DNA from: Candidatus Aenigmatarchaeota archaeon
Lineage (GTDB): Archaea; Aenigmatarchaeota; Aenigmatarchaeia; PWEA01; JACQIF01
Length of the DNA: 64,000 nucleotides
NCBI GenBank assembly: GCA_016432325.1
Contig: CP066684.1
Coordinates: 1 to 64,000 of the forward strand
Reading direction: 5' to 3'
Below are positions 1-64,000 of this stretch, piece by piece (positions within the stretch are counted from its first letter, which is position 1; every line of letters begins with the position of its first letter). Both the position numbers and the translations under genes were made by a program. The notes beneath the pieces are model-generated. The model saw only the letters and a list, made by a program, of their open reading frames with translations, ran no database searches and was not told where the DNA came from.

Positions 1-1
1 C

Positions 2-2722
2 AGTTCGGGCCTGACGCTCCGAGACCAGAACGGTGCGGGCGTGCTTTACGTGAACGGGGGGAACGTGGGCATCGGGAATGCGATCCCCGGATACAAACTT
101 GATGTTTCTGGGAGCGTCAGGGTCAATGGCCCCTTTCTTGTTAACGACCAATATGCCATTGCAACAGACGCTTCCACGATATCCGTTGGCGATATAGTCA
201 GTTCCGACGGGTTAAGAAATCTCAACCTGAAGGCCGGCGATACAAGCGCGATATTTGCAACAACCGGAGGCAACGTCGGCATCGGGACGACGAGCCCTGG
301 AGCGAAGTTGACAGTATCTGCCGACGCCGCTGCTGGCAACGATGCAGTTAGAATAACCGATGCGTCTGGTAACGATTACGGCGCATTGCAACCCAATAAC
401 GGAGTTACAATCCTTAGAACGAATAATCAACCGTTGGCCTTCAAAACTAATGGTGCTGAACGTATTAGGATAGACACGAACGGTAACGTCGGCATCGGGA
501 CGGCGAGTCCGGGGGCTCCTCTTGAAGTGGAGAAGGATGCTTTGGGTCTCCTTCGCATTGAGAGAATAACCACAACCCCCGCCCAATTTGACTTCAACAT
601 TCAGCCAATAATGAGTGGCGATAATTCAGATCTCCAAATAATTCCCAACACGAATGCAGTGGGTCAAAGCTTCTACGTGCGTGATTCAGCAGGAACTCCA
701 ATCTTTGGTATGGGCATAGATCGCGGCGGCAGAGTCGGGATTGGGACCCAAAGCCCAGTCTCAGGCTACCTCCTCGACGTCAACGGTGCGCTGCGCGTGA
801 ACGGCGTCGCCTACGCTGAAAACGGCGTCGACTTCGGCTCCGCAGGCTCTGGTTGGAGCAACATAGTTGTGAGCGATGGAGGTGGTATAAATGGCGGAGG
901 CGGCAACTCCGTTTTAATCAACAGCGAAGGTGGCATTCGATTCAAGGCTAACGCAGGCAACAGCGCGCCCCATTCGATATTCGAGATGCCAGTGGTCTTC
1001 CAGTCGAATGGCGTCTTCTCCAAGCCCGTCGTGAACATAATAGCGGACGGCACATACGGCAATCCGGCGCGGACGGCGCTGCGAGTTGAGGGAAGCAACG
1101 CGAATCCCATAGTTGACGTTTATTCGGGCAGCAGCAGCGTCTTCAAGATAACAAGCGCGGGCAGCGTACTCGTTCCCAACCTCGCCAGCTGCGATACGAT
1201 TGACACGGACTCGACGGGCAAACTTGTTTGCGGGACGGATGACGGCGGTGTCACGGGCGGCTCCGCAGGCAAGGTCGCCTTCTGGACCTCGGGCTCCGCG
1301 CTCAGCAACAACGCCAACTTCGCGTGGGACAACACGAACACACGGCTCGGAATAGGAACGGCGAGCCCAACGGCGACCCTTGATGTAAACGGTGCGGCGC
1401 TTGTTCGCGGCACCCTCCACGCGGACTATCCTGATCAAACACTATTTGTTGACGGTCCCAATAACCGCGTCGGCGTCGGAACTTCAAGCCCGCAGCAGAA
1501 ACTGAGCGTCAGCGGAAACGCAGTTGTGGACCAAAACAATGCCAACATAGGCTCCGCGCCCAGCCTGCTCCTCGGCTCTTCTGGCGACGTCGGCTTCGGT
1601 TCCAAGCGCAACACAGGCGGGAACTACAACGGACTTGACCTCTATACGGCTTATCTCGCAAGAATGAGCATTACAAGCGGCGGCAACGTCGGCATCGGCA
1701 CGACAAGCCCGTCGACCAAGCTCCACGTTGCTGGCAATGCGCGCATAACAGGTCTTGCAAGCTGTGACACGATAGACACAGATGCCTCAGGAAACCTCGT
1801 ATGCGGAACAGACGCCTCGGGCTCCAGTGGCCTGCCTGCTGGCACGTCCGGCCAGACGCTCCGCCACGACGGAACGAGCTGGGTTGCAAACAACTTCCTC
1901 TACAACGACGGTTCGCGCGTCGATGTCGGTAGCGGCGGCGTGGGCGACGCAAAATGGAAGCTCGGTGTCACGAACGTTGCGAATACCGGCGGCCTGAAGA
2001 TAGCAGGAGGAGGTAACGTCAATTCCGTGCAGATAGCGCTATCTACCCCGAGCCCGCAATTCGCTGGCAATACCAACTGGGCCATAGCGACCAACTACAA
2101 CAACCCCGGTCTTGAGTTCTTGGAATCTACTTCGTACACGACAGACCCGACGATCTCGAGGTTGTTCATGGGACAAGGAGGCAAGGTGGGAATCGGCACT
2201 ACAAGCCCATCCTATAAATTGGATGTCCAGGCAAGTGGCAGTGACAGCGGAATACGTTCGACGGTGTCAAGCGGAGGCAACGCTATTTACGGTCTCAATA
2301 CAGCGGGGTCTTACGGTGTGTTTGGTGAAGCGAATGGTGCGGGTAGCTATGGGATTTTCTGCGATGCGACGTCTTCTACGGGGCTATGTGGCGGCAATCG
2401 TGCATGGTCGGTTACATCGGATGCCCGTCTTAAGAATAATGTAATAACGATAGACAGCGCACTCGACAAGGTGCAAAAACTTCGCGGAGTGAGGTTCAAC
2501 TGGAAAGACGACCCGACAAATACCCCGCAAATCGGATTCGTCGCTCAGGAAGTAGCGCCTATTGTGCCGGAAATCGTCGTCAAGGATACGAGAGGATATT
2601 ATACGGTGAAGCAGAGCGAGCTCACCGCGCTGCTGGTCGAGGCGATGAAGGAACAGCAGAAGCAGATAGAGACCCTGCAGGTCGAAGTAGCCCTTCTCAA
2701 GGCCCGGCAAGCTGTCGGCTAA
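2..2722 (+). CDS. Tail-fibre-like repeat surface protein with C-terminal peptidase S74 (intramolecular chaperone) domain; 5' end outside window
   Basis: Frame open from base 2; many GNVGIGTxxP repeats; C-terminal SDARLKNNV...LRGVRFNWK...IGFVAQEV...LLVEAMKEQQKQI signature. Confidence 0.85.
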   Translation, partial: SSGLTLRDQNGAGVLYVNGGNVGIGNAIPGYKLDVSGSVRVNGPFLVNDQYAIATDASTISVGDIVSSDGLRNLNLKAGDTSAIFATTGGNVGIGTTSPGAKLTVSADAAAGNDAVRITDASGNDYGALQPNNGVTILRTNNQPLAFKTNGAERIRIDTNGNVGIGTASPGAPLEVEKDALGLLRIERITTTPAQFDFNIQPIMSGDNSDLQIIPNTNAVGQSFYVRDSAGTPIFGMGIDRGGRVGIGTQSPVSGYLLDVNGALRVNGVAYAENGVDFGSAGSGWSNIVVSDGGGINGGGGNSVLINSEGGIRFKANAGNSAPHSIFEMPVVFQSNGVFSKPVVNIIADGTYGNPARTALRVEGSNANPIVDVYSGSSSVFKITSAGSVLVPNLASCDTIDTDSTGKLVCGTDDGGVTGGSAGKVAFWTSGSALSNNANFAWDNTNTRLGIGTASPTATLDVNGAALVRGTLHADYPDQTLFVDGPNNRVGVGTSSPQQKLSVSGNAVVDQNNANIGSAPSLLLGSSGDVGFGSKRNTGGNYNGLDLYTAYLARMSITSGGNVGIGTTSPSTKLHVAGNARITGLASCDTIDTDASGNLVCGTDASGSSGLPAGTSGQTLRHDGTSWVANNFLYNDGSRVDVGSGGVGDAKWKLGVTNVANTGGLKIAGGGNVNSVQIALSTPSPQFAGNTNWAIATNYNNPGLEFLESTSYTTDPTISRLFMGQGGKVGIGTTSPSYKLDVQASGSDSGIRSTVSSGGNAIYGLNTAGSYGVFGEANGAGSYGIFCDATSSTGLCGGNRAWSVTSDARLKNNVITIDSALDKVQKLRGVRFNWKDDPTNTPQIGFVAQEVAPIVPEIVVKDTRGYYTVKQSELTALLVEAMKEQQKQIETLQVEVALLKARQAVG

Positions 2723-2754
2723 ACGTTTAAGAACAGGAGCGCCGAAAACGAGAC

Positions 2755-4608
2755 ATGAAGCACGCGTTAGCGGTGTTCCTCGTCCTGCTCATCGTACCGT
2801 TTCCTGTCCTCGCCCAGGAGCGCTTCGTGCCTCAGGATACGAGCGTTCTGGACGCGCGCGTGACGTTCTCTGGAAATGTCCAGGCGACGTCCGCGTTGCG
2901 GGACCTTAACGTATCTGTTTACGCGCTGCCGACATCTGCGAGCTCCGTGGACGTGTCCGCCCCGTACACGAAAGAGGCGGACGCGCAGGGCAACGAGCGG
3001 CTCGTTCTCCAGTGGCACGACGTTTCGAGCGCTTCGTACGAAGTCGAGACGCGCGTATCCAATCGTGCGCGCCTCGAGGGCGCCAAGCGGGTCGATTTCC
3101 CCTACAGCCCGCCGCGGAGCGTTCTGAAGTATCTGGCGCCGACGCCCACGTCCGTCGTGACGCCGGATGTGCGGGGCAAGGCTCTCGAGCTGACGCAGGG
3201 CGCGGAGAACGGTTTCGAGGCCGTTACTGCGCTTTCGACTTGGATACACGAGAACGTGAAATACGACATTCGGTATGCGGGAAAATATCTTGACGCGCAG
3301 GAGGTTCTGAATGGAAAGGTCGGAGTCTGCGCGGAGTTCACGACCCTCCTGGTTTCTATGTCTCGCGCCGCAGGGATCCCCGCGCGTACGGTGGGCGGAG
3401 TCATCTACGGGCCTGACGGCAACTGGAACTATCACGCCTGGGCAGAAGTGTACCTCGACGGCTGGGTGCCTGTCGACCCGACGTGGAACGAGATAGGATG
3501 GCTGGACGCATCCCACATCGACGTCGGAACGTTCGACGACCTCAACAGGCTCAAGACGCAGATAAATTATACGTATACTGGAGCGAGACCGACTTTGCAG
3601 ACGACGCCCGTTGGCGTGGACGTCGAAGTCATACGCACCGAGCCCATGGAGAAGGTTTTCGACGTCGCGGCAGAGACGTATCCGAACGAGATAGGCATCG
3701 GAGACGCGGCGGTTGTTGAAGTGCGAACGACTACATCGACTCCGGGTTGCATAGCAACGTCTACGGAAGTCACGTCGAGCGTCGACCGCGACGGCAACGA
3801 TGTTGTCGAGGTGACGGATCCGGTGACGCTTGCCGTTTGTCCTGGAGAGCGTTCGACAGCACATTTCGTTCTGGAGTCCAAGGACGTGCGTTCCGGATTC
3901 GACTCGAATACGATCGGCATCTCGCGCGTGGCGCAGATAAGGCCTTTCCTTGGAAACGACATAGATGTTGATTTGTCCGTAGACTTCAACGACGCAGACA
4001 CGTCAGACCTCGATCTTGTCGTAGACAGCGCAACCGCGCAGAAGGGAGACAGAATAGGTTTCGAAGTGCGCACGAACGCGGGAGACTACCGCGTCTATTC
4101 TGACTTGCCGATGCACGGGGATTACGTGACGGCCGAGCGCACGGGCGACCACTACATAATAGCCGCCGCAAGCAGCGGAGAGGTCGTCCGCAAGGAGATA
4201 ACCGTTAAAGAAAACCTGCCGTTTAAGGTGACGAGCGTGGAGAAGCCGCAACGCGTCTCGTGCGGCGACTCATTCGAACTGACGCTGACCGTGCAGAATC
4301 TCAAGGACTACTTCCAGGATATTGACGTCAGGGCAACGGCCAGCGACGAACTCGAAATGGAAGAGTCTTTTACGGAGCGCGTGGAAAAAGGCGAGACGAG
4401 TCAGATTACGATAGCAGGCAAAGTCGCGGAGGAGTGCTCCGGAGCAGACCAGGTCGTCAGCGTCTCTCTTGGAGACCAGAGCGTTCATGAGACCATAAAC
4501 GTGGAGACGGCCGGATCTTTGGGCGGAGGAACCGCCGGCGGAATCTTCGATGCCATAGCCTCGTTCCTCAGGGCAATCGCGGATTTCCTTGCGTCGCTGT
4601 TTTCCTGA
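2755..4608 (+). CDS. Exported transglutaminase-like domain protein
   Basis: Signal peptide; triad motifs GVCAEFT, YHAWAEVY, VDPT; amphipathic C-terminal tail. Confidence 0.85.
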   Translation: MKHALAVFLVLLIVPFPVLAQERFVPQDTSVLDARVTFSGNVQATSALRDLNVSVYALPTSASSVDVSAPYTKEADAQGNERLVLQWHDVSSASYEVETRVSNRARLEGAKRVDFPYSPPRSVLKYLAPTPTSVVTPDVRGKALELTQGAENGFEAVTALSTWIHENVKYDIRYAGKYLDAQEVLNGKVGVCAEFTTLLVSMSRAAGIPARTVGGVIYGPDGNWNYHAWAEVYLDGWVPVDPTWNEIGWLDASHIDVGTFDDLNRLKTQINYTYTGARPTLQTTPVGVDVEVIRTEPMEKVFDVAAETYPNEIGIGDAAVVEVRTTTSTPGCIATSTEVTSSVDRDGNDVVEVTDPVTLAVCPGERSTAHFVLESKDVRSGFDSNTIGISRVAQIRPFLGNDIDVDLSVDFNDADTSDLDLVVDSATAQKGDRIGFEVRTNAGDYRVYSDLPMHGDYVTAERTGDHYIIAAASSGEVVRKEITVKENLPFKVTSVEKPQRVSCGDSFELTLTVQNLKDYFQDIDVRATASDELEMEESFTERVEKGETSQITIAGKVAEECSGADQVVSVSLGDQSVHETINVETAGSLGGGTAGGIFDAIASFLRAIADFLASLFS

Positions 4609-4830
4609 TCGGCGAAAGGTTCGTCGTTCGCTGAAGTCTGCTTTAAGTACCCTCCTGAGAATATCATGGTGCGAGGGGGTCAGTAGGCAACAAAAAGGGT
4701 GCGTCGAACTGCTTTACGTCATCTGTTGTAGGAAGGTTTATATTTAACTAAGTGTATAGTATAGACGAGCGGGGGCAGACAAACGACAGGTTTGCTGGTC
4801 TCTAATTGAACGAACGTTTAGTAGAGTGGG

Positions 4831-5355
4831 GTGGTTGTTGTGGTAGGTCTTGAGGAGATTCCGGTATGCAGAATGTGTTTGGAACCAGTATTCTATTCGA
4901 TATGCACGGACTGTCTGTTCAGGGATCTGAACAGGTGGCTGGAAGACAAAGCGCCGTTCATCGCCATCGAAGTCATGGAAGCGCATGACGGCCTCACGCA
5001 CTCGTTCCCCGACTCCGAGGACAATGTTGAGATGTGCGTCCGTTGCCGCGAGACAACGCATAACGTGATGTGCCCCTACTGCTACATACGCGAGATATAC
5101 CACGAGCTGCGCATGATAGACGAAGTCACGGCAGAGGAGCTTCTGCAGGATTTCAATTTCGATTTCGAAGGCAACGGCTACTTCGGCGAGCTGCCGTGGA
5201 GCCCCATCGGGTTCACGCACGTGCGCGCCTCCCACGGAACATGCGAAACATGCGGCAACGACAGCGACCGTTTGCTGGAATGGGGAGGCCATTTCATGTG
5301 CACGGGATGTCTGGAAGGCGAAGAGGAATATTGGAAACTGGCGCATGGAGGATAA
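4831..5355 (+). CDS. Cys-rich multi-zinc-finger hypothetical protein
   Basis: Six CxxC motifs (CRMC, CTDC, CVRC, CPYC, CETC, CTGC). Confidence 0.65.
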   Translation: MVVVVGLEEIPVCRMCLEPVFYSICTDCLFRDLNRWLEDKAPFIAIEVMEAHDGLTHSFPDSEDNVEMCVRCRETTHNVMCPYCYIREIYHELRMIDEVTAEELLQDFNFDFEGNGYFGELPWSPIGFTHVRASHGTCETCGNDSDRLLEWGGHFMCTGCLEGEEEYWKLAHGG

Positions 5356-5505
5356 TAACAATCGGAAGCTTGAAACCGTGGTTTCAAGATTCCTTGCTTG
5401 GAAATATGACAGGAAGTCTCGGTGCAACTCGAACCAGGAAGTTCGAAACTGGGTCGTGCGTGGTGCCAAACGGCCGAGTGCCGATAAGACTTTCGGGACC
5501 GAACG

Positions 5506-5829
5506 GTGAAAAAAATGAAGAGCGGACATGTAGGAATAGGAGAGTCTTTCGGAATCGTGTCCTTGGCCTTTGCGGCGCAGGACGTTCACTTTCCGATAGA
5601 CAAGAACGATTTGATTGAGGAGATTGGGCAGAAGAAGATTCTATGGACGAGAAACCAGATCCTTGACATGAGAAAGGTGCTGCGCGAGGCGGATGCGAGG
5701 GAGTTCGAGAACTTCACTGACCTTCTCTCTGCGGTGTCGCACCACAGGGACAGATCGCTGAAGCAGCTAACCGATTTCAAGCGCTCGCGCTTGAAACTTT
5801 CGGACACGGGTCCGAAAGCGTTTACCTAA
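5506..5829 (+). CDS. Hypothetical protein
   Basis: 107-aa ORF with protein-like composition, convergent with ftsY. Confidence 0.55.
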   Translation: MKKMKSGHVGIGESFGIVSLAFAAQDVHFPIDKNDLIEEIGQKKILWTRNQILDMRKVLREADAREFENFTDLLSAVSHHRDRSLKQLTDFKRSRLKLSDTGPKAFT

Positions 5830-7001
5830 TCGAGCAGCGCCTTGAGAATCTTCTGCGAGTCGAAGCGCTCCAGATCGCCGTAAGCCTGTCCGATTCCCAT
5901 GTAGTATATCGGTTTGCCGATGGTGTGCGCCACGCTCAACGCGGCGCCGCCTTTCTCGTTGACGTCCATCTTTGTTAAGATGACTCCGTCCACTCCCACG
6001 CTCGTTGCGAACGCGCGGGCCTGCTCGACGGCGTCATTGCCGGTTAGCGAGTCAACTATCAGAATCTTCTTGTCCGGTTTTATCACGCGCATTATCTTGT
6101 GAAGTTCGTCCATCAGGTTCTTGTTGGTGTGCGCTCGGCCGGCCGTGTCTGCGAGAACTACGTCCAGAGCATGCGTTTCAGCGTAATTGACAGCGTCGTA
6201 TATCACTGCCGTGGCGTCAGAGCCGTAGTCTTGTTTCACCACGCGCACGCCCAACGCCTCGCCGTGCTTCTCAAGCTGTTGTATCGCCGCTGCGCGCCAC
6301 GTGTCCCCTGCCGCAAGCACGCACTTCAAGCCGCTCTTCTCCAGCGCGTACGCGAGCCGCGCGATTGTCGTCGTCTTGCCCGCGCCGTTGAATCCGAGGA
6401 AAACCAGCTTGTACGGACGCTTCGCCTTCTTGATTTCCTTGATTAGGTCGACCTCTTCTTGCTGCAGCACGTCAGCGACGGCGTCGCGGAGGCTCTTCTC
6501 GACAAGTTCTTCCACATGGCCGCGCTTCACCTCAGAACCGTTCAAATCTTCCCGGATCTTCGAACATATCTTCTCTGCCGTCTCGACAGCCACGTCGCTT
6601 TCCAGAAGGCCGACCTGCAAATCCCAGAGGACTTTGTTCAGTTCCTCGTCTTCGAGAGTCTTCTTGGTCAGGCTGAAGACGCGCTTCTTTACTTTCTCTT
6701 TCTTGGCCGGCGCGAGCGTTTTGTGTTCGTGTTCGATTGAAGGAGGAGGCGTTGGGATTTCGGGTTCTACGGGAACCGGCTCTTCAAGTTCGGGCCTGAG
6801 CTCTTCTTGGACAGGTTCGAGAATGTTCTCTTGCCGAATCTCGGGCTTGGCTTCTGTCGCGGGCTCCTTATGTTCAAGCTTCTCTTCGATGACTTCCTCG
6901 GCCTTTTCGACGGCCCTTTCCTCTATTTTCTCCTTCTCTTCTGCCTTGCGCGTAAGCGCGCCTATGGTCTTCTTGAGCTTGTCCTTGAGGAAGCCGAACA
7001 T
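5826..7001 (-). CDS. ftsY: Signal recognition particle receptor FtsY
   Basis: MFGFLKDKLK start, acidic N-region, GFNGAGKTTT, DTAGR, TKMD motifs. Confidence 0.97.
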   Translation of the reverse strand: MFGFLKDKLKKTIGALTRKAEEKEKIEERAVEKAEEVIEEKLEHKEPATEAKPEIRQENILEPVQEELRPELEEPVPVEPEIPTPPPSIEHEHKTLAPAKKEKVKKRVFSLTKKTLEDEELNKVLWDLQVGLLESDVAVETAEKICSKIREDLNGSEVKRGHVEELVEKSLRDAVADVLQQEEVDLIKEIKKAKRPYKLVFLGFNGAGKTTTIARLAYALEKSGLKCVLAAGDTWRAAAIQQLEKHGEALGVRVVKQDYGSDATAVIYDAVNYAETHALDVVLADTAGRAHTNKNLMDELHKIMRVIKPDKKILIVDSLTGNDAVEQARAFATSVGVDGVILTKMDVNEKGGAALSVAHTIGKPIYYMGIGQAYGDLERFDSQKILKALLD

Positions 7002-7082
7002 GTAGAGAGAATCGGCGTCGAAAGTTATATAAGGCGGCCCGGCCCGCACGGTTATTTAAAAGTTGTCTTGTAGTCAGTCCCT

Positions 7083-7916
7083 ATGAAATACGAGAGGACG
7101 CTGGCCAAAGTCATACGCGGGGCAGACAACTTCATGGAGCGCGTGGCTGCAGGCGGACCGACGAGCGTGTCGGAACTGAGAGAACACTCGGCGAACCTGT
7201 TGAACACGACGTACAGGGGCCTGAAGCGTGGCATGGCGCCTGAGGAGTTCGGTTGCGAGGAAAGGTCGGACAAGACGATACCATGCGTCTTTCATACCGC
7301 TCTCGGTCTTCAGGGATGCGCCTCCAGCAGAGAAGAGACATCACAAAAGATACCTCTGTCGGCCACGGACGCAGGCGCGACGCTTATCATGCTGAGATGT
7401 TACAAGGACGGCAGAGACATTGAATTCTTCCGGAACACGGAAAACAGAGTACAAGCGATGGGAGCGGCGGACAGTGGGTACTTCACAGAAGCGTCGGCTA
7501 TGGCGCTGGGTTTCGAGAGTGTGCACATGTTTAAAGAGGAGGACGGCGTCTTCACGAGTTCGCTCTTCGAGAAGGGCGATGACCTTCTGGCATGGGCCCA
7601 CAAGAAGCCTGACGCTTCCGCCACGTCATACACGAACATTCCGCGCTATGCCGACGGCCGCGCCGCCGACGAGAAGATGTTGCCAACGAGCCTGCGTAAT
7701 CTGGGTTTGCGCGTGGAGAACGTCGAGACTCTAAGCAAGGATGTCGTAGACTCTCTCAGAAGCGACAAGGAGAGCTTTGGCCTGGCCGTCCAGTATTACA
7801 AACGTGCAATAGACGCCGAGGCGGCTAGCATGCTTGGCGCATTATCCGGCAGTTTGATGATACCGATAGTAGTCATTTCGCCGCGGTCCACGAGAAACGA
7901 CAACTCCTACAACTAG
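7083..7916 (+). CDS. Hypothetical protein (ORFan) inserted antisense between pfdA and ftsY
   Basis: 277-aa ORF with TTTAAA box about 25 bp upstream. Confidence 0.6.
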   Translation: MKYERTLAKVIRGADNFMERVAAGGPTSVSELREHSANLLNTTYRGLKRGMAPEEFGCEERSDKTIPCVFHTALGLQGCASSREETSQKIPLSATDAGATLIMLRCYKDGRDIEFFRNTENRVQAMGAADSGYFTEASAMALGFESVHMFKEEDGVFTSSLFEKGDDLLAWAHKKPDASATSYTNIPRYADGRAADEKMLPTSLRNLGLRVENVETLSKDVVDSLRSDKESFGLAVQYYKRAIDAEAASMLGALSGSLMIPIVVISPRSTRNDNSYN

Positions 7917-8356
7917 TCCTTCTTCTGTCCCAGAGCCGCCTGTATCTCCGGTTCGAGCGCAGCCATCGTCGTTTGTACTCTCGTGAGGTCTTGGGCCAAA
8001 CGCTTTGAAAGCGACTCCATCTCGGTCTTGCGCTTTTCGAGAGTCCCGCGCGCGTCGTCGACGCTCTTCTTTCGCACGACATCGGCGCCGATGTTGACGA
8101 GAATCCCTGAAACGTCTGTAAGAGCGCCGTGCGTAAACGTACCGGAGCCGAGCGGCACGAGAATTTCGTCCCCTTTCTTCAGGCTCTTCATTCCCTCGAG
8201 CGTTCGGATGGTTTCAGAAACCTCTTCCATTCCTTCCGCGATGAGAGAGGCCTGCTTCTGCAAGGCTTCCATCTGGGCTGAAAGCATCTGGTATTGGTAG
8301 AGCAGAGCTTCTGCGGATTGTCTGCGTTCTTCGTTGGCCGTTTTCTTGTTTGCCAT
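7913..8356 (-). CDS. pfdA: Prefoldin alpha subunit
   Basis: EILVPLGSG...ILVNIGADV between coiled coils; syntenic with aIF6 and ftsY. Confidence 0.95.
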   Translation of the reverse strand: MANKKTANEERRQSAEALLYQYQMLSAQMEALQKQASLIAEGMEEVSETIRTLEGMKSLKKGDEILVPLGSGTFTHGALTDVSGILVNIGADVVRKKSVDDARGTLEKRKTEMESLSKRLAQDLTRVQTTMAALEPEIQAALGQKKD

Positions 8357-8429
8357 ACTGTACGTCACCACACAGACTTTAAATAGCGCTCTCCGTGATC
8401 TTTGAACAGCGGTTCGAAGTGCTCCAAAG

Positions 8430-9119
8430 CTATATACTTTCGGTGAAACCCAGCGCTTCGTCTATTCTCTGCAGTTCGGGGCCTGTCGTGGAGCGGGACG
8501 CGGCGAAGCCGTTGCTGTTGGCCAGCACGCCGGCGCCGACGAACGGCGAGCCGAAGGCCACGGAACCGATGTCTCCGCGGACGTGGAGAACGCGCTCTAT
8601 GTGTTCGAGTTCACGTTCAGAACAGCCGCGGTGAACGAGCACACCGCGATTGGTGGCGATGCCGCAGGAGCCCACTGTATCAAGCCCTGCGATGGAACCG
8701 ATCTCTGTTTCAACGCCGAGCGCATCCGCTATCTTTGACTTGACGGCGTGCAGCTCTTTTGATATTATGCATCCTCGGTCGTTGGCGAGTATCAGGTTGC
8801 CGAGAGCCGTTTCCTTGGTCTTCAGCATCAGAACGTTCAAATCCAGTTGATCCGCCAGCCTCTTGAGCGTGCGTAACTCATCGTCTTCCATTATCTTCGG
8901 TACCACGACGCCGTTCGCGTTTGCGGCGACGAACAGGCCGACAAGGTCCGTATCCGCGACGAGAATCCTATGGCTGCCGGTTTTGAGCACCTCTTCGAGA
9001 GGAGCTATGGCCTTCTTCTGCATGGACGAACCTGCCAATATGAATTTGTCCGTGGCGAGCGCGAAGAGGCCCAGGTTCGGGTCTCCGTGTAGGTCCGTGC
9101 GAAGTATGTGCTTCAACAT
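8430..9119 (-). CDS. eif6: Translation initiation factor 6
   Basis: PNLGLF, ALGNLILAND, GSPFVGAG, TTGPEL motifs. Confidence 0.97.
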   Translation of the reverse strand: MLKHILRTDLHGDPNLGLFALATDKFILAGSSMQKKAIAPLEEVLKTGSHRILVADTDLVGLFVAANANGVVVPKIMEDDELRTLKRLADQLDLNVLMLKTKETALGNLILANDRGCIISKELHAVKSKIADALGVETEIGSIAGLDTVGSCGIATNRGVLVHRGCSERELEHIERVLHVRGDIGSVAFGSPFVGAGVLANSNGFAASRSTTGPELQRIDEALGFTESI

Positions 9120-9153
9120 AGAGCTAGTAAGAACGTCGGTTATTTAAGCGCCA

Positions 9154-9549
9154 TCAAGAAGCCGCAAAGACTTCATCTCCCTCGTGCACGCGCTCGTTGA
9201 CGCGCATCCCTATGGATTGGCCGGGTCTCGCTTCTGTTACCTGCTCATGTTCGATTTGCATCGATGCGACGCGCTGCCTGAAGTTCGTCGAGCCGCCGCG
9301 TATGACTATCTCATCGCCCGCCTTTATCGTTGACGTCACGTCGACGACAGCGACGTTTATCTTCGGATAGAAGTGCGCGATTGTGCCGAGTTTGCGTCCG
9401 ACGGAATGAACGAGGGTCGTGGGGCCGGGCTTGGTTTGCGTCTTCGCTGCAGCCTTCTTGGGAGAGGATTTCATCGGCTTCTTTGCTGTCTTCTTGGCGG
9501 TTTTGCGCGCAGGCTTCTTAGAACTTTTCTTGGCTTTCTTCGCAGGCAT
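9154..9549 (-). CDS. Small EF-Tu domain-2-like beta-barrel protein with Lys/Ala-rich N-tail
   Basis: GTIAHFYPKINVAVV...IKAGDEI...SMQIEH...ARPGQSIG...VHEGDEVF. Confidence 0.75.
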   Translation of the reverse strand: MPAKKAKKSSKKPARKTAKKTAKKPMKSSPKKAAAKTQTKPGPTTLVHSVGRKLGTIAHFYPKINVAVVDVTSTIKAGDEIVIRGGSTNFRQRVASMQIEHEQVTEARPGQSIGMRVNERVHEGDEVFAAS

Positions 9550-9630
9550 ATCGTACACCGGTGCAGGAAAGTTCGGGGAGGTTGCTTATAAAATTACCTG
9601 TTCACGAGAATATGTATAACGGTGTTATAT

Positions 9631-9915
9631 CTACTTCTTCTCCGCAGGCGCCGCCTTTGCTTTCTTTTGGCGCAGACCTATTTTCTTCTCTCTCCAGACA
9701 AGCGCGCGCACCCGAGAAGACGCGGCTCCGTGCAGGGAGCGAACTTCGCACACTTCGGTGAGTTCGGCGTCCGCACCCACGAGTTTTGCGATTAACTGCT
9801 GCACGGTCGCGTTGGACGGCGTGGCTTCCCCGGGATGATCGATACTTACGACAAGCTCCTTCCTGTTGAACAGCTCGTTCGCACGCTCGCTGACGACCTT
9901 CAAATCGATTGCCAT
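9631..9915 (-). CDS. rps24e: 30S ribosomal protein S24e
   Basis: NELFNRKEL, HPGEATPS motifs; position downstream of spt4. Confidence 0.9.
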   Translation of the reverse strand: MAIDLKVVSERANELFNRKELVVSIDHPGEATPSNATVQQLIAKLVGADAELTEVCEVRSLHGAASSRVRALVWREKKIGLRQKKAKAAPAEKK

Positions 9916-9933
9916 TTCATGCACACCTCATAT

Positions 9934-9974
9934 CTTCTGTGCGGGGAAATTGAAAAGCGCAACTTTTCATATAT
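9934..9974. repeat. Palindromic intergenic element homologous to 31792-31827
   Basis: TTCTGTGCGGGGAAATTGAAAAGCGCAACTTTTCATATT vs TTCTGCGTGGGGGAATTGAAATCGCAATTTCATATT. Confidence 0.7.
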
Positions 9975-10159
9975 TACTTCACCTCTATAACATAGCGTCC
10001 GGCGGCTTTGACGTTCATTCCTTTCGCGATCTCGCTTTCCGCGTCGAACACAACAACAGTGCCTCTCCAGCTTCTTGTCATGTCCGTGGACTTGCACATC
10101 GGGCAGATGTCTCCCTCGACGATGCGCCTGCAGTTCTTGCACGCCTTTTCACGGACCAT
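9974..10159 (-). CDS. spt4: Transcription elongation factor Spt4 (RpoE'')
   Basis: KACKNC...CPMC...WRG...SEIAK...GRY. Confidence 0.95.
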   Translation of the reverse strand: MVREKACKNCRRIVEGDICPMCKSTDMTRSWRGTVVVFDAESEIAKGMNVKAAGRYVIEVK

Positions 10160-10161
10160 AT

Positions 10162-10869
10162 TCACTTCGCCTCCTCTGTCGCGGCCGCCTGCTCGGTTTC
10201 TACAGGAGCCTCGGTTGCGGCTTCCGCTGTCTTGACTTCCTTTGCGGCTTCCTCTCCATCCTCTTTCTTCGCTTCCTTCTTCAAACGCTCTGCGTTTGAA
10301 GTTTCCGCATCTTGCGCGGAAATCTTGGGCTCCTTGCGTTCCTTCAGTCCTTCCAGCCAGTGTATCGCACCGAGTTGAGGCTGTCTCATCGTCAGTCCTA
10401 TTTTCGCTTCCTTGGCGAACGAAACGGATATGATACGGGCGCGTACGACATCGCCTTTCTTCAGCACGCGCTTGCTCTCCTTGCCCGCGAGCACGCCGTT
10501 CTTCTTGTCCAGAGAAACGTAATCATTCATCACCTGCGATATGTGCACCAGCCCGTCCAACGGTCCCATGCGGACGAACGCGCCGAACTCCGTTATATCC
10601 ACGATCTCTCCTACGATGACCTCGTGCTCCTGAGGCATATACGTAAGAAGATTGAACTTTGCCGGGTAGTAGACTGCCCCTTCGCCCGGAACCATCCTTC
10701 CGTCTCCTACGTCGCTCACGTCTTCCACGGCGAGAACGACTCCAAGCTCTGGATTCACAACCCCTTCATACTGGTCCTGCACGGACTTCTCTATCGCGTC
10801 GGTGAGTTCGAGGCCCATCTTGCTTGCAGGGACCTTCACGTCGTCTTCGACTTCCAAAACTTTGTACAT
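10162..10869 (-). CDS. rpoE1: RNA polymerase subunit E' (Rpo7)
   Basis: S1 domain EFGAFVRMGPLDGLVHISQ, KIGLTMRQP; acidic C-tail. Confidence 0.97.
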   Translation of the reverse strand: MYKVLEVEDDVKVPASKMGLELTDAIEKSVQDQYEGVVNPELGVVLAVEDVSDVGDGRMVPGEGAVYYPAKFNLLTYMPQEHEVIVGEIVDITEFGAFVRMGPLDGLVHISQVMNDYVSLDKKNGVLAGKESKRVLKKGDVVRARIISVSFAKEAKIGLTMRQPQLGAIHWLEGLKERKEPKISAQDAETSNAERLKKEAKKEDGEEAAKEVKTAEAATEAPVETEQAAATEEAK

Positions 10870-10975
10870 GCGAACACCATACTCTACCCTGCTTCCGTAT
10901 AGGAAAGCAAAAGGAGTATGATAAGACCGAGTTGAAGGTATTTAAAACCGACGGATCGCGGTTCAGGGAAACGAT

Positions 10976-11188
10976 TCAGGCCGGGGGCGTGGGCGTCGGG
11001 TCTGGGTATTCGTCTTTGCGGCCTCCGGGATCAATCTTTTTTGGCTGGAAGAGAACCCGAGGACGAATGCCATATCCCTCGTCCCAAACGGTGCAACCAT
11101 CCACTTCCGTGTTTCGAATGATTCTCAAGACACCCTCATCTGTGAGATGCCGTTCCCGTCTCTCGAAGTAATCTCTAAAAGTCGGCAT
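10976..11188 (-). CDS. Small hypothetical protein
   Basis: 70-aa ORF with upstream AT box, between ppa-like gene and rpoE1. Confidence 0.45.
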   Translation of the reverse strand: MPTFRDYFERRERHLTDEGVLRIIRNTEVDGCTVWDEGYGIRPRVLFQPKKIDPGGRKDEYPDPTPTPPA

Positions 11189-11212
11189 GGTGTACGTTAT
11201 ACACCGGTTTAT

Positions 11213-11758
11213 TTAAACCTTGTTTTCTGCGCCCAGTTTCCTCTTATACAGCGCTATCGCGTGTTCTATCGCGCGTATGGCGTCCTTGGCGCCCATCCAT
11301 GCGTCCACTTGCGCGACGCGCTCCTGCTCGCGGAACAGCGACTCGTAGAATGTCTGTATCTCTTGAAGTTGGTGCTGCTCGATGTCAGACAGATCCTTTA
11401 TTCTAGCCATGCGCGGATCCTTGTCCGGCACGCAAACAATAGCGTCGTCTCGGACGCCGTCCAGCGTCATTCTCAACAGCGCGACAGGCCTGCAGTCCAC
11501 GAGCGTACGCCGCGCGTTGGGCGCGGCACTCAGAACGATGACATCGAGAGGCGCGTTGCCTTCTGTGTACGTGCGAGGAACGAAACCAAGATCCCCCGGA
11601 GGCTTGTATGGGGTGTGTATCACGTGGGCGAGCGCGAAGATGTCCGTATGGTGGTGATACGCGTAGACGTTCGCAGAGTCCTTCGGTGTAACCACGACAA
11701 CGGTCACGATTTTAGGCACTGCCCGTCCGGGTTCAAGCGCGCTCCACAAATCCATCAC
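11213..11758 (-). CDS. Family I inorganic pyrophosphatase homologue, predicted catalytically inactive
   Basis: Scaffold LEPG..VP, GFVPRT, PLDVIV, RPVALLRM, VPDKDP, EIQTF retained; most active-site residues replaced. Confidence 0.85.
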   Translation of the reverse strand: MMDLWSALEPGRAVPKIVTVVVVTPKDSANVYAYHHHTDIFALAHVIHTPYKPPGDLGFVPRTYTEGNAPLDVIVLSAAPNARRTLVDCRPVALLRMTLDGVRDDAIVCVPDKDPRMARIKDLSDIEQHQLQEIQTFYESLFREQERVAQVDAWMGAKDAIRAIEHAIALYKRKLGAENKV

Positions 11759-12138
11759 ATTCCCTCCAGTTCCAGATGCGCGCGGCCCTTCATGGTTATC
11801 AGAGGCGTTCCGCGTTTGCGCAGCGCGCTTTGCAACGGCTTGTCTTGAGTAGCCACGACAGTGTCGCCTTCAGACGCCATCTCTTCTATCGCGCTGTCCG
11901 CCTTTTTCTCATGGTGCGGAACGATATGAACGTTTTTCTTTTCCACGAGCTGCAGCGCGAGCTTGGCGGCTTTGGCGTCTTTCGACTTGCCGCGCGAGAT
12001 GGAGACGAGTTCGATCACAACAGCCTCAGGAACGGCGAGCGTGTAGCTTCCTCCAAGAATCCTCCTGATCTCTCCGAAAACATCGATGCCGAACTGCCCG
12101 GGTATCATCAGGAAGTTGGCGTCCAAAACCACGCGCAT
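11755..12138 (-). CDS. PIN-domain protein (Fcf1/Utp24-like)
   Basis: VVLDANFL, EL, ADSAI, VVATQD motifs. Confidence 0.9.
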   Translation of the reverse strand: MRVVLDANFLMIPGQFGIDVFGEIRRILGGSYTLAVPEAVVIELVSISRGKSKDAKAAKLALQLVEKKNVHIVPHHEKKADSAIEEMASEGDTVVATQDKPLQSALRKRGTPLITMKGRAHLELEGM

Positions 12139-12167
12139 GGTTAGTTTACGCGTCGACAATAAAAAGG

Positions 12168-12854
12168 CTATTGCGCCCTCAGGAACTCCCCGACTTTCTT
12201 CACGTCCTCCGGCTTCCCGAAATCCAGCCAATAGTCCTTCAGCTCGTAAACGGCCACGTCCCCTGCGCGGGCGAGCGCGTTTATCGCGTCCGTGACTTCG
12301 TACTCCCCGCGCACGGACGGCTTTAGCGTTCGCAGGACGTCAAACACGTAAGGACTGAATTTGTAGAGGCCCGTGTTTATCAGATTCGTTGGCGGGACCT
12401 TCGGCTTCTCGAGAAGTTCGACCAGCGAACCGTTCTGCGTCACGAGGACTCCGTATTGGCTCGGATTCTCCACGCGAAGGCCCGCGACCACGCTCTGTTG
12501 GAACCGCGCCACTGTTCGGATGTCTTCGGGCGAATATAGATTGTCGCCCATCAGAACAACAAAGGACTCGCCGTTGACAAACTTCTCCGCGGCAAGAATG
12601 GCGTGGCCTGTTCCCTTCGGTTCTTCCTGATCAATTATCGCGACATCCGGATGTGCTTGGCGCAAATAATCCTCTAGAACTTCTTTCTTGTAGTTTACGA
12701 TAAGCGCGATTTCATCGATTCCTGCCTTGTTCAAAGACTCTACTATGTATTCGACGAACGGTTTGCCATTCACAGGAATCATGTGCTTGGGTTTGTCTTT
12801 TGTCAGAGGAAGCATGCGCGTTCCTTTGCCCGCAGCGAGGACGACGCACTTCAT
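12168..12854 (-). CDS. Sugar-phosphate nucleotidyltransferase (GlmU N-domain-like, no acetyltransferase domain)
   Basis: LAAGKGTRMLPLT..KPK, GTGHA, YGV, EKP, GEYEVTD, WLDFG. Confidence 0.9.
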   Translation of the reverse strand: MKCVVLAAGKGTRMLPLTKDKPKHMIPVNGKPFVEYIVESLNKAGIDEIALIVNYKKEVLEDYLRQAHPDVAIIDQEEPKGTGHAILAAEKFVNGESFVVLMGDNLYSPEDIRTVARFQQSVVAGLRVENPSQYGVLVTQNGSLVELLEKPKVPPTNLINTGLYKFSPYVFDVLRTLKPSVRGEYEVTDAINALARAGDVAVYELKDYWLDFGKPEDVKKVGEFLRAQ

Positions 12855-12864
12855 ACGCCGCACC

Positions 12865-13782
12865 TCATATCAGTACGCGTACGACCTGACCCAGCCTGTG
12901 CGGGTGGTGGCGATCGCCTTCGCCCAGCACGTCCGCGAGAACGGGTTCTGTGCCTAACGCGCGTACCGCTGCCTCGTCGACATCGACGTGGCCGTTGTCG
13001 CCGCGTCTCGAATTGAATATTGCATAATCCGGCACTCCCATCATGTAAGGCGCCAGTCTGGCGATAAAGTCAGAGCCCTTGAAGCCGGACGTTTCGCTTT
13101 TCTTTGTCGCCACGTTGCAGACATAGACAGTCTTCGCGTTGGAGTCGCAAATCGCCTTTGCGACGCCGCCGACCAGCAGATTCGGAATCACAGAAGTGTA
13201 GAGGTCTCCGGGGCCGAGGATAACAGCGTCGGCTTTCCTTATAGCCTCTAGCACAGGAGCGTAGGGCCTGGGAATCGGGTCAAGATAGACGCCTCCCACG
13301 GATCCGTCGCTCGCGCCTATCTCTTTCTCCCCGTAGATTACGCCGCCTTCCTCCATCACCGCCACCAGCGTAGCCTTTTCCAGGCTCACCGGAAGAACGT
13401 GGCGGCCTTCCCCCAAGCCGAGCCATGCTTCAGCCTCCTGCAGCGCCTCCTGCGCGTTGCCTTTCTCGAGCTGGATTGCATTGAGCATCAGATTTCCCAT
13501 GGCATGGCCGTCAAGGCTGGAGCCGCCGTTGAATCTGTAATTCATGGCGCGCGCCAATTTTGCGTGCGGCTCCTTGTCTGAGGCCAGCGCAGTGAACGCG
13601 AGCCTCACGTCGCCCCACGGCAGCGTGCCTAGTTCCTGACCAAGCCTGCCTCCGGAGCCTCCAGAATCGAACGTCGACACGACGGCGTCTATGTCAATCC
13701 AGTACTTCTTGAGTCCGGTGAGAAGAGTGTGACTGCCATGCCCGCCTCCGATCGTAACGACGCGTTTCTTCACGCCTTCCAT
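12865..13782 (-). CDS. yvcK: YvcK/GlmR family (UPF0052) protein
   Basis: IGGGHG, DSGGSGG, GDVR, GHAMGNL, GPGDLYTSVIPNL, HHP motifs. Confidence 0.9.
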   Translation of the reverse strand: MEGVKKRVVTIGGGHGSHTLLTGLKKYWIDIDAVVSTFDSGGSGGRLGQELGTLPWGDVRLAFTALASDKEPHAKLARAMNYRFNGGSSLDGHAMGNLMLNAIQLEKGNAQEALQEAEAWLGLGEGRHVLPVSLEKATLVAVMEEGGVIYGEKEIGASDGSVGGVYLDPIPRPYAPVLEAIRKADAVILGPGDLYTSVIPNLLVGGVAKAICDSNAKTVYVCNVATKKSETSGFKGSDFIARLAPYMMGVPDYAIFNSRRGDNGHVDVDEAAVRALGTEPVLADVLGEGDRHHPHRLGQVVRVLI

Positions 13783-13805
13783 GCTAACACCACCACACCA
13801 ATCTA

Positions 13806-13896
13806 TTTAAAACGCCCCGGCGTTTTAAAGTTCTTACGAACAACGGTTCGTAAGTTTGCGAACCCTCGGTTCGCAAATACCGCCCTCACGGCGGTA
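13806..13896. repeat. Four near-abutting perfect inverted repeats in the glmS-yvcK spacer
   Basis: TTTAAAACGCC/GGCGTTTTAAA, CTTACGAAC/GTTCGTAAG, TTTGCGAACC/GGTTCGCAAA, TACCGCC/GGCGGTA. Confidence 0.85.
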
Positions 13897-13897
13897 A

Positions 13898-15655
13898 CTA
13901 TTTAACCGTCACGCTCTTCGCCAGATTGCGCGGACGGTCGGGGTCCTTGCCGCGCAGTACGGCCAGTTGATAAGCCAGGACCTGCATCGGGATTATCTGC
14001 AGTATGGGGTTGCATAGGCCCGTTTCAGGCACCTTGATGAAATAATCGAACGCCTCGTCCTTTTCAGGACCGACGCCTACGACGTACGCCCCGCGCGCGC
14101 GGACCTCGTGCGCGTTCGACAACGTCTCGCGCTTGTTTGCCGCAGAGAAAAAAACGATGCAGGGAGTGCCCTTCTCTATGAGCGCGATGGTGCCGTGTTT
14201 GAGCTCGCCCGCCTGCAAGGCCTCGACGTGTATGTATGAGACTTCCTTTATCTTTAACGCCGCCTCTTTCGCAGTCGCGTACTCGAGCTGGCGTCCTATC
14301 GTGAACACGTGTTCCATGCTCTTGAGCGTTTCTGCGAGTTCCTTCAAATGTTCCCGCGTGGAAACAGCAGTGAGGTTGTAGACGTCGTTTCTCGCGGAAT
14401 CAAGGACGCGCCTTCCTTCGTCCAGTTTCCCTTCCAGCGCGTACGCTGTCAGTACCATCAACGCGAGTTGTGCCGTATAAGCCTTAGTGGAGGCGACTCC
14501 TATCTCAGGACCGCAGTTGGTGAACAGAGCATACGATGATTCGCGGTGAAGCGTAGAACCCGCGACGTTGACGATGGCAACGACCTTCGCCTCCGCGTCC
14601 TTGGCCATTCTCACTGCCTCCAGCGTGTCTGCCGTCTCGCCAGACTGGGAAACCGCCAGGACCAGAGTGTCGGCGTCGATTAAGTGCGCGACGTTCTCGA
14701 ACTCGGACGAACGCACGGACGCGACGTTCTTGTCCGCGATCCTGGAAAACAGCAGGCGCCCGCTGATGCACGCGTGGTAGGCCGTGCCGGCGGCGACCAG
14801 CACGACGCTCTCCGCGTTTCGCACGTCCGTGGCAAGCCGGGTTATCACGGACGGATCCTGTTCAAGCGTCCTGGAAAGCGTTTCATACTGTTCCGCAATC
14901 TCCTTGAGCATGTAGTGTTCGAAGACTCCCTTTTCCGCGCTCTGCGCATCCCACTCTATCGTGCTGACGTCGCGCGTCACAGGGCCCGTCTGCAGGTTTT
15001 CGATGTGCAGGCCCTTTCCTATCACAGCAAAATCGTAATCGCCAAGGTAAACGACACGCTTCGTGTACTGCATGAACGCAGGGATGTCGGAGGCCGCGAA
15101 GTATTCGCCGTCCCCTACGCCCAGCACGAGCGGCGAGCCGTTGCGTGCCGCGACCATCGTGCCGTCCTTGTGCAGCGCTACGACAGCATAGCGGCCTTCG
15201 ATGCGTGCGACGGCATCGCGGGCGGCGTCGACGAACGTCTTGCCCTCGCGCATTCCCTGTTCGATGAGCTTCGGTATCACCTCGGTGTCCGTTTCGCTGT
15301 AGAAGACGTACTCTTTCAGGGCGGCCTTGAGCTCGCGGAAATTCTCTATTATGCCATTGTGGACGACAGCCACGGCGCCGTCGGAGCTCATGTGCGGATG
15401 CGCATTCTCCTGCGTGACGCCTCCGTGCGTGGCCCATCGCGTGTGGGCGATGCCCGTGTTCCCGCGGAGACCCGAGAATCCTTGGCTGTTGCCCAACGCG
15501 TCGACCTTTCCAACGGCCTTTACTACCTTTATGGACGGGTTGCCCACGACAGCTATTCCCGAACTGTCATAGCCCCTGTACTCCAGGCGCCTCAGTCCGT
15601 TGAGCAGTACCTCAGGTGCCTCTTTGCGTCCGCTGTAAGCGATTATCCCGCACAT
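13898..15655 (-). CDS. glmS: Glutamine-fructose-6-phosphate transaminase
   Basis: MCGI, EYRGYDS, HTRWATHG, SQSGET, PRNLAKSVTV. Confidence 0.98.
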   Translation of the reverse strand: MCGIIAYSGRKEAPEVLLNGLRRLEYRGYDSSGIAVVGNPSIKVVKAVGKVDALGNSQGFSGLRGNTGIAHTRWATHGGVTQENAHPHMSSDGAVAVVHNGIIENFRELKAALKEYVFYSETDTEVIPKLIEQGMREGKTFVDAARDAVARIEGRYAVVALHKDGTMVAARNGSPLVLGVGDGEYFAASDIPAFMQYTKRVVYLGDYDFAVIGKGLHIENLQTGPVTRDVSTIEWDAQSAEKGVFEHYMLKEIAEQYETLSRTLEQDPSVITRLATDVRNAESVVLVAAGTAYHACISGRLLFSRIADKNVASVRSSEFENVAHLIDADTLVLAVSQSGETADTLEAVRMAKDAEAKVVAIVNVAGSTLHRESSYALFTNCGPEIGVASTKAYTAQLALMVLTAYALEGKLDEGRRVLDSARNDVYNLTAVSTREHLKELAETLKSMEHVFTIGRQLEYATAKEAALKIKEVSYIHVEALQAGELKHGTIALIEKGTPCIVFFSAANKRETLSNAHEVRARGAYVVGVGPEKDEAFDYFIKVPETGLCNPILQIIPMQVLAYQLAVLRGKDPDRPRNLAKSVTVK

Positions 15656-15675
15656 AACATCCAGACGCGCGAGAG

Positions 15676-15728
15676 CTATATAAACAATCCTAAAATGGTT
15701 GTTATACCATTACAAAAGCTTTTATATA
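15676..15728. promoter_or_regulatory. Divergent TATA boxes with a candidate palindromic operator between them
   Basis: TATATAAA (minus-strand TATA) near 15677 and TTTATATA near 15721, flanking TTGTTAT-ACC-ATTACAA at 15699-15715. Confidence 0.55.
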
Positions 15729-15753
15729 GGTTTGTGCTTCGTATAGGCGATGT

Positions 15754-16701
15754 ATGGCCAAGAAGCTGCTGGTCGAGAGGCGCGCCGGGCGCGAGATGAC
15801 GCGTTCCATAGAGATACTGGAAAAGCCGGAGGGTGTTTCGTCCCTCGCATCCCCTCTGGCGTGGCGCATCCTCACGGAACTCTCGCACAAACCCGCCTAC
15901 CCGAACGAGCTGGCGCGCCGGATGCGCGTCCACGAGCAGAAAATTTATTACCACACCCGCAGGCTTCTTGCCGCAGGTCTGGTGGAAGTTGTGGGCGAGA
16001 CGCGCGTGCGCGGCGCTTCTGCGAAGATGCTGGCCCCCACCGCGGACGCGTTCGGCGTCGAGCTGCCTTCCACGAGGGAGGGCATCGCGCGCAAGGGCCC
16101 TTCAATGTCACCTCAGCTCAGGGATTTCCTGAGCGAATTTCTCCGACGGGGGGCGTTCGACGGTTCGATAGTCGTCGGCGCCCCCACACCCCACGGTCCT
16201 TACGATACGTCTGCGCGCGACGGGTATTACACCTCGCACCTTGCGATGTTCCTCGGCCAGTTCTGCTCTGTTCCGCAAGAACGGTTCATCGTGAAACTTG
16301 ACACGGAGGTGCGCGCGGAGCGCAAGGAGAAGCGCAACCTGATTCTCGTCGGCGGTCCGATAGTCAACACCGTTGTCGCCGATTTAGCAGCGTCGATGGC
16401 CGTCACAATGAAATACGCGGAGGGACGATGGGCCATCGTTTCAACGGCCAATGGACGTACGTACACGGACAGCCGCGACGTCCTGATAGCCAAGGTGCGC
16501 AACCCATGGGACGATTCGAAGAGGCTCATCGTTCTGGCGGGCCTTAAGGCCGCGGGAACGAAGACCTGCATCATCGCGCTCACGCAGTTCCACGAAAAAG
16601 TTCTGAAGGATTACGACAAGAACCGCGATTTTTATCGCATCCTGCGCGGATTGGACAGGGACGGAGACGGCAACGTGGACGATGTTGAAATTTTGGAGTA
16701 A
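15754..16701 (+). CDS. ArsR-like wHTH transcriptional regulator with a C-terminal alpha/beta domain
   Basis: LAWRILTEL...YPNELARRM...QKIYYH...L..AGLV; C-terminal NLILVGGPIVN motif. Confidence 0.8.
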   Translation: MAKKLLVERRAGREMTRSIEILEKPEGVSSLASPLAWRILTELSHKPAYPNELARRMRVHEQKIYYHTRRLLAAGLVEVVGETRVRGASAKMLAPTADAFGVELPSTREGIARKGPSMSPQLRDFLSEFLRRGAFDGSIVVGAPTPHGPYDTSARDGYYTSHLAMFLGQFCSVPQERFIVKLDTEVRAERKEKRNLILVGGPIVNTVVADLAASMAVTMKYAEGRWAIVSTANGRTYTDSRDVLIAKVRNPWDDSKRLIVLAGLKAAGTKTCIIALTQFHEKVLKDYDKNRDFYRILRGLDRDGDGNVDDVEILE

Positions 16702-16723
16702 CGGCCTTGTCCGAAGAGAATGG

Positions 16724-17140
16724 TCACTTGACTTCCAGTTCCTCGACGTTTGAATTGCGCCTCAGAATCTCGCGTATCATCTTCACGTTCTCGCCGCCCT
16801 TGCCGATGACGCGCCCGCGGTCCTGCTGTTGAATCACGACAGTGACGCGCGTGCCGTTCGCCTCGACGCGCTCCGCCTCCGGAATCATGTTCTTGACGAA
16901 TTCGACCACGTTCGCGTTGTGCTCGAACACGCGGACGCGTTTCTTCAGGAGATTCTGCAACTTCTTTATGTTAGCGCCGCCCTTGCCGATGGCGAGACCC
17001 GCCTTGCCCTCCTCGACGACGAAGTAGACGTTCTCGTTGAGCACGCAATCCCGCGGCGAGACGTGCGTATGCTTCTCAAAAAGATTCATCGTGTTTATCG
17101 TATTAGAATCGAAGTCTCGGACAGACACATTGACACCCAA
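16724..17140 (-). CDS. nusA: Archaeal NusA (KH domains)
   Basis: GLAIGKGGANIK and GRVIGKGGENVK; in rpo operon. Confidence 0.95.
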   Translation of the reverse strand: MGVNVSVRDFDSNTINTMNLFEKHTHVSPRDCVLNENVYFVVEEGKAGLAIGKGGANIKKLQNLLKKRVRVFEHNANVVEFVKNMIPEAERVEANGTRVTVVIQQQDRGRVIGKGGENVKMIREILRRNSNVEELEVK

Positions 17141-17152
17141 CGAAATAAAAAA

Positions 17153-17425
17153 TCATTTTGCCTTGCGCTTCGGCTTGGATTCAGCTGAACCGGACAGCGC
17201 CACAACAGCTACGTTGAAGGGCTTTCCATATATAACCCCAAGTTCGCGCGAATCGCCTTCGAAGCTCTCCACGTTCGCACCGGCCTTCTGCAGTTCGGCC
17301 ACGTACGCGGCCGGACAGTTCTGCGCCGTCACGACAGTGCGTGCGCCTGCGGCGACGGCGCGCTTCGCGGCCCTGAAGCCGAGAACGACAGACCCCTTGT
17401 GAGCGACAAGCGCGGCGCGATCCAT
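17153..17425 (-). CDS. rpl30e: 50S ribosomal protein L30e
   Basis: GSVVLG, AQNCP, ELGVIYGKPF; located between rpoA'' and nusA. Confidence 0.9.
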   Translation of the reverse strand: MDRAALVAHKGSVVLGFRAAKRAVAAGARTVVTAQNCPAAYVAELQKAGANVESFEGDSRELGVIYGKPFNVAVVALSGSAESKPKRKAK

Positions 17426-18582
17426 CACTTGACACCCTTCTTCGTTTTGGTCTTCGAGAACACCAGATCGCACATTCCTGTTCCGACAGGAGCGACCTGG
17501 TTTATCATGACGTTCTCTATTATCGAGTCCAGTTCGTCAGTCTCCCCCTCGACTGCCGCGTCCATAAGCGTCGTCACTGTGGTCTCGAAGTTCGCGCGCG
17601 CCAGCACAGAGCCCTTTTCTCCGGCGACTCCGTAGCGGCCGACGGGCTTGATGCTGCCGTCGGCGCACATCACGTCGGCTACGAGCAGGAGGTGCCTTAT
17701 GTCGACGTCCAGCCCCTGTTCGCTCAGCGTCTTGTCCGCCTCGCGGATTATCGCGTTGCGCGCCGCCTCAATTCCCAGCACTTTCTCAACCTCGCGGATA
17801 TCGTTGCATACTGTCCTGTGGCGGTCGACGCCTGGCATCGCGAGAATCTTCTTGAGGTTTGAACCTATGGTGAATATGAACCAGCTTCCCTTGTCGTCCT
17901 TGCGAACGACGACCTGTCCGATGCCCTTCAGGCCGCTTATCTGCGTGTTGAGTATGCGCACCTTTCTCTTTTGCAGGTCGCGCACGCTGAGCTCTTTCTT
18001 CGGTATGAACACAAGCGTGTCGGTGTCGAACTCGACGTTGAGATCGCGCGCGTTCTTGCGCACCGACTTCACAAGGTCGTCGCCTGTAATACCGAGACGG
18101 CCGAGGTCTTCGGCCTTTACCTTGATGTTCAGGCGGGAGTTCACGAGGTCTATGCTGTCTTCGACGGCTATGTTGTGAAGAACGGACTCCTTGATGCGCG
18201 AAGCGAGATCTGTCGCGGCCTCTTTCGTGTTGTGTTCCTCGTCCATGTATATCTCCATCGTTGGAGTGGAAGGCGTTCGGCGGGCGTCCACGATTTCGAT
18301 GAGCCTCGGCAGTCCGAGAGTCACTTCACGGCCCGCGGCGCCGACGAAGTGATAAACGCGCATGGTCATCTGCGTTGCGGGTTCTGATATGGACTGCGCG
18401 GCGATGACGCCTATGGCTTCGCAAGGCTCGTACTTGGCGTCTTCGTATATCTCGACCACCTTCGCTATGACGGCCTCTGCCTTCTTGCGGTCCGGCCTGT
18501 GCTTCTCGAGGCTCTGGACGAGGCGCTCCTTGAGGCTCTCCGGCATGTCCAAATCGCGAACGATCTCTCTGTAATCAACCAT
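17425..18582 (-). CDS. rpoA2: RNA polymerase subunit A'' (Rpo1C)
   Basis: AAQSISEPATQMT, TLGLPRLIE, GIEAAR, VDIRH, GTG. Confidence 0.97.
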   Translation of the reverse strand: MVDYREIVRDLDMPESLKERLVQSLEKHRPDRKKAEAVIAKVVEIYEDAKYEPCEAIGVIAAQSISEPATQMTMRVYHFVGAAGREVTLGLPRLIEIVDARRTPSTPTMEIYMDEEHNTKEAATDLASRIKESVLHNIAVEDSIDLVNSRLNIKVKAEDLGRLGITGDDLVKSVRKNARDLNVEFDTDTLVFIPKKELSVRDLQKRKVRILNTQISGLKGIGQVVVRKDDKGSWFIFTIGSNLKKILAMPGVDRHRTVCNDIREVEKVLGIEAARNAIIREADKTLSEQGLDVDIRHLLLVADVMCADGSIKPVGRYGVAGEKGSVLARANFETTVTTLMDAAVEGETDELDSIIENVMINQVAPVGTGMCDLVFSKTKTKKGVK

Positions 18583-18585
18583 AAC

Positions 18586-21500
18586 TTACTCCTCCTTCGG
18601 GCCGCTTTCGACAACGGACTCCACGATGCCTTCGACGTCTATGGTTCCCCATTCGCTCTTCGAGGGGTCTATCGCGTCTTCGGAAGGCACGAACTGCACT
18701 ATCGCCTTGCGGTCGTCGCGTATCGTGCCGTCGTACTCTATCTTGAGGTCCTGAAGCGCGTTCACGAGGCGGCGTTCCATGTATCCCGAATTGCGCGTTC
18801 GCAACGACTTGTCCATCAAGCCTTCTCGGCCGTTCATGGCGTTGAAGAAGAACTCGAACGGGTTGAGGCCGTCCTTGAAGGAGGCGGCGATGAAGCCGTG
18901 GTCCCTGGGGCCGAGGTCGTCCTTCTGGAAGTGCGAAAGCGTGCGCCCCCTGTAGCCGCGGTGTATCCTGTCTCCTTGCAGCGTCATCTGCCCTATCAGG
19001 CCGCCGAGTTGCGTGATATTGACCATGCTGCCGCGCGCGCCTGAGAGGGCCATCGCAACGATGTCGTTCTCCGGCAGGTCCGCGGCGACCACCTTGCTCG
19101 CGTTTTCCAGAGCCTCTCCGAGAACGCGCATCACGTGCGCCTCCAGGCTTTCCTTCACGGTCAATCCCGGCACTATCTCCATCTTGCCGGCCTTGTAGTC
19201 CTTGAGCACCTTCGCGCACTCTTCGTCGGACGTGTTGACTATCGCGGTTATCTTCCTGCGGGCCGCGGGCGTTATGTCAAGGTCCGACGTGCTTGCCGTG
19301 AAGCCGCGGAAACTGAGATATTCGACGCCGAGATTCGACACGCGGTCGAGGAATGTCTTTGCGGCCTCGCTGCCGTACAGTTTGTCTATCCTGTCGAGCA
19401 ACAGCCCCTTTTCCCCGCCGACGGACTTGGCGTCGACTATGCCCTGGACGAGCGCGCCGTCCTTTATCACGACAGTGGCGTCCTCGTTCTGCGGGCTGCG
19501 CGCGTAGAGCGTGTTGTTGAAGCGCATGTTGAGGTCCTTCGGGAGCACGCGAGAGAACAGCTCCTTGCCCGTCACGTCGCGGTCCACGAACTCTTCTATT
19601 TCGAGGTTGGCGAGTATCTGGTTGGCGACCTCTCTGGGCACGACGGTTCCTTTCTTCGTGAGCACGTAGAGTCCTGACAGGTGGTCCTGTATGCATCCTA
19701 TTATCGGTCCTCCGAAGCGCGGGCTGCGGATGTGTTTCTGCACGAGCATCAGCATCTCGGCCTCTGTGCGGGCCTCCTCCGTCTGCGGTACGTGCAGGTT
19801 CATCTCGTCGCCGTCAAAGTCGGCGTTGTAAGGGGCGCAGGCGCACAGGTTGAGGCGGAAGGTGCGGCCGGGCATGATTCGCACGCGGTGGGCCATTATG
19901 GACATGCGGTGCAGGGACGGTTGGCGGTTGAACAGCACGACGTCGCCGTCCCTCAGGTGGCGCTCCACTGTGTATCCGACTTCTATCTCTTCCGTGATCT
20001 CGTCCTTGTTTTCGTTGGTGATCTTCTTCTTTCTGCCGTCGGGCCTTACTATGTAGTTCGCGCCGTCCAGTTCGTCCGGGCCGCGCTTGGCGTATGCCTT
20101 CAGCGACGCCACGTTCGATTCGTTGACCTTGACAGGGATTGTCAGTTCTTTGGCCACTTCGACAGGCACTCCGACCTGGTCTATGCTGAGCTTGGAGTCC
20201 GGAGATATGACCGTACGGGAAGAGAAGTTCACGCGCTTGCCCGTGAGATTGTTGCGGAAACGCCCTTCCTTGCCCTTAAGCCTCTGCGTTATCGTGCGCA
20301 ACGCGCGGCCGGAGCGGTGGCGCGCGGGCGGAACGCCTGACAGGTCGTTGTCGAAGTATGTCGAAACGTGGTACTGCAGGAGCTCGTGGAGGTCTTCCAC
20401 TATGAAGTCTGGCGCGCCTATGGAGATGTTGTCGCGCAGCCTCTGGTTGATGCGCACGATGTCGACGAGCTTGTGCGTCAGGTCGTCTTCGGAACGTTCT
20501 CCGGTTTCCAGGGTTATCGACGGGCGCATGGTCGTCGGCGGTATCGGCATGAGCGTTATAACCATCCATTCCGGCCTGCCCCCGCGGATGCCGAGCTTCT
20601 GCGCGTCCTCGTCCGGGATGCGTTCGAACCACTCGCGTATCTTGAGCGCGTTGAGAGGCTTGTTGTCCAGCGTGAACGTGTACGGCTTGCCGAGGCGTAT
20701 AGTTCCCTGCTTGGCGCCGCAGTGCTGGCACTTGTTTCTCTTGGACGCGACCACCTCGCCCACGGCCCCTTCGACGTCCTCGACGAAGCGCCTCGTGTCG
20801 AGGGCGCGTCCGCATACTTCGCATGTGGAACGCAGCAGTTTGTACAGCGTCTTGATGTAGCGCACGTGTATTATCGGGCGCGCGAGTTCGATGAAGCCGA
20901 AGTGCCCGAGGCACGTTCCGACGCCGCCTCCGCAGATGCGGCAACGCATGCCGGGATCTATGACGCCGAGTCTCGGGTCCATCACGCCGCCGTCTATCGG
21001 GTAGCCGTCGCGGTCGTAAAGCTCGGGCCTCGATATTTCGACGGTTCCTATCTTCCTGATGAGCGCCGACGATACGATGGAGAAGCTTATCGACTGTATC
21101 TTGTGCGGTTTCGAGGCCGTGACGTTGAGCCTTGGCAGGACCATCAGGGCCTTGAGTTCGTCGAGCATCAGCTTGAAGGCGTATGACATCTCGACGTCGG
21201 CGGTCTTGGAGGTCTTGCACTGCACGCAGTATACCTTGTTCTTGTTCCAGTCGTGTACGGCGATCAGCCCGCATTTTGTGCAGACCGGGATGGTGGCGGC
21301 GTCCGACGAGAAGCGTTCCTTGAGCAGCAACGACGCCCCGTGGGCGATGAGACAGTCCTTTTCCATTTCTCCGAAACGCAGACCGCCTTCGTTTGCGCGG
21401 CCTTCGGTCGGCTGCTTGGTCAGCAGGGCGACAGGACCGCGCGAGCGGGCGTGTATCTTGTTCGCGACCATGTGTTCGAGGCGCAAGTAGTATACGGAAC

Positions 21501-22902
21501 CGATAAATATCTCAGCTTCCATCAGCCTGCCTGTGCGGCCGTTGTACATCCTCTCCTTGCCGTCGCTCCTGAAGCCGAGCTTGCGCAGAAGAGCGCGTAT
21601 GTCATCCTCGCGTTCGCCGTTGAACATTGTGCCGTCCACGATCCTGCCGTCGAGGGCGCCTGCCTTGCCGCCTATCATCTCCAACAGCTGGCCGACCGTG
21701 AGACGCGACGGTATGGCGTGCGGGTTCATTATCACGTCAGGAGCGACCCCGTTCTCCGTGAAAGGCATGTCTTCCTCGGGTACGATGAGGCCGATGACTC
21801 CCTTTTGCCCGTGGCGCGACGCGAACTTGTCCCCTATCTCCGGTATCCTCTGTTCGCGGACCGTCAGCTTCACCATCTTGTTGCCGTCCTTGCTCTCGGT
21901 CAGGAGCACCTTGTCGACGACGCCCGTTTCCCCGTTGCGCATGGTGAGAGAGGTCTCGCGGCGGTTGTGTATGCCGGCCAGGAACTCGTCGCGGCCGAGG
22001 AAACGCAGAGGCGACGTCTTGCCGACCAGAACGTCCCCGCCAACGACGGCGCTTTCAGGCGATATGAGGCCGTCTTCCTCGAGAGGCCCGTACAATTTTT
22101 CGGACAGGTAGCCGCGCACGTCTTTCTCCGGTACTTTTATCTCATCAACCTGACCGCCGCCGTATCTCATCTCCTCCGTTTGGTATGTGCGGTAGAAGAA
22201 CGAACGGCCGAAGCCCCTTTCGACTGAGGCTTTGTTGACGATGACGGCGTCCTGCATGTTGTAGCCGTCGTATGATGCCAGAGCGATGACCACGTTCTGG
22301 CCTGCGGGGTGGCGGTCCAGCCCAAGTATGGGATACGTGGAGGTGCCGACGAGAGGGACCTGGGGATAGACGAGCGTGTTCGACTTCGTGTCGGTGCGCA
22401 TGTTGTAGTTGGACGCGTAGAGGCCCAGAGTCTGGCCTACCATCTTGGCGCCGAAGTTGACGCGGTCTCCGCGGTCATATTCTCCGTAGGGGATGACAGA
22501 CGACGAGACTCCGAGTATGACGAGCGGGTTCAGCTCGAGATGCGTGGTGCTCTTGTTGATGTCTTTCTCATAAAGCGCGACGATCGAGTTCTCCTCTTCT
22601 TCGGTGTCCAGGTACTCAATTACTCCTTCCTTGATGAGGTCGTCCCACACGGCCTTGCCTTTCTTCACGTCCTCGACGTGACTCTTGGTCAGCAGGGACT
22701 TGCCGTTCTCCACCACGACGAGAGGCCTGCGAACGCGGCCGCCGTCGGTGTTGATGCGGACTTCGTCCGAAACCTCATCGTAACCGACGTTGACGTGGTG
22801 CGTGACAGAGCCGGCGCGCCTCTTCTGCCTTATGAATCCGGCGAAGTCCAGCGGGCGCTCTGTGGTTCCTATCAGCGCGCCGTTGAGCAATATGTTGGCC
22901 AT
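18586..22902 (-). CDS. Fused RNA polymerase subunits B'-A' (Rpo2C-Rpo1N)
   Basis: aa 1 to about 595: B' (GDKFASRHGQKG, GGLRFGEME, YAFKLMLDEL); remainder: A' (GHFGFIEL, NRQPSLH, YNADFDGDEMN, GYMERRL); no stop at the junction. Confidence 0.93.
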   Translation of the reverse strand: MANILLNGALIGTTERPLDFAGFIRQKRRAGSVTHHVNVGYDEVSDEVRINTDGGRVRRPLVVVENGKSLLTKSHVEDVKKGKAVWDDLIKEGVIEYLDTEEEENSIVALYEKDINKSTTHLELNPLVILGVSSSVIPYGEYDRGDRVNFGAKMVGQTLGLYASNYNMRTDTKSNTLVYPQVPLVGTSTYPILGLDRHPAGQNVVIALASYDGYNMQDAVIVNKASVERGFGRSFFYRTYQTEEMRYGGGQVDEIKVPEKDVRGYLSEKLYGPLEEDGLISPESAVVGGDVLVGKTSPLRFLGRDEFLAGIHNRRETSLTMRNGETGVVDKVLLTESKDGNKMVKLTVREQRIPEIGDKFASRHGQKGVIGLIVPEEDMPFTENGVAPDVIMNPHAIPSRLTVGQLLEMIGGKAGALDGRIVDGTMFNGEREDDIRALLRKLGFRSDGKERMYNGRTGRLMEAEIFIGSVYYLRLEHMVANKIHARSRGPVALLTKQPTEGRANEGGLRFGEMEKDCLIAHGASLLLKERFSSDAATIPVCTKCGLIAVHDWNKNKVYCVQCKTSKTADVEMSYAFKLMLDELKALMVLPRLNVTASKPHKIQSISFSIVSSALIRKIGTVEISRPELYDRDGYPIDGGVMDPRLGVIDPGMRCRICGGGVGTCLGHFGFIELARPIIHVRYIKTLYKLLRSTCEVCGRALDTRRFVEDVEGAVGEVVASKRNKCQHCGAKQGTIRLGKPYTFTLDNKPLNALKIREWFERIPDEDAQKLGIRGGRPEWMVITLMPIPPTTMRPSITLETGERSEDDLTHKLVDIVRINQRLRDNISIGAPDFIVEDLHELLQYHVSTYFDNDLSGVPPARHRSGRALRTITQRLKGKEGRFRNNLTGKRVNFSSRTVISPDSKLSIDQVGVPVEVAKELTIPVKVNESNVASLKAYAKRGPDELDGANYIVRPDGRKKKITNENKDEITEEIEVGYTVERHLRDGDVVLFNRQPSLHRMSIMAHRVRIMPGRTFRLNLCACAPYNADFDGDEMNLHVPQTEEARTEAEMLMLVQKHIRSPRFGGPIIGCIQDHLSGLYVLTKKGTVVPREVANQILANLEIEEFVDRDVTGKELFSRVLPKDLNMRFNNTLYARSPQNEDATVVIKDGALVQGIVDAKSVGGEKGLLLDRIDKLYGSEAAKTFLDRVSNLGVEYLSFRGFTASTSDLDITPAARRKITAIVNTSDEECAKVLKDYKAGKMEIVPGLTVKESLEAHVMRVLGEALENASKVVAADLPENDIVAMALSGARGSMVNITQLGGLIGQMTLQGDRIHRGYRGRTLSHFQKDDLGPRDHGFIAASFKDGLNPFEFFFNAMNGREGLMDKSLRTRNSGYMERRLVNALQDLKIEYDGTIRDDRKAIVQFVPSEDAIDPSKSEWGTIDVEGIVESVVESGPKEE

Positions 22903-22912
22903 AGATACGCAC

Positions 22913-24391
22913 CTACTTCAGTTTGGACTGTATCGCGTCCACGAGTTTCTTGACTTCCTCATCCTTCGCGCCTGTGCTTATCTCAGCCATCAGCGAGAGG
23001 TACTTGCGCAGACCTATCGTCGGGCCTTCAGGAGTTTCCGAAGGATCGAGACGCCCCCAGTGTGTCGCGTGCAGTTCGCGCGCCGCGAAATGCTCTTGCG
23101 TCGTGGAGAGCGGGGAGATGACGTTTCTCAGGTGAGCGACGGAACGCGTGAAGTTTGCGCGTTCGAGACGCTGGGCGACTCCTGAACGGCCGCCTATCCA
23201 CACGCCCGTTGCCATGGAAGAGCGGATCTGGTTGGTCATGACAGTCGATTCGACTACGGTCGATACTGAAGGAACCTTGCCGCGCTTGGCGATTTTCTGG
23301 TAGTTGTAGTTGATGCGGGCGATGAGACCCCACTTGCCCAGCAGGATTCCACGCACGAGCATTTCGAGAAGGTCTCCGGACGTCTTGAGGCGCTTGTTTC
23401 CATAATGGTCTATGTCGTCCTCCTCTATCTCGCCCCTGGCGAGCTGCATGAGCTTGAGGGACATGCGGCCGAGGTAGAGAGCCTTCTTCTTTCTCAGGGA
23501 GCGGTCCTGCCCGATGTGCGGGAGGAGGTAGCGGTCCAGAACCTGTTCCGACTTCTCGTGCTTCTGTTCCTTCTGTGAGAGCTTCATCTTCTTGCTGATG
23601 TATTCCAGCGCGTCCTCGGACGTGGTGACGTCGGCCTCGTAGAGGTTTGAGTATATCTCTTCGATGTATTTTTCCTCGGACGTTATCGCTTCTATTATTT
23701 CCTTGTCGCTCTCAAGCCCGAGAGCGCGCATCAGAACGACTATGGGAAGGTCCTTGATGTTTGCGACGCTCGAGACTACTATCAAGCCGTCCGCCTTGCG
23801 CATGAGCATGTGCCTCTGCGCCCAGCCGCGGCTCTCGCTGTTGATGCGCATCGTCGCGACGTCCTCTTTCATTTCGAGAATCGGTTTGTTGGGCGCCACC
23901 TCTTCGATAAGGACCAGCGCCTTCTCCGTGCCGTTGACTATGAAATAGCCGCCCGGGTCGTCCGGATCCTCTCCGGCCTTCACGAGATCCTCTTCCTTCA
24001 TTCCGGCCAGAGGGCAGAGGACGCTCTTGAGCATTATTGGAATCTCTCCGATCTTGACTTCGCTCGTGGTCTGCTCGACCCCTCCTACGATGGGAGTCAT
24101 CTCGAGGAACACGGGAGCCGAGTAGGTCAGGTCGCGCAGCCTCGCTTCCATCGGCAGTATTTCGCGCATCGAACCGTCGGCCTCTTTCACCGACGGCTTG
24201 CCGAAGCGGACTTCTCCGAGCTTGACGCGGAAGTTGGCCAGCCTTTCGCTTTCCGGGGTTATCTCCCCGATTTCGTCGACGATTCTCTGGAAGCGCGATT
24301 TGACAAACACGTTGAAGCTGTCTATCTGGAACCTGACGAGCCCGCGGCTCTTCACGAACGATCCGAGCAGATGTTCAAAATCACTCGCCAT
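22913..24391 (-). CDS. rpoB2: RNA polymerase subunit B'' (Rpo2N)
   Basis: QIDSFN, EARLRDLTY, GGYFIVNG, DHYGNKR, ETPEG. Confidence 0.96.
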   Translation of the reverse strand: MASDFEHLLGSFVKSRGLVRFQIDSFNVFVKSRFQRIVDEIGEITPESERLANFRVKLGEVRFGKPSVKEADGSMREILPMEARLRDLTYSAPVFLEMTPIVGGVEQTTSEVKIGEIPIMLKSVLCPLAGMKEEDLVKAGEDPDDPGGYFIVNGTEKALVLIEEVAPNKPILEMKEDVATMRINSESRGWAQRHMLMRKADGLIVVSSVANIKDLPIVVLMRALGLESDKEIIEAITSEEKYIEEIYSNLYEADVTTSEDALEYISKKMKLSQKEQKHEKSEQVLDRYLLPHIGQDRSLRKKKALYLGRMSLKLMQLARGEIEEDDIDHYGNKRLKTSGDLLEMLVRGILLGKWGLIARINYNYQKIAKRGKVPSVSTVVESTVMTNQIRSSMATGVWIGGRSGVAQRLERANFTRSVAHLRNVISPLSTTQEHFAARELHATHWGRLDPSETPEGPTIGLRKYLSLMAEISTGAKDEEVKKLVDAIQSKLK

Positions 24392-24671
24392 GCGATACAC
24401 CCACAACGTATCTGTAGTAGACCGTCTTCCCCGCGGTCTGGCTCTTGCGCATTATCCTCACGACGTCTCCTGCCTTAGCTCCGATTTCCTTGGCCGCGGG
24501 ATCGTTTGCCGATATTTTTGGAAGCTGCTGTTCGCTGACGTTGAACTTCTTCAGCAGGTCGGCCTTTTCTTCCTTGCCCATTATCTCGTGCTTCGGCACC
24601 ATCGAGTGTTCGGAGACGCGAATCTCCTTGTCCTCGTCGGCCGTTTCCTTTACCTTGGTCTTTGCTGCCAT
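24381..24671 (-). CDS. rpoH: RNA polymerase subunit H (Rpo5)
   Basis: HSMVPKHEI, QLPKI...DP, GDVVRI.RKS.TAG...YYR. Confidence 0.97.
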   Translation of the reverse strand: MAAKTKVKETADEDKEIRVSEHSMVPKHEIMGKEEKADLLKKFNVSEQQLPKISANDPAAKEIGAKAGDVVRIMRKSQTAGKTVYYRYVVGVSHGE

Positions 24672-24713
24672 ACCGAACACCATTTCTGATACGCTCGACC
24701 GACGAACTCCAAT

Positions 24714-24798
24714 GGCGGTGCACGAGAAGCTTCGCTTCTCGGCATATGCCGAAAGCACGGCTTTCCGTGCAGCCTCTTGGAAAGACGCGCTTTCCAAA
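24714..24798. repeat. Branched palindromic element plus adjacent TTGGAAAG/CTTTCCAA hairpin
   Basis: GCACG-[CGAGAAGC/GCTTCTCG]-[GAAAGC/GCTTTC]-CGTGC; homologous to the insertion in polB. Confidence 0.75.
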
Positions 24799-24818
24799 CG
24801 CCCTTGCCTTGAATGTCA

Positions 24819-24932
24819 TGGCGGGCCCGGTGGGATTCGAACCCACGGCGCTCCGGTTCCACCTTGCGGAAGATTGCTATCTTCCATTAGCCACTAAGAG
24901 CCGGATGCTCTACCAAACTGAGCTACGAGCCC
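24819..24932 (-). tRNA. tRNA-Lys(CTT) with 37-nt intron at 37/38 (24858-24894)
   Basis: Full cloverleaf after intron removal; TCCGG-CTCTTA|A-CCGGA; encoded CCA. Confidence 0.9.
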
Positions 24933-24935
24933 TGT

Positions 24936-25037
24936 TGGCGCCGCGATCGGGATTTGAACCCGAGTCAGAGCTGTGACAGAGCTCTATGCTTAGCCCAGTG
25001 TTTTCGAACACATGATAGGCCACTACACCATCGCGGC
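24936..25037 (-). tRNA. tRNA-Asp(GTC) with 26-nt D-loop intron at about 21/22 (24990-25015)
   Basis: GAGCT-CTGTCAC-AGCTC arm; BHB-like GGCC:GGCT helix with bulges TA|T and AA|G; encoded CCA. Confidence 0.9.
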
Positions 25038-25094
25038 ACTGTTGACGCGATATGGAAAGCTCGGCTTTCCAAGCATCGCGGCACTGTTGACGCG
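25029..25094. repeat. 21-bp direct repeat flanking a hairpin at the tRNA-Asp 5' end
   Basis: CATCGCGGCACTGTTGACGCG at 25029 and 25074, around TGGAAAGC-TCG-GCTTTCCA. Confidence 0.85.
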
Positions 25095-25282
25095 CACTAT
25101 CGTTGCGCGCTCCTCCACTTTTTGTGGAGAAGACTGATTGCTTCGTAGCACAGTTAAAACTAGAGCGAGATATCGAACTCATGCTGAACGGTGAGCTTAC
25201 CAAACTATCCAACCCCGGGGCCTCGATGACTATCAAAGTGCTGGAATTTGCATTCCAACATTACGGTCCGATGACCATAAGT

Positions 25283-25401
25283 GCTGACAGCGTCCTGACT
25301 TTCCCGTTGCATGCGCAACAGTACACGCCATATCGCTGAAGGGCTTAACTTCCAGGTTCGAAATGGAGACTGGGTGTTTCCCCTTCGCTTTGGCCGTCAG
25401 C
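25283..25401 (-). rRNA. rrf: 5S rRNA (unlinked from 16S/23S)
   Basis: 119 nt; terminal helix GCTGAC/GTCAGC; CACCC...CCATTTCGAAC...GAAGTTAAGC, GTACTG, GGGAA motifs. Confidence 0.93.
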
Positions 25402-25640
25402 GTCCTCTATGGTCTTAACAAGGCTTTTAAAGCTTTCGGTGATTGTCGAACCGGCCTTTAACGCCACTTATGGGGCTTAATGGATTTGTTTAGAGGGCGC
25501 GTCTGCCGGAAAAAGGGCAAAAATAGGCTTCCAGGCGCGTAAGCGCCGCTTCATGAGAGTCCGCGGCTTCGCATCCTGACGTTCTTCAGTTCGACACTTA
25601 GCCCCGAATCTTTATATGCAGGAATGGACTGAATCTCGCC

Positions 25641-25832
25641 ATGGCAAAGAAAATGATGGACATGGGCGCATCGTGTTGCTCCTGTGGTTGTCCGCATCAC
25701 AAGTGGGCTCCCGCGTTCGGCTTGATCGTGGCCGGCGGAGTTTACCTGTATACGGTCAGCTGGGGATGGACTATAATCGCGCTCGGCGCCATGAAGCTGC
25801 TCGGCGGCTTCTGCAAGTGCTGCAACTGCTGA
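25641..25832 (+). CDS. Small Cys-rich two-TM membrane protein
   Basis: CCSCGCPHH N-terminus, two hydrophobic segments, CKCCNC C-terminus; TTTATA box upstream. Confidence 0.65.
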   Translation: MAKKMMDMGASCCSCGCPHHKWAPAFGLIVAGGVYLYTVSWGWTIIALGAMKLLGGFCKCCNC

Positions 25833-25882
25833 CAGAGGACGCGTTATTGATTTCGTTTAGCGTCGGCTCTGTCGGAAAATTA

Positions 25883-26100
25883 TGGTCCCGGGAGCGTGAT
25901 TTTCATGCACCGCCGGAAGGCGGAGTTTCTTTGCACGCGTGCTTTCTTTTTAAAGAAAGCCCGCTTTGAACACGCGACCCGCCGGTTTCTATTTGCGAAC
26001 AACGGCTACTCGTTTTCGCGCTAGGCGAAAAGTCTACAGCCGGCTGCTCTGTGGCGAATCCGTTCGCGCGAACGGCCAACTACCGCTGAGCTACCCCGGG
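25883..26100 (-). tRNA. tRNA-Tyr(GTA) with three introns: D-loop (31 nt), 37/38 (47 nt), 59/60 (65 nt)
   Basis: Removing them gives a 75-nt cloverleaf with C1-G72 and A73 archaeal Tyr identity; BHB helices CTGT:ATAG and TTCA:TGAA. Confidence 0.88.
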
Positions 26101-26185
26101 ATTTTCGAACAACCTCGAACCGGGTTCGAGGATTGCCTGAGGTTGCGACGAGAAGGTATAAAAGGCTTTGCGGGTATGCCTATCC

Positions 26186-26548
26186 ATGGACGCCATACTC
26201 AAACGGGCCCGTGAAGAGGACACTGAGTTCCTGTTCTTTCACGTCATGGGCAACGCACTCTTCCCCGTGCAAATGTATGAGCATATGTACGCGCGGACGG
26301 GCGACCCGGAGGCGATGATGAATCTCGTCCGCGTCAAGAGAATCTTCTACGAGAGGTTGGATGCCTTCGAGGAAAGCGGATACAGGCCGAACGAAAGAAT
26401 AAACCCTGCCAGCGTGGCGAGAATACACGAATTCAAACGCAGAATATGGACCGGCGGAACCCTGGAAGAACTAAAGAGTTACATGCATTCGATGAAGGTC
26501 CCGCGCTCACTGCACGTTCTTCCTGCTGCCGACGGGCATCTCGTTTGA
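26186..26548 (+). CDS. Hypothetical protein
   Basis: ORF from MDAILK with TATAAA box upstream. Confidence 0.55.
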   Translation: MDAILKRAREEDTEFLFFHVMGNALFPVQMYEHMYARTGDPEAMMNLVRVKRIFYERLDAFEESGYRPNERINPASVARIHEFKRRIWTGGTLEELKSYMHSMKVPRSLHVLPAADGHLV

Positions 26549-27922
26549 ATGCACGCGGTACTCGCGGCCCAGCCGCATGCCCTCGACTATGGCCGAAGGC
26601 AGGACGAACGAATCCACTGCCCCGACGGTCGTGGCAATCTTGTAGTGGAACATCCGGGTTTCTCCCCGTTTCATCTCTTTCACGCGCCAGACGAGTTCCG
26701 TTCCCGCCTCGACGAACTTGGCGCGTTCCGGCTGAACCTTGAAATCCTTGAAGACGCGTGCGACGGCAGGCACAAAGTCGCGGACTACTACGTTCTTCAG
26801 CGCCGTCGGCGTCGTATTCTTTATCTCAACGGCAATCGCGAACTCCTGTATGTCGTCCTTCTGCCTTCTCGATGAAAGCACGAGCTTTCGTATGTTTGGC
26901 CTCTTGCTGATTATGTATATCTGGTACGCGGCCGCGAGAACGACGAGCAGTATTATGTAGAATGGCCAGTAGCGAACCGTGTGCGTCACGGTCTCGCTCT
27001 CTCCCGGTTTCAGCGTAACCGTCCATGTGTACAGGACTTTCCCGTCTTGTTCCGACACTGCCGCGCCGGGCGCATCCGTGAAAACATTGAACGGCTTCGC
27101 AACCTCGGCTGTCACCGTTTCAGTACTCTCCGTGTTGCCTCGGTTGGTGAAAACGGTAGTCGTCGTGGAACTTAGGATTCCTTTGTCATCCTGGATGTTC
27201 TTGTCTATGATGTCGATTGCCTCTATCGTGAACTTCTTTTCCACGGTATCTAGAAGATCCTCGTCCTTTGTCAGAGTTATGCGCAGCGTGTACTGTCCCG
27301 GTTTGATAAGCTTGGTAACTTCGAGCTGTCTTTCTATCGTTTCTGTTTCGCCTCGGGACAATGATATGGTTGCGCTCTCGAACTGGATGTCCTGAGGGCC
27401 GGACGCGGTCATTTCGACTTCGACGTTGCGAAATTCCTCGGTGCCGACGTTCTCGGCGACGGCCGTCAGCTTGAGAGTTTCTCCGGGCCCTACGCTGTCG
27501 TCGGCGAACGCCACTCCTGTGATGACCACGCGGTCAACGCGTTTTATTATCAGGCAGACGCTCGTCTCGGCCTGCACGCTGTCGTTCTTGTCGGAGTACA
27601 CTGTGACAGGAATGTAGTAGAAACCGGAGGGCGCGCTCTGCGGAGCCGCGGCCGTGAGTTCGAATGTTCCGCTGCCGCCGCTTGCCAGTTTGACTGACGT
27701 GCCGTCGAATATCACCCAGCTGCGTTGCGGCCCTATGGCGGTTATCCTGAACGTGTCGCTGAATTCCTGATCGTTTGTGACGCCGATGGAATAGTGTCCC
27801 GGCGTTACGGCGCACGCCTGGTCGGCCTGTATGGTAATTCCTGCGGCCGCCGCCGGCTGCGCGTTGAGCGCAAACACGGCCAGCAGAACAGCGAGTAATA
27901 CAAATCTGCGCGCGCTTCCCAT
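26507..27922 (-). CDS. Exported Ig-like (CARDB-type) multidomain membrane protein
   Basis: Signal peptide, PGETLKLTA..ENVG and PGQYTLRI repeats, TM helix, cytoplasmic beta domain. Confidence 0.75.
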   Translation of the reverse strand: MGSARRFVLLAVLLAVFALNAQPAAAAGITIQADQACAVTPGHYSIGVTNDQEFSDTFRITAIGPQRSWVIFDGTSVKLASGGSGTFELTAAAPQSAPSGFYYIPVTVYSDKNDSVQAETSVCLIIKRVDRVVITGVAFADDSVGPGETLKLTAVAENVGTEEFRNVEVEMTASGPQDIQFESATISLSRGETETIERQLEVTKLIKPGQYTLRITLTKDEDLLDTVEKKFTIEAIDIIDKNIQDDKGILSSTTTTVFTNRGNTESTETVTAEVAKPFNVFTDAPGAAVSEQDGKVLYTWTVTLKPGESETVTHTVRYWPFYIILLVVLAAAYQIYIISKRPNIRKLVLSSRRQKDDIQEFAIAVEIKNTTPTALKNVVVRDFVPAVARVFKDFKVQPERAKFVEAGTELVWRVKEMKRGETRMFHYKIATTVGAVDSFVLPSAIVEGMRLGREYRVHSNEMPVGSRKNVQ

Positions 27923-27994
27923 GGAAGACAGTTCCGTCGGCCAGAATATAAAGGCTTCCCGACTGTGGAGGGAAGCTTGAACAGCGGTTCACGC

Positions 27995-28189
27995 TCAAAC
28001 CTTGAACTGAGCCACCTGGCCGATGATGTCCGCGTGCGCTATCATCGTCTGCCTGCAGCAGAAGCGGTCAAGCCCGAAAGAATCGAGCAGTTCCTTTGAC
28101 TTCTTGCCCTTCTTCAGGCCGTTCTTGTAGTCGTCCCAGTACTGGGCGACCGGCTTTCCGCACGAAAAACATCTGATTGGTACCATCAT
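27995..28189 (-). CDS. rpoN: RNA polymerase subunit N (Rpo10)
   Basis: MMVPIRCFSCGK...RFCCR. Confidence 0.97.
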   Translation of the reverse strand: MMVPIRCFSCGKPVAQYWDDYKNGLKKGKKSKELLDSFGLDRFCCRQTMIAHADIIGQVAQFKV

Positions 28190-28536
28190 GCGACCGCACC
28201 TCTCGGTTTGGAAAGAATCCTTCCTATCATAGCCTCCCAAAATATCATTCCGTTGAGAAGCATTTCCTCTCCGTTTTCAGGGTCCATCAGGGAAATATTC
28301 TTATAACCTTTGTCCTGTAGGTGGCCCACTATGTGTGCCATTCCAAGATGGCGAGGGGCTATCCCATCCTTTGTGTAATGGTATCTGATAACCAGATATT
28401 TTACAGGGCCTTCGTCGAAAAGGCGCTTTCCTATCATATCTGCCGCGCTTTTCAAGTCAGTTCCTGTTTCCATTCCGAATGCCCTCAGCAAATCTCCATC
28501 GTTTACTACCATCAAACCATTCTTATCTACTGGCAT
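28186..28536 (-). CDS. Low-GC hypothetical protein inserted between rps9 and rpoN
   Basis: 116-aa ORF with AT-rich codons; stop overlaps the rpoN start (ATGA). Confidence 0.7.
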   Translation of the reverse strand: MPVDKNGLMVVNDGDLLRAFGMETGTDLKSAADMIGKRLFDEGPVKYLVIRYHYTKDGIAPRHLGMAHIVGHLQDKGYKNISLMDPENGEEMLLNGMIFWEAMIGRILSKPRGAVA

Positions 28537-28542
28537 GTTAGT

Positions 28543-28962
28543 CTACCTCTTGCTCCTTTGCTTGTGCCTCCTCGGCCCTGCGGACGAGCGAGACGGTTTG
28601 TGCGGCTCGTTCCTTCTGGCGTCGCTGACGAGGAGCGCACGGTCGTAGTCGTCGAACGCGCGCCTCAGGGCCTGCGCTCCCTTGCCCGCGGAAGCGAGCA
28701 GCGCGTGCGCGATTGCCTGGCGAGTGGCCTCGGCTTGTCCGATAACTCCGCCTCCCTGAACGTGAACGTCGACGTCAACTGTCTTGGCCAGTTCTTCGGC
28801 TATCGCCAACGGCTCTGTAACCATTAGTCTTCGCATCTCCGGCTGCACGTTTTCAATGCGGACGCGGTTTATGCGTACGATGCCGCTGCCTTGCGTGGCC
28901 GTGGCTATGGCAACGGCTTCCTTTCTCCTGCCGATGACGCGCACTTCTTTGCCTTCCGTCAC
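28543..28962 (-). CDS. rps9: 30S ribosomal protein S9
   Basis: GRRKEAVA, VQGGGVIGQAEA, YDRALLVSDARR, QRSKR. Confidence 0.97.
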   Translation of the reverse strand: MTEGKEVRVIGRRKEAVAIATATQGSGIVRINRVRIENVQPEMRRLMVTEPLAIAEELAKTVDVDVHVQGGGVIGQAEATRQAIAHALLASAGKGAQALRRAFDDYDRALLVSDARRNEPHKPSRSSAGPRRHKQRSKR

Positions 28963-28963
28963 A

Positions 28964-29386
28964 TCAACCGCCTCTCAACCTTTTCGAAACTTCTGCGAGC
29001 GTAACGTACTTGTGCGTGAGCTCCGCGGAACTTTTGCCTATCTTGTCCCCCTTCAAATCCTGAGGATTGTTTGAATATACCCTCAGTTTTGCGAAAGCAT
29101 CGCGTCCTCTGCCCTTCTTGTAAGGCAGCATGCCCCGTACGCTCCTCTTCAATATCGCCTCGGGCAACGTTGGATAGTAAGCTCCGTGGTGAGGATCTCC
29201 GCGAGCGCGTTTTTCCCTGTAGAGTTCGTGAATCAGTTCCGGCCTGCCTGTGATGACCGCGCGTTCGGCGTTTATCACCACGACGCGCTCGCCGCCGAGC
29301 AGCTTCTTCGCCACGCGCGTGCAGACTCGGCCCAGCACCTGCTCGGACGCGTCAATTACCGCCGTTTTTGTCTCGACCATGGACAT
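28964..29386 (-). CDS. rpl13: 50S ribosomal protein L13
   Basis: VIDASEQVLGR, NAERAVITG, VRGMLP. Confidence 0.96.
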   Translation of the reverse strand: MSMVETKTAVIDASEQVLGRVCTRVAKKLLGGERVVVINAERAVITGRPELIHELYREKRARGDPHHGAYYPTLPEAILKRSVRGMLPYKKGRGRDAFAKLRVYSNNPQDLKGDKIGKSSAELTHKYVTLAEVSKRLRGG

Positions 29387-29739
29387 CACGTTATTATCCT
29401 GACGTTTTTGCCCGAAGGGTTCTCGTCCATGAGCTCCTTGATGCTCAGGCACCTGCCCTTCGCCGCGCTTATCTTCATCACGGCGCCCATCGAAAAGTTC
29501 AGGGCCGCGACGTCTATCTTCTTCGTCAGCGTTCCGTCGGCCAGAACCTTGCCCGGCACAAGCGCGATCTCGCCGTCCTTTGCGTTTCGCGCTATCGCGG
29601 AGACGTTTACTTCCGCGGCCTGCCGTGCGGGCTTCTCCAGCCTATCGGCTACGTCGACCCAGATGCCTTTCTTCTGCTTCCTCAGCTCTTTCACGAGCGA
29701 CGCAACCAGCGGGTTCGTCGGACCTGTTCTCTTTGTCAT
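29386..29739 (-). CDS. rpl18e: 50S ribosomal protein L18e
   Basis: TNP, EVNVSAI, VPGKVLADG, FSMGA, NPSG. Confidence 0.96.
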   Translation of the reverse strand: MTKRTGPTNPLVASLVKELRKQKKGIWVDVADRLEKPARQAAEVNVSAIARNAKDGEIALVPGKVLADGTLTKKIDVAALNFSMGAVMKISAAKGRCLSIKELMDENPSGKNVRIIT

Positions 29740-29817
29740 TTCATTCACCGTTTGACCTTTGTGTGGTGCGGGAAGCCGTAAAGCTTCGCTTTCCGTTCCC
29801 CCAACCTTTGACGTTTA

Positions 29818-30081
29818 TGGTGCGGGAGGTCGGAAAACCACGGTGGGCGCAACGTTTCTTTTGCACCCGTGCTTTTCTACGCGAACTGACGCACACCAAG
29901 TGTGCGTCGAGCACCTCGCGAAAAGCCCGGTTTGAACCGACGAAGGCACTAAGCCACCAGGTCTCCCTGTGGTTATGCCACACCTGAGCGTGACCTCACA
30001 CCTAAGCTTTGCCTCGCGCTCGTACTCGGAATCTCATCCGAAAGCGTGATCTGGCCCCATTGACCGCTAGGGTACTCCCGC
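29818..30081 (-). tRNA. tRNA-Leu with three introns (30/31, 37/38, 59/60) and two alternative anticodon exons (TAG at 30001-30007; CAG at 29983-29989)
   Basis: GCGGGAG/CTCCCGC acceptor, A73, long variable arm; an 87-nt cloverleaf results with either 7-nt exon. Confidence 0.85.
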
Positions 30082-30112
30082 ATACCGAGCCATAGTCTCC
30101 TCGCACGCCTTC

Positions 30113-30904
30113 TTAAGCGTATTCCGAGACCTTCTCTTCCAGTTCCTTGGCCTTTGCTTCGATGTTTTCCAAGGCAAGAGAGACTATCTGTTCAGGCTTG
30201 AGGCCGCACACCGTTTCGACGCGGAAGACGAACTTCGTTTCGTCTCCCTTTACTTCCACATACTGCGGCGAGGCTTCCACGCACGCATCGCACAGGATGC
30301 ATGCGAGTTCGTTCGCTACGCGGGCTCCGCGGCCCGAACGTTCGAAGACGTTGGTAGGACAGACGTCCAGTATCTTCTTTGCGTCCTCCTCGGGGAGACC
30401 CGGTTTGATCGTGACTTTCGGATAGTACTTGTACGACGCGACAGCGGCCTGCCACTTGGCGTGTTCGCGGCCGCGGCCCAGGCGTGCGGTAGCTTCGAGT
30501 TCAACCTTCTGCCCCTCGAGAAGCATGACGAGGGGCATGCTATCGTAGAGAGGCTTCACGTCTTCGTCGCTGCTCTTCAAATCTTTCGTGTACACGGTGC
30601 AGGGCCCTTCCTTCTTGAGTACGAGAACAACCTGGCATTCGACGCATCCCTTGCCCTCGCAGACGCACTCTTCGCGGATGTTTACCTTCTTTGGGTCGAA
30701 CGCCAACGGCACGAGCGCGAGCCTGTGCGACAGGACCTCGTTGTAGAGCGCCGACGAGTTTTCGTGGATGTCCACTTCGTCGATTGCCAGCGCAGGCACC
30801 TCTCCCATCATCGCGCGCCTCAAAGCGTTAGCGAAAGACGGGTTTATTTCGTCTGCCACGAACGTCAGCTTTTCGTCACTCTCTTCCAAAATCTTTATTT
30901 TCAT
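30113..30904 (-). CDS. rpoD: RNA polymerase subunit D (Rpo3) with Fe-S domain
   Basis: ANALRR, HRLALVP, EHAKWQ; CP...CILCDAC. Confidence 0.97.
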   Translation of the reverse strand: MKIKILEESDEKLTFVADEINPSFANALRRAMMGEVPALAIDEVDIHENSSALYNEVLSHRLALVPLAFDPKKVNIREECVCEGKGCVECQVVLVLKKEGPCTVYTKDLKSSDEDVKPLYDSMPLVMLLEGQKVELEATARLGRGREHAKWQAAVASYKYYPKVTIKPGLPEEDAKKILDVCPTNVFERSGRGARVANELACILCDACVEASPQYVEVKGDETKFVFRVETVCGLKPEQIVSLALENIEAKAKELEEKVSEYA

Positions 30905-30906
30905 AA

Positions 30907-31293
30907 CTACATCCTCCTGCCCCTGCGGCCGCCCTTCTTCTTGGTCCTGTCGTGCGGTATGGGCGTGACGTCTTCTATGTCCCCGATGCGTATGCCTGCG
31001 CGCGCTATCGCGCGTATCGCGGGCTGCGCTCCCTTGCCCGGGTTGCTGGATTCGTGACCACCGGGAGCGCGAATCCTTATGTTGAGCTTTGTTATGCCCT
31101 TGGACTTCGCCTCTTCTATCGCGCGTTTGGCTGCGAGCATCGCCTGGAACGGCTGTCCCTTGTCGCGGTCGTTCTTTGTGACCATGCCGCCCGAGCATCG
31201 CGAGATAGTTTCAGCGCCTGTTATGTCGGTTATGTGTATGATTGTGTTGTTCGACGACGAATAGATGTGAGCGACCCCTATTTTGTCTGTCAT
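30907..31293 (-). CDS. rps11: 30S ribosomal protein S11
   Basis: [37 protein letters not shown]. Confidence 0.98.
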
Positions 31294-31298
31294 GAGTA

Positions 31299-31778
31299 TC
31301 ACTTCTTCTGAACCTCGACGCCCTTTATCTTGATTTGCTCTTCGAGATCCTTGGATACGAGGAACGACGGCCATACGATGCGCCTGTTGCCGACCACGAC
31401 GTGGCCGTGTGTTATCAGCTGCCTGGACTGTTTCAGCGTGTTGGCGATTCCCTTTCTATGGATGATAGTCTGCAGGCGTCGCGAGAGAACGTCGTTGACG
31501 CTGAGACCGAGCACGTCGTCCAGCCCTCCGCTTTCCTTCATGAGATTGAGCCTCGAAACGCGCGCGAGGAGCTGTTTCTGCTGACGCTCGTCTTTCGACG
31601 CGCCGAGCTCGCGCGCCTGCCTTCTGAGGCCTCTGAGAATCGACTCCGCGCGGCGCAGCTCCTGCTTGCGCCTGAGGCCGAACTCTTTCAAGAGCGCGTT
31701 CTCTCTCTCAATGCGCTTTGAGTCCCACGCCTTCAGCGGGCTTTCGATTCTCGAGCGAGACTGTTTTGGATCTCCCAT
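31299..31778 (-). CDS. rps4: 30S ribosomal protein S4
   Basis: [26 protein letters not shown]. Confidence 0.97.
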
Positions 31779-31844
31779 GCACTTCACCAATTTCTGCGTG
31801 GGGGAATTGAAATCGCAATTTCATATTCTCCCATGCACTTCACC
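31771..31844. repeat. 18-bp direct repeat (rps4 RBS and start) flanking a 38-bp palindromic insert
   Basis: TCTCCCATGCACTTCACC at 31771 and 31827. Confidence 0.85.
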
Positions 31845-32434
31845 TACTTCTTCTCGGCAGGCTTTGCGCCTTCGCCGGGCTTGGCCTTCGCGCGCACGAC
31901 GCCCACGGAACCGCTCTTGCGGAATGACGAACGCGTTCTCTGTCCGCGCACGGGCTGTCCGAGCCTGTGTCTCCATCCGCGGTAAGAACCGTACCTCATC
32001 AAGTCCGAGAGTTTCTGTCTCAGAGAGACGTCGAGATCCGAAACCGTGAGGTGCCTGTCTTTTCCTGTTTCAGCGTCTTTCCTCAGGTTGAGCATGTAGG
32101 AAGGAATGTTGTAATTTGCCGGGTTGCGTACGATTTCTTCGAGCTTCTTTAGCTGGTCCTCTGTGAGCGTGCTGGTCTTTGTCAGCGGGTCCAATTCGGC
32201 CACGAGGCATATCGCCTTTGCCAGCGAGAAGTTGACGCCTCTGATGGCGCGGAGCGCGTTGAAGATGCTTGCGTTTCCGTCGAGGTCTGTCGCCATGAGA
32301 CGGACTATGTTGCGTTCGAGAGTCGGCTCGGGCTTGCCCTGTTCTTTCTTGAGGGCCTCGCGCGCCTTTTTCTCCTCTTCGCGGCGCTGCTCCTCGATCG
32401 GGTCCTTCGTCGTCTTTCCTTTCAATCCGCCCAT
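31844..32434 (-). CDS. rps13: 30S ribosomal protein S13 with charged N-extension
   Basis: IVRL..TDLDG, SYRGWRH, PVRGQRTR. Confidence 0.97.
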   Translation of the reverse strand: MGGLKGKTTKDPIEEQRREEEKKAREALKKEQGKPEPTLERNIVRLMATDLDGNASIFNALRAIRGVNFSLAKAICLVAELDPLTKTSTLTEDQLKKLEEIVRNPANYNIPSYMLNLRKDAETGKDRHLTVSDLDVSLRQKLSDLMRYGSYRGWRHRLGQPVRGQRTRSSFRKSGSVGVVRAKAKPGEGAKPAEKK

Positions 32435-32480
32435 TTTGACACCGATTCTTTTTCGCGTAAGCGTATTTTTGATGTTGGTT

Positions 32481-32698
32481 TGGCGCTGGGGGTGAGATTA
32501 TCAGCCCTACGCCTTGTGCAAAGCATCTCAGCAGTAGGGAATTCGAACTCACGCGGGCTTGCGCCCACCGGTTTTCTTGCCGTGTTTCTTTTGCACCCGT
32601 ACTTTTCTTTTTGAAAGAAAAGCCCGGTTCAAGACCGGCGCAGTGAATCCCTAGCCGCACGCTTGCGCGCACGGGTTACCAGGCTTTGCTACCCCAGC
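32481..32698 (-). tRNA. tRNA-Ser(TGA) with three introns: D-loop (about 32 nt), 37/38 (54 nt), 59/60 (44 nt)
   Basis: About 88-nt cloverleaf after removal; G73; variable arm GGGC-GCAA-GCCC; BHB helix CTTG:CAAG. Confidence 0.88.
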
Positions 32699-32817
32699 GT
32701 ATTCTAACTGGGGTTCGGATGGCATTTAAACGTGTCTAAACGCCTCTCTGAAGCTTTCAGGCAAAGCATATAAGCTTGTCGCCAAGGCCAAAAACGGAGT
32801 TTTCGCGGCTAAAAGCA

Positions 32818-33537
32818 CTATCCGAACAGCCTGAACGGCTTGGCCTCTTCGAAACCCGCCGCGCCGATGACGAACTGCGCTTGCGTTCCCTCAGGCAGCG
32901 AGCGGTGCTTGCGCAGGACGGCGAGTCGCCTGCCCTTGTCGTCCAGTTTCAGCAGTTCTACGAGGCACTTCGACCAGTAGCGCGCGACGTCACGCGATAC
33001 GAGTTCTATCGTTCCGCGGTTGTCGAACTCGCTGTATATCTGGTTCGTTATCAGTATCGGGACGTTTGCGTCTCTCGCGAGCTTCGAGAGTATTGACAGC
33101 TGTTCAGACAGTTTCTTGTTGGCTTCCACGTGTCCGCCGTTACCCATCTCCAGCCTGTAAAGAGCGACCAGCGAGTCTATGACGACGAGCCCCGCGGCCT
33201 CCTTCTCCACGATCTTGTCCAGTTTCTTTACAAGCTCGCTCTGTTCCTTGAATGTCTTGGGTTCCATCATCAGAATCTTCTTGGAGACGCCCTCAAAATC
33301 GGCGCCGTTGCAAATCTGGGCGAGACGCTCGGGGCTGAACCCTCCTTCAGTGTCGATGAACACGACCTTCTTGCCCGCGCGCACGGCGGCTACAGCGGCA
33401 AGCAGCGCCACGTTCGTTTTTCCCGCGCCTGCGGGACCGAAGACGTTCGTCAACGACGCGTACTCTATGCCGCCGCCGAGTAGATCGTCCAGTGATTTCG
33501 CGCCCGTCGCGAGCCGAGGATTCGTGTATTCTGCCAT
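32818..33537 (-). CDS. radB: DNA repair protein RadB
   Basis: LDDLLGGG, GPAGAGKT, IDTEGG, C-terminal KHRS motif. Confidence 0.95.
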   Translation of the reverse strand: MAEYTNPRLATGAKSLDDLLGGGIEYASLTNVFGPAGAGKTNVALLAAVAAVRAGKKVVFIDTEGGFSPERLAQICNGADFEGVSKKILMMEPKTFKEQSELVKKLDKIVEKEAAGLVVIDSLVALYRLEMGNGGHVEANKKLSEQLSILSKLARDANVPILITNQIYSEFDNRGTIELVSRDVARYWSKCLVELLKLDDKGRRLAVLRKHRSLPEGTQAQFVIGAAGFEEAKPFRLFG

Positions 33538-33613
33538 AAGGAACGACGATATTTGCCGTCTCTACGTTAAGTAGTTAACGCCGACAGCGGTAACTTTGAA
33601 ACGGCGCGCCGTT

Positions 33614-33793
33614 TCAAGTAGTTTTCTTGCGCGGCAAAAACGCGAGTATCACGGAGAATCCGAGAAACACGACGCCCAGATACAGGCTCACAACGCCGCT
33701 GCCTCCTTGCAAGCGGTAGATGCCGGCGGCCAGCGTGACGATTACCATTGCGAGAGACAGGATGAACGGAACGTTGAGATTCTTGAGGAGCAT
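33614..33793 (-). CDS. Small two-TM membrane protein (59 aa, below the ORF-track cutoff)
   Basis: MLLKNLNVPFILSLAMVIVTLAAGIYRLQGGSGVVSLYLGVVFLGFSVILAFLPRKKTT; followed by the TTGAAACGGC/GCCGTTTCAA hairpin. Confidence 0.55.
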   Translation of the reverse strand: MLLKNLNVPFILSLAMVIVTLAAGIYRLQGGSGVVSLYLGVVFLGFSVILAFLPRKKTT

Positions 33794-33939
33794 GTATAAA
33801 ATCGGGCACGCGTATATTTAACCGACTCCCACAACATTCGTCTTTATATAGTTTTGTGTTTACTTACACACCAAAGAACCTTTTTGCGCAGGGAAACGCG
33901 CAGAATATTCGCAAAAGTACGCTTCCGCACGGTGTCCAC

Positions 33940-34293
33940 ATGAGAATAACAATCAAACGCAGCGGCAATCGCACGGCGGTGCTGGTGTCGTTCTCCGCGC
34001 ACTCCGAGCGCTTCGAGTCGAACTACGAGCGAAACCGCTTCTATTCGGGGCTGTATGGACGTGCGCAGCGCGTCAGGCACGGACGCGACGTCTACAACTA
34101 CCGCCGCGAAGGGCTGTTGGACGAGGTGCCCCATATAAAGGTAGACAGCTCAGTTTTTATTGTAGCTCTCCAAGAAATGGAAAGGATACTGCAGTACATG
34201 CGCGATTGGCAGCCGAAAATCGAATACAAGGCTTTCCAGGTTATGCTCGAACCGGACGAATTAAAGATGCTCGAGAAGGGTGCTGAAGAATGA
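33940..34293 (+). CDS. Hypothetical protein, possible Cas2/VapD-like ferredoxin fold
   Basis: AVLVSF...ERNRFYSGLYG...HIKVDSSVFIV pattern; stop overlaps the cdc48 start. Confidence 0.65.
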   Translation: MRITIKRSGNRTAVLVSFSAHSERFESNYERNRFYSGLYGRAQRVRHGRDVYNYRREGLLDEVPHIKVDSSVFIVALQEMERILQYMRDWQPKIEYKAFQVMLEPDELKMLEKGAEE

Positions 34294-36566
34294 CTGTCAA
34301 GGAAGTGAGGCTCAAGGTTGAAGAGTTGACGAGCCGCGACGAGTACGGCCGCGGCATCGCGCGCCTCGACTCCAGGATAATACGCGAACTAGGCCTCAAG
34401 CAGGGCGACGTCATCGAGGTGGAGGGCAAGCGAAAAACGGCTGCGATAGCAGTCAGCCCCTATCCCGGCGACGTGGGCCTCGCTATCATACGCATCGACG
34501 GCCTCGTGCGCAAGAATTCGGGCGGCGTTTCGGTCGGAGAGTTCGTCAAGGTCCGCAAGGCCGAGATAAAGGACGCGAAGAAGGTGACGCTCGCCCCCGC
34601 GCAGAAGGGAATCATCCTTCACATGTCTCCGAACATACTGCGCAACAATCTCTTCATGCGGCCGCTGCTGAAGGGCGACATCATCGTTCCCACGTCCATC
34701 GTGTCGAGGCGCGGCAGCGACGAGTTCCTCGAATCGTTCTTCGGGCCCGGCTTTGACATAATGACTCCGTTCGGTTCCTTCGGCGCGGAGACGAAACTGG
34801 CGGTCGTGAAGACGAGTCCCGAGTCGACAGTACGTGTTACCGAGGAAACGGAAATCGAGCTGAAGCCGCAGGCCGTCGAGATAGAGGAGGTCCGCGTTCC
34901 GACCGTTACGTACGAAGACATAGGAGGCCTCCGCGAGGAGATTACGAAAGTCCGCGAGATGATAGAGCTGCCTCTCAAGCATCCGGAGCTTTTCGAGCGT
35001 CTGGGCGTCGAGCCTCCGAAAGGAATTCTCATGCACGGCCCGCCCGGAACGGGAAAGACACTCCTCGCGAAAGCAGTTGCTTCCGAAGCGGGCGCGCACT
35101 TCCTCTCGATTAACGGGCCCGAGATCGTTTCGAAATGGTATGGACAGTCAGAACAGAACCTGCGCAAGATATTCAAGGAGGCCGAGGAGAACGCGCCTGC
35201 GATAATCTTCATCGACGAGATAGACGCCATCGCGCCGAAGCGAGAGGAGGTCACGGGCGAGGTCGAGCGCCGCATGGTTTCGCAGCTTTTGACTCTGATG
35301 GATGGACTCGAAGCGCGAGGCAAGGTTATCGTTATAGCCGCGACGAATCGCGTGAATGCCGTAGACCCGGCGCTCAGGCGGCCCGGGCGTTTCGACCGCG
35401 AGATAGAGATAGGCGTGCCGGACAAGAGAGGCCGCAAGGAGATTCTGCAGATTCACACGAGGAACATGCCTCTCGAGAAGGAGGTCAGCGTGGACAAGGT
35501 GGCCGAAGGCACTTACGGATTTGTCGGCGCGGACCTGGCGGCCCTCTGCAAGGAAGCGGCCATGCAGGTTCTCAGGCGCGTACTTCCTGACGTGCAGGGT
35601 CTCGAGGAAGACAAGCCGATTCCGGAAGAGATTTTGAAGAAGCTCATCGTGATGAAGAAGGACTTCGATAAGGCGCTGAAGATGATACAGCCCAGCGCAA
35701 TGCGCGAAATAATGGTCGAAGTTCCGAAGGTTCACTGGTCCGACATAGGAGGCCTGGAAGAAGTAAAAGGACGTTTGAAGGAGGCGGTTGAATGGCCTCT
35801 GAAAAACCCGGATTCTTTCAAGAGACTTGGAATCCGCCCGCCGCGCGGGATACTGCTCTACGGTCCTCCGGGATGCGGCAAGACGCTCATCGCAAAGGCC
35901 GTTGCGACAGAGAGCGACGCCAACTTCATCTCGATAAAGGGTCCCCAGGTCCTGTCAAAGTGGGTAGGCGAATCGGAAAAGATGGTGCGCGAGGTCTTCA
36001 AGAAGGCGAGACAGGTAGCGCCGTGCGTGATATTCTTCGACGAGATAGACTCGATCGCGCCTGTGCGCGGCGCCTCTTCCGATTCGCACGTAGGCGAGCG
36101 CATAGTATCGCAGATGCTGACCGAGATGTCTGGGCTCGAGGAACTCAATGACGTGGTTGTTCTAGCAGCGACGAACAGACCGGACATAATAGACCCGGCG
36201 CTGTTGAGGCCGGGCCGCTTCGATACGCAGGTTCTCATACCCTCACCAGACGCAGAGTCGCGGCTGAAAGTTCTGGAAATTCACACCAAGAACATGCCGC
36301 TTGAAAGCGTGACGCTCAAAACGCTCTCTGACAAGCTCGACGGCTACAGCGGTGCGGACGTCGAAGCCGTCTGCCGCGAGGCCGCGCTGGCCGCGTTGAG
36401 AGAGAACATAGGCGCCAAGACTGTCAAGACCAAGCACTTCAATGCGGCGCTGAAAAACGTGAAACCGAGCCTGACCAAAGAAGTCGTCGAGTACTACTCG
36501 AAACTAGACATGCAGAAGAAGGCAGCGGCCGCGGTCGAGCAAGAGGCGACGAGGTATCTGGGTTGA
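34290..36566 (+). CDS. cdc48: Cdc48/VCP AAA ATPase
   Basis: N-domain plus two AAA modules ([22 protein letters not shown]). Confidence 0.98.
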
Positions 36567-37174
36567 CGCTGAACTACAAGCTCGAGACCAAGAAGGCGTA
36601 CGACAGCTACGCTGAGACCTTCGACAAAAAGTTCAGCGCCTACGTTCCATACATAGAGAAAGAACAGAAAGTTTTCATGGAGAATCTTAAAGGCAAGAAG
36701 ATTCTTGACGTGGGTTGCGGGCCTGGAAACCATTCCCTGACGTTCAAGGCGAACGGCCTCGAGCCACTTTGCATAGACATCTCGGAGAAGATGGTCGAGT
36801 TGTGCAGGGCCAAGGGCCTCGACGCCCGCGTAATGGATTTCGAGAACCCCGCGCTGCCGGCGGGCCAATTTGACGGGCTGTGGATATACACGTCCCTGCT
36901 TCATATTCCGAAAGAAAAATTCCTGCCGGTTTTGAAGCATATTCTGCAGGCCCTAAAACACGATGGAGTCTTCCTGCTTGGGATGCGCGAAGGACCCTCG
37001 TCGGAGAGGTTTGTCAAGAATCCCAAGTACGGGGAGACATTGCGATACTTCGCTGATTATACGGAAGAAGAGCTCGCGAAGATTATGAGGGACAACTTCA
37101 GGATATTGTACAAATCGAAAACAGTGATGGACGCTGAGCACGTGTATCTGAATTATTTGTGCAAGACGGAGTAA
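36563..37174 (+). CDS. Class I SAM-dependent methyltransferase
   Basis: ILDVGCGPG, IDIS, FDGLW...SLLH. Confidence 0.9.
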   Translation: MTLNYKLETKKAYDSYAETFDKKFSAYVPYIEKEQKVFMENLKGKKILDVGCGPGNHSLTFKANGLEPLCIDISEKMVELCRAKGLDARVMDFENPALPAGQFDGLWIYTSLLHIPKEKFLPVLKHILQALKHDGVFLLGMREGPSSERFVKNPKYGETLRYFADYTEEELAKIMRDNFRILYKSKTVMDAEHVYLNYLCKTE

Positions 37175-37304
37175 AACGCATGTTGTGGGTTCTCCTCAGG
37201 AGGATTATCGCCCTCCGTCATAGGTATCCCGCCGCCGCGCCAGATGGCTAAACCATCGCATAATAGATGGCGATTTTGATATAAAAAGGCGTTCTTAATT
37301 CCGA

Positions 37305-38204
37305 CTAAGCCGTCACAACTTCCGGCTCCTTCCCCACGATAACAGTATGCTCGGCCTGCGCGACTGGCGCGTCCGACACTTCGCGCAGAGGCGGATATTC
37401 GTACAGCGAGCCGTTCTCCACAAGACCCTTTATGACGAGCGCGAGCTTGGCCGGCGTCACGTTGGCGTCACTGACGAGCCAGCGTTTCGCAAAAGGCAGG
37501 CGTGCGTAACGCTCACGCGCAATCTGCAGTATCTTCGTGCTCTCGGGCAGGCGCGTGTGGCGGTCCGATGTCCACCTGTATATTTGCGTGCCTGACGTTT
37601 CCTTTACCATTCCGACTCCTGTCGTGACGAACGGTTCTATCGCGAAGACGTCGCCTTCTTTCAGGACGTATGGAGATTTCGTTCCAATATTCGGTATCGC
37701 AGGAGCCGTATGGACCTCGTACTGGCCGACTCCGTGGCCTGTGAGGTTCACGACAGGATTGAAGCCGGCGTCCCGAATTGTTTTTTCTATTGCAGCAGAG
37801 ACGTCGCCTATCGTGTTTCCCGGAACCATGAGTTTGATGGCGTTTTGCAGGGCAAGCTCGGCCGCCGCCTTCAGCTTCCCGCCGAGTTCATTCTTCCCTA
37901 CAACCACCGTAACGGCCGTGTCAGAAACCCATCCGTCGACGTGCGCTCCGATGTCGAGTTTCACGACGTCCCCGTCTTTGAATACGCGCGTGTCGCCGTG
38001 CGACGGCAGGTCGTGCGCAGCGGTGTGATTGAATGAAACGTTGCAGGGGAACGCAGGCGCGGCTCCGAGTTCGCGTATCTTTTTCTCCACGGCCTCCGCG
38101 ACGTCGAGCGCACGCGCGCCTTCCTTGACAAGTTTCGCTCCGTAGTCTCTGGCTTCGGAGGCTATCTTTCCGGCCTTGCGCACGCTCTCTGTTTGCTCTG
38201 GCAT
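37305..38204 (-). CDS. map: Methionine aminopeptidase type II
   Basis: AFPCN, DIGAHVDG..SDTA, NLTGH, AIEPF, QAEHT. Confidence 0.97.
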   Translation of the reverse strand: MPEQTESVRKAGKIASEARDYGAKLVKEGARALDVAEAVEKKIRELGAAPAFPCNVSFNHTAAHDLPSHGDTRVFKDGDVVKLDIGAHVDGWVSDTAVTVVVGKNELGGKLKAAAELALQNAIKLMVPGNTIGDVSAAIEKTIRDAGFNPVVNLTGHGVGQYEVHTAPAIPNIGTKSPYVLKEGDVFAIEPFVTTGVGMVKETSGTQIYRWTSDRHTRLPESTKILQIARERYARLPFAKRWLVSDANVTPAKLALVIKGLVENGSLYEYPPLREVSDAPVAQAEHTVIVGKEPEVVTA

Positions 38205-38243
38205 GTTATCGACCAGCGTAGCGGCGTCAAGAATATAAGAGCG

Positions 38244-38549
38244 TTACGATTTAATTTCATACTTCTTCCATCCCACCTCTCTCATCTGTCCGTTGGGAAG
38301 ACTGTGCGAGTCGCACCACGCGTCGTATTCTCTCTTGAGAAGAGGAAGGTCTCGTCCGTTGCCGTTACGGGCCTTTTCCTCGAGGCCTACGACGATCGCG
38401 TGCGCTTTGAAGCCGCACGCCATGACAAGATTGGCGAAGCTTTCGGAGTCATGCGATTTCATCTCGTCCAACGGACCGTACTCGGCCTCCAGTAGCTTGC
38501 AGTACTTGTCAAAGTCGTCTGTAACAAAGTCGCTATACACGTCTGCCAT
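38244..38549 (-). CDS. Hypothetical protein
   Basis: 101-aa ORF only. Confidence 0.5.
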   Translation of the reverse strand: MADVYSDFVTDDFDKYCKLLEAEYGPLDEMKSHDSESFANLVMACGFKAHAIVVGLEEKARNGNGRDLPLLKREYDAWCDSHSLPNGQMREVGWKKYEIKS

Positions 38550-38591
38550 ATAGCTCTGGAATTAAGGCGAGAAAGCATAAAAAGGGCTTTG

Positions 38592-38828
38592 TTACTCGTA
38601 GCCTATCGCGTGTTCGTTGTACGCCTCTGCAATCTTGAAGCCCGAGTAGCCGTTTATCGCGGCCGCTATCGCTATGGCAAGCGTACCAGAAACGGGTTCT
38701 GCGGGGAGAAGCACGCCGCCGATGGCTGCGAGAATCGTGCCTGTCGCGACGTTCGCCCCGTGCACGGGCACGTCGTGTGTTTGCGACCGCGAATACAGAG
38801 AGCGTTTGAGAGACGGAGTGTGGACCAT
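38592..38828 (-). CDS. Small hydrophobic hypothetical protein
   Basis: 78 aa with two hydrophobic segments; TTTAAA box upstream. Confidence 0.5.
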   Translation of the reverse strand: MVHTPSLKRSLYSRSQTHDVPVHGANVATGTILAAIGGVLLPAEPVSGTLAIAIAAAINGYSGFKIAEAYNEHAIGYE

Positions 38829-38845
38829 GGCTACATTATGGCCGA

Positions 38846-39208
38846 TTAGAGATTTAAACGTGCTTTAGAGCCCCTTTTGAACAGTTTGCCCAGTCCGGGA
38901 CGCAGCTCCAGAACGTACGCGCACGCCGCGCACGGTTTGTATATCTTCCATGTCAGGGGGTTGAGCTTCCAAGGCGTCGCTTCCTGCACATCGACGACAA
39001 TCCCGTTTCTATCCACGAACACCAGATCCATCGGAACGCAGAAAGGCATCTCCACTCCCCATCGCGCTTCGCGCGGGAACACGAAGAGCATGCCGTCTCC
39101 GACGTCACGCCACGAACGAAACATCATCCCGCGCATCTGGGAGAGAATGTTAAACACGGCGCGAACGCGAAGAGTCCTGCCGTGAACCGTCACTGTCGTA
39201 TTTTTCAT
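38846..39208 (-). CDS. DUF192 family protein
   Basis: RGMMFR, GMLFVF, PMDLVFVD, YVLEL. Confidence 0.85.
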   Translation of the reverse strand: MKNTTVTVHGRTLRVRAVFNILSQMRGMMFRSWRDVGDGMLFVFPREARWGVEMPFCVPMDLVFVDRNGIVVDVQEATPWKLNPLTWKIYKPCAACAYVLELRPGLGKLFKRGSKARLNL

Positions 39209-39864
39209 CAGATCGCGACCTCTTGAGGCGCCTTCACGAACAGTTTGAGCAGTTCGGGGATACTTCCTACGAGCATCTCGGGGTTTGATGCCAGCAGGCC
39301 TTTCGAAGTCAGGTCCGCGAGCACGCCTATGAACAGCATCTCCGCCGCGTCCGCAGCTCCCTTGTCTCTCCACGAGTCGCCGACGTAGGCGCACTGGTCA
39401 GGACGGATGCGCATATCCTTCGCGGTCTTTAGAAGTATTTCGGGGTCGGGTTTCGGCCTGTGGATGTCCTCGGCGGTTACGATGTCGTCTATCAGATGCA
39501 TCGGCACCATCCTCTTCACTGGGCCGAGATATGAGCCGCTTGAGATGGCGACCTTAAAGCCGCGCTTCTTGAGCGCTTCGATAGTGCGTACGTTCTCGTG
39601 CGGTATGCTCTCTTTTGATATGAGTTTCATGTACTCGCGCATCTTGAAATCGCTTATCCTCTTCACCGTCTTGTCGTCTGCGGTCGGAAGGAGAGTTCTT
39701 ATTATCTGGTCCTGCGGCACGCCAAACAGGTCCACGAGGTCGCTTTCCTGCATATCATAGCCGAACTTCCTGAACGCAGTTCTGAAAGAGAGAAAATGCA
39801 AACGGTTCGTCTGGGGAGCGAACGTCCCGTCGAAGTCGAAGATTACCGCGCGTATGGTGTGCAT
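39208..39864 (-). CDS. HAD-superfamily phosphatase
   Basis: IFDFDGT, KPDPE, YVGDS..D. Confidence 0.92.
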   Translation of the reverse strand: MHTIRAVIFDFDGTFAPQTNRLHFLSFRTAFRKFGYDMQESDLVDLFGVPQDQIIRTLLPTADDKTVKRISDFKMREYMKLISKESIPHENVRTIEALKKRGFKVAISSGSYLGPVKRMVPMHLIDDIVTAEDIHRPKPDPEILLKTAKDMRIRPDQCAYVGDSWRDKGAADAAEMLFIGVLADLTSKGLLASNPEMLVGSIPELLKLFVKAPQEVAI

Positions 39865-39866
39865 GT

Positions 39867-42356
39867 TCAGACCTTCTTCACAAACTTTCTTATGGTTGCT
39901 TGCGTGCCCATTCCCTTTAACTCTTCTTCTGTCACGCCCAGCACTTGCAGGACGCGCATTCCTGCAGGAACTATCTGGTTGTTTATGTAGTACTCGGCGT
40001 CTGTGCGCTCGACCGACGCGTCTTCGATAGGCTCGGCTCTCTGAGATATTGAACCCTTGCCCTCTGTTATAACATATACCACAATCATGCCCGGTCCATA
40101 TGGCCGCCCGCGCTCCTTTATCTTGCGCGCGGCGACCACGTGCGGGCCTATCTGTTTGTACTCTTCCAAGCGTTTGGTCAGCTGCTCGTGAATCGTGAGC
40201 TCCTTTATATCGACTTTCTTCTTGCGCACGCGTTCTACGACGCTCTTCATGTACGCGATCGCGCCTTCCTTGTCCTTTTTCTTCAGAACGTAGACGAGCA
40301 CGTTTCGCTGCACTTCCTTCGCCAGTTCGCACCAGTCGCGTCGCACAGTTTCGAGGCCGCGTATGGTAAGCGCGCCTTTAGAGTCTATAAGCGCGTAGCG
40401 TTTCTTGGCCGTGCCGCGCTCGGAAAGCTTTGCTTTCCGGCGTGCCGAAGCGGCCTTGCCGTTTCGTGCATAGCCTGCGCCTTTGGGAATGAAGACGCCG
40501 CGCTCGTAGATTCCCTGAAGCTCGAGCTCCATTATTCCGGGCAACTTCTTGTTCATCTGCTCGATGAACTGCGCGGCTGACTTGCCGATGTCCTTGGCCT
40601 TATCTCTTTTGACGAAACACGAATCCGTGTCCGCATAGACGACGGTGAAACCGGCCTTCTCGGCCTCCCCCATCGTTAAACTAATGTAGTATCTTCCGAA
40701 GGCCGCGCTCGCTTCCGCGCATTCGTAGCAGTACCATTTCGCGCCTGTGTATGCTAACGCTCCGTAAGAGGCGTTGGCCACCATCTTCAGCGCCTGCTCC
40801 TCAAGTTTGAGGTCCTTGTACTCTTGGGAGGCAGGCTTTAGCTTTTGCAGGCGTTCCTTGACAGCGACGCGAGCCTCGATTAATCCACGAACAGCCGCGG
40901 AATAGAAACCCTGCTTCTTCTTGCAGAAGTGGCGCTTCATGCCGGGAACTTTGTATCCATCTGTTTTGCAGCAATCGCAGTCCAGCGTCTCCGGGGATAT
41001 GTTGTGCGACGCGATTATCGAAGGATACAGGGAGCGGAAGTCCATCACCGCAATCTTTTCTTGTATTCCGCCGAGAGGCTCCCTGACGAAGCCTCCCACG
41101 TATGCCGGGCGCGCCCGCCGAGCCTCTATCTCGTCGAACCTCGGCTGGTTGGGGCTTATGCGGCCTTCTGCGTGCGCGCGTCTCACCAAATGCCACTCGA
41201 CCAATTGCGAATAAGACATGCGCGAGACGTCGAAAGGCGGCTGTCCCACCACGCGCGCAATCCCAAGAACTTCCGGAAGGAATTCGTTGGCCAGGCGGAA
41301 CGTCAGCTCGGAGTCTTTCAGGTTGTATTCGGCGAACTTTCCCAGATTGCGTTCGCTTCTCCACGCCTCGACCATCTGCTCGTACGCCAGCTCTATCTTT
41401 CTGTCTCCCAGAATCTCCGCCGCGACTGCGTCGAGCGTCAAAGTTTCCGTGTCCAGATGGTATTTCAGAACGTTGTTCACCAGCGCGTAGAGGTCGAGAT
41501 GCACGCGGCCGTTGAGACGCGCTGACGAGACGCGCATGCGGCGTACGGACGTGACCTCTTCGCCGTCTCGCGAAAGCACGAGCTTCACTTTCAGTTCGTC
41601 GCACCGTTCGCGCAGCAGCGCAAAATCAAACTCGTCTCCGTTGTATGTAACGAGAACGTCGGGGTCTGCCTCGTTTATCGTTTCGATTAGTTTTTCGATC
41701 AGTTCCTTCTCGTTGGCCACGACCGTTACGTATGCGCCGTACCTAGCCTTCTTGTAAGTGAAGACGCGTTTCGTGCTGCCGTAGACAGACGCCATGATTA
41801 TGTGCGGTTTGCCTGCCTCTTCGTATGACTCAAGATCGAATGCGAGGACGCGCAGTTTGGGCGCGACTGTCTGTTTCGACTGCGTTATCTTCTCCGCCTT
41901 TACAACCACGCCGAACTTCCAGTCGCTCTTCACGTTTTCGCCGTCGACTTCATACCACGCGCCCGGCGCGAGCGAACGGTCTATCAGATACCGCCTGTAG
42001 AAATTTACCGCATACTCGTAACAGCCGTCGTGTCCTATTTCTTTGAAACTTTTTAATGCGTCGCGGAGGTTAGGCACGTCGGACGGCGTGGACGCGTACA
42101 CCTTGAGGACGTCTCTCTCTTCTGCGCCGAGCTTTCTTTTTACGACTTCGACGCGCGCCACTTTGGGTTCCTTTATCGCGGCGATTCTGTTCTGCAGTTC
42201 TTTCGTCATTGTTTTCGGAACCGCGTAGAGGTAAGGTTCGTATGTATCTAACACGCACACCGAGCGTCCGTTCGCGTCGACTCCGAACAGGCGCACCAGC
42301 GGTCTGCCGTTCTCAACCACGTAGTCGGCGTCCAGAAGGTAAAACGCGAGCTTCAT
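39867..42356 (-). CDS. polB: Family B DNA polymerase with intact exonuclease and polymerase motifs
   Basis: FDLE, YNGDEFD, YNLKD, DFRSLYPS, KMVANASYG, YADTDS, KKRY, GLETVRRDW. Confidence 0.97.
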   Translation of the reverse strand: MKLAFYLLDADYVVENGRPLVRLFGVDANGRSVCVLDTYEPYLYAVPKTMTKELQNRIAAIKEPKVARVEVVKRKLGAEERDVLKVYASTPSDVPNLRDALKSFKEIGHDGCYEYAVNFYRRYLIDRSLAPGAWYEVDGENVKSDWKFGVVVKAEKITQSKQTVAPKLRVLAFDLESYEEAGKPHIIMASVYGSTKRVFTYKKARYGAYVTVVANEKELIEKLIETINEADPDVLVTYNGDEFDFALLRERCDELKVKLVLSRDGEEVTSVRRMRVSSARLNGRVHLDLYALVNNVLKYHLDTETLTLDAVAAEILGDRKIELAYEQMVEAWRSERNLGKFAEYNLKDSELTFRLANEFLPEVLGIARVVGQPPFDVSRMSYSQLVEWHLVRRAHAEGRISPNQPRFDEIEARRARPAYVGGFVREPLGGIQEKIAVMDFRSLYPSIIASHNISPETLDCDCCKTDGYKVPGMKRHFCKKKQGFYSAAVRGLIEARVAVKERLQKLKPASQEYKDLKLEEQALKMVANASYGALAYTGAKWYCYECAEASAAFGRYYISLTMGEAEKAGFTVVYADTDSCFVKRDKAKDIGKSAAQFIEQMNKKLPGIMELELQGIYERGVFIPKGAGYARNGKAASARRKAKLSERGTAKKRYALIDSKGALTIRGLETVRRDWCELAKEVQRNVLVYVLKKKDKEGAIAYMKSVVERVRKKKVDIKELTIHEQLTKRLEEYKQIGPHVVAARKIKERGRPYGPGMIVVYVITEGKGSISQRAEPIEDASVERTDAEYYINNQIVPAGMRVLQVLGVTEEELKGMGTQATIRKFVKKV
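40413..40475. repeat. Branched palindromic element in-frame within polB
   Basis: CGGAAAGC-TTT-GCTTTCCG and CGAAGCGGC-CTT-GCCGTTTCG hairpins; aligns to 24714-24774. Confidence 0.75.
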
Positions 42357-42416
42357 GAAGAGACTAGGACCCCGAAATATAAGCGCTTTAAATAGCTATT
42401 TCAAAACCATCTCTCC

Positions 42417-43352
42417 ATGAATCCCGTAAAAGACATCGCGTTTACGAGAGACACCAACGACCTGATAAAGCAGTTCTCCGAATCGGGCGGCTTCACGGCC
42501 AAGAAGCTCGCTGATGGCGTGGACATTCTTGAAACAGCGTCGAAGGAATGTACGCTTATGCTGTCGTTCCCTGCGGCGCTCATAGCTACAGGCACCCGCG
42601 GCGTCGTTCGTGACCTCGTCAAGAACAAACTCGTCTCGGCCATAATGACGACGAGCGGGACTCTGGACCACGACCTCGCGCGCCTGTGGCAGGATTATTA
42701 TCATGGCTCCTTCGACGCGGACGACGCAGAACTGCACAGGAAAGGAATCAACCGCCTTGGAAACATTTTCGTGCCGAACGAGTCTTACGGAGAGGTTCTG
42801 GAACAGAAACTGCAGCCGATGTTCAAGAGACTCTACGACGAAGGCCTGAGAGACTTCTCAACGAGGGAACTTGTCTGGAAAGTAGGCGAGCATATCGCAA
42901 ACGAAAAGAAAGCCGAAGAGTCCATCACGTATTGGGCGTGGAAGAATAAGATACCCATTTTCGTTCCGGGTCCGGCAGACGGGGCGTTCGGCTACCAGCT
43001 CTGGCTCTTCTGGCAGGACGGTCACAAGGACTTCACTGTGAACGTGCTGAAGGACGAGAGCGAACTCAACGCGCTCGTGCACGACGCGAAAAAACTCGCG
43101 GCTCTGATGATAGGAGGCGGAATTTCCAAGCACCACACGATATGGTGGAGCCAGTTCCGCGGCGGGTTGGATTATGCCGTGCAGATCACATCCGCGGTCG
43201 AATGGGACGGTTCGTTGTCCGGCGCGCGCACGCGCGAAGCCGTCTCGTGGGGCAAGATAAAGGAGAAAGCGAAGCACGTCACCATAGAAGGAGACGCGAG
43301 CGTTCTTCTTCCGCTGATGGTTTCTGCGCTGATGCAGAGGCTCAATATTTGA
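42417..43352 (+). CDS. dys: Deoxyhypusine synthase
   Basis: GGFTA, NRLGN, GGGISKHH, DGSLSGA, EAVSWGK. Confidence 0.96.
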   Translation: MNPVKDIAFTRDTNDLIKQFSESGGFTAKKLADGVDILETASKECTLMLSFPAALIATGTRGVVRDLVKNKLVSAIMTTSGTLDHDLARLWQDYYHGSFDADDAELHRKGINRLGNIFVPNESYGEVLEQKLQPMFKRLYDEGLRDFSTRELVWKVGEHIANEKKAEESITYWAWKNKIPIFVPGPADGAFGYQLWLFWQDGHKDFTVNVLKDESELNALVHDAKKLAALMIGGGISKHHTIWWSQFRGGLDYAVQITSAVEWDGSLSGARTREAVSWGKIKEKAKHVTIEGDASVLLPLMVSALMQRLNI

Positions 43353-43599
43353 GAATCCAGTATTTCTCTGTTTTATCTCCTGTGTGAACGGTCTCTATTT
43401 CCAACACGCCTTCTTTTGAGAGATCCATGAACCGCTCTCTTATTTCTGGGTCCAAGCCCACGTCAGGTATCTTTCCATCAAGATCCGGTGGGATGGAGAG
43501 TCCGTCCGCCGCTCCGTGTGCTGCTTCATCTGATAGACCGCCTTCTACCAGAACGGAATAGACTCTGTATCTCAAATCCGTTTCTGTTCGAGCGTCCAT
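43342..43599 (-). CDS. Small hypothetical protein
   Basis: 85-aa ORF with TTTAAA box upstream. Confidence 0.45.
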   Translation of the reverse strand: MDARTETDLRYRVYSVLVEGGLSDEAAHGAADGLSIPPDLDGKIPDVGLDPEIRERFMDLSKEGVLEIETVHTGDKTEKYWILKY

Positions 43600-43621
43600 G
43601 ACAAAAGATTCCCTCCAACGT

Positions 43622-44629
43622 TTAAATCCCTTTGTTTTGCGAGACTATCGACGCTCCATAGAAAGATCCAAGAACCAGACCCGCGGCGAGAGGAATCCAG
43701 TAGCTTATCAGGCGCTCGATTATTACAGCAGCAGCAGCCGCGTGCAGCGGCACGCCCAGAAGAACGAGTGCTCCAATCATGCCGCCCTCCATCAGGCCGA
43801 GACCGCCGGGCGTCGACGGCACGGTTGACAAGAGCAGGCTGACCCCCAGTACGACAACGATGACGGGCAATCCAACATTCGCCCCGACAGCCGCCAATAC
43901 GAGCGCGAAGCGCAGCATGTCGAAGAACCTCTGGGCGAGAGTGGTCGCGACTGCAATCGAGAGGGCGCGCGGATCCGAAAGACTCTCCTTGAAAACCTTC
44001 TGGAACTTTACGATGCGTGTGCGCAAGTCATGCACGCGGCTCCGTACGTTCGTACTTCTCGAGGACAGCCATTTGAGAGAGCCGTGTGCGAAGCGTGTGT
44101 GCGCGGCGAGAGAGACGAAGACGCCAATCACGACTGTTGCGGCTACGAGGCCCGCTATCATCAATGCAAGAAGCGACGTCTCAACGCCTATTACGAAAGC
44201 GGCTGTCGCGACTGCCACGAACATGGCTGTCAGGGAAACCAAGGCGTCCACGGACAGTTCCGCGGCCACTGTCGCGAGTCCGACACGCATCGGCACACCG
44301 CATTCCCGTTTCAATAGATACGCGCGTACGGGTTCGCCTGCGAACTTGGCCAACGGCGTGACGCCGTTGACGGCCATTCCAACGAACAGGTTGGCGTACA
44401 TGCTCGCGAATGGAACGTTGTAGCCGCTTCGCTGGACGAAAACTTTCCATCTTAATGTCCAGGCGACGGAAGAAAGAATGAACGCCGCGAATGCGAGAGC
44501 GACTATGTTGGGAGGGGCCGATATGAGAAGAGGAGCCAACTGGCCGAGGCCGACTGCGTTAAACTCCACAACAACGGCGACGATTCCAAGAAGAAACAGG
44601 AATACGGCAGCGTACCGTTTGAGAACCAT
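43622..44629 (-). CDS. Flippase-like / lysylphosphatidylglycerol synthase TM (UPF0104) protein
   Basis: RW, TP....GEPVRA, PGGLGLMEG, ERLISYW. Confidence 0.88.
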   Translation of the reverse strand: MVLKRYAAVFLFLLGIVAVVVEFNAVGLGQLAPLLISAPPNIVALAFAAFILSSVAWTLRWKVFVQRSGYNVPFASMYANLFVGMAVNGVTPLAKFAGEPVRAYLLKRECGVPMRVGLATVAAELSVDALVSLTAMFVAVATAAFVIGVETSLLALMIAGLVAATVVIGVFVSLAAHTRFAHGSLKWLSSRSTNVRSRVHDLRTRIVKFQKVFKESLSDPRALSIAVATTLAQRFFDMLRFALVLAAVGANVGLPVIVVVLGVSLLLSTVPSTPGGLGLMEGGMIGALVLLGVPLHAAAAAVIIERLISYWIPLAAGLVLGSFYGASIVSQNKGI

Positions 44630-44688
44630 GGCACTATTGGCGTGTGCAGCAATAAATGGTTTAAATCGTTTCCACTTCCAATATAGTT

Positions 44689-45222
44689 ATGCCAATAAAG
44701 GGTCGTGTTCATCAGCTAAGCGTAAAGCCAAGCACGCCGGGAGAAGTGGGCCTGCCCAAACTTGCTATTCCTCAGGCGGCAGTCACGCGTCTCGGAATGG
44801 CCGGTGATTACAATCAGTATAGGCAGGAAGTGCACGAGCCTCTCGGAGACGAGAGAATGGCACTGCTTTTGATGCCGCTTGAAACCATTTGGCAGTTGAA
44901 CGACGAAGACTGGCCTGTCAAGCCCGGAGACCTCGGAGAGAACATAACAACAGAGGGCATTCCTTACGGTGCTTTCGGAACGCAGATCAATAAGGGCCTC
45001 AAGTACGAACTGATCTCCGGCCACACGTTCAATATAGGGAACGACCTTGTTGCAGAGGTGGCCAAAGTCTGCAATCCCTGCCATAATCTCATGGAGCTCC
45101 CGTACGTCGGGAAGGAGAACTTCGCGGAGTTTTGCCGGACGCTTCTCGGAAGACGCGGTTGGTACGCGAGAGTTCTGGACGAGGGAACAGTGGATAGAGG
45201 AGCTCGAATCACACGGTTGTAG
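44689..45222 (+). CDS. MOSC domain protein
   Basis: GLPK, GMAGD, PGDLGENITTEG, CNPC, RRGWYARVLDEGTV. Confidence 0.9.
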   Translation: MPIKGRVHQLSVKPSTPGEVGLPKLAIPQAAVTRLGMAGDYNQYRQEVHEPLGDERMALLLMPLETIWQLNDEDWPVKPGDLGENITTEGIPYGAFGTQINKGLKYELISGHTFNIGNDLVAEVAKVCNPCHNLMELPYVGKENFAEFCRTLLGRRGWYARVLDEGTVDRGARITRL

Positions 45223-45223
45223 T

Positions 45224-46435
45224 TTATACCAGCGCCGTCGCCAGCTTCAGGAGAGAAGGCTTCTTCATGAGCACTTTCGCAAGAACGCTCAACCTTTTGC
45301 CGTGGCAAAGCTCCATTATGGTCTCCCCGTCCAGGCTGTCCGCGAGCATGTCCATGTCCTCGTCGGCTATCTTCTCCATCACTTCGCGCACTTTTTCCAC
45401 ATTGCGGAGCATGTTCCCGCGCTCTGTCCACCAGCGTTCGTTGTACGTTGCGAGCGCCTTCGCCGAGAAGTCGTTCTTCTGTTTGGCCTCTGCGAGCACG
45501 TGCCCCAGTATGTAGCCGGCTCTCTGGGCTTCGCCTATCCCGCCGCCGTGTATCGGGTTCACCTGGTGAGCCGCGTCTCCGACAGCCGCGAAGCCGTTCA
45601 GAACCATGTTCTTCAGGAAGCCTCCGACAGGGATGCCTCCGCATACGGTGTTGACGATAGAACCTTTCCTTATACCGGGCTGCGTCGCAATCCACGCGTC
45701 CAGATATTGTTTGGCCGTCTTCTCGTAGCCCATGGAACCGATGCCTATACCGACGTTCGCGCGGTCGTCGCCCTTGGGGAATATCCAGACGTAGCCGCGC
45801 GGCGAAATCTTCGAGCCGAAGTATATTATGAGCTTGCGCGGATCCTCCATCTCGATGTCGACCATCTCGTACTGGTAGCCCGAGTCAGTCGTCTTCAGCA
45901 TCAGCGTCGAGCGCAAGCCGGCCATGCGCGTGATGCGTCCTTCGACGCCGTCCGCCCCGACAACGGCGTTGCACTTTATCTCGAAATCATCGCTCTCAAA
46001 GTTGCCTTTGACGCCTGTTATGTACGTTTCTCCGTTCTTCTGTTCCTTGACGAGTTGCGTAATCTCGGTTTTGGCTTGCACGTACGCGCCTTTGCGCGCC
46101 GCCTGCTGCGCGAGCCACGCGTCATACATCTTGCGTTCGAGAATATAACCGACTGTCTCTCCAAAGTCTATGACGACCTTCTTGCCGTTTGGAGAATAGA
46201 CTATCGCGCCGTCTATCTCCTGCGCGTAGACCTGGCGAGGAAGCTTGTCGACCATTCCCAGCGCTTGGACCGCGTAGATGCTCAGGCCTTCGCCGCATCG
46301 GACAGGGATTCCTATTTCCTGACGTTTTTCTAGAAGTGCGGTCTTGAGTCCGAGCTCTGCGCACTTGCGCGCTGTGGCCGAACCGCCTGGTCCTGCGCCC
46401 ACGACAACAACATCATATTCAGAACCCAGAACCAT
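45224..46435 (-). CDS. Geranylgeranyl reductase family (DGGGPL reductase-like)
   Basis: GAGPGG, PVRCGEG, YVWIFP, GDAA..VNPIHGGGI. Confidence 0.93.
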   Translation of the reverse strand: MVLGSEYDVVVVGAGPGGSATARKCAELGLKTALLEKRQEIGIPVRCGEGLSIYAVQALGMVDKLPRQVYAQEIDGAIVYSPNGKKVVIDFGETVGYILERKMYDAWLAQQAARKGAYVQAKTEITQLVKEQKNGETYITGVKGNFESDDFEIKCNAVVGADGVEGRITRMAGLRSTLMLKTTDSGYQYEMVDIEMEDPRKLIIYFGSKISPRGYVWIFPKGDDRANVGIGIGSMGYEKTAKQYLDAWIATQPGIRKGSIVNTVCGGIPVGGFLKNMVLNGFAAVGDAAHQVNPIHGGGIGEAQRAGYILGHVLAEAKQKNDFSAKALATYNERWWTERGNMLRNVEKVREVMEKIADEDMDMLADSLDGETIMELCHGKRLSVLAKVLMKKPSLLKLATALV

Positions 46436-46444
46436 ATGTTCACC

Positions 46445-46672
46445 TTAATGAGCGTGTTGCTTTGCCTTCGGGGGCTCGACTTTGATGCATCCTATCGGGC
46501 AGACCTTCTCGCAGAGCGTGCAGTGCGTGCACTTCTCCTCTATGAAATGTATTCCCCCGCGTTCCGTGAGGTCCAGCGCGAGAGGCGGGCACACGCCCAC
46601 GCAAGCGCCGCATCTGAGGCACTTGTCGTCGTCTATCGTCCAGCCCTGTTCCTGTCTGATGCCTTGATCCAT
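46445..46672 (-). CDS. 2x[4Fe-4S] ferredoxin
   Basis: CLRCGACVGVCP and CTHCTLCEKVCP. Confidence 0.92.
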   Translation of the reverse strand: MDQGIRQEQGWTIDDDKCLRCGACVGVCPPLALDLTERGGIHFIEEKCTHCTLCEKVCPIGCIKVEPPKAKQHAH

Positions 46673-46814
46673 GAACTTCACCTTTTCCTCATGGACTTTT
46701 GAAACAGCAGTTTCATTTGGTCCATGCGTTACGTGAGACGCGCGTCTTAAATAGGTTGTGTCGGCGAAGTTTTGATTTGTGTGTTTCAGGAGTAAACGAG
46801 ATGGCACCATTTTC

Positions 46815-48128
46815 TTAAGGAACCAGCCTCTTCATGTCATGCGGGACGAACGTGACCTCGCGCACGTTCTTGACGCCGAGCATCTGCATGAGGAATCTCG
46901 TGAGACCGAAGCCCAGGCCGCCGTGCGGAGGCGTGCCGTAGCGGAAGAAGTCCAGATAAAACTGGACGTTTTCCATCTTCATCTTCTTTTCTGCCGCTTG
47001 CTTGAGCAGAACGTCATAACGGTGCTCGCGCTGCGAGCCTGATGTTATCTCCAGTCCCTTCCACAGCAGGTCGAAGCTTTTCGTAACTGCAGGATTCTTC
47101 TCGTTTCTCATGGTGTAGAACGGGCGAACGGCCCACGGGAACTCTGTCAGGAAAACGAACTCGTGTTTCTTCTTTTCCTGTATGTGCGTGCCCATCAGCT
47201 TCTCGCCTTCCGAATCGAGATCGGTGAAGTCATGCGTCTCCGCGGGAGCGCGGCCCGTTATCTTGTGGGCCTCCTTGATTGTGACGCGCGGGAAGGGCGT
47301 TTCCGGAACGACCACATCGACGCCGAACGCCTCCTTGATTTCAGAACCGAACTGCTTCTTGACGGATTCGAGGACGTGAACTATCATCTTCTCTTCATGC
47401 GCCATCACATCTTCTTCCGAATCTAGCCACGACATCTCGGCGTCCACTGACGTGTATTCAGTGTCGTGGCGGCTCGTCTCCGAAGGGTTCGCGCGGAAGA
47501 CCGGTGCAATCTCAAAGACTTTCTCAAAGCCGGCCATCATCGCCATCTGCTTGTAGAACTGCGGCGACTGTGCTAGGTAGCCGCTCCTGCCGAAGTACTC
47601 GACCTCGAACAGTTCTGCGCCCGTCTCGCTCGGAGAGCCCATTATCTTGGGAGAGTGTATCTCGATGAAGCCGTTCTTCAGCCAGAACTCGCGCATCGCG
47701 GCCTCGACAGCGGTCTGAATCCTAAATACCAGTAGGTTCTTCGGACTGCGCAGGTCCAGATATCTCCAGTCCAGCCGTTTGTCCAAACCCGTCGGCGTAT
47801 TGCCCCAGACGTCTATGGGCAGAGGCGTTTCGCTGCGCGAGAGTACGCTCCACTCCTTTACGACGAGCTCGTTCTCTCCCGACTTCACTTTGCCGCGGAC
47901 GACGTCGCCTGTGGCGGCGATGACGCTCTCGGGCGTGAGATTCTTCACCGACTCAAAATCTTTCACGTCGGGTTTGAAAGTCAGTTGGATAGTGCCCGAA
48001 CTATCGCGCAGTATTACGAAAGCAAGCTTTCCGACAGCACGGACGCTCTTTACCCAGCCTGCGACTGTCGCGTCGCCCTCGCTCTTCTTCGCATCTTCGG
48101 CGTGCAGACGCTTCTGAAGACGTACCAT
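46815..48128 (-). CDS. aspS: Aspartyl-tRNA synthetase (archaeal type)
   Basis: OB-fold, LAQSPQFYKQ, FRAN, RPFY, GSQREHRY, PPHGG. Confidence 0.96.
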   Translation of the reverse strand: MVRLQKRLHAEDAKKSEGDATVAGWVKSVRAVGKLAFVILRDSSGTIQLTFKPDVKDFESVKNLTPESVIAATGDVVRGKVKSGENELVVKEWSVLSRSETPLPIDVWGNTPTGLDKRLDWRYLDLRSPKNLLVFRIQTAVEAAMREFWLKNGFIEIHSPKIMGSPSETGAELFEVEYFGRSGYLAQSPQFYKQMAMMAGFEKVFEIAPVFRANPSETSRHDTEYTSVDAEMSWLDSEEDVMAHEEKMIVHVLESVKKQFGSEIKEAFGVDVVVPETPFPRVTIKEAHKITGRAPAETHDFTDLDSEGEKLMGTHIQEKKKHEFVFLTEFPWAVRPFYTMRNEKNPAVTKSFDLLWKGLEITSGSQREHRYDVLLKQAAEKKMKMENVQFYLDFFRYGTPPHGGLGFGLTRFLMQMLGVKNVREVTFVPHDMKRLVP

Positions 48129-48133
48129 GGAAA

Positions 48134-48361
48134 TCACAGGTTTGTAGCGAGGGTCCACACGATTATCCAGATGAAGACATACATGAAGGCCAGTCCCAGC
48201 GCCTTCTTCTTGAAGTCAGGGACTTTCTTGGTCAGTTGCGCGGCTGCAAGAAACGCCACTATTCCAAGCGCGTATGCGGCGTATTTGGGAACGAATGCCG
48301 AAATTGCGCCGACTGCTATGGCCAGCGCCACATACACCAAGTTGAGTTTCCTGTCGTCCAT
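48134..48361 (-). CDS. Small three-TM protein, possibly archaeal EMC6-like
   Basis: Three hydrophobic helices ending YVFIWIIVWTLATNL. Confidence 0.6.
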   Translation of the reverse strand: MDDRKLNLVYVALAIAVGAISAFVPKYAAYALGIVAFLAAAQLTKKVPDFKKKALGLAFMYVFIWIIVWTLATNL

Positions 48362-48448
48362 TTGCCGAACCTCGCGAGTAAGACCCGAGACTCGTCCCGG
48401 GACAGGTCGCTATTTATAACGGGGATTTAAATATACAAGGGAAAGACG

Positions 48449-49054
48449 ATGTTGCGATATCTCGTGGTGCTGCTTCTCGCCGTCGCATTCATCTTGGCTG
48501 CCAACGAAGCCGAAGCCCAACAGCAGACCGAGCTGCGCCTCTTCGTAGAGGCTTCGATAGGCGTCTCTGTGGAAGCGCCGGACAAGGTTACGCTCAACCT
48601 CGGAGAGCCCGGCGGTTTCTTCATGACCATCGTGAACGAGGGGAACATCCGCGACAAGATACGCGTCGAAGGCGCGCTGGTCCCGAAAAACGACTGGGTG
48701 GATTTCGCGTTCGCCTGCACAGGCGGTCTGGGGGAATGCGACTCCGTGCTGGGTTCCGGCATGCACACCATAGACAACATCGAGCTGACGCCTGAGATAA
48801 ACTCGACCACGGTTTTCGTCGAGATGGAAGGATGGAGAAAGACGTCCACGTTCTCTAAGGCGAACAAGCCCGTTCTCGCGCTCACCGGATACTCGCTGAC
48901 GAATTCTACAAAACAGAGCCTGAAGGCGATAGAGGTCGACGTAGTGGACCCCAACGCAAGCTTCGGTCCCCTTGCCGCGCCTGAGCTGAATCCGTACGCG
49001 AGCATAGCCCTGATGGTTCTCGCCGGAATGATTGCATACCGCGGCACCTTCTAG
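48449..49054 (+). CDS. Exported protein with C-terminal membrane anchor
   Basis: Signal peptide; APEL followed by a TM helix and YR. Confidence 0.7.
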   Translation: MLRYLVVLLLAVAFILAANEAEAQQQTELRLFVEASIGVSVEAPDKVTLNLGEPGGFFMTIVNEGNIRDKIRVEGALVPKNDWVDFAFACTGGLGECDSVLGSGMHTIDNIELTPEINSTTVFVEMEGWRKTSTFSKANKPVLALTGYSLTNSTKQSLKAIEVDVVDPNASFGPLAAPELNPYASIALMVLAGMIAYRGTF

Positions 49055-49087
49055 CTCTTTTTATAACAGCGCGTCATACGTTCGCTT

Positions 49088-50062
49088 ATGACAATTCACA
49101 AGGTAGTCGCTGAGTTGAAGAAGGCGCGCAAGATAGCGATACTCACGCACCACAATGCCGATCTCGACTCTGTCTGCCCGGCGCTTGTATTGAAGGAGGT
49201 TCTGCAAAACCAAGGCAAGGAAGCGATGGTAGGCGCGGCAGAGAGCGTCAGTAAAGGAGCGAGGCGCATGATAGAAGGGCACGACGTTAAGATAGACCCT
49301 GACGTGAGCGCGTACGACCTGGTCGTTACGATAGACTGTGCGTCTCCCGAACAGCTTCTTCCCATCAAGCTGGACTACACGAAACTCGTGGTTATTGACC
49401 ACCACCAACCCGGTGCGCTCGCGGAGAAGGCCGTGGCAGCGTACGTCGACTCTACGTCGCGCTCGTGCACGCAGATCGTTTACAAGATAGTCAAGGAGTT
49501 TGATGTGAAGCTGACGCCTGATATGGCCAAACTGCTCATCGCCGGAATCGTCGGAGACACCGCATACCTGCGTTTCGCTGACATCGAGATATTCGAGATT
49601 CTGATAGAACTGCTCAAGATATCGGGGAAGAAGTACCACGAGATTCTGGACCTGCTCGGTTCCGAGACGGACGTTTCCGAACGCATAGCCATTCTGAAGT
49701 CCGCGAAGAGGATTCACGCGTATTCTGTCGGAGACGTGCTGGTCGTCTTTTCCACGGTCGGCTCTTTTGAAGCGTCCGTCGCACGCTCGTTCCTGAAGCT
49801 CGGTTCGGATATAGCGATCGTTGCGGTTCCGCGCGACGGAGCCGTGCGCATCTCGGGCCGCATGAACTGGACGCTGAGGCCCAAACTGAACTTAGCGACA
49901 GAAATCTTCAAGCCCTGCGAGGCGTTCATCGGGGGCTCGGCAGGCGGGCATGACGCGGCCGCTTCGGCGAACGGCACCAAGCCCGAGAACATAAAGCGTA
50001 CGTTCGAAGAGATGCTGAAGCTCTTGGAGAAGAAGCTCGGCGCGAAAGCGAAGGAGATTTGA
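49088..50062 (+). CDS. DHH/DHHA1 phosphoesterase
   Basis: HHNADLDS, IDHH, GIVGDT, GGH. Confidence 0.92.
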   Translation: MTIHKVVAELKKARKIAILTHHNADLDSVCPALVLKEVLQNQGKEAMVGAAESVSKGARRMIEGHDVKIDPDVSAYDLVVTIDCASPEQLLPIKLDYTKLVVIDHHQPGALAEKAVAAYVDSTSRSCTQIVYKIVKEFDVKLTPDMAKLLIAGIVGDTAYLRFADIEIFEILIELLKISGKKYHEILDLLGSETDVSERIAILKSAKRIHAYSVGDVLVVFSTVGSFEASVARSFLKLGSDIAIVAVPRDGAVRISGRMNWTLRPKLNLATEIFKPCEAFIGGSAGGHDAAASANGTKPENIKRTFEEMLKLLEKKLGAKAKEI

Positions 50063-50109
50063 GAGGCCTACAGATGAATTATAAATAGCTTAGGTTGTGA
50101 TAGTGACCC

Positions 50110-50703
50110 ATGGCGACGAGCAACTATAGCATTCCGGTGAGGCGCGCAGCCTTGCCGCCGTATCTTTCTCAAAAGGAAGAATGGGCGCAAGGTGTGGCAG
50201 ACAACATCTCGTCTTTTGCCACGGCATTGACAGACGCCCCTAACAGGTCCCATGTGCGTGTTGTACCCGGCTCTAATGTAGACATAGCAGAGAACCTTTC
50301 GTGGGGGCCTGCTAAGGAGGCGTGGCTGTGGGGGTTCGTGGAGGTCGAAAATCCTCTTGGGTTTGCAGACACAGAAGACGGCTTGGTTATCCGTGTCGCG
50401 TGCAGTCGGACGTGGCGGCAGATGCCTGACGTGTTCTTCCCTAAGGCCGACGATCATCCAGTCGAAATACAGGCGCAGTGGGGCAAGTTGACAGGTTTCT
50501 ATCCAGGAGTTCCACTATCTGTCTATAGAGACCCCTACGGCCAGCTTACGGGGGAAACGGTTCTTTCGCCCAGAACGGTAGACGCTATGGCAAGAACGGT
50601 TGGCGAAAGATTTGACCGAAAGGGAGACGAGATAATGGCGCTTAGGAGTCCAGACAAACTCTGGAGAGAACAGTACGGCAGGACGGTGCGGGTGGAGCAT
50701 TAG
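50110..50703 (+). CDS. Hypothetical protein
   Basis: 197-aa ORF, TTATAAA box upstream, abuts the next ORF. Confidence 0.55.
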   Translation: MATSNYSIPVRRAALPPYLSQKEEWAQGVADNISSFATALTDAPNRSHVRVVPGSNVDIAENLSWGPAKEAWLWGFVEVENPLGFADTEDGLVIRVACSRTWRQMPDVFFPKADDHPVEIQAQWGKLTGFYPGVPLSVYRDPYGQLTGETVLSPRTVDAMARTVGERFDRKGDEIMALRSPDKLWREQYGRTVRVEH

Positions 50704-51237
50704 ATGCCAGTCAATACAATGTCGTTCGAAGCCAAGGTTCCCCGCATAGGCACGTATTCTACGAAGGGCGCGCCCATTGCGATGGGGACCCTCGGTAAGA
50801 TTGACGGGGAGATAGACGCAGGCGCGATTAAGAGCATTAACATAGAAGACATGTTCAGTTATGATTACGCGGTTCAGAAAGAAAACAGCGCCCTCACTCA
50901 TCTGCATCCTGTGGTCGAGACCGTATGGGTCGCCAAAGGCCCGTACCACGACCCGGAGTTCGTCGATGTCGTAGGAGAGTACAAGACCGGCCAAACCGTC
51001 CAATATCCGGCGCATTCGATACACACGCCGACAAGCGACGACGGCGCGCTCCTGTTCTGCATATCCAGATTCCCGAAGTTCAACAGCAGGCGAGCCGACC
51101 AGCCCGACTCTGAAAATCCGCTCCTGAAGCATCTGACAGAACACGGCGCCGAAGTCGCGCAAGTGATGGGCGTCCCTGCTGAAACACTCATCGAATTCTA
51201 CAGACAGAATCAAGTCGTACGACCAGCGAAGGCCTAG
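50704..51237 (+). CDS. Cupin-like protein
   Basis: HLHPVVETVWVAKG and GQTVQYPAHSIHTP cupin motifs 1 and 2. Confidence 0.65.
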   Translation: MPVNTMSFEAKVPRIGTYSTKGAPIAMGTLGKIDGEIDAGAIKSINIEDMFSYDYAVQKENSALTHLHPVVETVWVAKGPYHDPEFVDVVGEYKTGQTVQYPAHSIHTPTSDDGALLFCISRFPKFNSRRADQPDSENPLLKHLTEHGAEVAQVMGVPAETLIEFYRQNQVVRPAKA

Positions 51238-51303
51238 TCGCTGCATTTAAATACCTTATCCGGCTACTCACGCCAGATGTTCGCTACATCTGCGGTGAGG
51301 GGC

Positions 51304-51552
51304 ATGGACACAGAACCTATTGTGCAAGCTATAGAGCAGATTCTCACGGACCGCGGGGTCCCGAAAAACATCAAATCCTCCTGCGATGAGTGCCTGCGCG
51401 CCCTCAAGGATGAGAAGGAAGACCTTTCCGTGCGCCTCAATACGTGCATCTCCGTTCTCGACGAAGTATCGAACGATCCGAACATCCCGATGCACACGCG
51501 GACCTTCGTCTGGAACATCGTTTCCATGCTCGAGGCGGCGCAGCACGCTTAA
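51304..51552 (+). CDS. UPF0147 family protein
   Basis: DRGVPKNI, LDEVSNDPNIPMHTRT..W. Confidence 0.92.
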   Translation: MDTEPIVQAIEQILTDRGVPKNIKSSCDECLRALKDEKEDLSVRLNTCISVLDEVSNDPNIPMHTRTFVWNIVSMLEAAQHA

Positions 51553-51576
51553 ATCCTTCCATTCTAGACTGCTGTC

Positions 51577-52002
51577 ATGGAGAACGTCCAGATCAGAGAT
51601 TACACGGACGCGGATTACAACCAAGTAAAACAAATTCTGATAGAAGGAAATCTCTTTGATGAAACTCTGGACAGCAGAGACAACCTCCGGAAGAAAATAG
51701 AGCGGGATCCGGCCTCCATTATAGTCGCGGTGTTCGATAACCGTGTGATAGGCAACGCCTATATTGTAGAGGACGGATGGGCCCATTTCATATTTCGTCT
51801 GAGCGTCAGCAAAGAACACAGAAAGCGCGGTGTAGGCAAACTTCTGATGCAAGCCGCGGAGAAGAGGATGAAAGACAGAGGGACGCCGGAGGTTGGTCTC
51901 TTAGTTAGAAGCGACGACAACGAGTTAGTCGGCTACTACAAGAAACAGGGGTACACGCATTCCGAAAAGACCTTCAGGTTCATGTGGAAGAAGCTCTCTT
52001 AG
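51577..52002 (+). CDS. GNAT acetyltransferase
   Basis: V..EHRKRGVGKLLM, YYKKQGY. Confidence 0.9.
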   Translation: MENVQIRDYTDADYNQVKQILIEGNLFDETLDSRDNLRKKIERDPASIIVAVFDNRVIGNAYIVEDGWAHFIFRLSVSKEHRKRGVGKLLMQAAEKRMKDRGTPEVGLLVRSDDNELVGYYKKQGYTHSEKTFRFMWKKLS

Positions 52003-52621
52003 AAAGAATCCAGAACAGTACCATCGTCGCAGTCACGCTTTCTATCGCAATCGCGTTCAGGTACGGGCCTGCTATGAAGGGTATCGGATACGGAACCGTT
52101 CCTATTACGTAATCGAAAAAGTCGTTCAGAAGGAACCACGCCAGAACGAGCGCCGCGTGCTCTCGCTTGACGCGCCCTTTCCAGACGGAGAGCAGCACGA
52201 ACGCCTCGAGAACCATTCCCACGTGAAGCGCGATAAGCGCAGCGGAGAACGACGCCTTGAGAACGAAAAACGAAGGCCAGAACAGGAGAAGAACGAACAC
52301 GGACCACACGCCGACTTTGATGAGGTAAATCGACGTCAGGAGGTTCAGCGCGGGATGCTGGTATTTCTTGAACGCGTATAGGAAAAGGAATGTTGCGAAC
52401 AGGAAGACGGCGGTAGGCGAGTCGGGCACGAGCGGCAGAAGGTAGAACGGCGTCGCCATGAACTGTTCCCAATAATAGTAGATTCCGAAGGCGACGCCGA
52501 TGAGATTGATTACGATTAGGAGAAGAGCAAGCCTCCTATCCTTTGCGAATCTTCGAACGTCCCGCGTTCGAAGTTTTCGAACCGCGTTCGAAAGCATTGC
52601 GAAAAGCCGTTTCCACTGCAT
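51980..52621 (-). CDS. DUF1405-like membrane protein with a palindromic N-terminal insertion
   Basis: FGIYYYWEQ, VPDSP, KVGVW, H.GM..EA, LNDFFDY. Confidence 0.8.
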   Translation of the reverse strand: MQWKRLFAMLSNAVRKLRTRDVRRFAKDRRLALLLIVINLIGVAFGIYYYWEQFMATPFYLLPLVPDSPTAVFLFATFLFLYAFKKYQHPALNLLTSIYLIKVGVWSVFVLLLFWPSFFVLKASFSAALIALHVGMVLEAFVLLSVWKGRVKREHAALVLAWFLLNDFFDYVIGTVPYPIPFIAGPYLNAIAIESVTATMVLFWILSKRASST

Positions 52622-53098
52622 CTACTTCTTCCTCTTGATTCGCATCGGATTGCCGTGAGCGAACGCTCCTGCGGGCACGTCGCGGTCCACCAGAGTCATC
52701 GCCGAGACTGTCGCGTTATCGCCTATCGTCACGCCTGCGAGTATCGTGGCGTTCGCACCAACGAGGACGCGCTTTCCTATTTTCGTCGCGCCGCGCCTCC
52801 ATTCCTTCTGTAAAAACTCGTGGCTCAGGACAGTAGCGTTGTATCCGATTATGGTCTCGTCTCCGATTTCAATCAGTTCCGGGAAGAATATGTCGAAAGA
52901 CGCGTCAAGAGCGACGCGCACGTGGCGGCCGAGCCTGATGCCGATAAGGCGGTAGAGAACGTTCTTAACCGTCAGAGGCGCGCCCCTCGCCAGCTTCATC
53001 AGGACCATGTTCTTCGTCACAGAAAAAGGATTGCGCGCGCCCATCCAGTAGTAGAGACTGTTGTGTTCTCCGACAGGGAAGCGTTCGAGACGGCGCAT
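52622..53098 (-). CDS. Hexapeptide-repeat (LbH) acyltransferase
   Basis: FPELIEIGDETIIG, IGKRVLVGANATILAGVTIG. Confidence 0.9.
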   Translation of the reverse strand: MRRLERFPVGEHNSLYYWMGARNPFSVTKNMVLMKLARGAPLTVKNVLYRLIGIRLGRHVRVALDASFDIFFPELIEIGDETIIGYNATVLSHEFLQKEWRRGATKIGKRVLVGANATILAGVTIGDNATVSAMTLVDRDVPAGAFAHGNPMRIKRKK

Positions 53099-53213
53099 GG
53101 AACGTAATTGTTTCGACCTTCCTTATAGCCTTTATATAGCTTCCGTCCCGATTCCAGTACGCCCGGCGCTGACACCAGACGCGTGACGGACGAGCTGGGC
53201 AAGGTGATATGAA

Positions 53214-53651
53214 ATGGCATTTAGAACGGTAGTTTCTACGAAAGACGGAAAAGCATTCCAAAAGGAAGTCGAGGCGCCTTCTCTCGTCGGATTGAAGATA
53301 GGCGAAAAGGTCGACGGTTCGCTCGTGGGACTGAACGGCTACACGCTTGAGATTACGGGCGGCAGCGACAAGGAAGGCTTCCCGATGCGGCGCGACCTGC
53401 CCGGTCTCGCCCGAAAGAAGATTCTTCTGACAGGAGGCAGCGGATACAACGCGCCGCAGAGCGGCGTGCGCAAGCGCAAGTCCGTCAGAGGAAACACCGT
53501 GTCCGAACTTATAATACAGGTGAATCTCAAGGTCATTACGGCAGGCGAGAAGCCCGTGCACGAGCTTTGGGGAATAACGCCAAAACCACCCAAGGAAAAG
53601 TGGAAAGCGCCGGAAGGAGAAGCCAAGCCGGCGCCGGAAGAGAAGACGTGA
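53214..53651 (+). CDS. rps6e: 30S ribosomal protein S6e
   Basis: ITGGSDKEGFPM, RKRKSVRGN. Confidence 0.97.
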   Translation: MAFRTVVSTKDGKAFQKEVEAPSLVGLKIGEKVDGSLVGLNGYTLEITGGSDKEGFPMRRDLPGLARKKILLTGGSGYNAPQSGVRKRKSVRGNTVSELIIQVNLKVITAGEKPVHELWGITPKPPKEKWKAPEGEAKPAPEEKT

Positions 53652-53652
53652 G

Positions 53653-54900
53653 GTGGGCCCTTTCACGGACAAAACCTCTCTGGATTCGCGTTTCGTTCCA
53701 GAAGTCAACATCGGTCTGGTCGGCCACGTCGACCACGGAAAGACGACGCTCGTCGAGGCGCTCACCGGCAAGTGGACAGACACGCATTCGGAAGAACAGA
53801 AGAGAGGCATAACGATACGTCTCGGTTATGCGGACGTCACTTTTTACAAATGTTCGAAGGACGGCCAGTGGTGCAACGGCGCGAAATGCCCTACGTGCTT
53901 CGGAGACGCGGAACCTGTGCGCACCGTGTCGTTCGTGGACGCTCCCGGACACAGCACCCTGATGGCCACGGTTCTTTCAGGCGCTTCCATAATGGACGGA
54001 GCGTTGCTCCTTGTATCGGCGAGCGAGAAATGTCCTCAGCCGCAGACAGCCGAACATCTGATTGCACTGGACATCGTTGGAATCAGGAACGTCATCATCG
54101 TGCAGAACAAGATTGACTCTGTCGATGAAAAACGCGTGCGCGAGAGCTACGAAGAAATAAAAAAGTTCGTCAAAGGGACTGTCGCGGAAAACGCGCCTGT
54201 GATCCCAATTTCGGCTCTGCAGAGAATAAACATAGACGCGCTCATCGAGACTATACAGGAAAAGATTGCGACTCCTTCGAGGGATCCGAAGAAAGAGCCC
54301 AAGATGTACGTCGCGCGTTCCTTCGACATCAACAAACCCGGTACGTCATACGACAAGCTGAACGGCGGCGTGCTCGGCGGTTCCATCGTTCAGGGAATCT
54401 TGAACGTCGCAGACGAAATAGAGATAAGGCCGGGATGGGAGAAGGGAGGCAAATGGATGTCGCTGCGTACGACCGTGGCCGGACTTCAGAAGGTCGGGAA
54501 GAATGTGGACGAGGCGGGCCCGGGCGGCTTGCTCGGAATTTCGACAAAACTCGATCCGTTCCTGACGAAAGCAGACTCTCTCGCCGGCCACGTAGTCGGA
54601 CTGCCCGGAAAGCTCCCGCCGGTTCACACGAAGCTGCTGCTTGACGTGCATCTGCTGGAGAAGATGGTCGAGACGAGCGAGCGCGTGAAGCCCATAAACA
54701 CCAACGAGCCCCTGATGATGACCTGCGCCGTCGCGAAGACCGCTGGCGTCGTGACGTCGGCGCGCAAGGAAGGCAGGGAGGTCGAGATCGTTCTGAAACT
54801 GCCGATATGCGCGGATTACGGCGACCGCGTCGCCATTTCGCGCCTGCACCAGAATCGCTGGCGTCTTATAGGACACGGAATCATAAAGCGTGCTACTTGA
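53653..54900 (+). CDS. eif2g: Translation initiation factor 2 gamma
   Basis: GHVDHGKTT, RGITI, DAPGH, QNKID, RSFD. Confidence 0.98.
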   Translation: MGPFTDKTSLDSRFVPEVNIGLVGHVDHGKTTLVEALTGKWTDTHSEEQKRGITIRLGYADVTFYKCSKDGQWCNGAKCPTCFGDAEPVRTVSFVDAPGHSTLMATVLSGASIMDGALLLVSASEKCPQPQTAEHLIALDIVGIRNVIIVQNKIDSVDEKRVRESYEEIKKFVKGTVAENAPVIPISALQRINIDALIETIQEKIATPSRDPKKEPKMYVARSFDINKPGTSYDKLNGGVLGGSIVQGILNVADEIEIRPGWEKGGKWMSLRTTVAGLQKVGKNVDEAGPGGLLGISTKLDPFLTKADSLAGHVVGLPGKLPPVHTKLLLDVHLLEKMVETSERVKPINTNEPLMMTCAVAKTAGVVTSARKEGREVEIVLKLPICADYGDRVAISRLHQNRWRLIGHGIIKRAT

Positions 54901-55519
54901 TGCTGAAATTCTTCACTCCCTTTGCGTTCTTCAGCTTCCCGGGGAGCGCGCGTATCTCTTCGCTGCTGCCGCTCGACATGAACGTTGCCGTGTACTCGCC
55001 GCCCTTCACGCGGAAGGACGACTCCATGTAGACGCTCTTCTTCGGGAGCATGCGCCTCACGCGTTCTATGGTGCCGGCCCCGGACGCCGTGACCGTAATC
55101 ATCTTCGCGTAGCGGCCGAAGCCGATGCGCTCGAAGTAGGCGTCTATCACCATCACAACGGCTATGAAAAAGTAGAGAAGAAGCCCTTCGGCGAACATTC
55201 CGGCGCCCATCGAGACGCCGAAGACGGCGGACGCCCATATGGAAGCCGCGGTGGTGAAACCGAAGACCTTGTCTTGGTAGCGCAGCAGGGAGCCTGCGCC
55301 GAGGAAGCCTATTCCGGTTATGATACCTCCGACCACTATTACCGGGCTGCCGCCCAGTTCTGTAGCGACCACGGTGAGCACAGAGCATCCGGTCGCAACG
55401 AGCGCGAACGTCCCGAAGCCGACCGGCTTCTTGCGTATCTGTCTCTCCAGACCGAACATGAGGGAGAGCAGAAACGTCAAACCGACGCGCAGCAGTACCT
55501 CGTAGAACTCAAGCGGCAT
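54893..55519 (-). CDS. MgtC/SapB family membrane protein
   Basis: GLERQ...KPVG..T, GIGFLGAG, TTAASIW. Confidence 0.92.
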   Translation of the reverse strand: MPLEFYEVLLRVGLTFLLSLMFGLERQIRKKPVGFGTFALVATGCSVLTVVATELGGSPVIVVGGIITGIGFLGAGSLLRYQDKVFGFTTAASIWASAVFGVSMGAGMFAEGLLLYFFIAVVMVIDAYFERIGFGRYAKMITVTASGAGTIERVRRMLPKKSVYMESSFRVKGGEYTATFMSSGSSEEIRALPGKLKNAKGVKNFSIK

Positions 55520-55565
55520 GTTTAGACGTAACTCTGCATATTAAAATAGCCTTTCTACTATCTTC

Positions 55566-56969
55566 ATGAACCCGAGTCTTCAGGGAGTTATAACAGACGT
55601 TCTGCGCGAGGTCGTTCCCTCGCAGGAGGAGAAGGACGCTATACGCCGCCTGCAGGACAAGCTTCTTACAAGGGCGTACGCAGTTGTGAAGCAGCGGTAT
55701 TCCATAGAGCCGGTCTTCACAGGTTCCATAGCAAAGGGCACGTGGATGGCCGGCGCCAAAGACATAGACCTGTTCCTGATGTTCCACGAGCGCGTGCCGC
55801 GGGACGAGCTGGAACGCACGGGCCTCGACGTCGCCAAACAGATTGTGCAGGACATGGGAGGCCGCTGGGAGATCGCTTACGCGGAACACCCGTATCTGCG
55901 CGCTCAGATAGAGGGCCACAAAGTCGATATCGTACCTGCCTACGACGTGAAAGACGCCTCGAAGATAAAATCTGCGGTTGACCGCACGCCGCATCACGTT
56001 CGCTACATCCAGAGCGCGTTAGATAAGAATCTCCTCAACGAGGTGCGCCTCCTGAAGAAGTTCTGCGTCGGAGCAGGCGTCTACGGCTCTGACCTGAAGA
56101 CAGAAGGCTTCTCGGGCTACCTGTGCGAACTGCTGGTCGTCGAATACGGAACGTTCGAAGACGTTCTTCGTGCTGTCGTGCAGTGGAGGCCCGGAACAAT
56201 CATAGACGTCGAGGAGCATCACGCGGAGGCTTCCCTGAAGAAGAAGTTCCCGCACGATCCGCTCGTCGTGATAGATCCAGTAGACCCGAACAGGAACGTC
56301 GCCGCTGTCCTGTCGTTGGAAAACTTCCTGGTGTTTATACGCCGCGCGCGAGAGTTTTTGCAGGAGCCCAAGTTCTCGGCGTTCTTCCGTTTGCCTGTGA
56401 TGGCACCATCGATGGAAGAGTTGCAGAGGCATCTGGACGAGCGCCAGACGCGTTTCGTTTTCATCCGTTTCAGCACGCCCGACGTGCTCGACGACGTGCT
56501 CTGGCCGCAGCTTCGCAAATGCACGGAACGCGTCCGCACGCTTCTGGAGGAGAACGAGTTCGAGGTCCTGCGCACGGGAATCTGGAGTAGCGACGTGGCG
56601 ACCGTGCTCGTGATAGAACTGCTCGTGGATGAACTGCCTGCGATACAGAAGCGCCGCGGCCCGTCGGCCTTTGACGCCGCCAGCTCGAAGAGCTTCCTCG
56701 ATCACTATCGCGGCTACAACGTTTTTCTTGAGGACGGCTTCTGGGCCGTTGAATTCAAGCGCAAGAACCGCAACGCGATGGAACTCCTGCGGGCGTTCTT
56801 GGGTGAAGGCGAGTCCGAATTGAGGGCGAAGGGCGTTCCGTCATATGTAGCGGCGGCGCTTCACGAGGACGTCGAGCTTGCGACAGGAGAACACGTCGCG
56901 CGTCTGCTCAGGCGTTTCGACAGCTTGCGGGCGTTCATGTACAACTACTTCCACAGGAATTTGGTGTAA
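55566..56969 (+). CDS. cca: CCA-adding enzyme (class I)
   Basis: GS.AKGTW...DIDLF, YAEHPY, SAVDRTP.H, GFSGYLCEL, DPVDPNRN. Confidence 0.97.
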   Translation: MNPSLQGVITDVLREVVPSQEEKDAIRRLQDKLLTRAYAVVKQRYSIEPVFTGSIAKGTWMAGAKDIDLFLMFHERVPRDELERTGLDVAKQIVQDMGGRWEIAYAEHPYLRAQIEGHKVDIVPAYDVKDASKIKSAVDRTPHHVRYIQSALDKNLLNEVRLLKKFCVGAGVYGSDLKTEGFSGYLCELLVVEYGTFEDVLRAVVQWRPGTIIDVEEHHAEASLKKKFPHDPLVVIDPVDPNRNVAAVLSLENFLVFIRRAREFLQEPKFSAFFRLPVMAPSMEELQRHLDERQTRFVFIRFSTPDVLDDVLWPQLRKCTERVRTLLEENEFEVLRTGIWSSDVATVLVIELLVDELPAIQKRRGPSAFDAASSKSFLDHYRGYNVFLEDGFWAVEFKRKNRNAMELLRAFLGEGESELRAKGVPSYVAAALHEDVELATGEHVARLLRRFDSLRAFMYNYFHRNLV

Positions 56970-56972
56970 CTC

Positions 56973-57911
56973 ATGGTCTACCAATCCATCGCGCTTCTGC
57001 TCGGCGGTCTCGTCATAATGTTCTTCTCCAGCAAGTGGGCGATACGCTACGCCATAGGAATCTCCGAGTCGCTTGCGCTGGGCCGCTTCGCCGTCGGCTT
57101 CATTTTCATAGCCATGACGACGACGTTCCCGGAACTGGTCGTTTCCATATCGTCCACGCTTCACGGCGAACCCGGGCTCGCCGTAGGAAATGCCCTCGGT
57201 TCGGTTTTAGCCAATCTGACGCTGATACTTGGAGTGGCCGTGCTGGTGGGTGGAACAATGAGACTCAGGAAGGATCATATAGGAGACCAGATAGAGGTGC
57301 TCTTCGTCTCGGCCCTCGTCTCAATTTTCCTCCTGCAGGCAGGCTCCCTGAGCATCCTCCAGGGCCTCATACTCCTCGTCCTCTTCGCCTTCTTCGTCAA
57401 CAAAGTGCGCCGCGGAGGGATTCCGATGAAGGCCAAGCCGGACATACTCGTTTTCTTCGGCCACTTCGCGCGGTTCATAGCGTCTGTCGCCGTCCTCCTG
57501 ATAAGCAGCGAAATGATAGTTCGCGGCTCGATTCAGATGGTTGAGGCGTACGCTTTCGCGCCGGAGTTCATAGGCCTCACGATAATCGCGGTAGGCACGT
57601 CGATGCCCGAGCTTGCCGTAGGCATACGCGCCATTCATTCGAAGGAGTATGCCCTCGCTCTGGGCGACCTTGTAGGCGCTTCGGTGATCGACCTCACTCT
57701 AATCATGGGAATAGTGGCGCTCCTCAATCCAGTGCCGGTCAACCTCGCGCACGTGAGCGGAGTCATGCCGTTCATACTGGCGGCTATATTGGCAAACTGG
57801 TATTTCCTCAGCAAGAGAATCAACATCACAAGGAAGATTGCCTTCCTGCTGGTCTGTCTTTTCTTGCTATTTCTCCTCGAGCAGATAGGAATCTTAACGC
57901 TCTTCGGATGA
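56973..57911 (+). CDS. Na+/Ca2+ antiporter (CaCA/YrbG)
   Basis: Two alpha repeats: TTFPEL...GNALGS and GTSMPEL...GDLVGA. Confidence 0.92.
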   Translation: MVYQSIALLLGGLVIMFFSSKWAIRYAIGISESLALGRFAVGFIFIAMTTTFPELVVSISSTLHGEPGLAVGNALGSVLANLTLILGVAVLVGGTMRLRKDHIGDQIEVLFVSALVSIFLLQAGSLSILQGLILLVLFAFFVNKVRRGGIPMKAKPDILVFFGHFARFIASVAVLLISSEMIVRGSIQMVEAYAFAPEFIGLTIIAVGTSMPELAVGIRAIHSKEYALALGDLVGASVIDLTLIMGIVALLNPVPVNLAHVSGVMPFILAAILANWYFLSKRINITRKIAFLLVCLFLLFLLEQIGILTLFG

Positions 57912-57915
57912 TACC

Positions 57916-58887
57916 ATGCGCATATTAATCGAGACGACGGGTTTGCACAAGGAGATGCCTTCTGCGGAAGTTCTGGCCGTGGGCGGCGGCATCCCCATAG
58001 AGGAAAGAGGCAAGCTGTTTGTCGTTGACGTTACGCAGTGGGAGCCTTTGAAGAGACTGGGTTACTCGGCGCGAATAATGGAGTTCTTGGGGAAGTCCGC
58101 GTTCAACGAGCTGCCGTTCGCTCCTCAACACGTCGTGGAAGGACGTTACGCCATACGTGCGCTCAACGCCGGTTTCAAGGGAAACACGGAGGCCTTGCGG
58201 GAGTCCCTGTACGAACTGGTATGGTCGTCTTTGTCCGCGCCGCAAGTGGATTTGAAGAACCCGCAAACGGTTCTGTACGCGTACATGACGCCGAAGGAAG
58301 TCTGGTGGGGCCGCCTTCTTCACGAGTTCGGTGCCGATGCGTTCGCACAGCGCGACTCGAAACACCGCGTGTTCAAACGCGCGGTTGAGATGCAGCCTCG
58401 CAAGGCGCGTTGTTTAGTCAACCTGTCCCGCGTGCAGCCCGGCGAACGAATGCTCGACCCGTTCTGCGGTACGGGCTCCTTTTTAATCGAGGCCGCTTCC
58501 ATGGGCGTCCAGGCGTACGGCGGCGACGTGGACGGAGAGATGGTCTCCGGAGCCAAGCGTAACGCCGCGCACCTCGGTCTCGCCGCTGACGTCCGCCACA
58601 TCGATGGCCGCCTGACCAGCGGCTGGGGAGTGAAGTTCGACGCGATAGTGACGGACCTGCCTTACGGCCGCTCTGCCTCTCTCAAAAAGGTAAAGATGGC
58701 CGAACTCTACAAAGATTTTCTCGAGTCGGCGTGGGGCGTTCTCGGACCCGACAAGTACGCGGTCGTGCTGGCGCCTAAAGGAAAACTGAAGGTGCCGCCG
58801 AAGCTGTTCGCAAAGGTAAGCGCCTTCGACGAGTATGTGCACGGTTCCCTGACTCGACAGATATTCGTCCTGCATAAGAAGGACTAG
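57916..58887 (+). CDS. tRNA m2G10 methyltransferase (Trm11/TrmG10-like)
   Basis: THUMP-like region, LDPFCGTGS, DAIVTDLPYG, VHGSLTR. Confidence 0.88.
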   Translation: MRILIETTGLHKEMPSAEVLAVGGGIPIEERGKLFVVDVTQWEPLKRLGYSARIMEFLGKSAFNELPFAPQHVVEGRYAIRALNAGFKGNTEALRESLYELVWSSLSAPQVDLKNPQTVLYAYMTPKEVWWGRLLHEFGADAFAQRDSKHRVFKRAVEMQPRKARCLVNLSRVQPGERMLDPFCGTGSFLIEAASMGVQAYGGDVDGEMVSGAKRNAAHLGLAADVRHIDGRLTSGWGVKFDAIVTDLPYGRSASLKKVKMAELYKDFLESAWGVLGPDKYAVVLAPKGKLKVPPKLFAKVSAFDEYVHGSLTRQIFVLHKKD

Positions 58888-59315
58888 TGCGTCGCTTCGT
58901 ACAGAACCACGGCCAGCGCGGCGACTTCCGAATGCGGCTGTTTCGTCACGGACACGTTCGCGTCGGCCAGCCCGTAGATTTCCCCCGGGACCTTCTCGCC
59001 GCCTACGACGATTAAGACGTTCTTCGCCTTCTTTATTTCGGCAATCTTCGTTTCAAACGGCTCTCCGTACATCGTCAGATGCACCTTCAAACCGTCAAAC
59101 CGTTCAACAACATTCCTCCAATCCTTTGCGTACGTCACGGAGAACTCGCCGCCGAACCCTTCTGACACCTTGCGCACCGATGACATCATCTTCTCGTCCT
59201 TGAGACCCGAGTAGACGACGGACGACGCGCCGAACGCTCGCGCCACGAGGCCGACGTGCGTGCTTATGCGCGAGTCACGGCCCGGACGGTGGCCGAGTCG
59301 CAAGACGGTTATCAT
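58884..59315 (-). CDS. trm56: tRNA C56 2'-O-methyltransferase (aTrm56)
   Basis: VLRLGHR..RD.R.STHV, VHLTMYG, VGGEKVP, QPHSEVAAL. Confidence 0.95.
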   Translation of the reverse strand: MITVLRLGHRPGRDSRISTHVGLVARAFGASSVVYSGLKDEKMMSSVRKVSEGFGGEFSVTYAKDWRNVVERFDGLKVHLTMYGEPFETKIAEIKKAKNVLIVVGGEKVPGEIYGLADANVSVTKQPHSEVAALAVVLYEATH

Positions 59316-59913
59316 TCGATCTAGCCTCCTTGTTTCTATAAACGACAAGAACGTCCTCCTCTGTTCCTCTGGCTCTTCGCGCCTTGTCGAACGGGCCTCT
59401 ACATATGGCTTCAAAAGGTTCCCCGTCATGAACAAACACATTCTCTACGTCATAACCTACCACGGTGACCGCGTGGCCAACGAATGTGCCTCGCGGAAGT
59501 ACACTGAGCATATCTGCGTCAATAGCCACGATGGGGACACTGTCCCGATTCGCGAAAGAAAGCACCTCGTCGAGACTCATTATTCTCTTTTCAATCTCTA
59601 TTTTGCGATCTTTCGCTAACCTAGCGAACTTCTGAATATCATGTGGCGGAAGTTCCTTATACCATTCCAAATCCAGATCATCGCGATTGAATTCGGAGTA
59701 TTTAGAGAGCAATCTCGGCGTGAACCCCATCTCGGCCGCCGCTATAGCTAGGCCTATCGTGTTGGTCAATTCGTCCGGTCCCATCTCGCCCGCGTTTCTG
59801 ATATAATTCTCGCTTACAATCTTCCCGAAATAAGCAGCAACCATCCTTAGCGCGTTTGAACCGCAATTCGATCCTCGTTCGTAGAAGGGAATGCTTAGCT
59901 TCATAGAGACCAT
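59275..59913 (-). CDS. Peptidase C39-like protein
   Basis: NCGSNALRM, GHAVTVVGY, VHD; lower GC; overlaps the trm56 start. Confidence 0.7.
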   Translation of the reverse strand: MVSMKLSIPFYERGSNCGSNALRMVAAYFGKIVSENYIRNAGEMGPDELTNTIGLAIAAAEMGFTPRLLSKYSEFNRDDLDLEWYKELPPHDIQKFARLAKDRKIEIEKRIMSLDEVLSFANRDSVPIVAIDADMLSVLPRGTFVGHAVTVVGYDVENVFVHDGEPFEAICRGPFDKARRARGTEEDVLVVYRNKEARSNDNRLATRPPSGP

Positions 59914-60016
59914 TTAAAGGATGGAAGTAACGTATTTAAATGTCGCACGTGACCAATAGCATACCAAATCTTCAATAGGTTGGATGTAACCGGAAGATTA
60001 CGTCTTGGTGGGTCGC

Positions 60017-60340
60017 ATGTCGTCTAAAGCGCGGATTAAGCTGACGGGAAGGGATGTGCAGAAGCTCGACGAGCTCTGCAAGCAGATAAAGGACATCGCC
60101 GAGAAGTTTGGAGTTTCTGTCAAAGGCCCTGTTCCCATGCCAACAAAGCGCTTGCGCATTCCCGTTCTTAAAACTCCCAACGGTTCCGGTACGGGCCATG
60201 GCAATGCTACGTGGGACCACTGGGAGATGCGCATCCACAAGCGTCTGCTCGACGTCGGTGCGGACCAGCGCACGCTGCGATACATAATGAAAATAGAAAT
60301 CCCGGAAGACGTGAACATCCAGATACAGCTGATTGAGTAG
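60017..60340 (+). CDS. rps10: 30S ribosomal protein S10
   Basis: ARIKL, GPVPMPT, WEMRIHKR. Confidence 0.97.
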   Translation: MSSKARIKLTGRDVQKLDELCKQIKDIAEKFGVSVKGPVPMPTKRLRIPVLKTPNGSGTGHGNATWDHWEMRIHKRLLDVGADQRTLRYIMKIEIPEDVNIQIQLIE

Positions 60341-60381
60341 CACGTAACGGCCTATTTAACGTTTCTTCTCCAAGACTGCGC

Positions 60382-60732
60382 ATGGGCGTCCAAGTCGAGT
60401 TCAACACCGCTCTCGGCCTGAGAAATATTTCTGAATTCAAAATCAGCAGGAGAGTTCTGGAAGAGTGCATACCCGAGAGACTCGGCGCCGGAGAGACGTA
60501 CGCGTTCCTGAAAAAAGGCCAGAGAAACTACGCGATAGGAGACGAAATTCCTCTGGTCGAAACAGAAGGCGATAACAAGATATCACGGCCCCTCGCGAGC
60601 GTAGTAATCGAAGAGGCTGCGCACTTCCTAATCGACGGGAGCGTCCATACGAAAGGCACGTACAGGGTCGTCTCTGTATTCGATCCGAAGGACCCGGCCG
60701 TCCATTTCGAGGGCGTGAAGCGCGTACGATAA
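60382..60732 (+). CDS. Hypothetical protein
   Basis: 116-aa beta-rich ORF with own TATA-like box. Confidence 0.65.
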   Translation: MGVQVEFNTALGLRNISEFKISRRVLEECIPERLGAGETYAFLKKGQRNYAIGDEIPLVETEGDNKISRPLASVVIEEAAHFLIDGSVHTKGTYRVVSVFDPKDPAVHFEGVKRVR

Positions 60733-60784
60733 ACCTATTTAACATCTCGTTTTGCATCTCAGCCTGAGCTGGCTTTCAAAGAAC

Positions 60785-60969
60785 GCTGGGGTAGCCAAGC
60801 TTGGTTTACGGCGCCAGACTGGAAACCACACTTTTGCGAAAAGTGTGGGCAAAAACGACGAGCAAAAAACGGAAATCTGGTGGGCGCAAGCCCGCGCGAG
60901 TTCAAGCGCCTTTTTGCCGCGGCAAAAACCCGCGGGAAAACGGCCGAACGAATCTCGTCCCCAGCGCCA
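60785..60969 (+). tRNA. tRNA-Ser(GGA) with two introns: 37/38 (60825-60874) and 58/59 (60906-60951)
   Basis: 89-nt cloverleaf after removal; BHB helix GTTC:GAAC with bulges AA|G and GA|A; encoded CCA. Confidence 0.9.
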
Positions 60970-61053
60970 TTCAATATAACCGAGCGCTGGTACGAAACCG
61001 CAGTTTCGGCTTCCAGCGCCACGTATTTATCCTTTTGCGTGCGTACAGGAGAC

Positions 61054-61554
61054 ATGACGCAGCAGCTCATTTTAAAGAACAAGGAGACGCGTCTTATAGA
61101 CGCGCTGGTCCATAGAACGGCGTTTATCGGCGGAACAGAACGGGAAAATGATGTCAACACTGCGACCATGGCCTTTGCACGAGAGTACCATCCAGTGCTG
61201 AGGCAGCACTCCGAGGGGATTGCTCACCGGGTAGGCGGAGACCTTCTGGCCCACGTCGATAGAGAACAGCCCATGGACCTGTTCGGGATTCAGTACGAAG
61301 TCAAGACCAAAGGCGGCCTTCTGGGTTATCCGAAACGTATCTCCGAGTCATCCTTCAATTACTGGTGGAACCCGGAGGACGCCGGCGTCGTAGTAGTCTG
61401 CGCGTACACCCCGGAAGCGGTGAGGAGAATCGGTTTTGAGGGTCTCAAAGACATCGAGGCGGATTTCGGGAAGAAGTTCCCGAAGGCGTACAGTAGCCCG
61501 GTAATTAAATCCGCGTTAAGGGTGAGCACTCATTTCCGCAAGGCGCCGAAGTAG
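61054..61554 (+). CDS. Hypothetical protein
   Basis: MTQQL start preceded by AGGAG and a TTTAT box. Confidence 0.55.
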   Translation: MTQQLILKNKETRLIDALVHRTAFIGGTERENDVNTATMAFAREYHPVLRQHSEGIAHRVGGDLLAHVDREQPMDLFGIQYEVKTKGGLLGYPKRISESSFNYWWNPEDAGVVVVCAYTPEAVRRIGFEGLKDIEADFGKKFPKAYSSPVIKSALRVSTHFRKAPK

Positions 61555-61574
61555 CCTTTATATAGTTTGTTTTC

Positions 61575-61720
61575 TCACGAGAGGACGTCTCTCAACGCTT
61601 ACAGAACGTTGTAAACCTTCTGTAAAACCGTACAGCTTTCGTGCAAACGCGCGAAAGAATGCCGCTGGTCTTACAGCGCGCTGTAAGACAGCAAACGAAA
61701 GTTTGCTAATTCTACGTGAC
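61575..61720. other. Multi-hairpin structured intergenic element (candidate ncRNA or palindrome cluster)
   Basis: Six hairpins enclosed by TCACG/CGTGA, including the 22-bp perfect palindrome GTCTTACAGCGCGCTGTAAGAC. Confidence 0.55.
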
Positions 61721-61841
61721 GAGCCCGAAAAAGGCGTTTAAATAGGCTTCGGACAAGGTAAACCCAGCAGAGTTTGCGGTTGCAAACTTGGTGATACGCC
61801 TTGATGGACCTATTTCAGGTCGTTAATAGGGTGAATAGAAA

Positions 61842-62825
61842 ATGCCGAAAGTACACAGACCACGCAGAGGTTCGCTCCAGTATTGGCCTCGCAAGAGAGC
61901 CGCACGCATCCATCCTAACGTTTCCATAGATTCTGCGAAAGTCACGGTCGAAGGCACTCGTCCTCTCGCTTTTGCGGCTTACAAGGCCGGCATGACCCAT
62001 CTCATCGCGGTCGACGCGGTGAAGGGGTCGCCGAGCTTCAACCAGCCCATCGCCGTGCCGGTCTCTGTTCTCGACGCCCCTCCTCTTCTCGTTCTCGGTT
62101 TCCGTTGTTACGCCGCCTCCGGACGCTCTTCTGTCGCATCGTTTGACGTCTATGCGGACGGCGTTCCGAAAGAACTGCGCGTCAGTCTCAAGTCGAAGCA
62201 CAAGGCGGCCGACGTGGAAAAGAACAAGAACGTCGACAACGTGAGGCTCATCGTATCCACGCAGCCGACGAAGAGCGGAATCGCGAAGAAGACCCCTGAA
62301 ATATTCGAAGTCGACATAGGAGGCAAACTCGGCGAAAAGATAAAGTACGCCAGCGAAAAGCTCGGCAAGGAGATAACGGTCGGCGAGGTTTTCAACGAGG
62401 GACAGTTCATCGACGTCACTGCGATAACGAAGGGCAAGGGTTTCCAGGGAGTTGTCAAGCGCTTCGGCATCCGCGTCCGCGGCCGCAAGGACGAGCAGGG
62501 CCACAGGAAGATAGGCATCCACGGCCCTGAGCGCATGGGACGCATACTCTACAGCGTTCCGATGGCAGGACAGCTTGGGTTCTTCAGGCGCACCGAACAC
62601 AACAAGCAGATATTCAGGATATCAAGCGACGGCTTCTCTCCGAAAGGCGGCTTCGTCGGCTACGGCGCGGTCCCCAAAACAATGATATTCCTCAAAGGCT
62701 CCATTCCGGGCTCCAAGAAGAGGCTAGTCGTTCTGCGCGCCCCTCTCAGGGCCTCATCGAAAGGATACCCGATCGCAATACAGGAAGTCAGCGTTGCGAG
62801 CCAGCAGGGCATGAAGACTCGGTGA
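61842..62825 (+). CDS. rpl3: 50S ribosomal protein L3
   Basis: PRRGSL..WPRKRA, YKAGMTH, TKGKGFQG, AGQLG. Confidence 0.98.
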   Translation: MPKVHRPRRGSLQYWPRKRAARIHPNVSIDSAKVTVEGTRPLAFAAYKAGMTHLIAVDAVKGSPSFNQPIAVPVSVLDAPPLLVLGFRCYAASGRSSVASFDVYADGVPKELRVSLKSKHKAADVEKNKNVDNVRLIVSTQPTKSGIAKKTPEIFEVDIGGKLGEKIKYASEKLGKEITVGEVFNEGQFIDVTAITKGKGFQGVVKRFGIRVRGRKDEQGHRKIGIHGPERMGRILYSVPMAGQLGFFRRTEHNKQIFRISSDGFSPKGGFVGYGAVPKTMIFLKGSIPGSKKRLVVLRAPLRASSKGYPIAIQEVSVASQQGMKTR

Positions 62826-62829
62826 TTGA

Positions 62830-63630
62830 ATGGCGGATGTTCACGGACTCGACGGGAAGAAAACGGGCACGATCGAATTGCCCAAGGTCTTCCAGACGCC
62901 GTACAGGCCGGACCTGATAGCGCGCGCCGTGCTGGCGTACCAGTCCGCGCGCAGGCAGGCGTACGGCACGGACCCGAAGGCAGGCATGCGCTCAAGCGCC
63001 CACTACCACGGTTACAGGAAGTTCCGCCCTGAAGTTGTGATGATGAACAGGGAGATGGCCCGTCTGCCGCGCATCCACGGCGACGCGCCGGCGCACCTCG
63101 GAATGCGCGCGCGTCTCGTTTCAGGAGCAGTCGGCGGTCGCACGGTCCACGGCCCCCGCTCGGCGCGGATCTGGACACAGAAGCTGAACGTACGCGAGCG
63201 CATAGCCGCGATAAGGAGCGCGATAGCAGCCACAACGCGGGCCGACCTGGTGGCGGCGAGACGCCACGCATATACGGGCAGCGTTCCTCTGGTCGTTGCA
63301 GACGACATCCAGAACGTCAAGAAGACCAAGGAGCTCGTCAAGACTCTGCTCGCCTTGGGACTCGAAAAAGAAATAGAACGCACTTCGGAGAAGCGCGTGA
63401 GAGCCGGCCGCGGCAAGATGCGCGGCCGCAGGTACAAGGTCAGGAAGGGACCGTTGCTCGTCGTTTCAAAAGACGGCGGAATCGTCAAAGCCGCCGCAGG
63501 CGTGCTGGGCATGGACGTGGCTCACGTTCGCGGTCTTAACGCCGAGCTTCTGGCTCCGGGAACGCAGAGCGGACGATTGACCATCTGGAGCAAGTCGGCG
63601 GTCGAAGAGATTGGAAAAAAATACGCGTGA
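62830..63630 (+). CDS. rpl4: 50S ribosomal protein L4
   Basis: RPDLI.RA, GTDPKAG, RAGRGKMRGR, LAPG...GRL. Confidence 0.98.
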   Translation: MADVHGLDGKKTGTIELPKVFQTPYRPDLIARAVLAYQSARRQAYGTDPKAGMRSSAHYHGYRKFRPEVVMMNREMARLPRIHGDAPAHLGMRARLVSGAVGGRTVHGPRSARIWTQKLNVRERIAAIRSAIAATTRADLVAARRHAYTGSVPLVVADDIQNVKKTKELVKTLLALGLEKEIERTSEKRVRAGRGKMRGRRYKVRKGPLLVVSKDGGIVKAAAGVLGMDVAHVRGLNAELLAPGTQSGRLTIWSKSAVEEIGKKYA

Positions 63631-63635
63631 TTGTT

Positions 63636-64000
63636 ATGAGTGAAGAAAAGACGGTCAAGACGGCGACAAAAGCGGTAAAAAAGGCCGCTCCGAAGAAAGA
63701 CGCAAAGGTGAAACCGAAGGCCGGAGCGCGCACGGACGCCGTTCCCACGGTAGACCCGTGGACGATACTGCAGTATCCCCATCTGACAGAAAAAAGCCTC
63801 GGAATGGTCGACAGCAGGAATACGCTTGTGTTCGTCGTCGATCCGCGCGTGACGAAGCGACAGGTCAGGTGGGCAGTCGAGCGCGCATTCGGTGTGCGTG
63901 TCGTCTCGGTCAACACTCTGAACGACATGATGAACAGGAAGCGCGCGTTTGTCAAACTCGCCAAGGAGAACAGCGCGCTTGACATCGCGACAAGATTGGG
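63636..64000 (+). CDS. rpl23: 50S ribosomal protein L23 with Lys/Ala-rich N-extension (3' truncated by window)
   Basis: PHLTEKS...NTLVFVVD...K.QV..AVE...VNTL...KRAFVKL...A.DIATRLG. Confidence 0.93.
   Translation, partial: MSEEKTVKTATKAVKKAAPKKDAKVKPKAGARTDAVPTVDPWTILQYPHLTEKSLGMVDSRNTLVFVVDPRVTKRQVRWAVERAFGVRVVSVNTLNDMMNRKRAFVKLAKENSALDIATRL

Follow-up and report, generated by a model that had tools for sequence, protein, structure and literature searches.

What keeps a gene for a soluble pyrophosphatase (PPase) in place when the active site of its product is gone? The question is raised by the window, a stretch of 64,000 nt of archaeal DNA, in which the minus strand from 11,213 to 11,755 encodes a protein of 180 aa with the family I PPase fold and replacements at 13 of the 15 catalytic residues. 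An earlier note, made from the sequence by eye, had described this gene (referred to here as ppa-like) as that of a full-length pseudoenzyme selected for a new, non-catalytic role. The fold, the active site, the selection acting on the gene, its neighbourhood and its counterparts in related genomes were analysed, and the genome was searched for another enzyme that could hydrolyse PPi.

Results

Gene start and junction with the PIN gene

The longest open reading frame of the ppa-like gene extends from 11,213 to 11,758 on the minus strand, with a GTG start at 11,758 and 181 codons for amino acids. The ATG at 11,755 is the more likely start, because the protein then begins with MDLW, matches the database copy P0001 identically and is in register with all relatives. 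On the coding strand, GGA ATG TGA ends the upstream PIN gene and ATG GAT TTG TGG starts the ppa-like gene. The TGA and the ATG share one base (TGATG; UGAUG in the RNA), and a GGAGG motif is located 9–13 nt 5' of the ATG. The translational coupling that had been proposed for the two genes agrees with this overlap of stop and start. Expression of the PPase-like protein is inferred from these sequence signals. The GC content of the gene (0.576) matches that of the genome (0.559).

Family membership and predicted fold

The PPase-like protein matches the PF00719 profile from end to end (profile positions 1–153 of 153) with 111 bits and an E value of 6e-32, against a Pfam gathering score of 23.5. 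A phmmer search of the PDB placed residues 1–177 without a gap onto residues 17–193 of the P. horikoshii PPase (1UDE, E value 1.9e-31), and 37 PDB PPases were matched at an E value of 1e-3 or less. The Thermococcales PPases (1UDE of P. horikoshii, 1TWL of P. furiosus, 3Q46 and 3Q5V of T. thioreducens) and E. coli Ppa are PF00719 proteins of equal length, to which the PPase-like protein aligns gaplessly at 32–35% identity. The end-to-end colinearity with family I PPases noticed earlier is thus borne out by the match to 1UDE, the full profile and E. coli Ppa, and none of these alignments restores the replaced residues.

The AF2 model of the PPase-like protein, built from an alignment of 67 sequences, has a pLDDT of 96.4. 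Foldseek comparisons of this model with 1TWL, 3Q5V and 3Q46 gave TM scores of 0.90–0.95 and r.m.s.d. values of 1.2–1.4 Å. A separate ESM Atlas model with a pTM of 0.90 has the same PPase fold. The models indicate that the PPase barrel and the C-terminal helices are retained. The search of the ESM Atlas with the PPase-like protein returned nothing but ordinary PPase clusters, and PF00719 was the sole matching family in Pfam, NCBIfam and the ESM Atlas. By sequence and fold, the protein is a homologous member of PF00719. However, the NCBIfam equivalog cut-offs were missed by more than 100 bits (NF002317, 88.6 vs. 200; NF002578, 62.4 vs. 246). As judged from its residues, the protein stands outside the functional class of the inorganic diphosphatases (EC 3.6.1.1), because the residues that define the class were tested and are absent.

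Replacement of the active site

The active-site columns were read, in E. coli numbering, from a MAFFT alignment in which the PPase-like protein was placed with some 60 homologues and with E. coli ppa (L003:2123-2653:-). All 13 replacements that had been listed by eye were reproduced (E20V, K29V, E31A, D42A, R43H, Y51P, Y55L, D65G, D67A, D97L, K104A, Y141L and K142F), and D70 and D102 are indeed the sole catalytic residues left. Among the Mg2+-binding acids only these two remain, with E20, E31, D65, D67 and D97 changed to Val, Ala, Gly, Ala and Leu. The PPi-binding residues K29, R43, Y55, K104, Y141 and K142 are all replaced by Val, His, Leu, Ala, Leu and Phe, and D42 and Y51 by Ala and Pro. 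Unlike the Thermococcales and E. coli PPases, the protein is therefore predicted to be unable to bind Mg2+ and PPi in the canonical manner. The suspected targeting of this loss was supported by a comparison at the positions conserved in at least 80% of 37 canonical homologues: only 2 of the 15 catalytic residues are kept, whereas 27 of the 33 non-catalytic positions (82%) are retained (Fisher p = 1.0e-5), showing an otherwise intact scaffold.

The close relatives of the protein, with which it forms a clade of four members, share the same losses. E20V, R43H, Y51P, D65G, D67A, K142F, G82R and K148R are fixed across the clade, and the positions of K29, Y55, D97 and Y141 are always occupied by Val, Ile, Leu or Met. 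In all, 11 of the 13 replaced catalytic positions are invariant or conservatively hydrophobic, and the positions of E31, D42, D102 and K104 vary freely among the members, D102 being Ala in P0002. Nine positions conserved in the family have changed to a new clade-invariant residue, and 43 more positions are newly invariant. The changed positions include E101 and G82, both now invariant Arg, while the positions of R88 and of K94 and K148 are still basic. The motifs VTPKDS, HV[IV]HTP, PPGD[LI]GF, APLD, LLRM..GVR and ES[LM]FR are invariant in the clade and specific to it.

The pocket had also been called His-rich, which holds in part. H45 (at the position of R43) and H48 are clade-invariant, but the HHH run at residues 35–37 is not conserved in the clade, and its candidacy as a metal site was dropped. 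The simple reading that the protein became an RNA binder was likewise dropped, since the pI of the clade proteins (5.7–6.4) is not basic.

Selection on a narrow clade

Three close relatives of the PPase-like protein, P0002, P0003 and P0004, at 58–63% identity, were retrieved from 5.8 billion clustered proteins. P0002 is encoded at locus L005 of the same genus (genome G001, contig C42) and P0004 at locus L042; the NCBI name of P0002 points to the Aenigmatarchaeota (DPANN). When 1.8 billion representatives were scanned exhaustively without a profile, this one cluster was the only one to precede the ordinary PPases, and a metagenome scan for clade members found the P0004 contig alone. The clade thus has four members among about 15 billion proteins searched, so that, whatever role the protein has, the need for it is confined to a very narrow lineage.

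The four clade proteins differ by no indels, and 75 of the 181 alignment columns are invariant. The Nei-Gojobori (NG86) dN/dS of the ppa-like gene, calculated from the three DNA copies (the window, L005 and L042), is 0.24–0.29, and that of the adjacent PIN gene is 0.15–0.16; with a dS of about 1.2, near saturation, these values are rough upper estimates. The proposal that the gene is not in neutral decay, for which a ratio near 1 would have been expected, is upheld by these values and by the lack of indels. The PPase-like proteins of the query genome (G000) and G001 are 61% identical. This value is mid-range among orthologue pairs taken from four contigs of G001, which span about 50–79% (79% for the H+-PPase, 67% for the nucleotidyltransferase, 56% for PIN and 50–79% for the others). 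The former catalytic positions are conserved like an average position, with 7 of 15 invariant as compared with 75 of 181 overall. In a careful tree, the query clade has a support of 100/100, a long stem of 1.13 and short tips of 0.26–0.36, as expected if rapid change gave way to constraint.

PPi hydrolysis in the query genome

The query genome is a single contig of 874,869 bp that is about 90% complete by marker genes. The search for another PPase, which the earlier note had called for, detected one PF00719 locus in G000, the ppa-like gene itself, and no DHHA2 domain of the family II PPases. An intact gene for a membrane H+-PPase is located at G000:C1:215272-217179 (PF03030, 886 bits, profile positions 1–645 of 645, no stops). 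It carries KAADVGADL, DNVGDNVGD, EVRRQF and DPLKD, the hallmark motifs of the membrane H+-PPase. An H+-PPase is likewise present in G001. The catalytic function thus appears to be supplied elsewhere in G000, by the H+-PPase as the sole recognisable PPase. The H+-PPase gene lies 200 kb from the ppa-like gene.

Gene neighbourhood

The PIN gene (11,755 to 12,138, minus strand) encodes 127 aa from the ATG at 12,138 and matches PF18477 (PIN_9) with 101.9 bits and Fcf1 with 25.4 bits, the latter above threshold. Its profile matches in the PDB include 1O4W, 5YZ4 (Fcf1) and 5WLC (Utp24 of the yeast SSU processome), and the D-E-D-D acidic residues are conserved, which identifies the product as a predicted archaeal PIN endonuclease of the Fcf1/Utp24 type. 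A complex prediction for PIN_9 and the PPase-like protein gave a score of 0.00 (mark 0.32), which speaks neither for nor against binding. Upstream of the PIN gene is a sugar-nucleotidyltransferase gene (12,168 to 12,863, minus strand; PF00483, 151 bits), and an orthologue with 66.5% identity lies upstream of the PIN and ppa-like pair on contig C42 of G001.

Downstream of the ppa-like gene on the same strand are a 70-aa ORF (10,976 to 11,188), rpoE (10,162 to 10,869), which encodes an Rpb7-like RNA polymerase subunit E' with SHS2 and S1 domains (PF03876 and PF00575), and an spt4 or rpoE''-like gene (9,974 to 10,165), whose orthologues follow rpoE in related loci. The 70-aa ORF belongs to no known family, with no match in Pfam or NCBIfam and no BLASTP counterpart in the related loci, and it may be a lineage-specific insertion separating ppa from rpoE. 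A 7-bp hairpin is present beside this ORF at 11,188 to 11,206.

The ancestral position assigned to the gene was supported by BLASTP of the neighbours, which showed the order PIN_9-ppa-rpoE-spt4-S24e in about 30 related loci across the class. In Pyrococcus, ppa may adjoin rpoE as well. In the related genomes, the slot between PIN and rpoE holds a canonical ppa with 14–15 of the 15 residues in many genomes and a degenerate ppa in others. Genome-contig loci matching the single protein P0015 were bacterial only, mostly alphaproteobacterial.

At L005 (G001:C42), a converging gene for 215 aa (2,037 to 2,684, minus strand) takes the place of rpoE behind the PIN and ppa-like pair. The cluster is thus rearranged between the close relatives G000 and G001, members of the same genus, since the converging gene stands where rpoE is expected. 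The PIN and ppa-like genes stay together in both G001 and L042, even without rpoE. In the window, TATA-like boxes precede the PIN gene, the 70-aa ORF and rpoE. The box of the 70-aa ORF, TTTAAATA, overlaps the stop of the ppa-like gene and precedes the ORF's own ATG by about 25 nt; that of rpoE is a TTTAAA at about 10,946, which suggests that rpoE has its own promoter. From the placement of these boxes and the pair kept in G001 and L042, the firm transcription unit would thus be limited to the PIN and ppa-like genes.

Degenerate copies in related genomes

With the PPase-like protein as the query, a PPase homologue was detectable in 33 of 60 related genomes (34 of 61 including G000). None was detected in 27 of the 61, so the PPase slot is dispensable in some relatives. 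Degenerate slot copies with 3–7 of the 15 residues were found in the seven scored genomes of genus g5 (L029, L030, L033–L035, L038 and L039), in G003 (a partial copy), G006, G015, G026 and G033, and in three genomes of family f19; the degenerate loci outside g5 comprise L023, L028, L031, L032, L027 and L013. These DPANN copies resemble the query clade in slot position, full length and eroded active site, and in g5 they, too, are intact and maintained by purifying selection (dN/dS 0.09–0.33). However, the other degenerate copies carry different replacement residues and still have Y51, Y55, K104 and several of the acidic residues. The query clade, with 1–2 of the 15 residues, is the most extreme and the most hydrophobic. 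One degenerate copy with 6 of the 15 residues, L013 (G006:C99:2869-3375), has an in-frame TGA, which could reflect either a genuine pseudogene or a fault in the assembly.

Within the query's order, genomes whose slot copy is degenerate also carry an H+-PPase, a second PPase that is canonical and lies outside the slot (L011, L026 and L022), or both. G026, which belongs to another order of the class, has a second canonical PPase (L036) besides its degenerate slot copy. Two PPase homologues per genome occur in G003, G008, G014 and G026, with L022, L026, L011 and L036 as the canonical copies and L041, L034, L035 and L031 as the slot copies. In the tree, the extra canonical copies from G003, G008 and G014 group together as a separate clade (support 99/94), which suggests that they are an acquired replacement enzyme. 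In g5, G006 and G033, an H+-PPase gene lies about 0.1–2 kb from the degenerate ppa of the PIN-ppa-rpoE cluster (G008:C1:89347-93179, G012:C3, G014:C1, G018:C107, G020:C12, G006:C99 and G033:C8). The f19 genomes G039, G051 and G057, which are 90–93% complete, are the exception: neither a PF03030 H+-PPase, nor a DHHA2 domain, nor a second canonical PPase was found, and the only PPase is the degenerate slot copy (L032, L028 and L023) with 6–7 of the 15 residues. Either some activity persists in these degenerate copies, or their hosts are without a recognisable PPase.

A further observation concerns P0012, P0013, P0014, P0018 and P0026 (527–649 aa), each with a tandem array of three PF00719 domains that amounts to a covalently linked PPase trimer. 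Some of their domains are canonical with 15 of 15 residues, while domain 3 of P0013 has 6, and domains 2 and 3 of P0014 have 4 and 10. Dead protomers seem to be tolerated inside a PPase oligomer.

Number of degenerations

The LG+C20 PMSF tree requires nine changes of the active-site state, at least six of which are forced by well-supported branches. No bootstrap tree under this model has a single origin of the degenerate copies, and a branch with a support of 95/90 parts the query clade from g5. The catalytic columns were kept in the alignment, where their only possible effect is to draw the degenerate sequences towards each other, which makes the count a conservative one. The separation of the query clade from g5 rests on the LG+C20 PMSF model, as the quick LG+G4 tree could not reject their union (AU p = 0.62) and rejected a single origin of all degenerate copies at only p = 0.022. 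Under the better-resolved branches, catalysis is predicted to have been lost independently at least six times in the slot.

Discussion

The preferred reading, held at a probability of about 0.7, is that the gene encodes a selected pseudoenzyme without PPase function, derived from the ppa located between the Fcf1-like PIN gene and rpoE. The absence of PPase activity is predicted from the replaced residues. In the proposed mechanism, the removal of PPi would have passed to the H+-PPase, or to a second soluble PPase in sister lineages, so that the slot copy no longer had to remain catalytic. The protein would then have been kept for its scaffold, an oligomeric barrel with C-terminal helices, in a binding or structural role. 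Its rebuilt pocket would have a hydrophobic floor and a lining of His and Arg, with H45, H48, R84, R96, R103, R147, D72 and D105 invariant. Most plausibly, the role would be linked to the co-translated Fcf1-like PIN endonuclease or to the neighbouring transcription and ribosome genes. Given a pseudoenzyme, the PIN protein itself is a possible partner, with the odds somewhat against it.

The replaced pocket could instead be a new site. A neofunctionalised enzyme or a small-molecule sensor, in which the invariant H45, H48, D72, R84, R90, R96, R103, D105 and R147 around the hydrophobic floor would bind or convert, independently of metal, a ligand of anionic or amphipathic character such as a nucleotide, a phospho-sugar or the end of an RNA, is unlikely. 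On this reading, the protein would be more than a purely structural partner. The nine switched and 43 newly invariant positions would be expected of such a site, as would the Arg residues gained at E101 and G82 and the basic residues still present at R88 and at K94 and K148. The PPase fold is moreover an OB-type barrel, a frequent binder of ligands and nucleic acids. However, the protein has no recognisable catalytic constellation and no family match besides PF00719, and its slightly acidic pI, given above, is atypical of a nucleic-acid binder.

The gene could also be a slowly decaying relic, ppa having become useless after the takeover by the H+-PPase and the ORF persisting by chance or for the expression of its neighbours. 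The loss of the catalytic machinery and the many relatives without the gene are in keeping with such decay, and other degenerate copies are perhaps decaying, as the in-frame TGA of L013 and the long branch of L027 among canonical sisters suggest. Yet a neutrally drifting relic is very unlikely for the query clade, because four full ORFs have stayed free of indels and stops at a dS of about 1.2, the dN/dS is low, the divergence is mid-range and a long stem leads to short tips; the 82% of non-catalytic conserved positions kept and the average conservation of the former catalytic positions argue in the same direction. A working pyrophosphatase or phosphatase that uses other residues is barely credible. 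D70 and D102 survive and P0002 is publicly annotated as an 'inorganic diphosphatase', but all the other Mg2+ ligands and PPi-binding residues are replaced, mostly by aliphatics, D102 is itself lost in P0002, and the NCBIfam thresholds are missed by a wide margin. Single substitutions at these positions cripple catalysis in the E. coli PPase. Crystal structures of such single mutants exist (1MJW, 1MJX, 1MJY and 1MJZ). The public label of P0002 is probably wrong.

A selected pseudoenzyme would resemble pseudoenzymes at large, such as pseudophosphatases and pseudokinases, in which an intact scaffold that has lost its catalytic residues is likewise retained by selection. In contrast to these, no published case of a family I PPase was found: full-text literature searches returned no description of inactive family I PPases, nor of an association between PIN or Fcf1 proteins and PPases. 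That a family I PPase can act as a structural subunit in a complex related to transcription has a precedent in Drosophila, where the NURF chromatin remodeller contains the inorganic pyrophosphatase NURF-38; however, NURF-38 is catalytically active and eukaryotic, whereas a physical association of the archaeal protein would be a prediction. A further proposal, doubtful at present, is that the family I PPase of these archaea has an ancestral second, non-catalytic job in the gene module of the Fcf1-like PIN protein and the stalk of RNA polymerase, and might for instance give the rRNA-processing nuclease an oligomeric platform. Such a job would explain why catalysis was lost at least six times with the slot gene kept intact wherever another PPase exists. 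If this is true, the query clade would be the purest 'structure-only' form of PPase moonlighting.

Textbooks treat soluble PPase as a housekeeping enzyme, and those who reconstruct the metabolism of DPANN archaea routinely read its presence as 'PPi hydrolysis'. Such reconstructions would be wrong for the query and several related lineages, since the near-complete genome of this groundwater archaeon encodes a single soluble 'inorganic diphosphatase', which appears, from its residues, unable to be one. With a selected pseudoenzyme of this kind, the family I PPase would join the enzyme families that have natural pseudoenzymes. The recurrent dead copies in one operon slot suggest that the PPase scaffold has a non-catalytic role, so far overlooked, beside an Fcf1/Utp24 homologue and the genes of the RNA polymerase stalk, and the locus would gain in interest if the gene is repeatedly retained between PIN and rpoE because the PPase moonlights.

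Follow-up and report, generated by a model that had tools for sequence, protein, structure and literature searches.

Helicobacter and Wolbachia provide a textbook curiosity, in that their two largest RNA polymerase subunits are fused. Natural rpoB-rpoC fusions are placed in the Helicobacteraceae, Wolinella, and Wolbachia by the passages of PMC7483510 and PMC9696931 that cite Zakharova et al. (1998, 1999), and Candidatus Adlerbacteria also carries a beta-beta' fusion (PMC11515920). Among archaea, Thaumarchaeota, Bathyarchaeota, and Korarchaeum have an unsplit subunit A, whereas in Pacearchaeota A' and A'' have fused secondarily; such fusion and split events of the large subunits were called rare and were used as phylogenetic characters (Da Cunha et al. 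2017, PMC5484517). The searchable full-text literature yielded no account of a B-A' fusion in archaea. The earlier reading of this DNA (here, the sequence-only reading) was likewise not aware of an archaeal description of the architecture presented below, and as far as that literature goes this is supported.

One open reading frame for B' and A'

The window, i.e., the whole stretch of DNA analyzed, comprises 64,000 nucleotides from the 874,869-bp genome of a tiny groundwater archaeon of the Aenigmatarchaeota. It contains the following features of an RNA polymerase operon:

24381..24797, minus strand: rpoH (Rpb5 C-terminal domain), first gene of the operon, open reading frame (ORF) as listed
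22913..24406, minus strand: rpoB'' (Rpo2N), Rpb2 domains 1-3, separate ORF
18586..22902, minus strand: fused rpoB'-rpoA' gene, 1438 codons, 159.7 kDa
21115..22902, minus strand: B' (Rpo2C) part of the fused gene, aa 1-596, Rpb2 domains 4-7
21109..21114, minus strand: former stop and start codons, in register with TAA-ATG of the sister clade
18586..21111, minus strand: A' (Rpo1N) part of the fused gene, aa 598-1438 plus stop codon, Rpb1 domains 1-5N
17425..18582, minus strand: rpoA'' (Rpo1C), Rpb1 domain 5, separate ORF
17153..17473, minus strand: L30e/L7Ae-family gene, weak match (E 7e-4; 19.7 bits, under the Pfam cut-off of 22.1)
16724..17140, minus strand: NusA-like KH protein, downstream operon gene

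The sequence-only reading had proposed that B' runs into A' without a stop and that both double-psi barrels therefore lie on one chain. Both proposals hold. The terminal stop is the sole stop in the 1438-residue translation of 18586-22902, the Rpb2_7 match ends at aa 593, and Rpb1_1 begins at aa 600. On the B' side, Rpb2 domains 4, 5, 6, and 7 (Pfam PF04566, PF04567, PF00562, and PF04560) occupy aa 4-593, and the NCBIfam equivalog TIGR03670 (rpoB_arch) is passed with 880.7 bits over aa 4-595 (cut-off, 811). This part includes a C-terminal zinc ribbon (CTKCG, 541-545; CVQCK, 559-563) and aligns with the C-terminal ∼100 residues of archaeal Rpo2 chains of known structure, stopping 3 residues short of their end. 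On the A' side, Rpb1 domains 1-5 (N part; Pfam) occupy aa 600-1410, the NCBIfam equivalog NF006336 scores 1164 bits over aa 597-1432 (cut-off, 819), and TIGR02390 scores 1136.5 bits (cut-off, 1042.55). The A' part aligns to solved Rpo1N chains starting at their residue 5-7 and carries the clamp zinc sites CRICGG (654-659) and CLGHFG (664-669). The B' motif GDKFASRHGQKG (aa 357-368) and the A' catalytic loop NADFDGD (aa 1026-1032) share one frame, across which all catalytic and zinc motifs are intact. A search of the whole genome returned a single Rpb2_6 match and thus no second B' copy; no further B' or A' copy was found in the genome besides the fused gene.

The B''/B' and A'/A'' splits remain, as had been stated, with B'' and A'' encoded by ORFs of their own. 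The TAG stop of rpoB'' overlaps an AGGTG Shine-Dalgarno (SD) sequence that precedes the fused-gene ATG by 6 nt; upstream of rpoA'', AGGAGG is embedded in the final codons of rpoB'-rpoA' and is followed by TAA-GTT-ATG. The true start of rpoH is probably internal to the listed ORF, and the gene at 17153-17473 is read as L30e mainly because of its position in the operon. In domains, motifs, and operon order (rpoH-B''-B'-A'-A''-L30e-nusA), the locus is the same as those encoding the canonical Rpo2C and Rpo1N of methanogens and halophiles, and its domain content is that of the solved RNA polymerases 8CRO, 4QIW, and 2WAQ, which pair Rpo1N with an unsplit Rpo2. In contrast to the canonical split subunits, stop, start, and ribosome-binding site are all missing between B' and A'.

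The bacterial beta-beta' fusions, which the sequence-only reading had named as the analogue, are the appropriate comparison: in both cases the C terminus of the second-largest subunit is in frame with the N terminus of the largest, and adjacent operon genes have become a single frame with both double-psi barrels on one chain. The window protein is an analogue and not a member of the bacterial family, scoring 379.3 bits against NF007172 (PRK09603; cut-off, 5372) and 350.8 bits against NF011417 (PRK14844; cut-off, 4632). Unlike in bacteria, the partners B' and A' are themselves pieces of split subunits, and the archaeal trait toggles repeatedly within one class (see below). As in the cases of Da Cunha et al., the cutting of a conserved core into polypeptides changes while its domain content does not; however, those cases involve pieces of one subunit and were called rare, whereas here two different subunits are joined by a frequent event.

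The junction and its relatives

The junction (...LPRLNV-TASKPHK-IQSISF; aa 590-607) lies where it had been placed, at about 21100-21120 and aa ∼595, with T595 encoded by nt 21120-21118. In the sister clade (L003 to L007), B' ends in TAA or TAG and A' starts directly afterward in the same frame (...GE-TAA-ATG-IEK...). The window (LNV-TASKPHKIQS) aligns with L003 to L005 of this clade (LNI-GE*MIEKIKS) without gap or indel. B' therefore has no stop codon of its own, since TCG (Ser597, 21112-21114) is in register with the sister-clade TAA. Likewise, A' lacks its own start and ribosome-binding site: AAA (Lys598, 21109-21111) stands in register with the old ATG, and SD-like matches are absent. In genus-level relatives, the stop position is occupied by S, T, T, or I and the start position by K.

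Loss of the SD sequence is general among fused loci. We scanned junctions for ≥5-nt matches to AGGAGGTGATC and found them in 24/32 loci with an in-frame stop and 21/25 loci in another frame (45/57 split relatives pooled), versus 1/32 fused loci. In the window junction, the 33-nt stretch scanned, which starts downstream of the M587 ATG, is free of SD matches of ≥4 nt. The two still-split junctions of the same operon retain theirs, namely, AGGTG between B'' and the fused gene and AGGAGG between the fused gene and A''.

The claim that the junction lacks a methionine was correct only in part: M587 is present 8 residues upstream of the linker, but it does not represent a vestigial start. A role of M587 as a start codon, whether vestigial or still active, was rejected because this residue lies within a conserved B' C-terminal stretch, DELK[AS][LM][ML] (consensus, DELKSML; window, DELKALM), that is common to fused and split relatives.

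The same fusion is found in four independent assemblies of the genus-level clade, with identical linker length. In G001/P0005 (JACQIF010000069, 84% identity), P0004, and P0006, the linker residues and codons differ from those of the window. Some other fused lineages retain the old methionine (fused L099, GEEMRVKRIEF, versus split L131, EEV*MKVDRIEF), which gives the direction of change as from split to fused.

Distribution across the class

A survey for ORFs carrying both Rpo2C and Rpo1N, as the sequence-only reading had suggested, covered 345 species genomes from the class, with B'A' or whole-B-A' frames lacking a stop counted as fused. Fusion was detected in 63/345 genomes, belonging to 10 of about 40 families. 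Nor is the architecture rare in public data: more than 100 database proteins with B(')-A' architecture, of 1420-1460 aa or 1910-1932 aa, were among the matches listed. The window protein clusters with the Aenigmatarchaeota B(')-A' fusion proteins, an uncurated group in public databases, and shares their features, i.e., one ORF with Rpb2_6/7 and Rpb1_1-5, a junction of 5 to 10 residues, and no stop. No fusion was seen at about 40 loci examined beyond the class (in Thermofilaceae, Methanobacterium, Woesearchaeota, Iainarchaeum, and Nanoarchaeia), all of which have stops or other frames. In a search for longer proteins containing A'', limited to lengths of up to 2000 residues, no B-A'-A'' triple fusion was present among the best 120 matches.

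The sequence-only reading had suggested that the fusion could be a clade marker. A single ancient fusion inherited vertically in a DPANN lineage would account for the genera and families in which the trait is fixed or nearly so (g1, 2/2; f29, 17/19; and all members with a match in g17, g29, g32, g54, g81, g88, and g90). However, fused and split states are mixed within families f7, f14, f19, f26, f28, and f40 and genera g74 and g82, and the linkers of different fused clades vary in length and sequence. In a quick LG+G4 search on 98 taxa, chosen for about equal shares of three states, the tree required 17 changes between fused and split, of which 13 are still needed when only branches with SH-aLRT of ≥95 are considered; with taxa balanced by state and a quick search, these counts are a lower bound for the sample and not a rate. 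The window and G001 form a clade with support of 100 that sits among 15 taxa of its order with split genes. A single origin is therefore highly improbable. Since the tree needs at least 13 to 17 changes, these sequence comparisons indicate that the fusion is a recurrent, easily gained trait, and its use as a marker does not extend above the genus level.

Selection for in-frame abutment of B' and A' was also considered. In 45 of 282 unfused genomes, B' and A' lie close together and share a frame (10/20 in the window's own order); because this does not exceed the one-in-three chance expectation, the idea was dropped.

Origin and effect of the fusion

Taken together, the alignments of the junction make it very probable that the window carries a heritable B'-A' gene fusion that arose by point substitutions and not by assembly error. 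Comparison with relatives shows that in the ancestor of the genus, B' and A' abutted in one frame (...GE-TAA-ATG-IEK...), an arrangement still kept by the sister clade. Substitution of the stop by a sense codon (now Ser597) joined the frames, after which the start codon, by then useless (today Lys598), and the SD sequence in the last B' codons decayed. A misread stop between two separate genes is the obvious alternative, as many relatives are one in-frame stop away from fusion. Yet such an error would have spared the ATG and the SD sequence, whereas stop, start, and SD sequence have all been replaced; the independent assemblies of the clade are also fused, with different codons, as are another 61 species genomes. 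We consider an assembly or sequencing error extremely unlikely.

The frame could also be fused while free A' is still made, either by internal initiation (e.g., at M587) or because a protease cuts the linker. The NCBI record of the same genome contains an 852-aa protein beginning at M587, and a weak AAGG within AAGGCCCTGATG begins 9 nt upstream of the M587 ATG. That record is most simply explained by homology-guided choice of a start, however, and both the placement of M587 within a conserved B' stretch and the lack of an SD match of at least 4 nt in the scanned stretch downstream of its ATG speak against a functional start. Moreover, B' is not terminated by a stop, and every B' chain would therefore carry A' irrespective of downstream events. 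Production of free A' thus appears unlikely. We favor the fusion by point substitutions, with a single predicted 160-kDa chain translated from the B' start (as judged from the DNA). The predicted enzyme would consist of B'', B'A', A'', and the small subunits.

In this chain, a linker of ∼7 residues would tether the B' C-terminal zinc ribbon to the A' N-terminal clamp core, at exactly the point of the RNA polymerase clamp where both chain ends already meet. An engineered precedent exists: in the 'rClamp' of Pyrococcus furiosus (PDB 3QQC), a short G/A/S linker connects B 1053-1115 with A' 3-318, and the product was soluble, bound Spt4/5, and was crystallized (Martinez-Rucobo et al. 2011, PMC3094117). 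3QQC aligns colinearly across the window junction (E 5e-58, one-residue gap), and in both proteins a few-residue linker leads from the B C terminus to the A' N terminus at the same point. Unlike the window gene product, 3QQC is an artificial construct of 436 residues, made of domains and including an A'' segment; it is neither a full-length catalytic subunit nor the product of a natural gene. This construct shows that a clamp with a B-to-A' link can fold correctly and bind Spt4/5. An AlphaFold2 model of aa 440-800 (31-row alignment) was poor (mean pLDDT, 54; pTM, 0.44) and was not used as evidence; within it, model residues 151-170 near the junction formed a strand-turn-strand at pLDDT 76-81.

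The tether would set a 1:1 stoichiometry of B' and A' and may aid clamp assembly. Its effect is nonetheless probably close to neutral, because the class shows at least 13 gains or losses of the fusion, with both states found within genera; given such frequent reversals, any putative functional benefit would be small. A more elaborate scenario, which we regard as doubtful, is that the TAA-ATG junction is a selected evolutionary switch, possibly operated by read-through. The tether would then aid clamp assembly or stoichiometry in very small, low-expression cells, and many split relatives would make some fused chain by read-through. If so, evolution would tune the core architecture of cellular RNA polymerase over short times instead of leaving it frozen.

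Implications for phylogenetics and annotation

The bacterial fusions thus have an archaeal counterpart, which is carried by about a fifth of the species in one class and has appeared or disappeared there at least a dozen times. In consequence, the partition of the universally conserved RNA polymerase core into chains is far more plastic than had been assumed; given the recurrent gain and loss, split and fusion states of RNA polymerase are unfit as rare genomic changes in DPANN. The natural linkers may also serve as ready designs for single-chain clamp or core constructs in structural work on archaeal and eukaryotic-type polymerases.

The sequence-only reading anticipated that the fusion would be a source of misannotation, and this is the case: NCBI names fused homologues "subunit A'," and the record of the window genome holds only the 852-aa A' described above. 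Because rpoA and rpoB are standard phylogenomic markers, these errors of naming and truncation also affect marker-gene extraction.

B' and A' are encoded by one fused gene

The sequence-only reading had proposed that B' runs into A' on one chain, and we confirmed this fusion: a stop-free frame in the window encodes Rpb2 domains followed by Rpb1 domains. The relevant features are as follows (protein positions refer to the fused product).

22913-24406, minus strand: B'', own gene in the same operon
18586-22902, minus strand: fused rpoB'-rpoA', single ORF of 1438 codons, no internal stop
aa 4-593: Rpb2 domains 4-7 (B'; Pfam)
aa 357-368: GDKFASRHGQKG motif, intact
aa 600-1410: Rpb1 domains 1-5, N-terminal part (A'; Pfam)
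aa 1026-1032: NADFDGD motif, intact
21112-21114, minus strand: Ser597 (TCG), in register with the sister-clade stop
21109-21111, minus strand: Lys598 (AAA), in register with the sister-clade start
17425-18582, minus strand: A'', own gene in the same operon

The NCBIfam model for archaeal B' (TIGR03670, aa 4-595) and both A' equivalogs (NF006336, aa 597-1432, and TIGR02390) scored above their curated cut-offs, and the clamp zinc motifs were also intact. Operon order was canonical: rpoH, B'', B'A', A'', a weak L30e-family match, and a NusA-like KH protein. Across the whole 874,869-bp genome, Rpb2_6 was detected at a single locus; the fused gene is thus the cell's sole source of B' and A'.

Four independent assemblies of one genus-level clade share the fusion: the window, G001 (JACQIF010000069, "Ca. 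Aenigmatarchaeota NC_groundwater_1118," protein MBI4017820.1), and two Logan-assembly proteins (P0004 and P0006). The latter three proteins are 84 to 87% identical to that of the window. Linker length is equal in all four while the residues differ (LNVTASKPHK in the window, then LNLTKTKPYK, LNVVATKPAK, and LNVTSIKPAK).

Origin of the junction

The window junction reads ...DELKALMVLPRLNV-TASKPHK-IQSISF, with the T595 codon at 21120-21118, exactly where it had been placed before. In the sister clade (loci L003 to L007), B' and A' lie in the same frame as ...LN[IL]GE-TAA-ATG-IEKIKS. Since this aligns without gaps to LNV-TASKPHKIQS of the window, TCG marks the old stop position and AAA the old start. 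Split relatives encode a Shine-Dalgarno site (GGTGA, AGGAG) within the last B' codons, which the window junction lacks. With a site counted wherever 5 nt or more matched AGGAGGTGATC, 24 of 32 in-frame-stop junctions and 21 of 25 other-frame junctions had one, but only 1 of 32 fused junctions did. The still-split junctions of the window operon keep clear sites: TAGGTG...ATG at the B'A' start and AGGAGGAGTAAGTTATG at the A'' start. Together, the aligned junctions show that the gene arose when a stop codon between two abutting, in-frame genes was substituted to sense, after which the start codon and Shine-Dalgarno site decayed.

A misread stop codon between genes that are in fact separate would have left a start codon and ribosome-binding site in place, and the window junction has neither; the comparative evidence for a real fusion is strong. 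Free A' might instead be made by internal initiation at M587, the start codon chosen in the deposited annotation. However, M587 sits inside a conserved B' stretch, no Shine-Dalgarno site occurs in the junction downstream of it, and no B' chain can terminate ahead of A' whatever happens at M587, making such initiation unlikely. Rather, translation from the B' start would yield a single 159.7-kDa chain, predicted to join B'', A'', and the small subunits in the enzyme. Such a tether would set a 1:1 stoichiometry of B' and A' and may help clamp assembly.

In the public record of this genome, the locus is represented only by an 852-aa "A'" (P0021; 18586-21144, minus strand) beginning at internal Met587, and the full 1438-aa product is absent from the protein collection. 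The 852-aa entry is a concrete annotation error due to the fusion.

Structural tolerance of the link

The junction region aligned to solved archaeal Rpo2 up to 3 residues short of the chain end at its extreme C terminus, and to solved Rpo1N from residue 5 to 7. The natural linker therefore does not exceed the combined length of the two free tails. The best PDB match (3QQC chain A, E 5e-58) stayed colinear through the junction, with a gap of one residue. This structure is "rClamp," a P. furiosus clamp engineered by linking B 1053-1115 to A' 3-318 through a short Gly/Ala/Ser stretch. The construct was soluble, crystallised, and bound Spt4/5 stoichiometrically (Martinez-Rucobo et al. 2011, PMC3094117). 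It is experimental proof that the native clamp fold accepts a few-residue covalent link at exactly this point. AlphaFold gave a generally poor model of aa 440-800 (mean pLDDT 54), and no conclusion rests on it.

Fusions are recurrent within the class

Among the database matches listed, more than 100 proteins carried both Rpb2_6/7 and Rpb1_1-5, with sizes of 1420 to 1460 aa (B'A') or 1910 to 1932 aa (whole B plus A'). The named ones were for the most part Aenigm(at)archaeota MAG proteins labelled "subunit A'" or "subunit B." With the junction region as query, 345 of 371 species-representative genomes of the class gave a match. In 63 of these, the junction lay in a single stop-free frame; another 45 had a single frame interrupted by 1 to 3 stops, and the remainder had other frames or unlinked genes. 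Fused genomes spanned 10 families (f1, 2/2; f29, 17/19; f19, 11/20; f14, 10/22; f28, 16/65; f7, 3/36; f15, f25, f26, and f40, one each), and genera g74 and g82 each held both fused and split states. No fusion was found in about 40 loci examined from Thermofilaceae, Methanobacterium, Woesearchaeota, Iainarchaeum, and Nanoarchaeia.

We built a 98-taxon tree (IQ-TREE quick, LG+G4; 463 aa of B and 501 aa of A') from 80 junction regions, a further 12 loci (that of the window plus 11 relatives), and outgroups. The fused/split label required 17 changes, or 13 with branches of SH-aLRT ≥95 alone (shuffled-label mean, 27.8); because taxa were picked for about equal numbers of the three junction states (fused, in-frame with stop, other frame), this count is a lower bound for the sample, not a rate. 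The window and G001 formed a pair (support, 100) inside an order-level clade (support, 100) whose other 15 members are all split, so the fusion in this genus is independent and derived. Several other fused lineages retain the old Met (e.g., GEEMRVKRIEF versus split EEV*MKVDRIEF), which points to a split-to-fused direction there as well. With so many gains or losses, and with both states present inside genera, fusion is probably close to neutral in effect. The earlier interpretation was right except in suggesting a clade marker, which is not supported above genus level: fused genomes are spread over 10 families, both states occur within genera, and the tree calls for at least 13 changes.

Relation to known fusions

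The closest natural analogue is, as had been suggested, the bacterial beta-beta' fusion, known in Helicobacteraceae, Wolinella, and Wolbachia (Zakharova et al. 1998 and 1999, as cited in PMC7483510 and PMC9696931) and also reported in Ca. Adlerbacteria (PMC11515920). The window protein itself falls outside the bacterial families: it scores 379 bits where the first model demands 5372, and 351 where the second demands 4632. NCBIfam holds models for the bacterial fusions and none for an archaeal one. Full-text literature searches found no description of an archaeal B-A' fusion; Da Cunha et al. (2017, PMC5484517) write of RNAP splits and fusions that they "seem to be rare," and the cases they name are all A'-A''. 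The type of event is known from bacteria; the novelty is that here it occurs in an archaeon, is recurrent, and joins pieces of subunits that were split already. It is common in public data yet apparently undescribed.

Other architectures in relatives

Subunit B was unsplit (frames of about 1090 to 1150 aa) in some families of the class and split into B'' and B' in others, as seen on comparing families f7, f35, and f36 and G006, a genome of the window's own order, with f4, f5, f14, f28, and f29; the B split, too, is therefore variable within the class. Either version can be fused to A', giving B'A' of about 1430 aa or BA' of about 1910 to 1940 aa. Among the matches listed, many A'' homologues of 830 to 900 aa (P0124 to P0138 and others) carried intein and LAGLIDADG domains (PF14528, PF14890); their sources included a few named Aenigmatarchaeota MAGs, MSBL1, and Methanocaldococcus. 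The 385-aa A'' of the window has neither domain.

In some Aenigmatarchaeota, the B C terminus and A' N terminus lay on different contigs or ~27 kb apart, and other loci had no A' within 3 kb downstream of B (genomes G027, G034, and G040 of family f12; loci L078 to L089). The rpoB-rpoA' operon is broken in these organisms. In one genome (G259:C18:7969-8637), reading through one TAG gives a 2291-aa frame that looks like B followed by A' continuous with A''; only that stop codon would stand between it and a single chain of three parts. Two proteins of 1206 to 1208 aa (P0139 and P0140), from related MAGs labelled Nanohalarchaeota, are A'-A'' fusions. In the methanogen MAG Candidatus Methanoflexus mossambicus (locus L091), rpoB and rpoA' are separated by a 345-nt spacer that is extremely AT-rich and repeat-like, translating as FYNFYNFYNF....

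What the first reader, a model, noticed from the sequence alone, without database searches (positions are those of the whole stretch)
29963..30056. One tRNA-Leu gene with two mutually exclusive anticodon micro-exons (UAG and CAG)
Seen (minus strand): …GGCCAG|ATCACG…GCGCGAGGCAAA|GCTTAGG|TGTGAGGTCAC|GCTCAGG|TGTGGCATAACCACAGGGAG|ACCTGG. An 18-nt diverged tandem duplication supplies two 7-nt exons for positions 31-37. The shared 5' site (GGCC, bulge AG|A, TCACG) can pair with TGTGA-GGTC-AC|G (full 4-bp BHB helix, selects CAG) or with GCGCGA-GGCA-AA|G (relaxed, selects TAG). Both exons are followed by TGTG, which pairs with the same CACA-GGG-AG|A 3' site. Either route gives an 87-nt tRNA-Leu, and the only exon difference is the wobble base, so both are leucine. 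Inference: competing RNA folds allow alternative cis-splicing that yields two isoacceptors from one gene. The closest known case is alternative trans-splicing of split tRNAs in Caldivirga.
Basis: partly seen in the sequence, partly recalled or inferred. Interest (0 to 1): 0.92.

Follow-up and report, generated by a model that had tools for sequence, protein, structure and literature searches.

The report
One leucine tRNA gene, two anticodon exons
A single, three-times-interrupted leucine tRNA gene of a tiny groundwater DPANN archaeon carries two interchangeable 7-base anticodon pieces (UAG and CAG), each with its own splice signal kept in many related genomes, so one gene probably makes two tRNAs by alternative intron removal; I found no description of this in the literature I could search, and no RNA data prove it.

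Summary
Two 7-nt anticodon micro-exons sit in tandem: GCUUAGG (30007-30001) and GCUCAGG (29989-29983). Splicing in silico with either gives an 87-nt tRNA that ARAGORN calls Leu(UAG) or Leu(CAG).

Both cassettes, each with a 4-nt acceptor plus 2-nt bulge, are nearly invariant in at least 15 related Aenigmatarchaeota genomes from 8 families, while intron bodies are scrambled. Both acceptors co-vary with tRNA positions 25-28.

None of the nine two-cassette genomes inventoried has a stand-alone UAG or CAG Leu gene. A sister family without the cassette gene has both. In this genome CUG is the commonest Leu codon and reads as Leu. Another family keeps a CAG+UAA cassette pair.

Against: no RNA data. 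One relative lost the CAG cassette without replacing it. An odd Ser-like tRNA with anticodon CAG exists in this genome.

Verdict: alternative cis-splicing giving two isoacceptors is the best explanation (about 0.6). The scan noted the same layout before on other genomes.

The parts
30051..30081 (-). Exon 1: tRNA positions 1-30 (acceptor GCGGGAG, D-arm, first four bases CCAG of the anticodon stem). Positions 25-28 (GGCC, 30056-30053) are the 5' strand of the central splice helix; the bulge is AG|A.
30008..30050 (-). Intron 1 proper (43 nt). It has an internal hairpin and ends in acceptor 1, GGCA+AA (30013-30008).
30001..30007 (-). Micro-exon 1, GCUUAGG: positions 31-37, anticodon UAG.
29990..30000 (-). 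11-nt spacer ending in acceptor 2, GGUC+AC (29995-29990). It is intron in either route.
29983..29989 (-). Micro-exon 2, GCUCAGG: positions 31-37, anticodon CAG.
29963..29982 (-). 20-nt intron at 37/38. It holds the GUGG/CCAC hairpin and the shared final acceptor AGGG+AG. The G opposite position 34 can pair with U34 or C34.
29931..29962 (-). Exon 3: position 38, 3' strand of the anticodon stem, long variable arm (GGC-UUAGU-GCC), 5' strand of the T-stem and T-loop up to position 59.
29835..29930 (-). 96-nt T-loop intron. It belongs to an intron family shared with other tRNA genes of this genome.
29818..29834 (-). Exon 4: position 60, 3' strand of the T-stem, acceptor 3' strand CUCCCGC, discriminator A73 and the encoded CCA.

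Best explanation
This is the only gene in the genome for both tRNA-Leu(UAG) and tRNA-Leu(CAG). The precursor is probably co-transcribed with the rpoD/ribosomal-protein operon. It is cut by the archaeal tRNA-splicing endonuclease (EndA) and rejoined by the RNA ligase RtcB.

Proposed steps (inferred, not shown):
1. The 5' site of the first intron has tRNA positions 25-28 as the central 4-bp helix strand and the bulge AG|A. It can pair with either of two acceptors, GGCA-AA|G before the UAG cassette or GGUC-AC|G before the CAG cassette.
2. Whichever cassette is joined to exon 1 supplies G31 and completes the anticodon stem.
3. The rest, up to A38, is then removed as a 37/38 intron through one shared 3' site. 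That site has a G opposite position 34, which pairs with either U34 or C34.
4. The T-loop intron is removed independently.

The outcome is two 87-nt tRNAs that differ only at the wobble base. This amounts to mutually exclusive exon choice by competing RNA helices.
For: (1) Either splice route gives a perfect cloverleaf, called tRNA-Leu(UAG) or tRNA-Leu(CAG) by ARAGORN.

(2) Conservation. The congener G001 keeps both cassettes and both acceptors, while the rest of the introns has diverged: cassette plus acceptor 13-14 of 15 identical, intron bodies 10/44 to 19/35. The same layout occurs in families f4, f7, f10, f19, f36 and f40, with cassettes 12-15 of 15 identical and intron bodies scrambled.

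(3) Covariation. Where positions 25-28 are GGCC or GGCU, both acceptors read GGNN or AGNN. Where they are CGCA, both acceptors read UGCG. Positions 25 and 28 are thus compensated in both acceptors.

(4) Inventory. This single-contig genome has only four Leu-type genes: UAA, CAA, GAG and this one. G019 (closed), G025, G059, G222, G255, G309, G013 and G001 also show the two-cassette gene and no stand-alone UAG or CAG gene. Sister family f5 lacks the two-cassette gene and has separate UAG and CAG genes.

(5) Demand. CUG is 30 per 1000 codons here and CUA 2.7 per 1000. CUG aligns with Leu/Ile/Met/Val in orthologues.

(6) The UAG cassette with the same acceptor is the sole exon in G004 and G030, so this type of splice signal is functional.

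(7) In several families cassette 2 has U32, like the stand-alone CAG genes of f5, while cassette 1 has C32, like stand-alone UAG genes.

(8) Family f14 keeps a different pair, CAG then UAA, in 7 genomes of 4 genera. Both are Leu anticodons although 2 of 3 bases differ.

(9) Splicing machinery. One EndA of alpha4 type carries a Lys-rich 6-residue insert just before the catalytic His, and RtcB is present. The genome is full of non-canonical multi-intron tRNA genes.

(10) Ensemble energies of the two acceptor conformers differ by only -5.5 to +1.4 kcal/mol across 12 genes.
Against: - No RNA evidence of either junction exists.
- G004, of the same genus as three two-cassette genomes, has only the UAG cassette and no CAG gene was found. 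A CAG tRNA is therefore dispensable there, and the complementarity test is not strict.
- Dispensability does not track CUG use cleanly. G059 keeps the CAG cassette with CUG at about 3 per 1000 codons in a small sample.
- In G001 and G255 the shared 3' site has A opposite position 34 and so pairs better with the UAG cassette.
- In this genome the local fold favours the UAG acceptor by 4.5 kcal/mol although CUG is 11 times commoner than CUA.
- The outer helices of the splice motifs are short (2-5 bp), and this EndA's tolerance for them is untested.
- An odd intronless class-II tRNA with anticodon CAG exists at 582673-582759.
- Inventories in relatives rest on sequence patterns and on incomplete genomes.
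- Related genomes are not independent observations.
Confidence: 0.62

Rival explanations
1. Only the UAG cassette is an exon. The CAG cassette is always removed as part of a long 37/38 intron, and it is a duplication relic or an intronic structural element. CUG is read by U34-G wobble.
For: - tRNA(UAG) alone can read both CUA and CUG.
- G004 lives with only the UAG cassette and no CAG gene was found.
- In this genome the local fold favours the UAG acceptor.
- G001 and G255 have A opposite position 34 at the shared 3' site.
Against: - A relic would not stay 7/7 identical, with an intact acceptor that co-varies with positions 25-28, across 8 families while neighbouring intron sequence is scrambled.
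- In G004, where it is not kept, it has decayed to GTTCGAC with the acceptor gone.
- A near-copy of the real exon would compete for the shared 3' site, which is harmful rather than structural.
- Its anticodon is always a Leu anticodon, also in the CAG/UAA pair of family f14.
- No two-cassette genome inventoried shows a stand-alone CAG gene, while sister family f5 has one.
- CUG is the top Leu codon in this genome.
Confidence: 0.25
2. Only the CAG cassette, which lies next to a canonical 37/38 intron, is an exon. The UAG copy is intronic.
For: By hand, acceptor 2 forms the fuller 4-bp central helix and a 5-bp outer helix in this genome. The 20-nt intron after it looks canonical.
Against: - The genome would then have no decoder for CUA, which is about 580 codons in the sample.
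- No stand-alone UAG gene was found.
- The UAG cassette with the same acceptor is the only exon in G004 and G030.
- The UAG cassette and its acceptor are conserved as strictly as the CAG one.
Confidence: 0.04
3. The CAG cassette is redundant here because the intronless class-II tRNA with anticodon CAG at 582673-582759 reads CUG.
For: ARAGORN and Rfam call it a tRNA with anticodon CAG. A CCA-adding enzyme is encoded, so its missing CCA is not disqualifying.
Against: - It has G73, A37 and a Ser-like body. Its nearest matches in relatives are tRNA-Ser genes.
- From my own knowledge, not tested here: archaeal LeuRS requires A73.
- No homologue was found in 40 relatives, including the congener.
- CUG columns are Leu-like, not Ser-like.
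- It does not explain why the cassette is conserved in the other genomes.
Confidence: 0.05

Closest known systems
Tri-split and split tRNAs of Caldivirga maquilingensis and Nanoarchaeum equitans (Fujishima et al. 2009 and Randau et al. 2005, as summarised in PMC4033280)
   Same: One tRNA body is combined with alternative anticodon-bearing pieces to make synonymous isoacceptors. PMC4033280 says such pieces can be swapped 'just like a jigsaw puzzle'. Joining goes through BHB-type motifs cut by EndA.
   Different: In those cases the pieces are separate genes and transcripts joined in trans. Here both alternatives lie 18 nt apart inside one 264-nt gene, so the choice would be between two acceptors in one precursor (cis, mutually exclusive).
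Multiple-intron tRNA genes with non-canonical (relaxed BHB) introns in Thermoproteales, Korarchaeum and ARMAN (Sugahara et al. 2008, as reviewed in PMC4033280 and PMC4090602)
   Same: Up to three introns per gene, at 30/31, 37/38 and in the T-loop. There are 7-nt micro-exons, related intron families spread across genes, and an EndA with an extra loop.
   Different: Those genes give one product each. None is described with two alternative exons.
Mutually exclusive exons chosen by competing RNA pairings in eukaryotic mRNAs (for example Dscam); cited from my own knowledge
   Same: One selector sequence pairs with one of several docking sites, so exactly one cassette is included.
   Different: That system is spliceosomal, acts on mRNA and is eukaryotic. 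Here a protein endonuclease and a ligase would act on a tRNA in an archaeon.

Membership tests
Archaeal intron-containing tRNA gene (EndA/BHB type, multiple introns) | Removing the proposed introns gives a canonical cloverleaf of the right isotype. | tested here: met
   Both in-silico products are 87 nt and are called tRNA-Leu(UAG) and tRNA-Leu(CAG), with A73, a long variable arm and CCA.
Archaeal intron-containing tRNA gene (EndA/BHB type, multiple introns) | A bulge-helix-bulge or relaxed motif at each exon-intron boundary: a 4-bp central helix flanked by 3-nt bulges, cut after the second bulge base. | tested here: met
   The central helix has 3-4 pairs for both acceptors and for the shared 37/38 site. 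The bulges are AG|A, AA|G, AC|G and AG|A. The outer helices are short, so the motif is of the relaxed type.
Archaeal intron-containing tRNA gene (EndA/BHB type, multiple introns) | The genome encodes the splicing endonuclease and the RNA ligase. | tested here: met
   EndA (PF01974) scores 97 bits on a 201-aa ORF. RtcB (PF01139) scores 531 bits.
Archaeal intron-containing tRNA gene (EndA/BHB type, multiple introns) | Spliced RNA is observed. | not testable with these tools
   No RNA run holds this organism.
Split / tri-split (trans-spliced) tRNA | The pieces are encoded at separate loci as separate transcripts with complementary leader and trailer sequences. | tested here: not met
   All pieces are contiguous within 30081-29818 on one strand.
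Alternative splicing with mutually exclusive exons | Two alternative exons, each with complete splice signals, of which exactly one can be included. | tested here: met
   Each cassette has its own acceptor tetramer plus a 2-nt bulge, and can pair with the shared 3' site. Only single inclusion gives a tRNA.
Alternative splicing with mutually exclusive exons | Both exons are under purifying selection. | tested here: met
   Cassettes plus acceptors are 12-15 of 15 identical across families, against roughly 15-55% identity for intron bodies longer than 10 nt. The acceptors co-vary with positions 25-28.
Alternative splicing with mutually exclusive exons | Both isoforms are detected as RNA. | not testable with these tools
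   No RNA holder is listed.

The most novel reading that the evidence does not exclude
Aenigmatarchaeota use a general cassette system. One tRNA-Leu body carries two alternative 7-nt anticodon micro-exons: UAG/CAG in at least 8 families, and CAG/UAA in family f14. The tRNA-splicing endonuclease picks one per molecule through competing 4-bp helices. As far as I know, this would be the first alternative cis-splicing of a tRNA and the first alternative splicing of any kind in Archaea. The product ratio could be tuned by helix strength.
Probability: 0.6. Interest if true: 0.9.

Novelty: new variant of a known kind. Interest (0 to 1): 0.82.

Why it matters
If both products are made, one gene yields two tRNA isoacceptors through a choice between two splice acceptors. 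That would extend alternative splicing to tRNAs, to the protein-only EndA/RtcB pathway and to Archaea.

It would give tRNA introns a clear function, which is a long-standing open question. It would also show how ultra-small genomes can compress their tRNA sets.

In practice, such genes are missed or assigned a single anticodon by standard tRNA finders. Decoding capacity of DPANN genomes is therefore under-called.

The system is directly testable with one transcript and two recombinant enzymes.

Tried and rejected
- **Standard finders.** ARAGORN (with and without the intron option) and Rfam at gathering or E<=10 do not find the gene. I used a custom scan for an acceptor stem plus CCA instead. 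It recovers about 33 tRNA genes, so the full tRNA inventory is incomplete.
- **Literature.** Six searches and three papers read gave no report of alternative cis-splicing of an archaeal tRNA. Fujishima 2009 itself is not held.
- **Complementarity test.** I tested whether two-cassette genomes lack stand-alone UAG/CAG genes while other genomes have them. Within the order it holds for f5 against f4 and f1. It is not strict, because G004 lost the CAG cassette and no CAG gene was found. My first strict pattern also missed two-cassette genes in which cassette 2 ends in A37 (G022 and G031), so class-wide counts are lower bounds. Four of its 17 hits were chance matches inside ORFs.
- **CUG reassignment to Ser.** I considered whether the odd tRNA at 582673 reassigns CUG to serine. 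Rejected, because CUG columns are Leu-like.
- **Ser(UGA) in disguise.** I considered whether that odd tRNA is the missing Ser(UGA). Rejected, because Ser(UGA) lies at about 32700-32488.
- **CUG use versus cassette loss.** G004 has the lowest GC and CUG use among three congeners. G059, however, keeps the cassette at very low CUG use. The samples are small, so this is not conclusive.

Full report
**What is there.** The motif GCTYAGGTGTG occurs twice in 64 kb, both times here and 18 nt apart. Chance predicts 0.04 matches, and 0 of 100 shuffles gave two.

The reported range is the middle of a larger gene, 30081-29818 (264 nt). The acceptor strand GCGGGAG pairs with CUCCCGC, followed by A73 and an encoded CCA.

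| Part | Window coordinates | Note |
|---|---|---|
| Exon 1 | 30081-30051 | positions 1-30 |
| Intron | 30050-30008 | 43 nt |
| Micro-exon 1 | 30007-30001 | GCUUAGG, anticodon UAG |
| Spacer | 30000-29990 | 11 nt |
| Micro-exon 2 | 29989-29983 | GCUCAGG, anticodon CAG |
| Intron | 29982-29963 | 20 nt |
| Exon 3 | 29962-29931 | |
| T-loop intron | 29930-29835 | 96 nt |
| Exon 4 | 29834-29818 | includes CCA |

Joining exon 1, either micro-exon, exon 3 and exon 4 gives 87 nt. ARAGORN calls the two products tRNA-Leu(UAG) and tRNA-Leu(CAG), each with a perfect cloverleaf. ARAGORN and Rfam miss the unspliced gene.

**Context.** The window is the start of an 874,869-bp single-contig genome with 56% GC. 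Relatives named in public records are Candidatus Aenigmatarchaeota, a DPANN lineage. The DNA occurs in groundwater metagenomes.

The gene lies 31 nt downstream of rpoD and upstream of the L13 and S9 genes. This position is kept in relatives.

The genome is full of tRNA genes with two to four large non-canonical introns, and related intron families recur in different genes. It encodes:
- one EndA that aligns end to end with the M. jannaschii alpha4 enzyme (PDB 1a79) and carries a Lys-rich 6-residue insert (KKGPKS) directly before the catalytic His;
- RtcB;
- a CCA-adding enzyme.

PMC5829648 reports that loop inserts near the catalytic His, and loop-bearing alpha4 enzymes in DPANN, go with relaxed substrate specificity and heavily disrupted tRNA genes. 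Relaxed specificity of this particular enzyme is my inference.

**Splice signals.** I applied the standard BHB rule: a 4-bp central helix, 3-nt bulges, and a cut after the second bulge base.
- The first 5' site is GGCC (positions 25-28) with the bulge AG|A.
- Acceptor 1 is GGCA-AA|G, giving 3 of 4 pairs. Acceptor 2 is GGUC-AC|G, giving 4 of 4 pairs including one G-U.
- The shared 37/38 acceptor is AGGG-AG|A. Its G opposite position 34 can pair with U34 or C34.

Constrained ensemble energies for the two acceptor conformers differ by -4.5 kcal/mol here, favouring the UAG acceptor. Across 12 such genes the difference ranges from -5.5 to +1.4 kcal/mol. Both folds are therefore accessible.

Positions 25-28 cannot pair with an acceptor and sit in the anticodon stem at the same time. 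Removal of the two introns must therefore be sequential. I infer that the choice of acceptor decides the anticodon.

This genome's tRNA-Leu(CAA) gene has the same design, with introns at 30/31 and 37/38 around one 7-nt micro-exon, ACUCAAG.

**Conservation.** The congener G001 has the orthologous gene with both cassettes and both acceptors (GGCAAA|GCTTAGG and GGTCAT|GCTCAGG). Its spacer is 15 nt against 11 nt here, the 37/38 intron is 52 nt against 20 nt, and the T-loop intron differs. Cassette plus acceptor is 13-14 of 15 identical. Intron bodies are 19/35, 2/7 and 10/44 identical.

The same layout, always UAG first and CAG second, is found in:
- six f4 genomes;
- G059 (f19), G255 (f36), G025 (f10), G222 (f7) and G309 (f40);
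- G022 and G031 (f7), where cassette 2 is GCUCAGA.

Spacers can be as short as 4-8 nt, which is just the acceptor itself.

Where positions 25-28 read GGCC or GGCU, both acceptors read GGNN or AGNN. Where they read CGCA (G059, G255), both read UGCG. Pairs 25:acceptor-4 and 28:acceptor-1 are thus compensated in both acceptors.

In f4, f7 and f40, cassette 2 has U32, like the stand-alone CAG genes of f5. Cassette 1 has C32, like stand-alone UAG genes.

**Inventories.** In this genome four independent scans find only four Leu-type genes: UAA, CAA, GAG and this one. The scans were a variable-arm/T-arm regex, a D-loop regex, BLAST of the exons, and a search for contiguous anticodon arms.

Using patterns for the 5' end or the variable arm, the results in relatives were as follows.

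| Genomes | Leu genes found |
|---|---|
| G019 (closed), G025 | two-cassette gene plus UAA, GAG, CAA |
| G059, G222, G255, G309, G013, G001 | two-cassette gene plus other Leu genes; never a stand-alone UAG or CAG |
| Sister family f5 (0 of 9 with the two-cassette gene) | stand-alone UAG and stand-alone CAG genes; both in G005, G010, G012 and G016 |
| G002, G003 | a stand-alone UAG gene |

G004, a congener of G019 and G013, has the orthologous gene with only the UAG cassette (GGTCAA|GCTTAGG, then a 31-nt intron). At the place of cassette 2 it reads GTTCGAC and the acceptor is gone. No CAG gene was found in that genome.

Two conclusions follow from G004:
- The UAG cassette and this type of acceptor are truly functional.
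- The CAG cassette decays when it is not kept, and it is dispensable in at least one lineage.

**Demand for the two tRNAs.** In long ORFs of this genome CUG is 30.0 per 1000 codons (6,534) and CUA is 2.7 per 1000 (582). CUG codons of rpoD, S4, S11, L13 and S9 align with L/I/M/V in orthologues, so CUG means Leu.

A CAG-only product would leave CUA unread. A UAG-only product would leave the commonest Leu codon to U-G wobble.

**A second cassette pair.** In family f14, seven genomes of four genera carry one tRNA-Leu gene with two cassettes, ACUCAGA (CAG) followed by ACUUAAG (UAA). Each follows UGCG+AA or UGCG+AG, and the 5' site is CGCA. The cassettes are invariant while the intron bodies vary.

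The two anticodons differ at two of three bases, yet both are leucine anticodons. That is hard to reconcile with a neutral relic.

**Caveats.**
- No RNA data exist.
- Relatives are not independent observations, and their inventories rest on patterns in partly incomplete genomes.
- G001 and G255 have A opposite position 34, which favours the UAG cassette.
- The fold model favours the UAG acceptor here although CUG dominates.
- G059 keeps the CAG cassette at very low CUG use.
- An odd intronless class-II tRNA with anticodon loop UUCAGAA (CAG), G73, A37 and no CCA lies at 582673-582759. Its body is Ser-like, it has no homologue in 40 relatives, and Ser(UGA) is encoded elsewhere. I do not think it is the normal CUG reader, but I cannot exclude it.

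**Comparison with what is known.** The closest known systems are the trans-spliced split and tri-split tRNAs. There, anticodon-bearing pieces are swapped onto shared parts (PMC4033280).

The defining feature of those systems is separate genes and transcripts. That feature is not met here, because all pieces are contiguous.

The gene is a member of the known class of multiple-intron tRNA genes spliced by EndA. The new element is two mutually exclusive exons in cis. Six literature searches found no description of this.

**Earlier notes of this scan.** The same layout was flagged on other genomes: e1-3838051, e1-3381901, e1-5231265, e1-2789167 and e1-2785783. An Arg analogue was also flagged (e1-3705315). 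A later check of that claim kept the observation but put the bold reading at 27/100, for lack of RNA and an undecided genome comparison.

I repeated the genome comparison. It points the expected way in f5 against f4 and f1, and in nine two-cassette genomes from seven families. G004 shows that it is not strict.

**Verdict.** The best explanation is alternative cis-splicing giving tRNA-Leu(UAG) and tRNA-Leu(CAG) from one gene, with confidence about 0.6. The main rival is that only UAG is made and the CAG cassette is always spliced out, at about 0.25.

Noticed in passing
G000:C1:582673-582759 (+), outside the window (locus L105:1501-1587): An intronless class-II tRNA with anticodon loop UUCAGAA (CAG), G73, A37 and no encoded CCA. 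Its body is Ser-like, which would make it a Ser-type tRNA reading a Leu codon. A 16-nt copy of its anticodon arm lies 150 nt upstream (582512-582527) among scrambled tRNA-like pieces. No homologue was found in 40 relatives. CUG columns are nevertheless Leu-like.
   Followed up: partly
window about 32700-32488 (-): A tRNA-Ser(UGA) gene with three introns (in the D-loop, at 37/38 and in the T-loop) inside the same ribosomal-protein operon. ARAGORN and Rfam miss it. Its 37/38 intron is related to the T-loop intron of the Leu gene.
   Followed up: partly
G000:C1 about 758070-757690 (-), outside the window: The tRNA-Leu(CAA) gene has a 7-nt micro-exon (ACUCAAG) between introns at 30/31 and 37/38. 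The 15-nt 5' end GCGGAGGTAACCAAG occurs twice, 45 nt apart. This could be an intron with ambiguous borders or a duplicated 5' exon.
   Followed up: no
window 29835-29930 and 32590-32630; G000:C1 630007-630080, 545.5k, 741.0k, 635.5k, 204.3k, 829.8k: A family of related introns (CCGGGCUUU...AAAGCACGGGUGCAAARGAAAC) sits at different positions of different tRNA genes. A second family (GCCUUUUUGC...GCAAAAACCCGCGGGAA) sits in many D- and T-loop introns. This suggests intron mobility like that described in Thermoproteales.
   Followed up: no
L224 (G036), L222, L223, L225, L226, L229, L230 (family f14): One tRNA-Leu gene with two cassettes of a different pair: ACUCAGA (CAG, with A37) then ACUUAAG (UAA, with G37). 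Each follows UGCG plus 2 nt. The layout is conserved in 7 genomes of 4 genera.
   Followed up: partly
L217 (G031) and L216 (G022), family f7: Two-cassette UAG/CAG genes in which cassette 2 ends in A37 (GCUCAGA). In G031 the spacer is only 4 nt, so the acceptor tetramer of cassette 2 overlaps G36-G37 of cassette 1.
   Followed up: partly
L194 (G309:C116): A tRNA-Leu gene whose anticodon loop reads CUAAGGA (anticodon AAG), which is unusual for Archaea.
   Followed up: no
G000:C1:698587-698774 (-): A multi-intron tRNA whose anticodon loop reads CUUAUAU, consistent with tRNA-Ile(UAU).
   Followed up: no
G000:C1:874770-874869: A run of 100 N at the end of the single contig. It is probably an assembly or circularisation gap, so a small part of the genome may be missing.
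   Followed up: no

Follow-up and report, generated by a model that had tools for sequence, protein, structure and literature searches.

The family-B DNA polymerase gene of an Aenigmatarchaeota genome very likely carries a short, non-coding, dispersed palindromic repeat that inserted into the gene and is translated as a tolerated loop, an archaeal counterpart of the Rickettsia palindromic elements (RPEs). We analysed a window comprising the first 64,000 nt of contig CP066684.1, together with the whole genome (G000; a single contig of 874,869 bp, GC content 55.9%, 93% coding, 90% complete). The source organism is a tiny groundwater archaeon. The following features of the gene are central:

39867..42356, minus strand: intact gene for a family-B DNA polymerase (protein P0001, 829 aa) that carries the insert (open reading frame list with translation, Pfam)
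40417..40470, minus strand: inserted twin-hairpin element of 54 nt, i.e. 18 codons, residues 630–647 (empty site in orthologues, covariance model, BLAST)
40395..40406, minus strand: KKRY, the KxY motif, residues 651–654, three codons 3′ of the insert (translation; opposite KKKY of the KOD polymerase)

P0001 is one of two family-B paralogues in the genome. It matches the Pfam families PF00136 (DNA_pol_B, 4e-54) and PF03104 (exonuclease, 1e-29), and its Exo I–III, motif A–C and KxY residues were invariant in an alignment of 108 sequences. For some relatives the best match was only ∼33% identical, as for the second family-B paralogue, and was not at orthologue level, several of the genomes being incomplete; the gene may therefore be under relaxed constraint. 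Against the Thermococcus KOD polymerase 1wn7 (E = 1.9e-163), the alignment runs to ...FIPK (residue 625) opposite ...FFVTK591 and resumes at AKKRY (650) opposite KKKY, leaving 24 residues of P0001 without a counterpart. An AlphaFold2 (AF2) model built from the same 108 sequences reached a mean pLDDT of 89.6 and a pTM of 0.85, with pLDDT <50 only at residues 629–649 and in the C-terminal tail. Between strands 611–622 and 654–658, the model shows the insert as a loose loop that includes a short helix.

The extra residues, ARNGKAASARRKAKLSER (630–647), lie between the palm strand ending in ...FIPKGAGY and GTAKKRY. We aligned the proteins from the orthologous loci of 19 related genomes and found that the turn at this site is 6 residues longer in the Aenigmatarchaeota as a baseline, and that only G000 adds a further 18. 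The insert was missing from all 18 GTDB relatives, including G001 of the same genus, whose gene (locus L002, 71% identical) has an empty site reading ...GGC CAT | GGA ACC GCG AAG..., where G000 has ...GGC TAT, 54 nt and then GGC ACG GCC AAG. The same held for 118 of the best 120 of 724 database homologues, which have 24–26 residues across the stretch; among these 120, only P0001 and P0002 have 44. The orthologue alignment that had been proposed as a check on the insert thus bears it out, as it does the claim of roughly 18–19 extra residues just before KKRY: there are exactly 18, or 19 counting the ambiguous Y. The original prediction had placed the element at 40413–40475; it does lie there, but its exact extent is 40417–40470, with a boundary ambiguous by 1–2 nt. 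P0002 (833 aa, encoded on a Logan contig of 9750 bp), which is 74% identical overall to P0001, carries the insert with 15 of the 18 residues identical. As the P0002 sequence was assembled independently, an assembly artefact can be dismissed. The inserted peptide is rich in Lys, Arg and Ala, has 7 basic residues and 1 acidic residue, and ends 3 residues from KxY. Its DNA (3 × 18 nt) contains no stop codon in any reading frame and folds better than shuffled sequences on both strands (z = −3.6 and −2.6).

The element consists of two hairpin units:

40443..40470, minus strand: unit 1 hairpin, base TGC-A-CG...CG-GCA, variable stem of 7 bp, loop AAG (sequence)
40417..40442, minus strand: unit 2 hairpin, base CGC-CG...CG-A-GCG, 6-bp stem GAAAGC/GCTTTC, loop AAA (sequence)

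The stem of unit 1 has one A·C mismatch on the sense strand (G·T on the plus strand) and equals that of a unit at genome position 529502 except for one base. Unit 2 exchanges the closing T-A pair of the family for C-G, with both sides changed (CGC...GCG vs TGC...GCA); in an alignment of 18 copies, pair 29–56 is UA in 17 and CG in the polB copy. Across this alignment 97.5% of the stem cells were paired and 11 of the 18 pairs changed on both sides, a level of pairing and covariation reached by none of 500 shuffles, and no slid register came close. The compensatory changes that had been noted between the hairpin arms in polB and those of an intergenic sequence at 24714–24774 are indeed present. 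The reading of the element as a branched double hairpin did not hold: the pair counts favour two tandem bulged hairpins. In the two-hairpin fold, the Y–R positions form Watson–Crick pairs in 16 and 17 of the 18 copies, compared with 11 and 10 in a junction fold. Within the units, pair 3–26 is CG in 8 copies, UA in 8 and UG in 2, and pair 31–54 is CG in 10, UA in 7 and UG in 1; across the element, pair 3–54 would include 5 UG and 2 unpaired copies, and pair 26–31 would include 4 GU and 4 unpaired ones. A branched three- or four-way junction was rejected since the Y–R positions pair inside each unit and not across the element. We therefore favour two adjacent head-to-head hairpins, each with the base TGY-A-CG ... 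CG-RCA and one bulged base. G·U pairs were rare across the family (5 of ∼316 paired cells), which fits a constraint on both strands, i.e. on DNA.

The polB element belongs to a family dispersed over the genome, with the plan TGYACG, hairpin, CGRCATGYCG, hairpin, CGTRCA and a total length of 45–56 nt. A strict descriptor of this plan matched 15 doublets in the genome and nothing in its reversed sequence or in three Markov shuffles; a single-unit descriptor found 38 units of 22–28 nt, compared with 0 in the four controls. In the doublets, a plus unit is always followed by a minus unit. Single units are also found, as are units that form both ends of longer hairpin arrays, e.g. at genome positions 103685–103771 and 441667–441759. 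Using BLAST, the polB region matched the whole genome at 529502 (37 nt, 89% identical, E = 1.4e-5), and a covariance model detected ∼30 loci. To avoid circularity, a second covariance model was built from 16 copies outside the window and run on the window with filters off. It returned exactly 40417–40470 (43.1 bits, E = 8e-10) and one further locus (E = 2.4e-9), the next-best match having E = 0.57:

24719..24771, no strand assigned: intergenic sister copy of 53 nt with a 2-nt TA spacer between its units (covariance model, 41.3 bits)

With both copies left out of the model, the similarity to 24714–24774 from which the original prediction had argued is thus significant. Unit 1 of the sister copy is identical to the unit at genome position 441667, and the copy and the 3′ end of a tRNA gene with an intron (24822–24932) are ∼50 nt apart. 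Rfam detected two tRNAs in the window, both intron-containing, and ARAGORN none; Rfam found no tRNA adjoining the copies at loci L021, L022 and L034.

Most copies are located at the starts or ends of open reading frames, and the polB copy is the only one deep inside a gene confirmed by homology. The open reading frames around the internal copies at genome positions 441667, 823264 and 862556 had no Pfam match. A covariance scan, suggested as a route to further coding copies, hence yielded many loci but no second internal copy in a gene confirmed by homology. Globally, copies are open in 5.7 of the six frames on average, the means for random 51-mers of the genome and for shuffled copies being 4.0 and 3.3, so that insertion into a gene would rarely create a stop codon. 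Identical units were found at different genome loci. Near-identical copies differ mostly in their loops, which points to a constraint on the stems; those at 515999 and 851740, for example, match perfectly across the element and ∼18 flanking nt apart from one loop, in which all three bases differ.

The mechanism we propose starts from such a repeat, made of two head-to-head units with a conserved base, a bulged base and an upper stem that is variable but always paired. One copy would have inserted into polB, most simply once, in the common ancestor of G000 and the organism encoding P0002. The gain would have been exactly 18 codons, none of them a stop, at the turn of a β-hairpin in the palm domain, just before KxY. 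The insert would then be transcribed and translated with polB as a flexible, basic surface loop that the polymerase tolerates and that is presumably harmless or mildly useful to it, while the hairpins may be held by a constraint at the nucleic-acid level or refreshed by gene conversion. Whole-protein identities are 69% between P0001 and P0003 (the G001 type) and 67% between P0002 and P0003, next to the 74% between P0001 and P0002. The maximum-likelihood (ML) tree groups P0001 with the insert-less P0003 (support 92/91), a grouping that would imply precise loss or lateral transfer of the insert. A clade of P0001 and P0002 was not rejected by the AU test (p = 0.12), which allows a single gain; precise loss and lateral transfer are possible alternatives to it.

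Four-fold degenerate sites of the G000 and G001 polB genes are 37% identical, compared with 28% expected by chance, and are thus near saturation. Still, 22 of the 23 stem pairs of the polB copy are Watson–Crick pairs, for which P ≤ 0.002 if the peptide alone had been kept and at least half of the codons redrawn synonymously. Near-saturated silent sites with so many pairs kept would imply a nucleic-acid constraint on the stems, refreshment by gene conversion, or an insert younger than the species split; these are either/or. Of the three residue differences in the P0002 insert, A to V (GCT to GTT) would close the A·C mismatch and E to V (GAG to GTG) would give the bulged T of the family, both codon changes being deduced from the protein. 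The P0002 differences fit continued constraint on the nucleic-acid stems. The original prediction held that selection acts on structure and not on the peptide. For the polB copy, the first part would stand, as the stems exceed what peptide conservation alone would predict, but the peptide too is kept at 15 of 18 positions in P0002.

An insert that was later co-opted would explain why both the peptide and the stems are kept: the basic loop could help PolB to hold the primer-template by KxY, or the hairpins could act in DNA or mRNA (pausing, regulation, antisense). We regard this as unlikely. In its favour, two lineages whose PolB proteins differ at 26% of residues have both retained the insert, which is better conserved than the remainder of the protein; the surviving stem pairs and the charge of the loop so close to KxY also speak for it. 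However, a basic peptide is the automatic product of the CG/GAAA-rich arms, and other frames give similar peptides; the loop has no defined structure in the AF2 model, all other orthologues work without it, and gene conversion with other copies could equally keep the stems, unit 1 being nearly identical to the unit at 529502.

The insert is most likely translated rather than spliced, and would form a flexible surface loop on an otherwise intact enzyme: it has no bulge–helix–bulge (BHB) motif, is in frame and stop-free, and is predicted as a loop on a confidently folded protein. A BHB motif has two 3-nt bulges separated by a 4-bp helix at the exon–intron boundaries. The scan covered every frame-preserving combination of boundaries up to 9 nt to either side of the insert ends. 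Because a strict finder misses true tRNA introns, only a relaxed scan with null rates was used, and its geometry was checked on the tRNA 37/38 intron at 24822–24932, whose outer helix is weak and whose central helix has only 3 of its 4 pairs, and which scores as a relaxed motif. At three stringencies, no BHB or relaxed BHB candidate was detected at the insert boundaries, whereas 11%, 27% and 27% of random 54-nt genomic windows contained one or more; 2 candidates appeared under the laxest setting, for which the null mean was 2.5. The statement that there is no clean BHB motif accordingly extends to relaxed criteria, under which none was found above chance. The tRNA genes of this genome are full of introns.

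An archaeal mRNA intron of 54 nt, removed by the tRNA splicing endonuclease with rejoining by RtcB so that the protein lacks the loop, therefore seems very improbable to us. Excising exactly 54 nt would restore an orthologue-like sequence, and the tRNA introns of this genome, such as that at 24822–24932, do have relaxed motifs. Against this, besides the outcome of the boundary scan, the two hairpins consume the whole insert and leave no 3-nt bulges. Moreover, an intron would need neither a length that is a multiple of three nor the absence of stops, nor would it need a peptide that is 83% kept in P0002 compared with 74% for the whole protein.

Least probable by far is that the hairpins were made on the spot by fold-back synthesis at a break, from target sequence and not from another locus: the central box of the polB copy (CGGCACG...) does repeat 7 nt of its right flank, but across 24 copies the similarity to the own flank was no higher than that to the flanks of other copies (permutation p = 0.19, which led us to reject an insert built from target sequence), the polB copy ranked only 10th of the 24, and its unit 1 almost exactly matches another genomic unit and its boxes are those of the family.

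A tolerated repeat insertion being our preferred reading, we turn to the distribution of the repeat. The strict pattern was present in 5 of 371 genomes and in 2 of the 170 genera of the class. Copies were counted in the genus of G000 (12 in G000, 1 in G001) and in a genus of another family (10 in G079, 6 in G045, 1 in G080). Read backwards as a control, the pattern matched none of the five carrier genomes and had a single match elsewhere, in one other genome. Searching 185,579 species genomes across GTDB with one fully specified variant returned 49 stretches; twin hairpins were present in all 16 from Aenigmatarchaeota (15 by the strict rule, one nearly) and in none of the 33 bacterial ones. 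No consistent target-site duplication or direct repeats were found around 20 copies, and no Y1 (PF01797), TnpB (PF07282) or rve (PF00665) transposases in G000 or the other carriers tested; control searches with PF01797 gave matches in 6 of 14 genomes. With neither a transposase of these three types nor a target duplication, it is the distribution and the identity of copies that make us call the repeat mobile. That the units are defined by structure, that target duplications are missing and that the distribution is patchy would suggest, as a candidate mover, an enzyme that acts in trans and recognises single strands folded into hairpins.

A second insert was found in the polymerase of G001 (P0003), which is without ARNGKAASARRKAKLSER and has 16 extra residues (ISEPADVRNISNRGSK) after KLPG. 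Their coding sequence is a twin hairpin of 48 nt that belongs to another family, of the TTCGAAC type; this family is also repeated in G000, where we counted 35 close TTCGAA pairs compared with 4–6 in controls. One of them lies in the window:

52552..52592: TTCGAA pair (TTCGAA-pair count)

A more far-reaching interpretation, to which we would give about one chance in four, is that the twin-hairpin units are an undescribed, structure-defined class of mobile DNA in DPANN archaea. Its putative mover would read the bulged hairpin base, and the class would have been shaped to be stop-free in six frames so as to live inside genes where 93% of the genome is coding. On this view the polB copy would remain 'alive', its stems kept up long after it inserted, and may have been precisely excised in the G001/P0003 lineage, at which the ML tree hints. 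The polB copy sits three residues from a DNA-contacting motif and has been retained by species whose polymerases differ at a quarter of their residues. The family is a tractable case for asking how small selfish DNA can persist where intergenic space is nearly absent and what enzyme mobilises such a repeat; useful traits are the conserved bulged base, the covarying upper stem, the stop-free frames, the lack of a known transposase and the restriction to 2 of 170 genera.

Compared with known systems, the polB element is not an RPE, a REP, a MITE in the usual sense or an intein, and most probably not a BHB intron. Inteins are common in archaeal PolB and have at least ∼130 aa with Hint-domain splicing motifs. 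An intein or mini-intein was rejected for this insert of 18 aa; P0001 has no intein domain, and the homologues P0054 and P0068 carry PF14528/PF14890. With archaeal BHB introns the element shares that it is a short structured insert in a protein gene whose removal restores a conserved protein. It differs in having no BHB motif, in being in frame and stop-free, and in belonging to a repeat family that is mostly intergenic. Like MITEs, it is a small repeat that has inverted termini (TG...CA), is non-autonomous and itself lacks coding capacity. Unlike them, it is shorter than their 70–300 bp (PMC10969869), shows no target-site duplication and has no parent IS, Y1, TnpB or rve that we could find.

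Closer in architecture are the REP/BIME/REPIN sequences, including intragenic REPs, which are imperfect palindromes of 20–40 nt with a base tag, often form head-to-head doublets and are mostly found at gene ends (Di Nocera et al. 2013, PMC3733652). The archaeal family likewise has palindromic units of 22–28 nt, inverted doublets, a conserved base tag and a preference for gene ends. However, its base is TGY-A-CG ... CG-RCA, neither a GTAG nor a CGTC tag, its host is an archaeon, G000 has no RAYT/Y1 match (PF01797), and the upper stems vary between copies with compensatory changes, far more than in a typical REP family.

Palindromic repeats in frame inside genes are already known from Rickettsia and some other bacteria; among the papers searchable here, we found none describing them in archaeal genes. 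As summarised in PMC10969869, RPEs are bacterial elements of ∼100–150 bp in ten sequence families, with dozens inside genes in R. conorii (Ogata et al. 2000/2002), and they insert in frame into unrelated genes, adding a peptide that is compatible with the fold. The polB element, at 54 bp in an archaeon and with two bulged units of 22–28 nt and the boxes TGYACG / CGRCA, is set apart from them by size and host, and there is one copy deep inside a homology-confirmed gene compared with the dozens in R. conorii. The parallel with RPEs that the original prediction had drawn is nonetheless apt, as the behaviour matches although the element is no member of that class. As with RPEs, short palindromes are dispersed in a small reduced genome, and one lies in frame in a gene whose protein is not destroyed. 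With its 54 nt, i.e. 18 codons, free of stops, and its empty site in the orthologues, the polB copy resembles an RPE insertion, and like an RPE peptide its product is predicted to lie at the surface and to be compatible with the fold (AF2 loop, pLDDT <50).

The polB gene of a sister species of the same genus (locus L002, G001:C33) and the protein P0003 lack the 54-nt twin-hairpin insert. They carry instead a different in-frame insert of 48 nt, or 16 amino acids (ISEPADVRNISNRGSK), which follows the codons for ...NKKLPG, forms twin hairpins of the TTCGAAC type and occupies a site other than that of the 54-nt insert. Two distinct hairpin inserts at separate sites indicate that polB of this genus has been struck by two hairpin families. 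A second twin-hairpin family, based on the palindrome TTCGAA, is present in the genome with the 54-nt insert: close TTCGAA pairs number 35, compared with 4-6 in Markov controls, and eight clusters have at least three members. Its copies include, among others:

Window 52552-52592, TTCGAA-family copy inside a DUF1405 gene
Genome 69949, 393930, 641138 and 830083, further TTCGAA-family copies

We built a PolB tree from P0001 (the insert-bearing polymerase studied here), P0002 (a homologue with the same 18-aa insert), P0003 and outgroups. The maximum-likelihood tree placed P0001 with the insert-less P0003 (92/91), not with the insert-bearing P0002, and an AU test did not reject the alternative to this grouping (p 0.12). 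If the grouping is right, the insert was either precisely lost or laterally spread. Both P0001 and P0003 are of unusual amino-acid composition. The insert-bearing polB had no orthologue-level match in several of the relatives searched; for a second family-B polymerase, a match was found in most of them:

Genome 693044-695515 (+), the second paralogue, an open frame of 916 aa with 34% identity

Across 24 genome-wide copies of the family to which the 54-nt insert belongs, a mean of 5.7 of six frames are free of stops; random genomic 51-mers average 4.0 such frames and shuffled copies 3.3. At the variable position of TGY these 24 copies never have a purine, so that no TGA arises at that spot.

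In near-identical unit pairs of this family, the loops hold most of the differences. As an example, the copies at genome 515999-516050 and 851740-851791, which lie in opposite orientation, are identical together with ∼18 flanking nt save for one hairpin loop, where all three bases are changed (GGA versus TAC).

Near the intergenic copy in the window, Rfam identified the following genes:

24822-24932 and 24939-25037 (-), two tRNA genes with long introns
25282-25401 (-), 5S rRNA gene

ARAGORN, unlike Rfam, reported no tRNA in the entire window. The 37/38 intron of the tRNA at 24822-24932 shows only a relaxed BHB, with three of four central pairs.

Copies at genome 703852, 784475 and 862556, and likewise 653525 compared with 103685, have homologous flanks, comprising an adjacent CACTTTT...AAAAGTG hairpin and a TGGGCAAAA motif; the differences between them are compensatory changes in the stems. 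In the stretches 103685-103771 and 441667-441759, ∼40 nt of extra hairpins separate the two units, which resemble the terminal repeats of a longer array.
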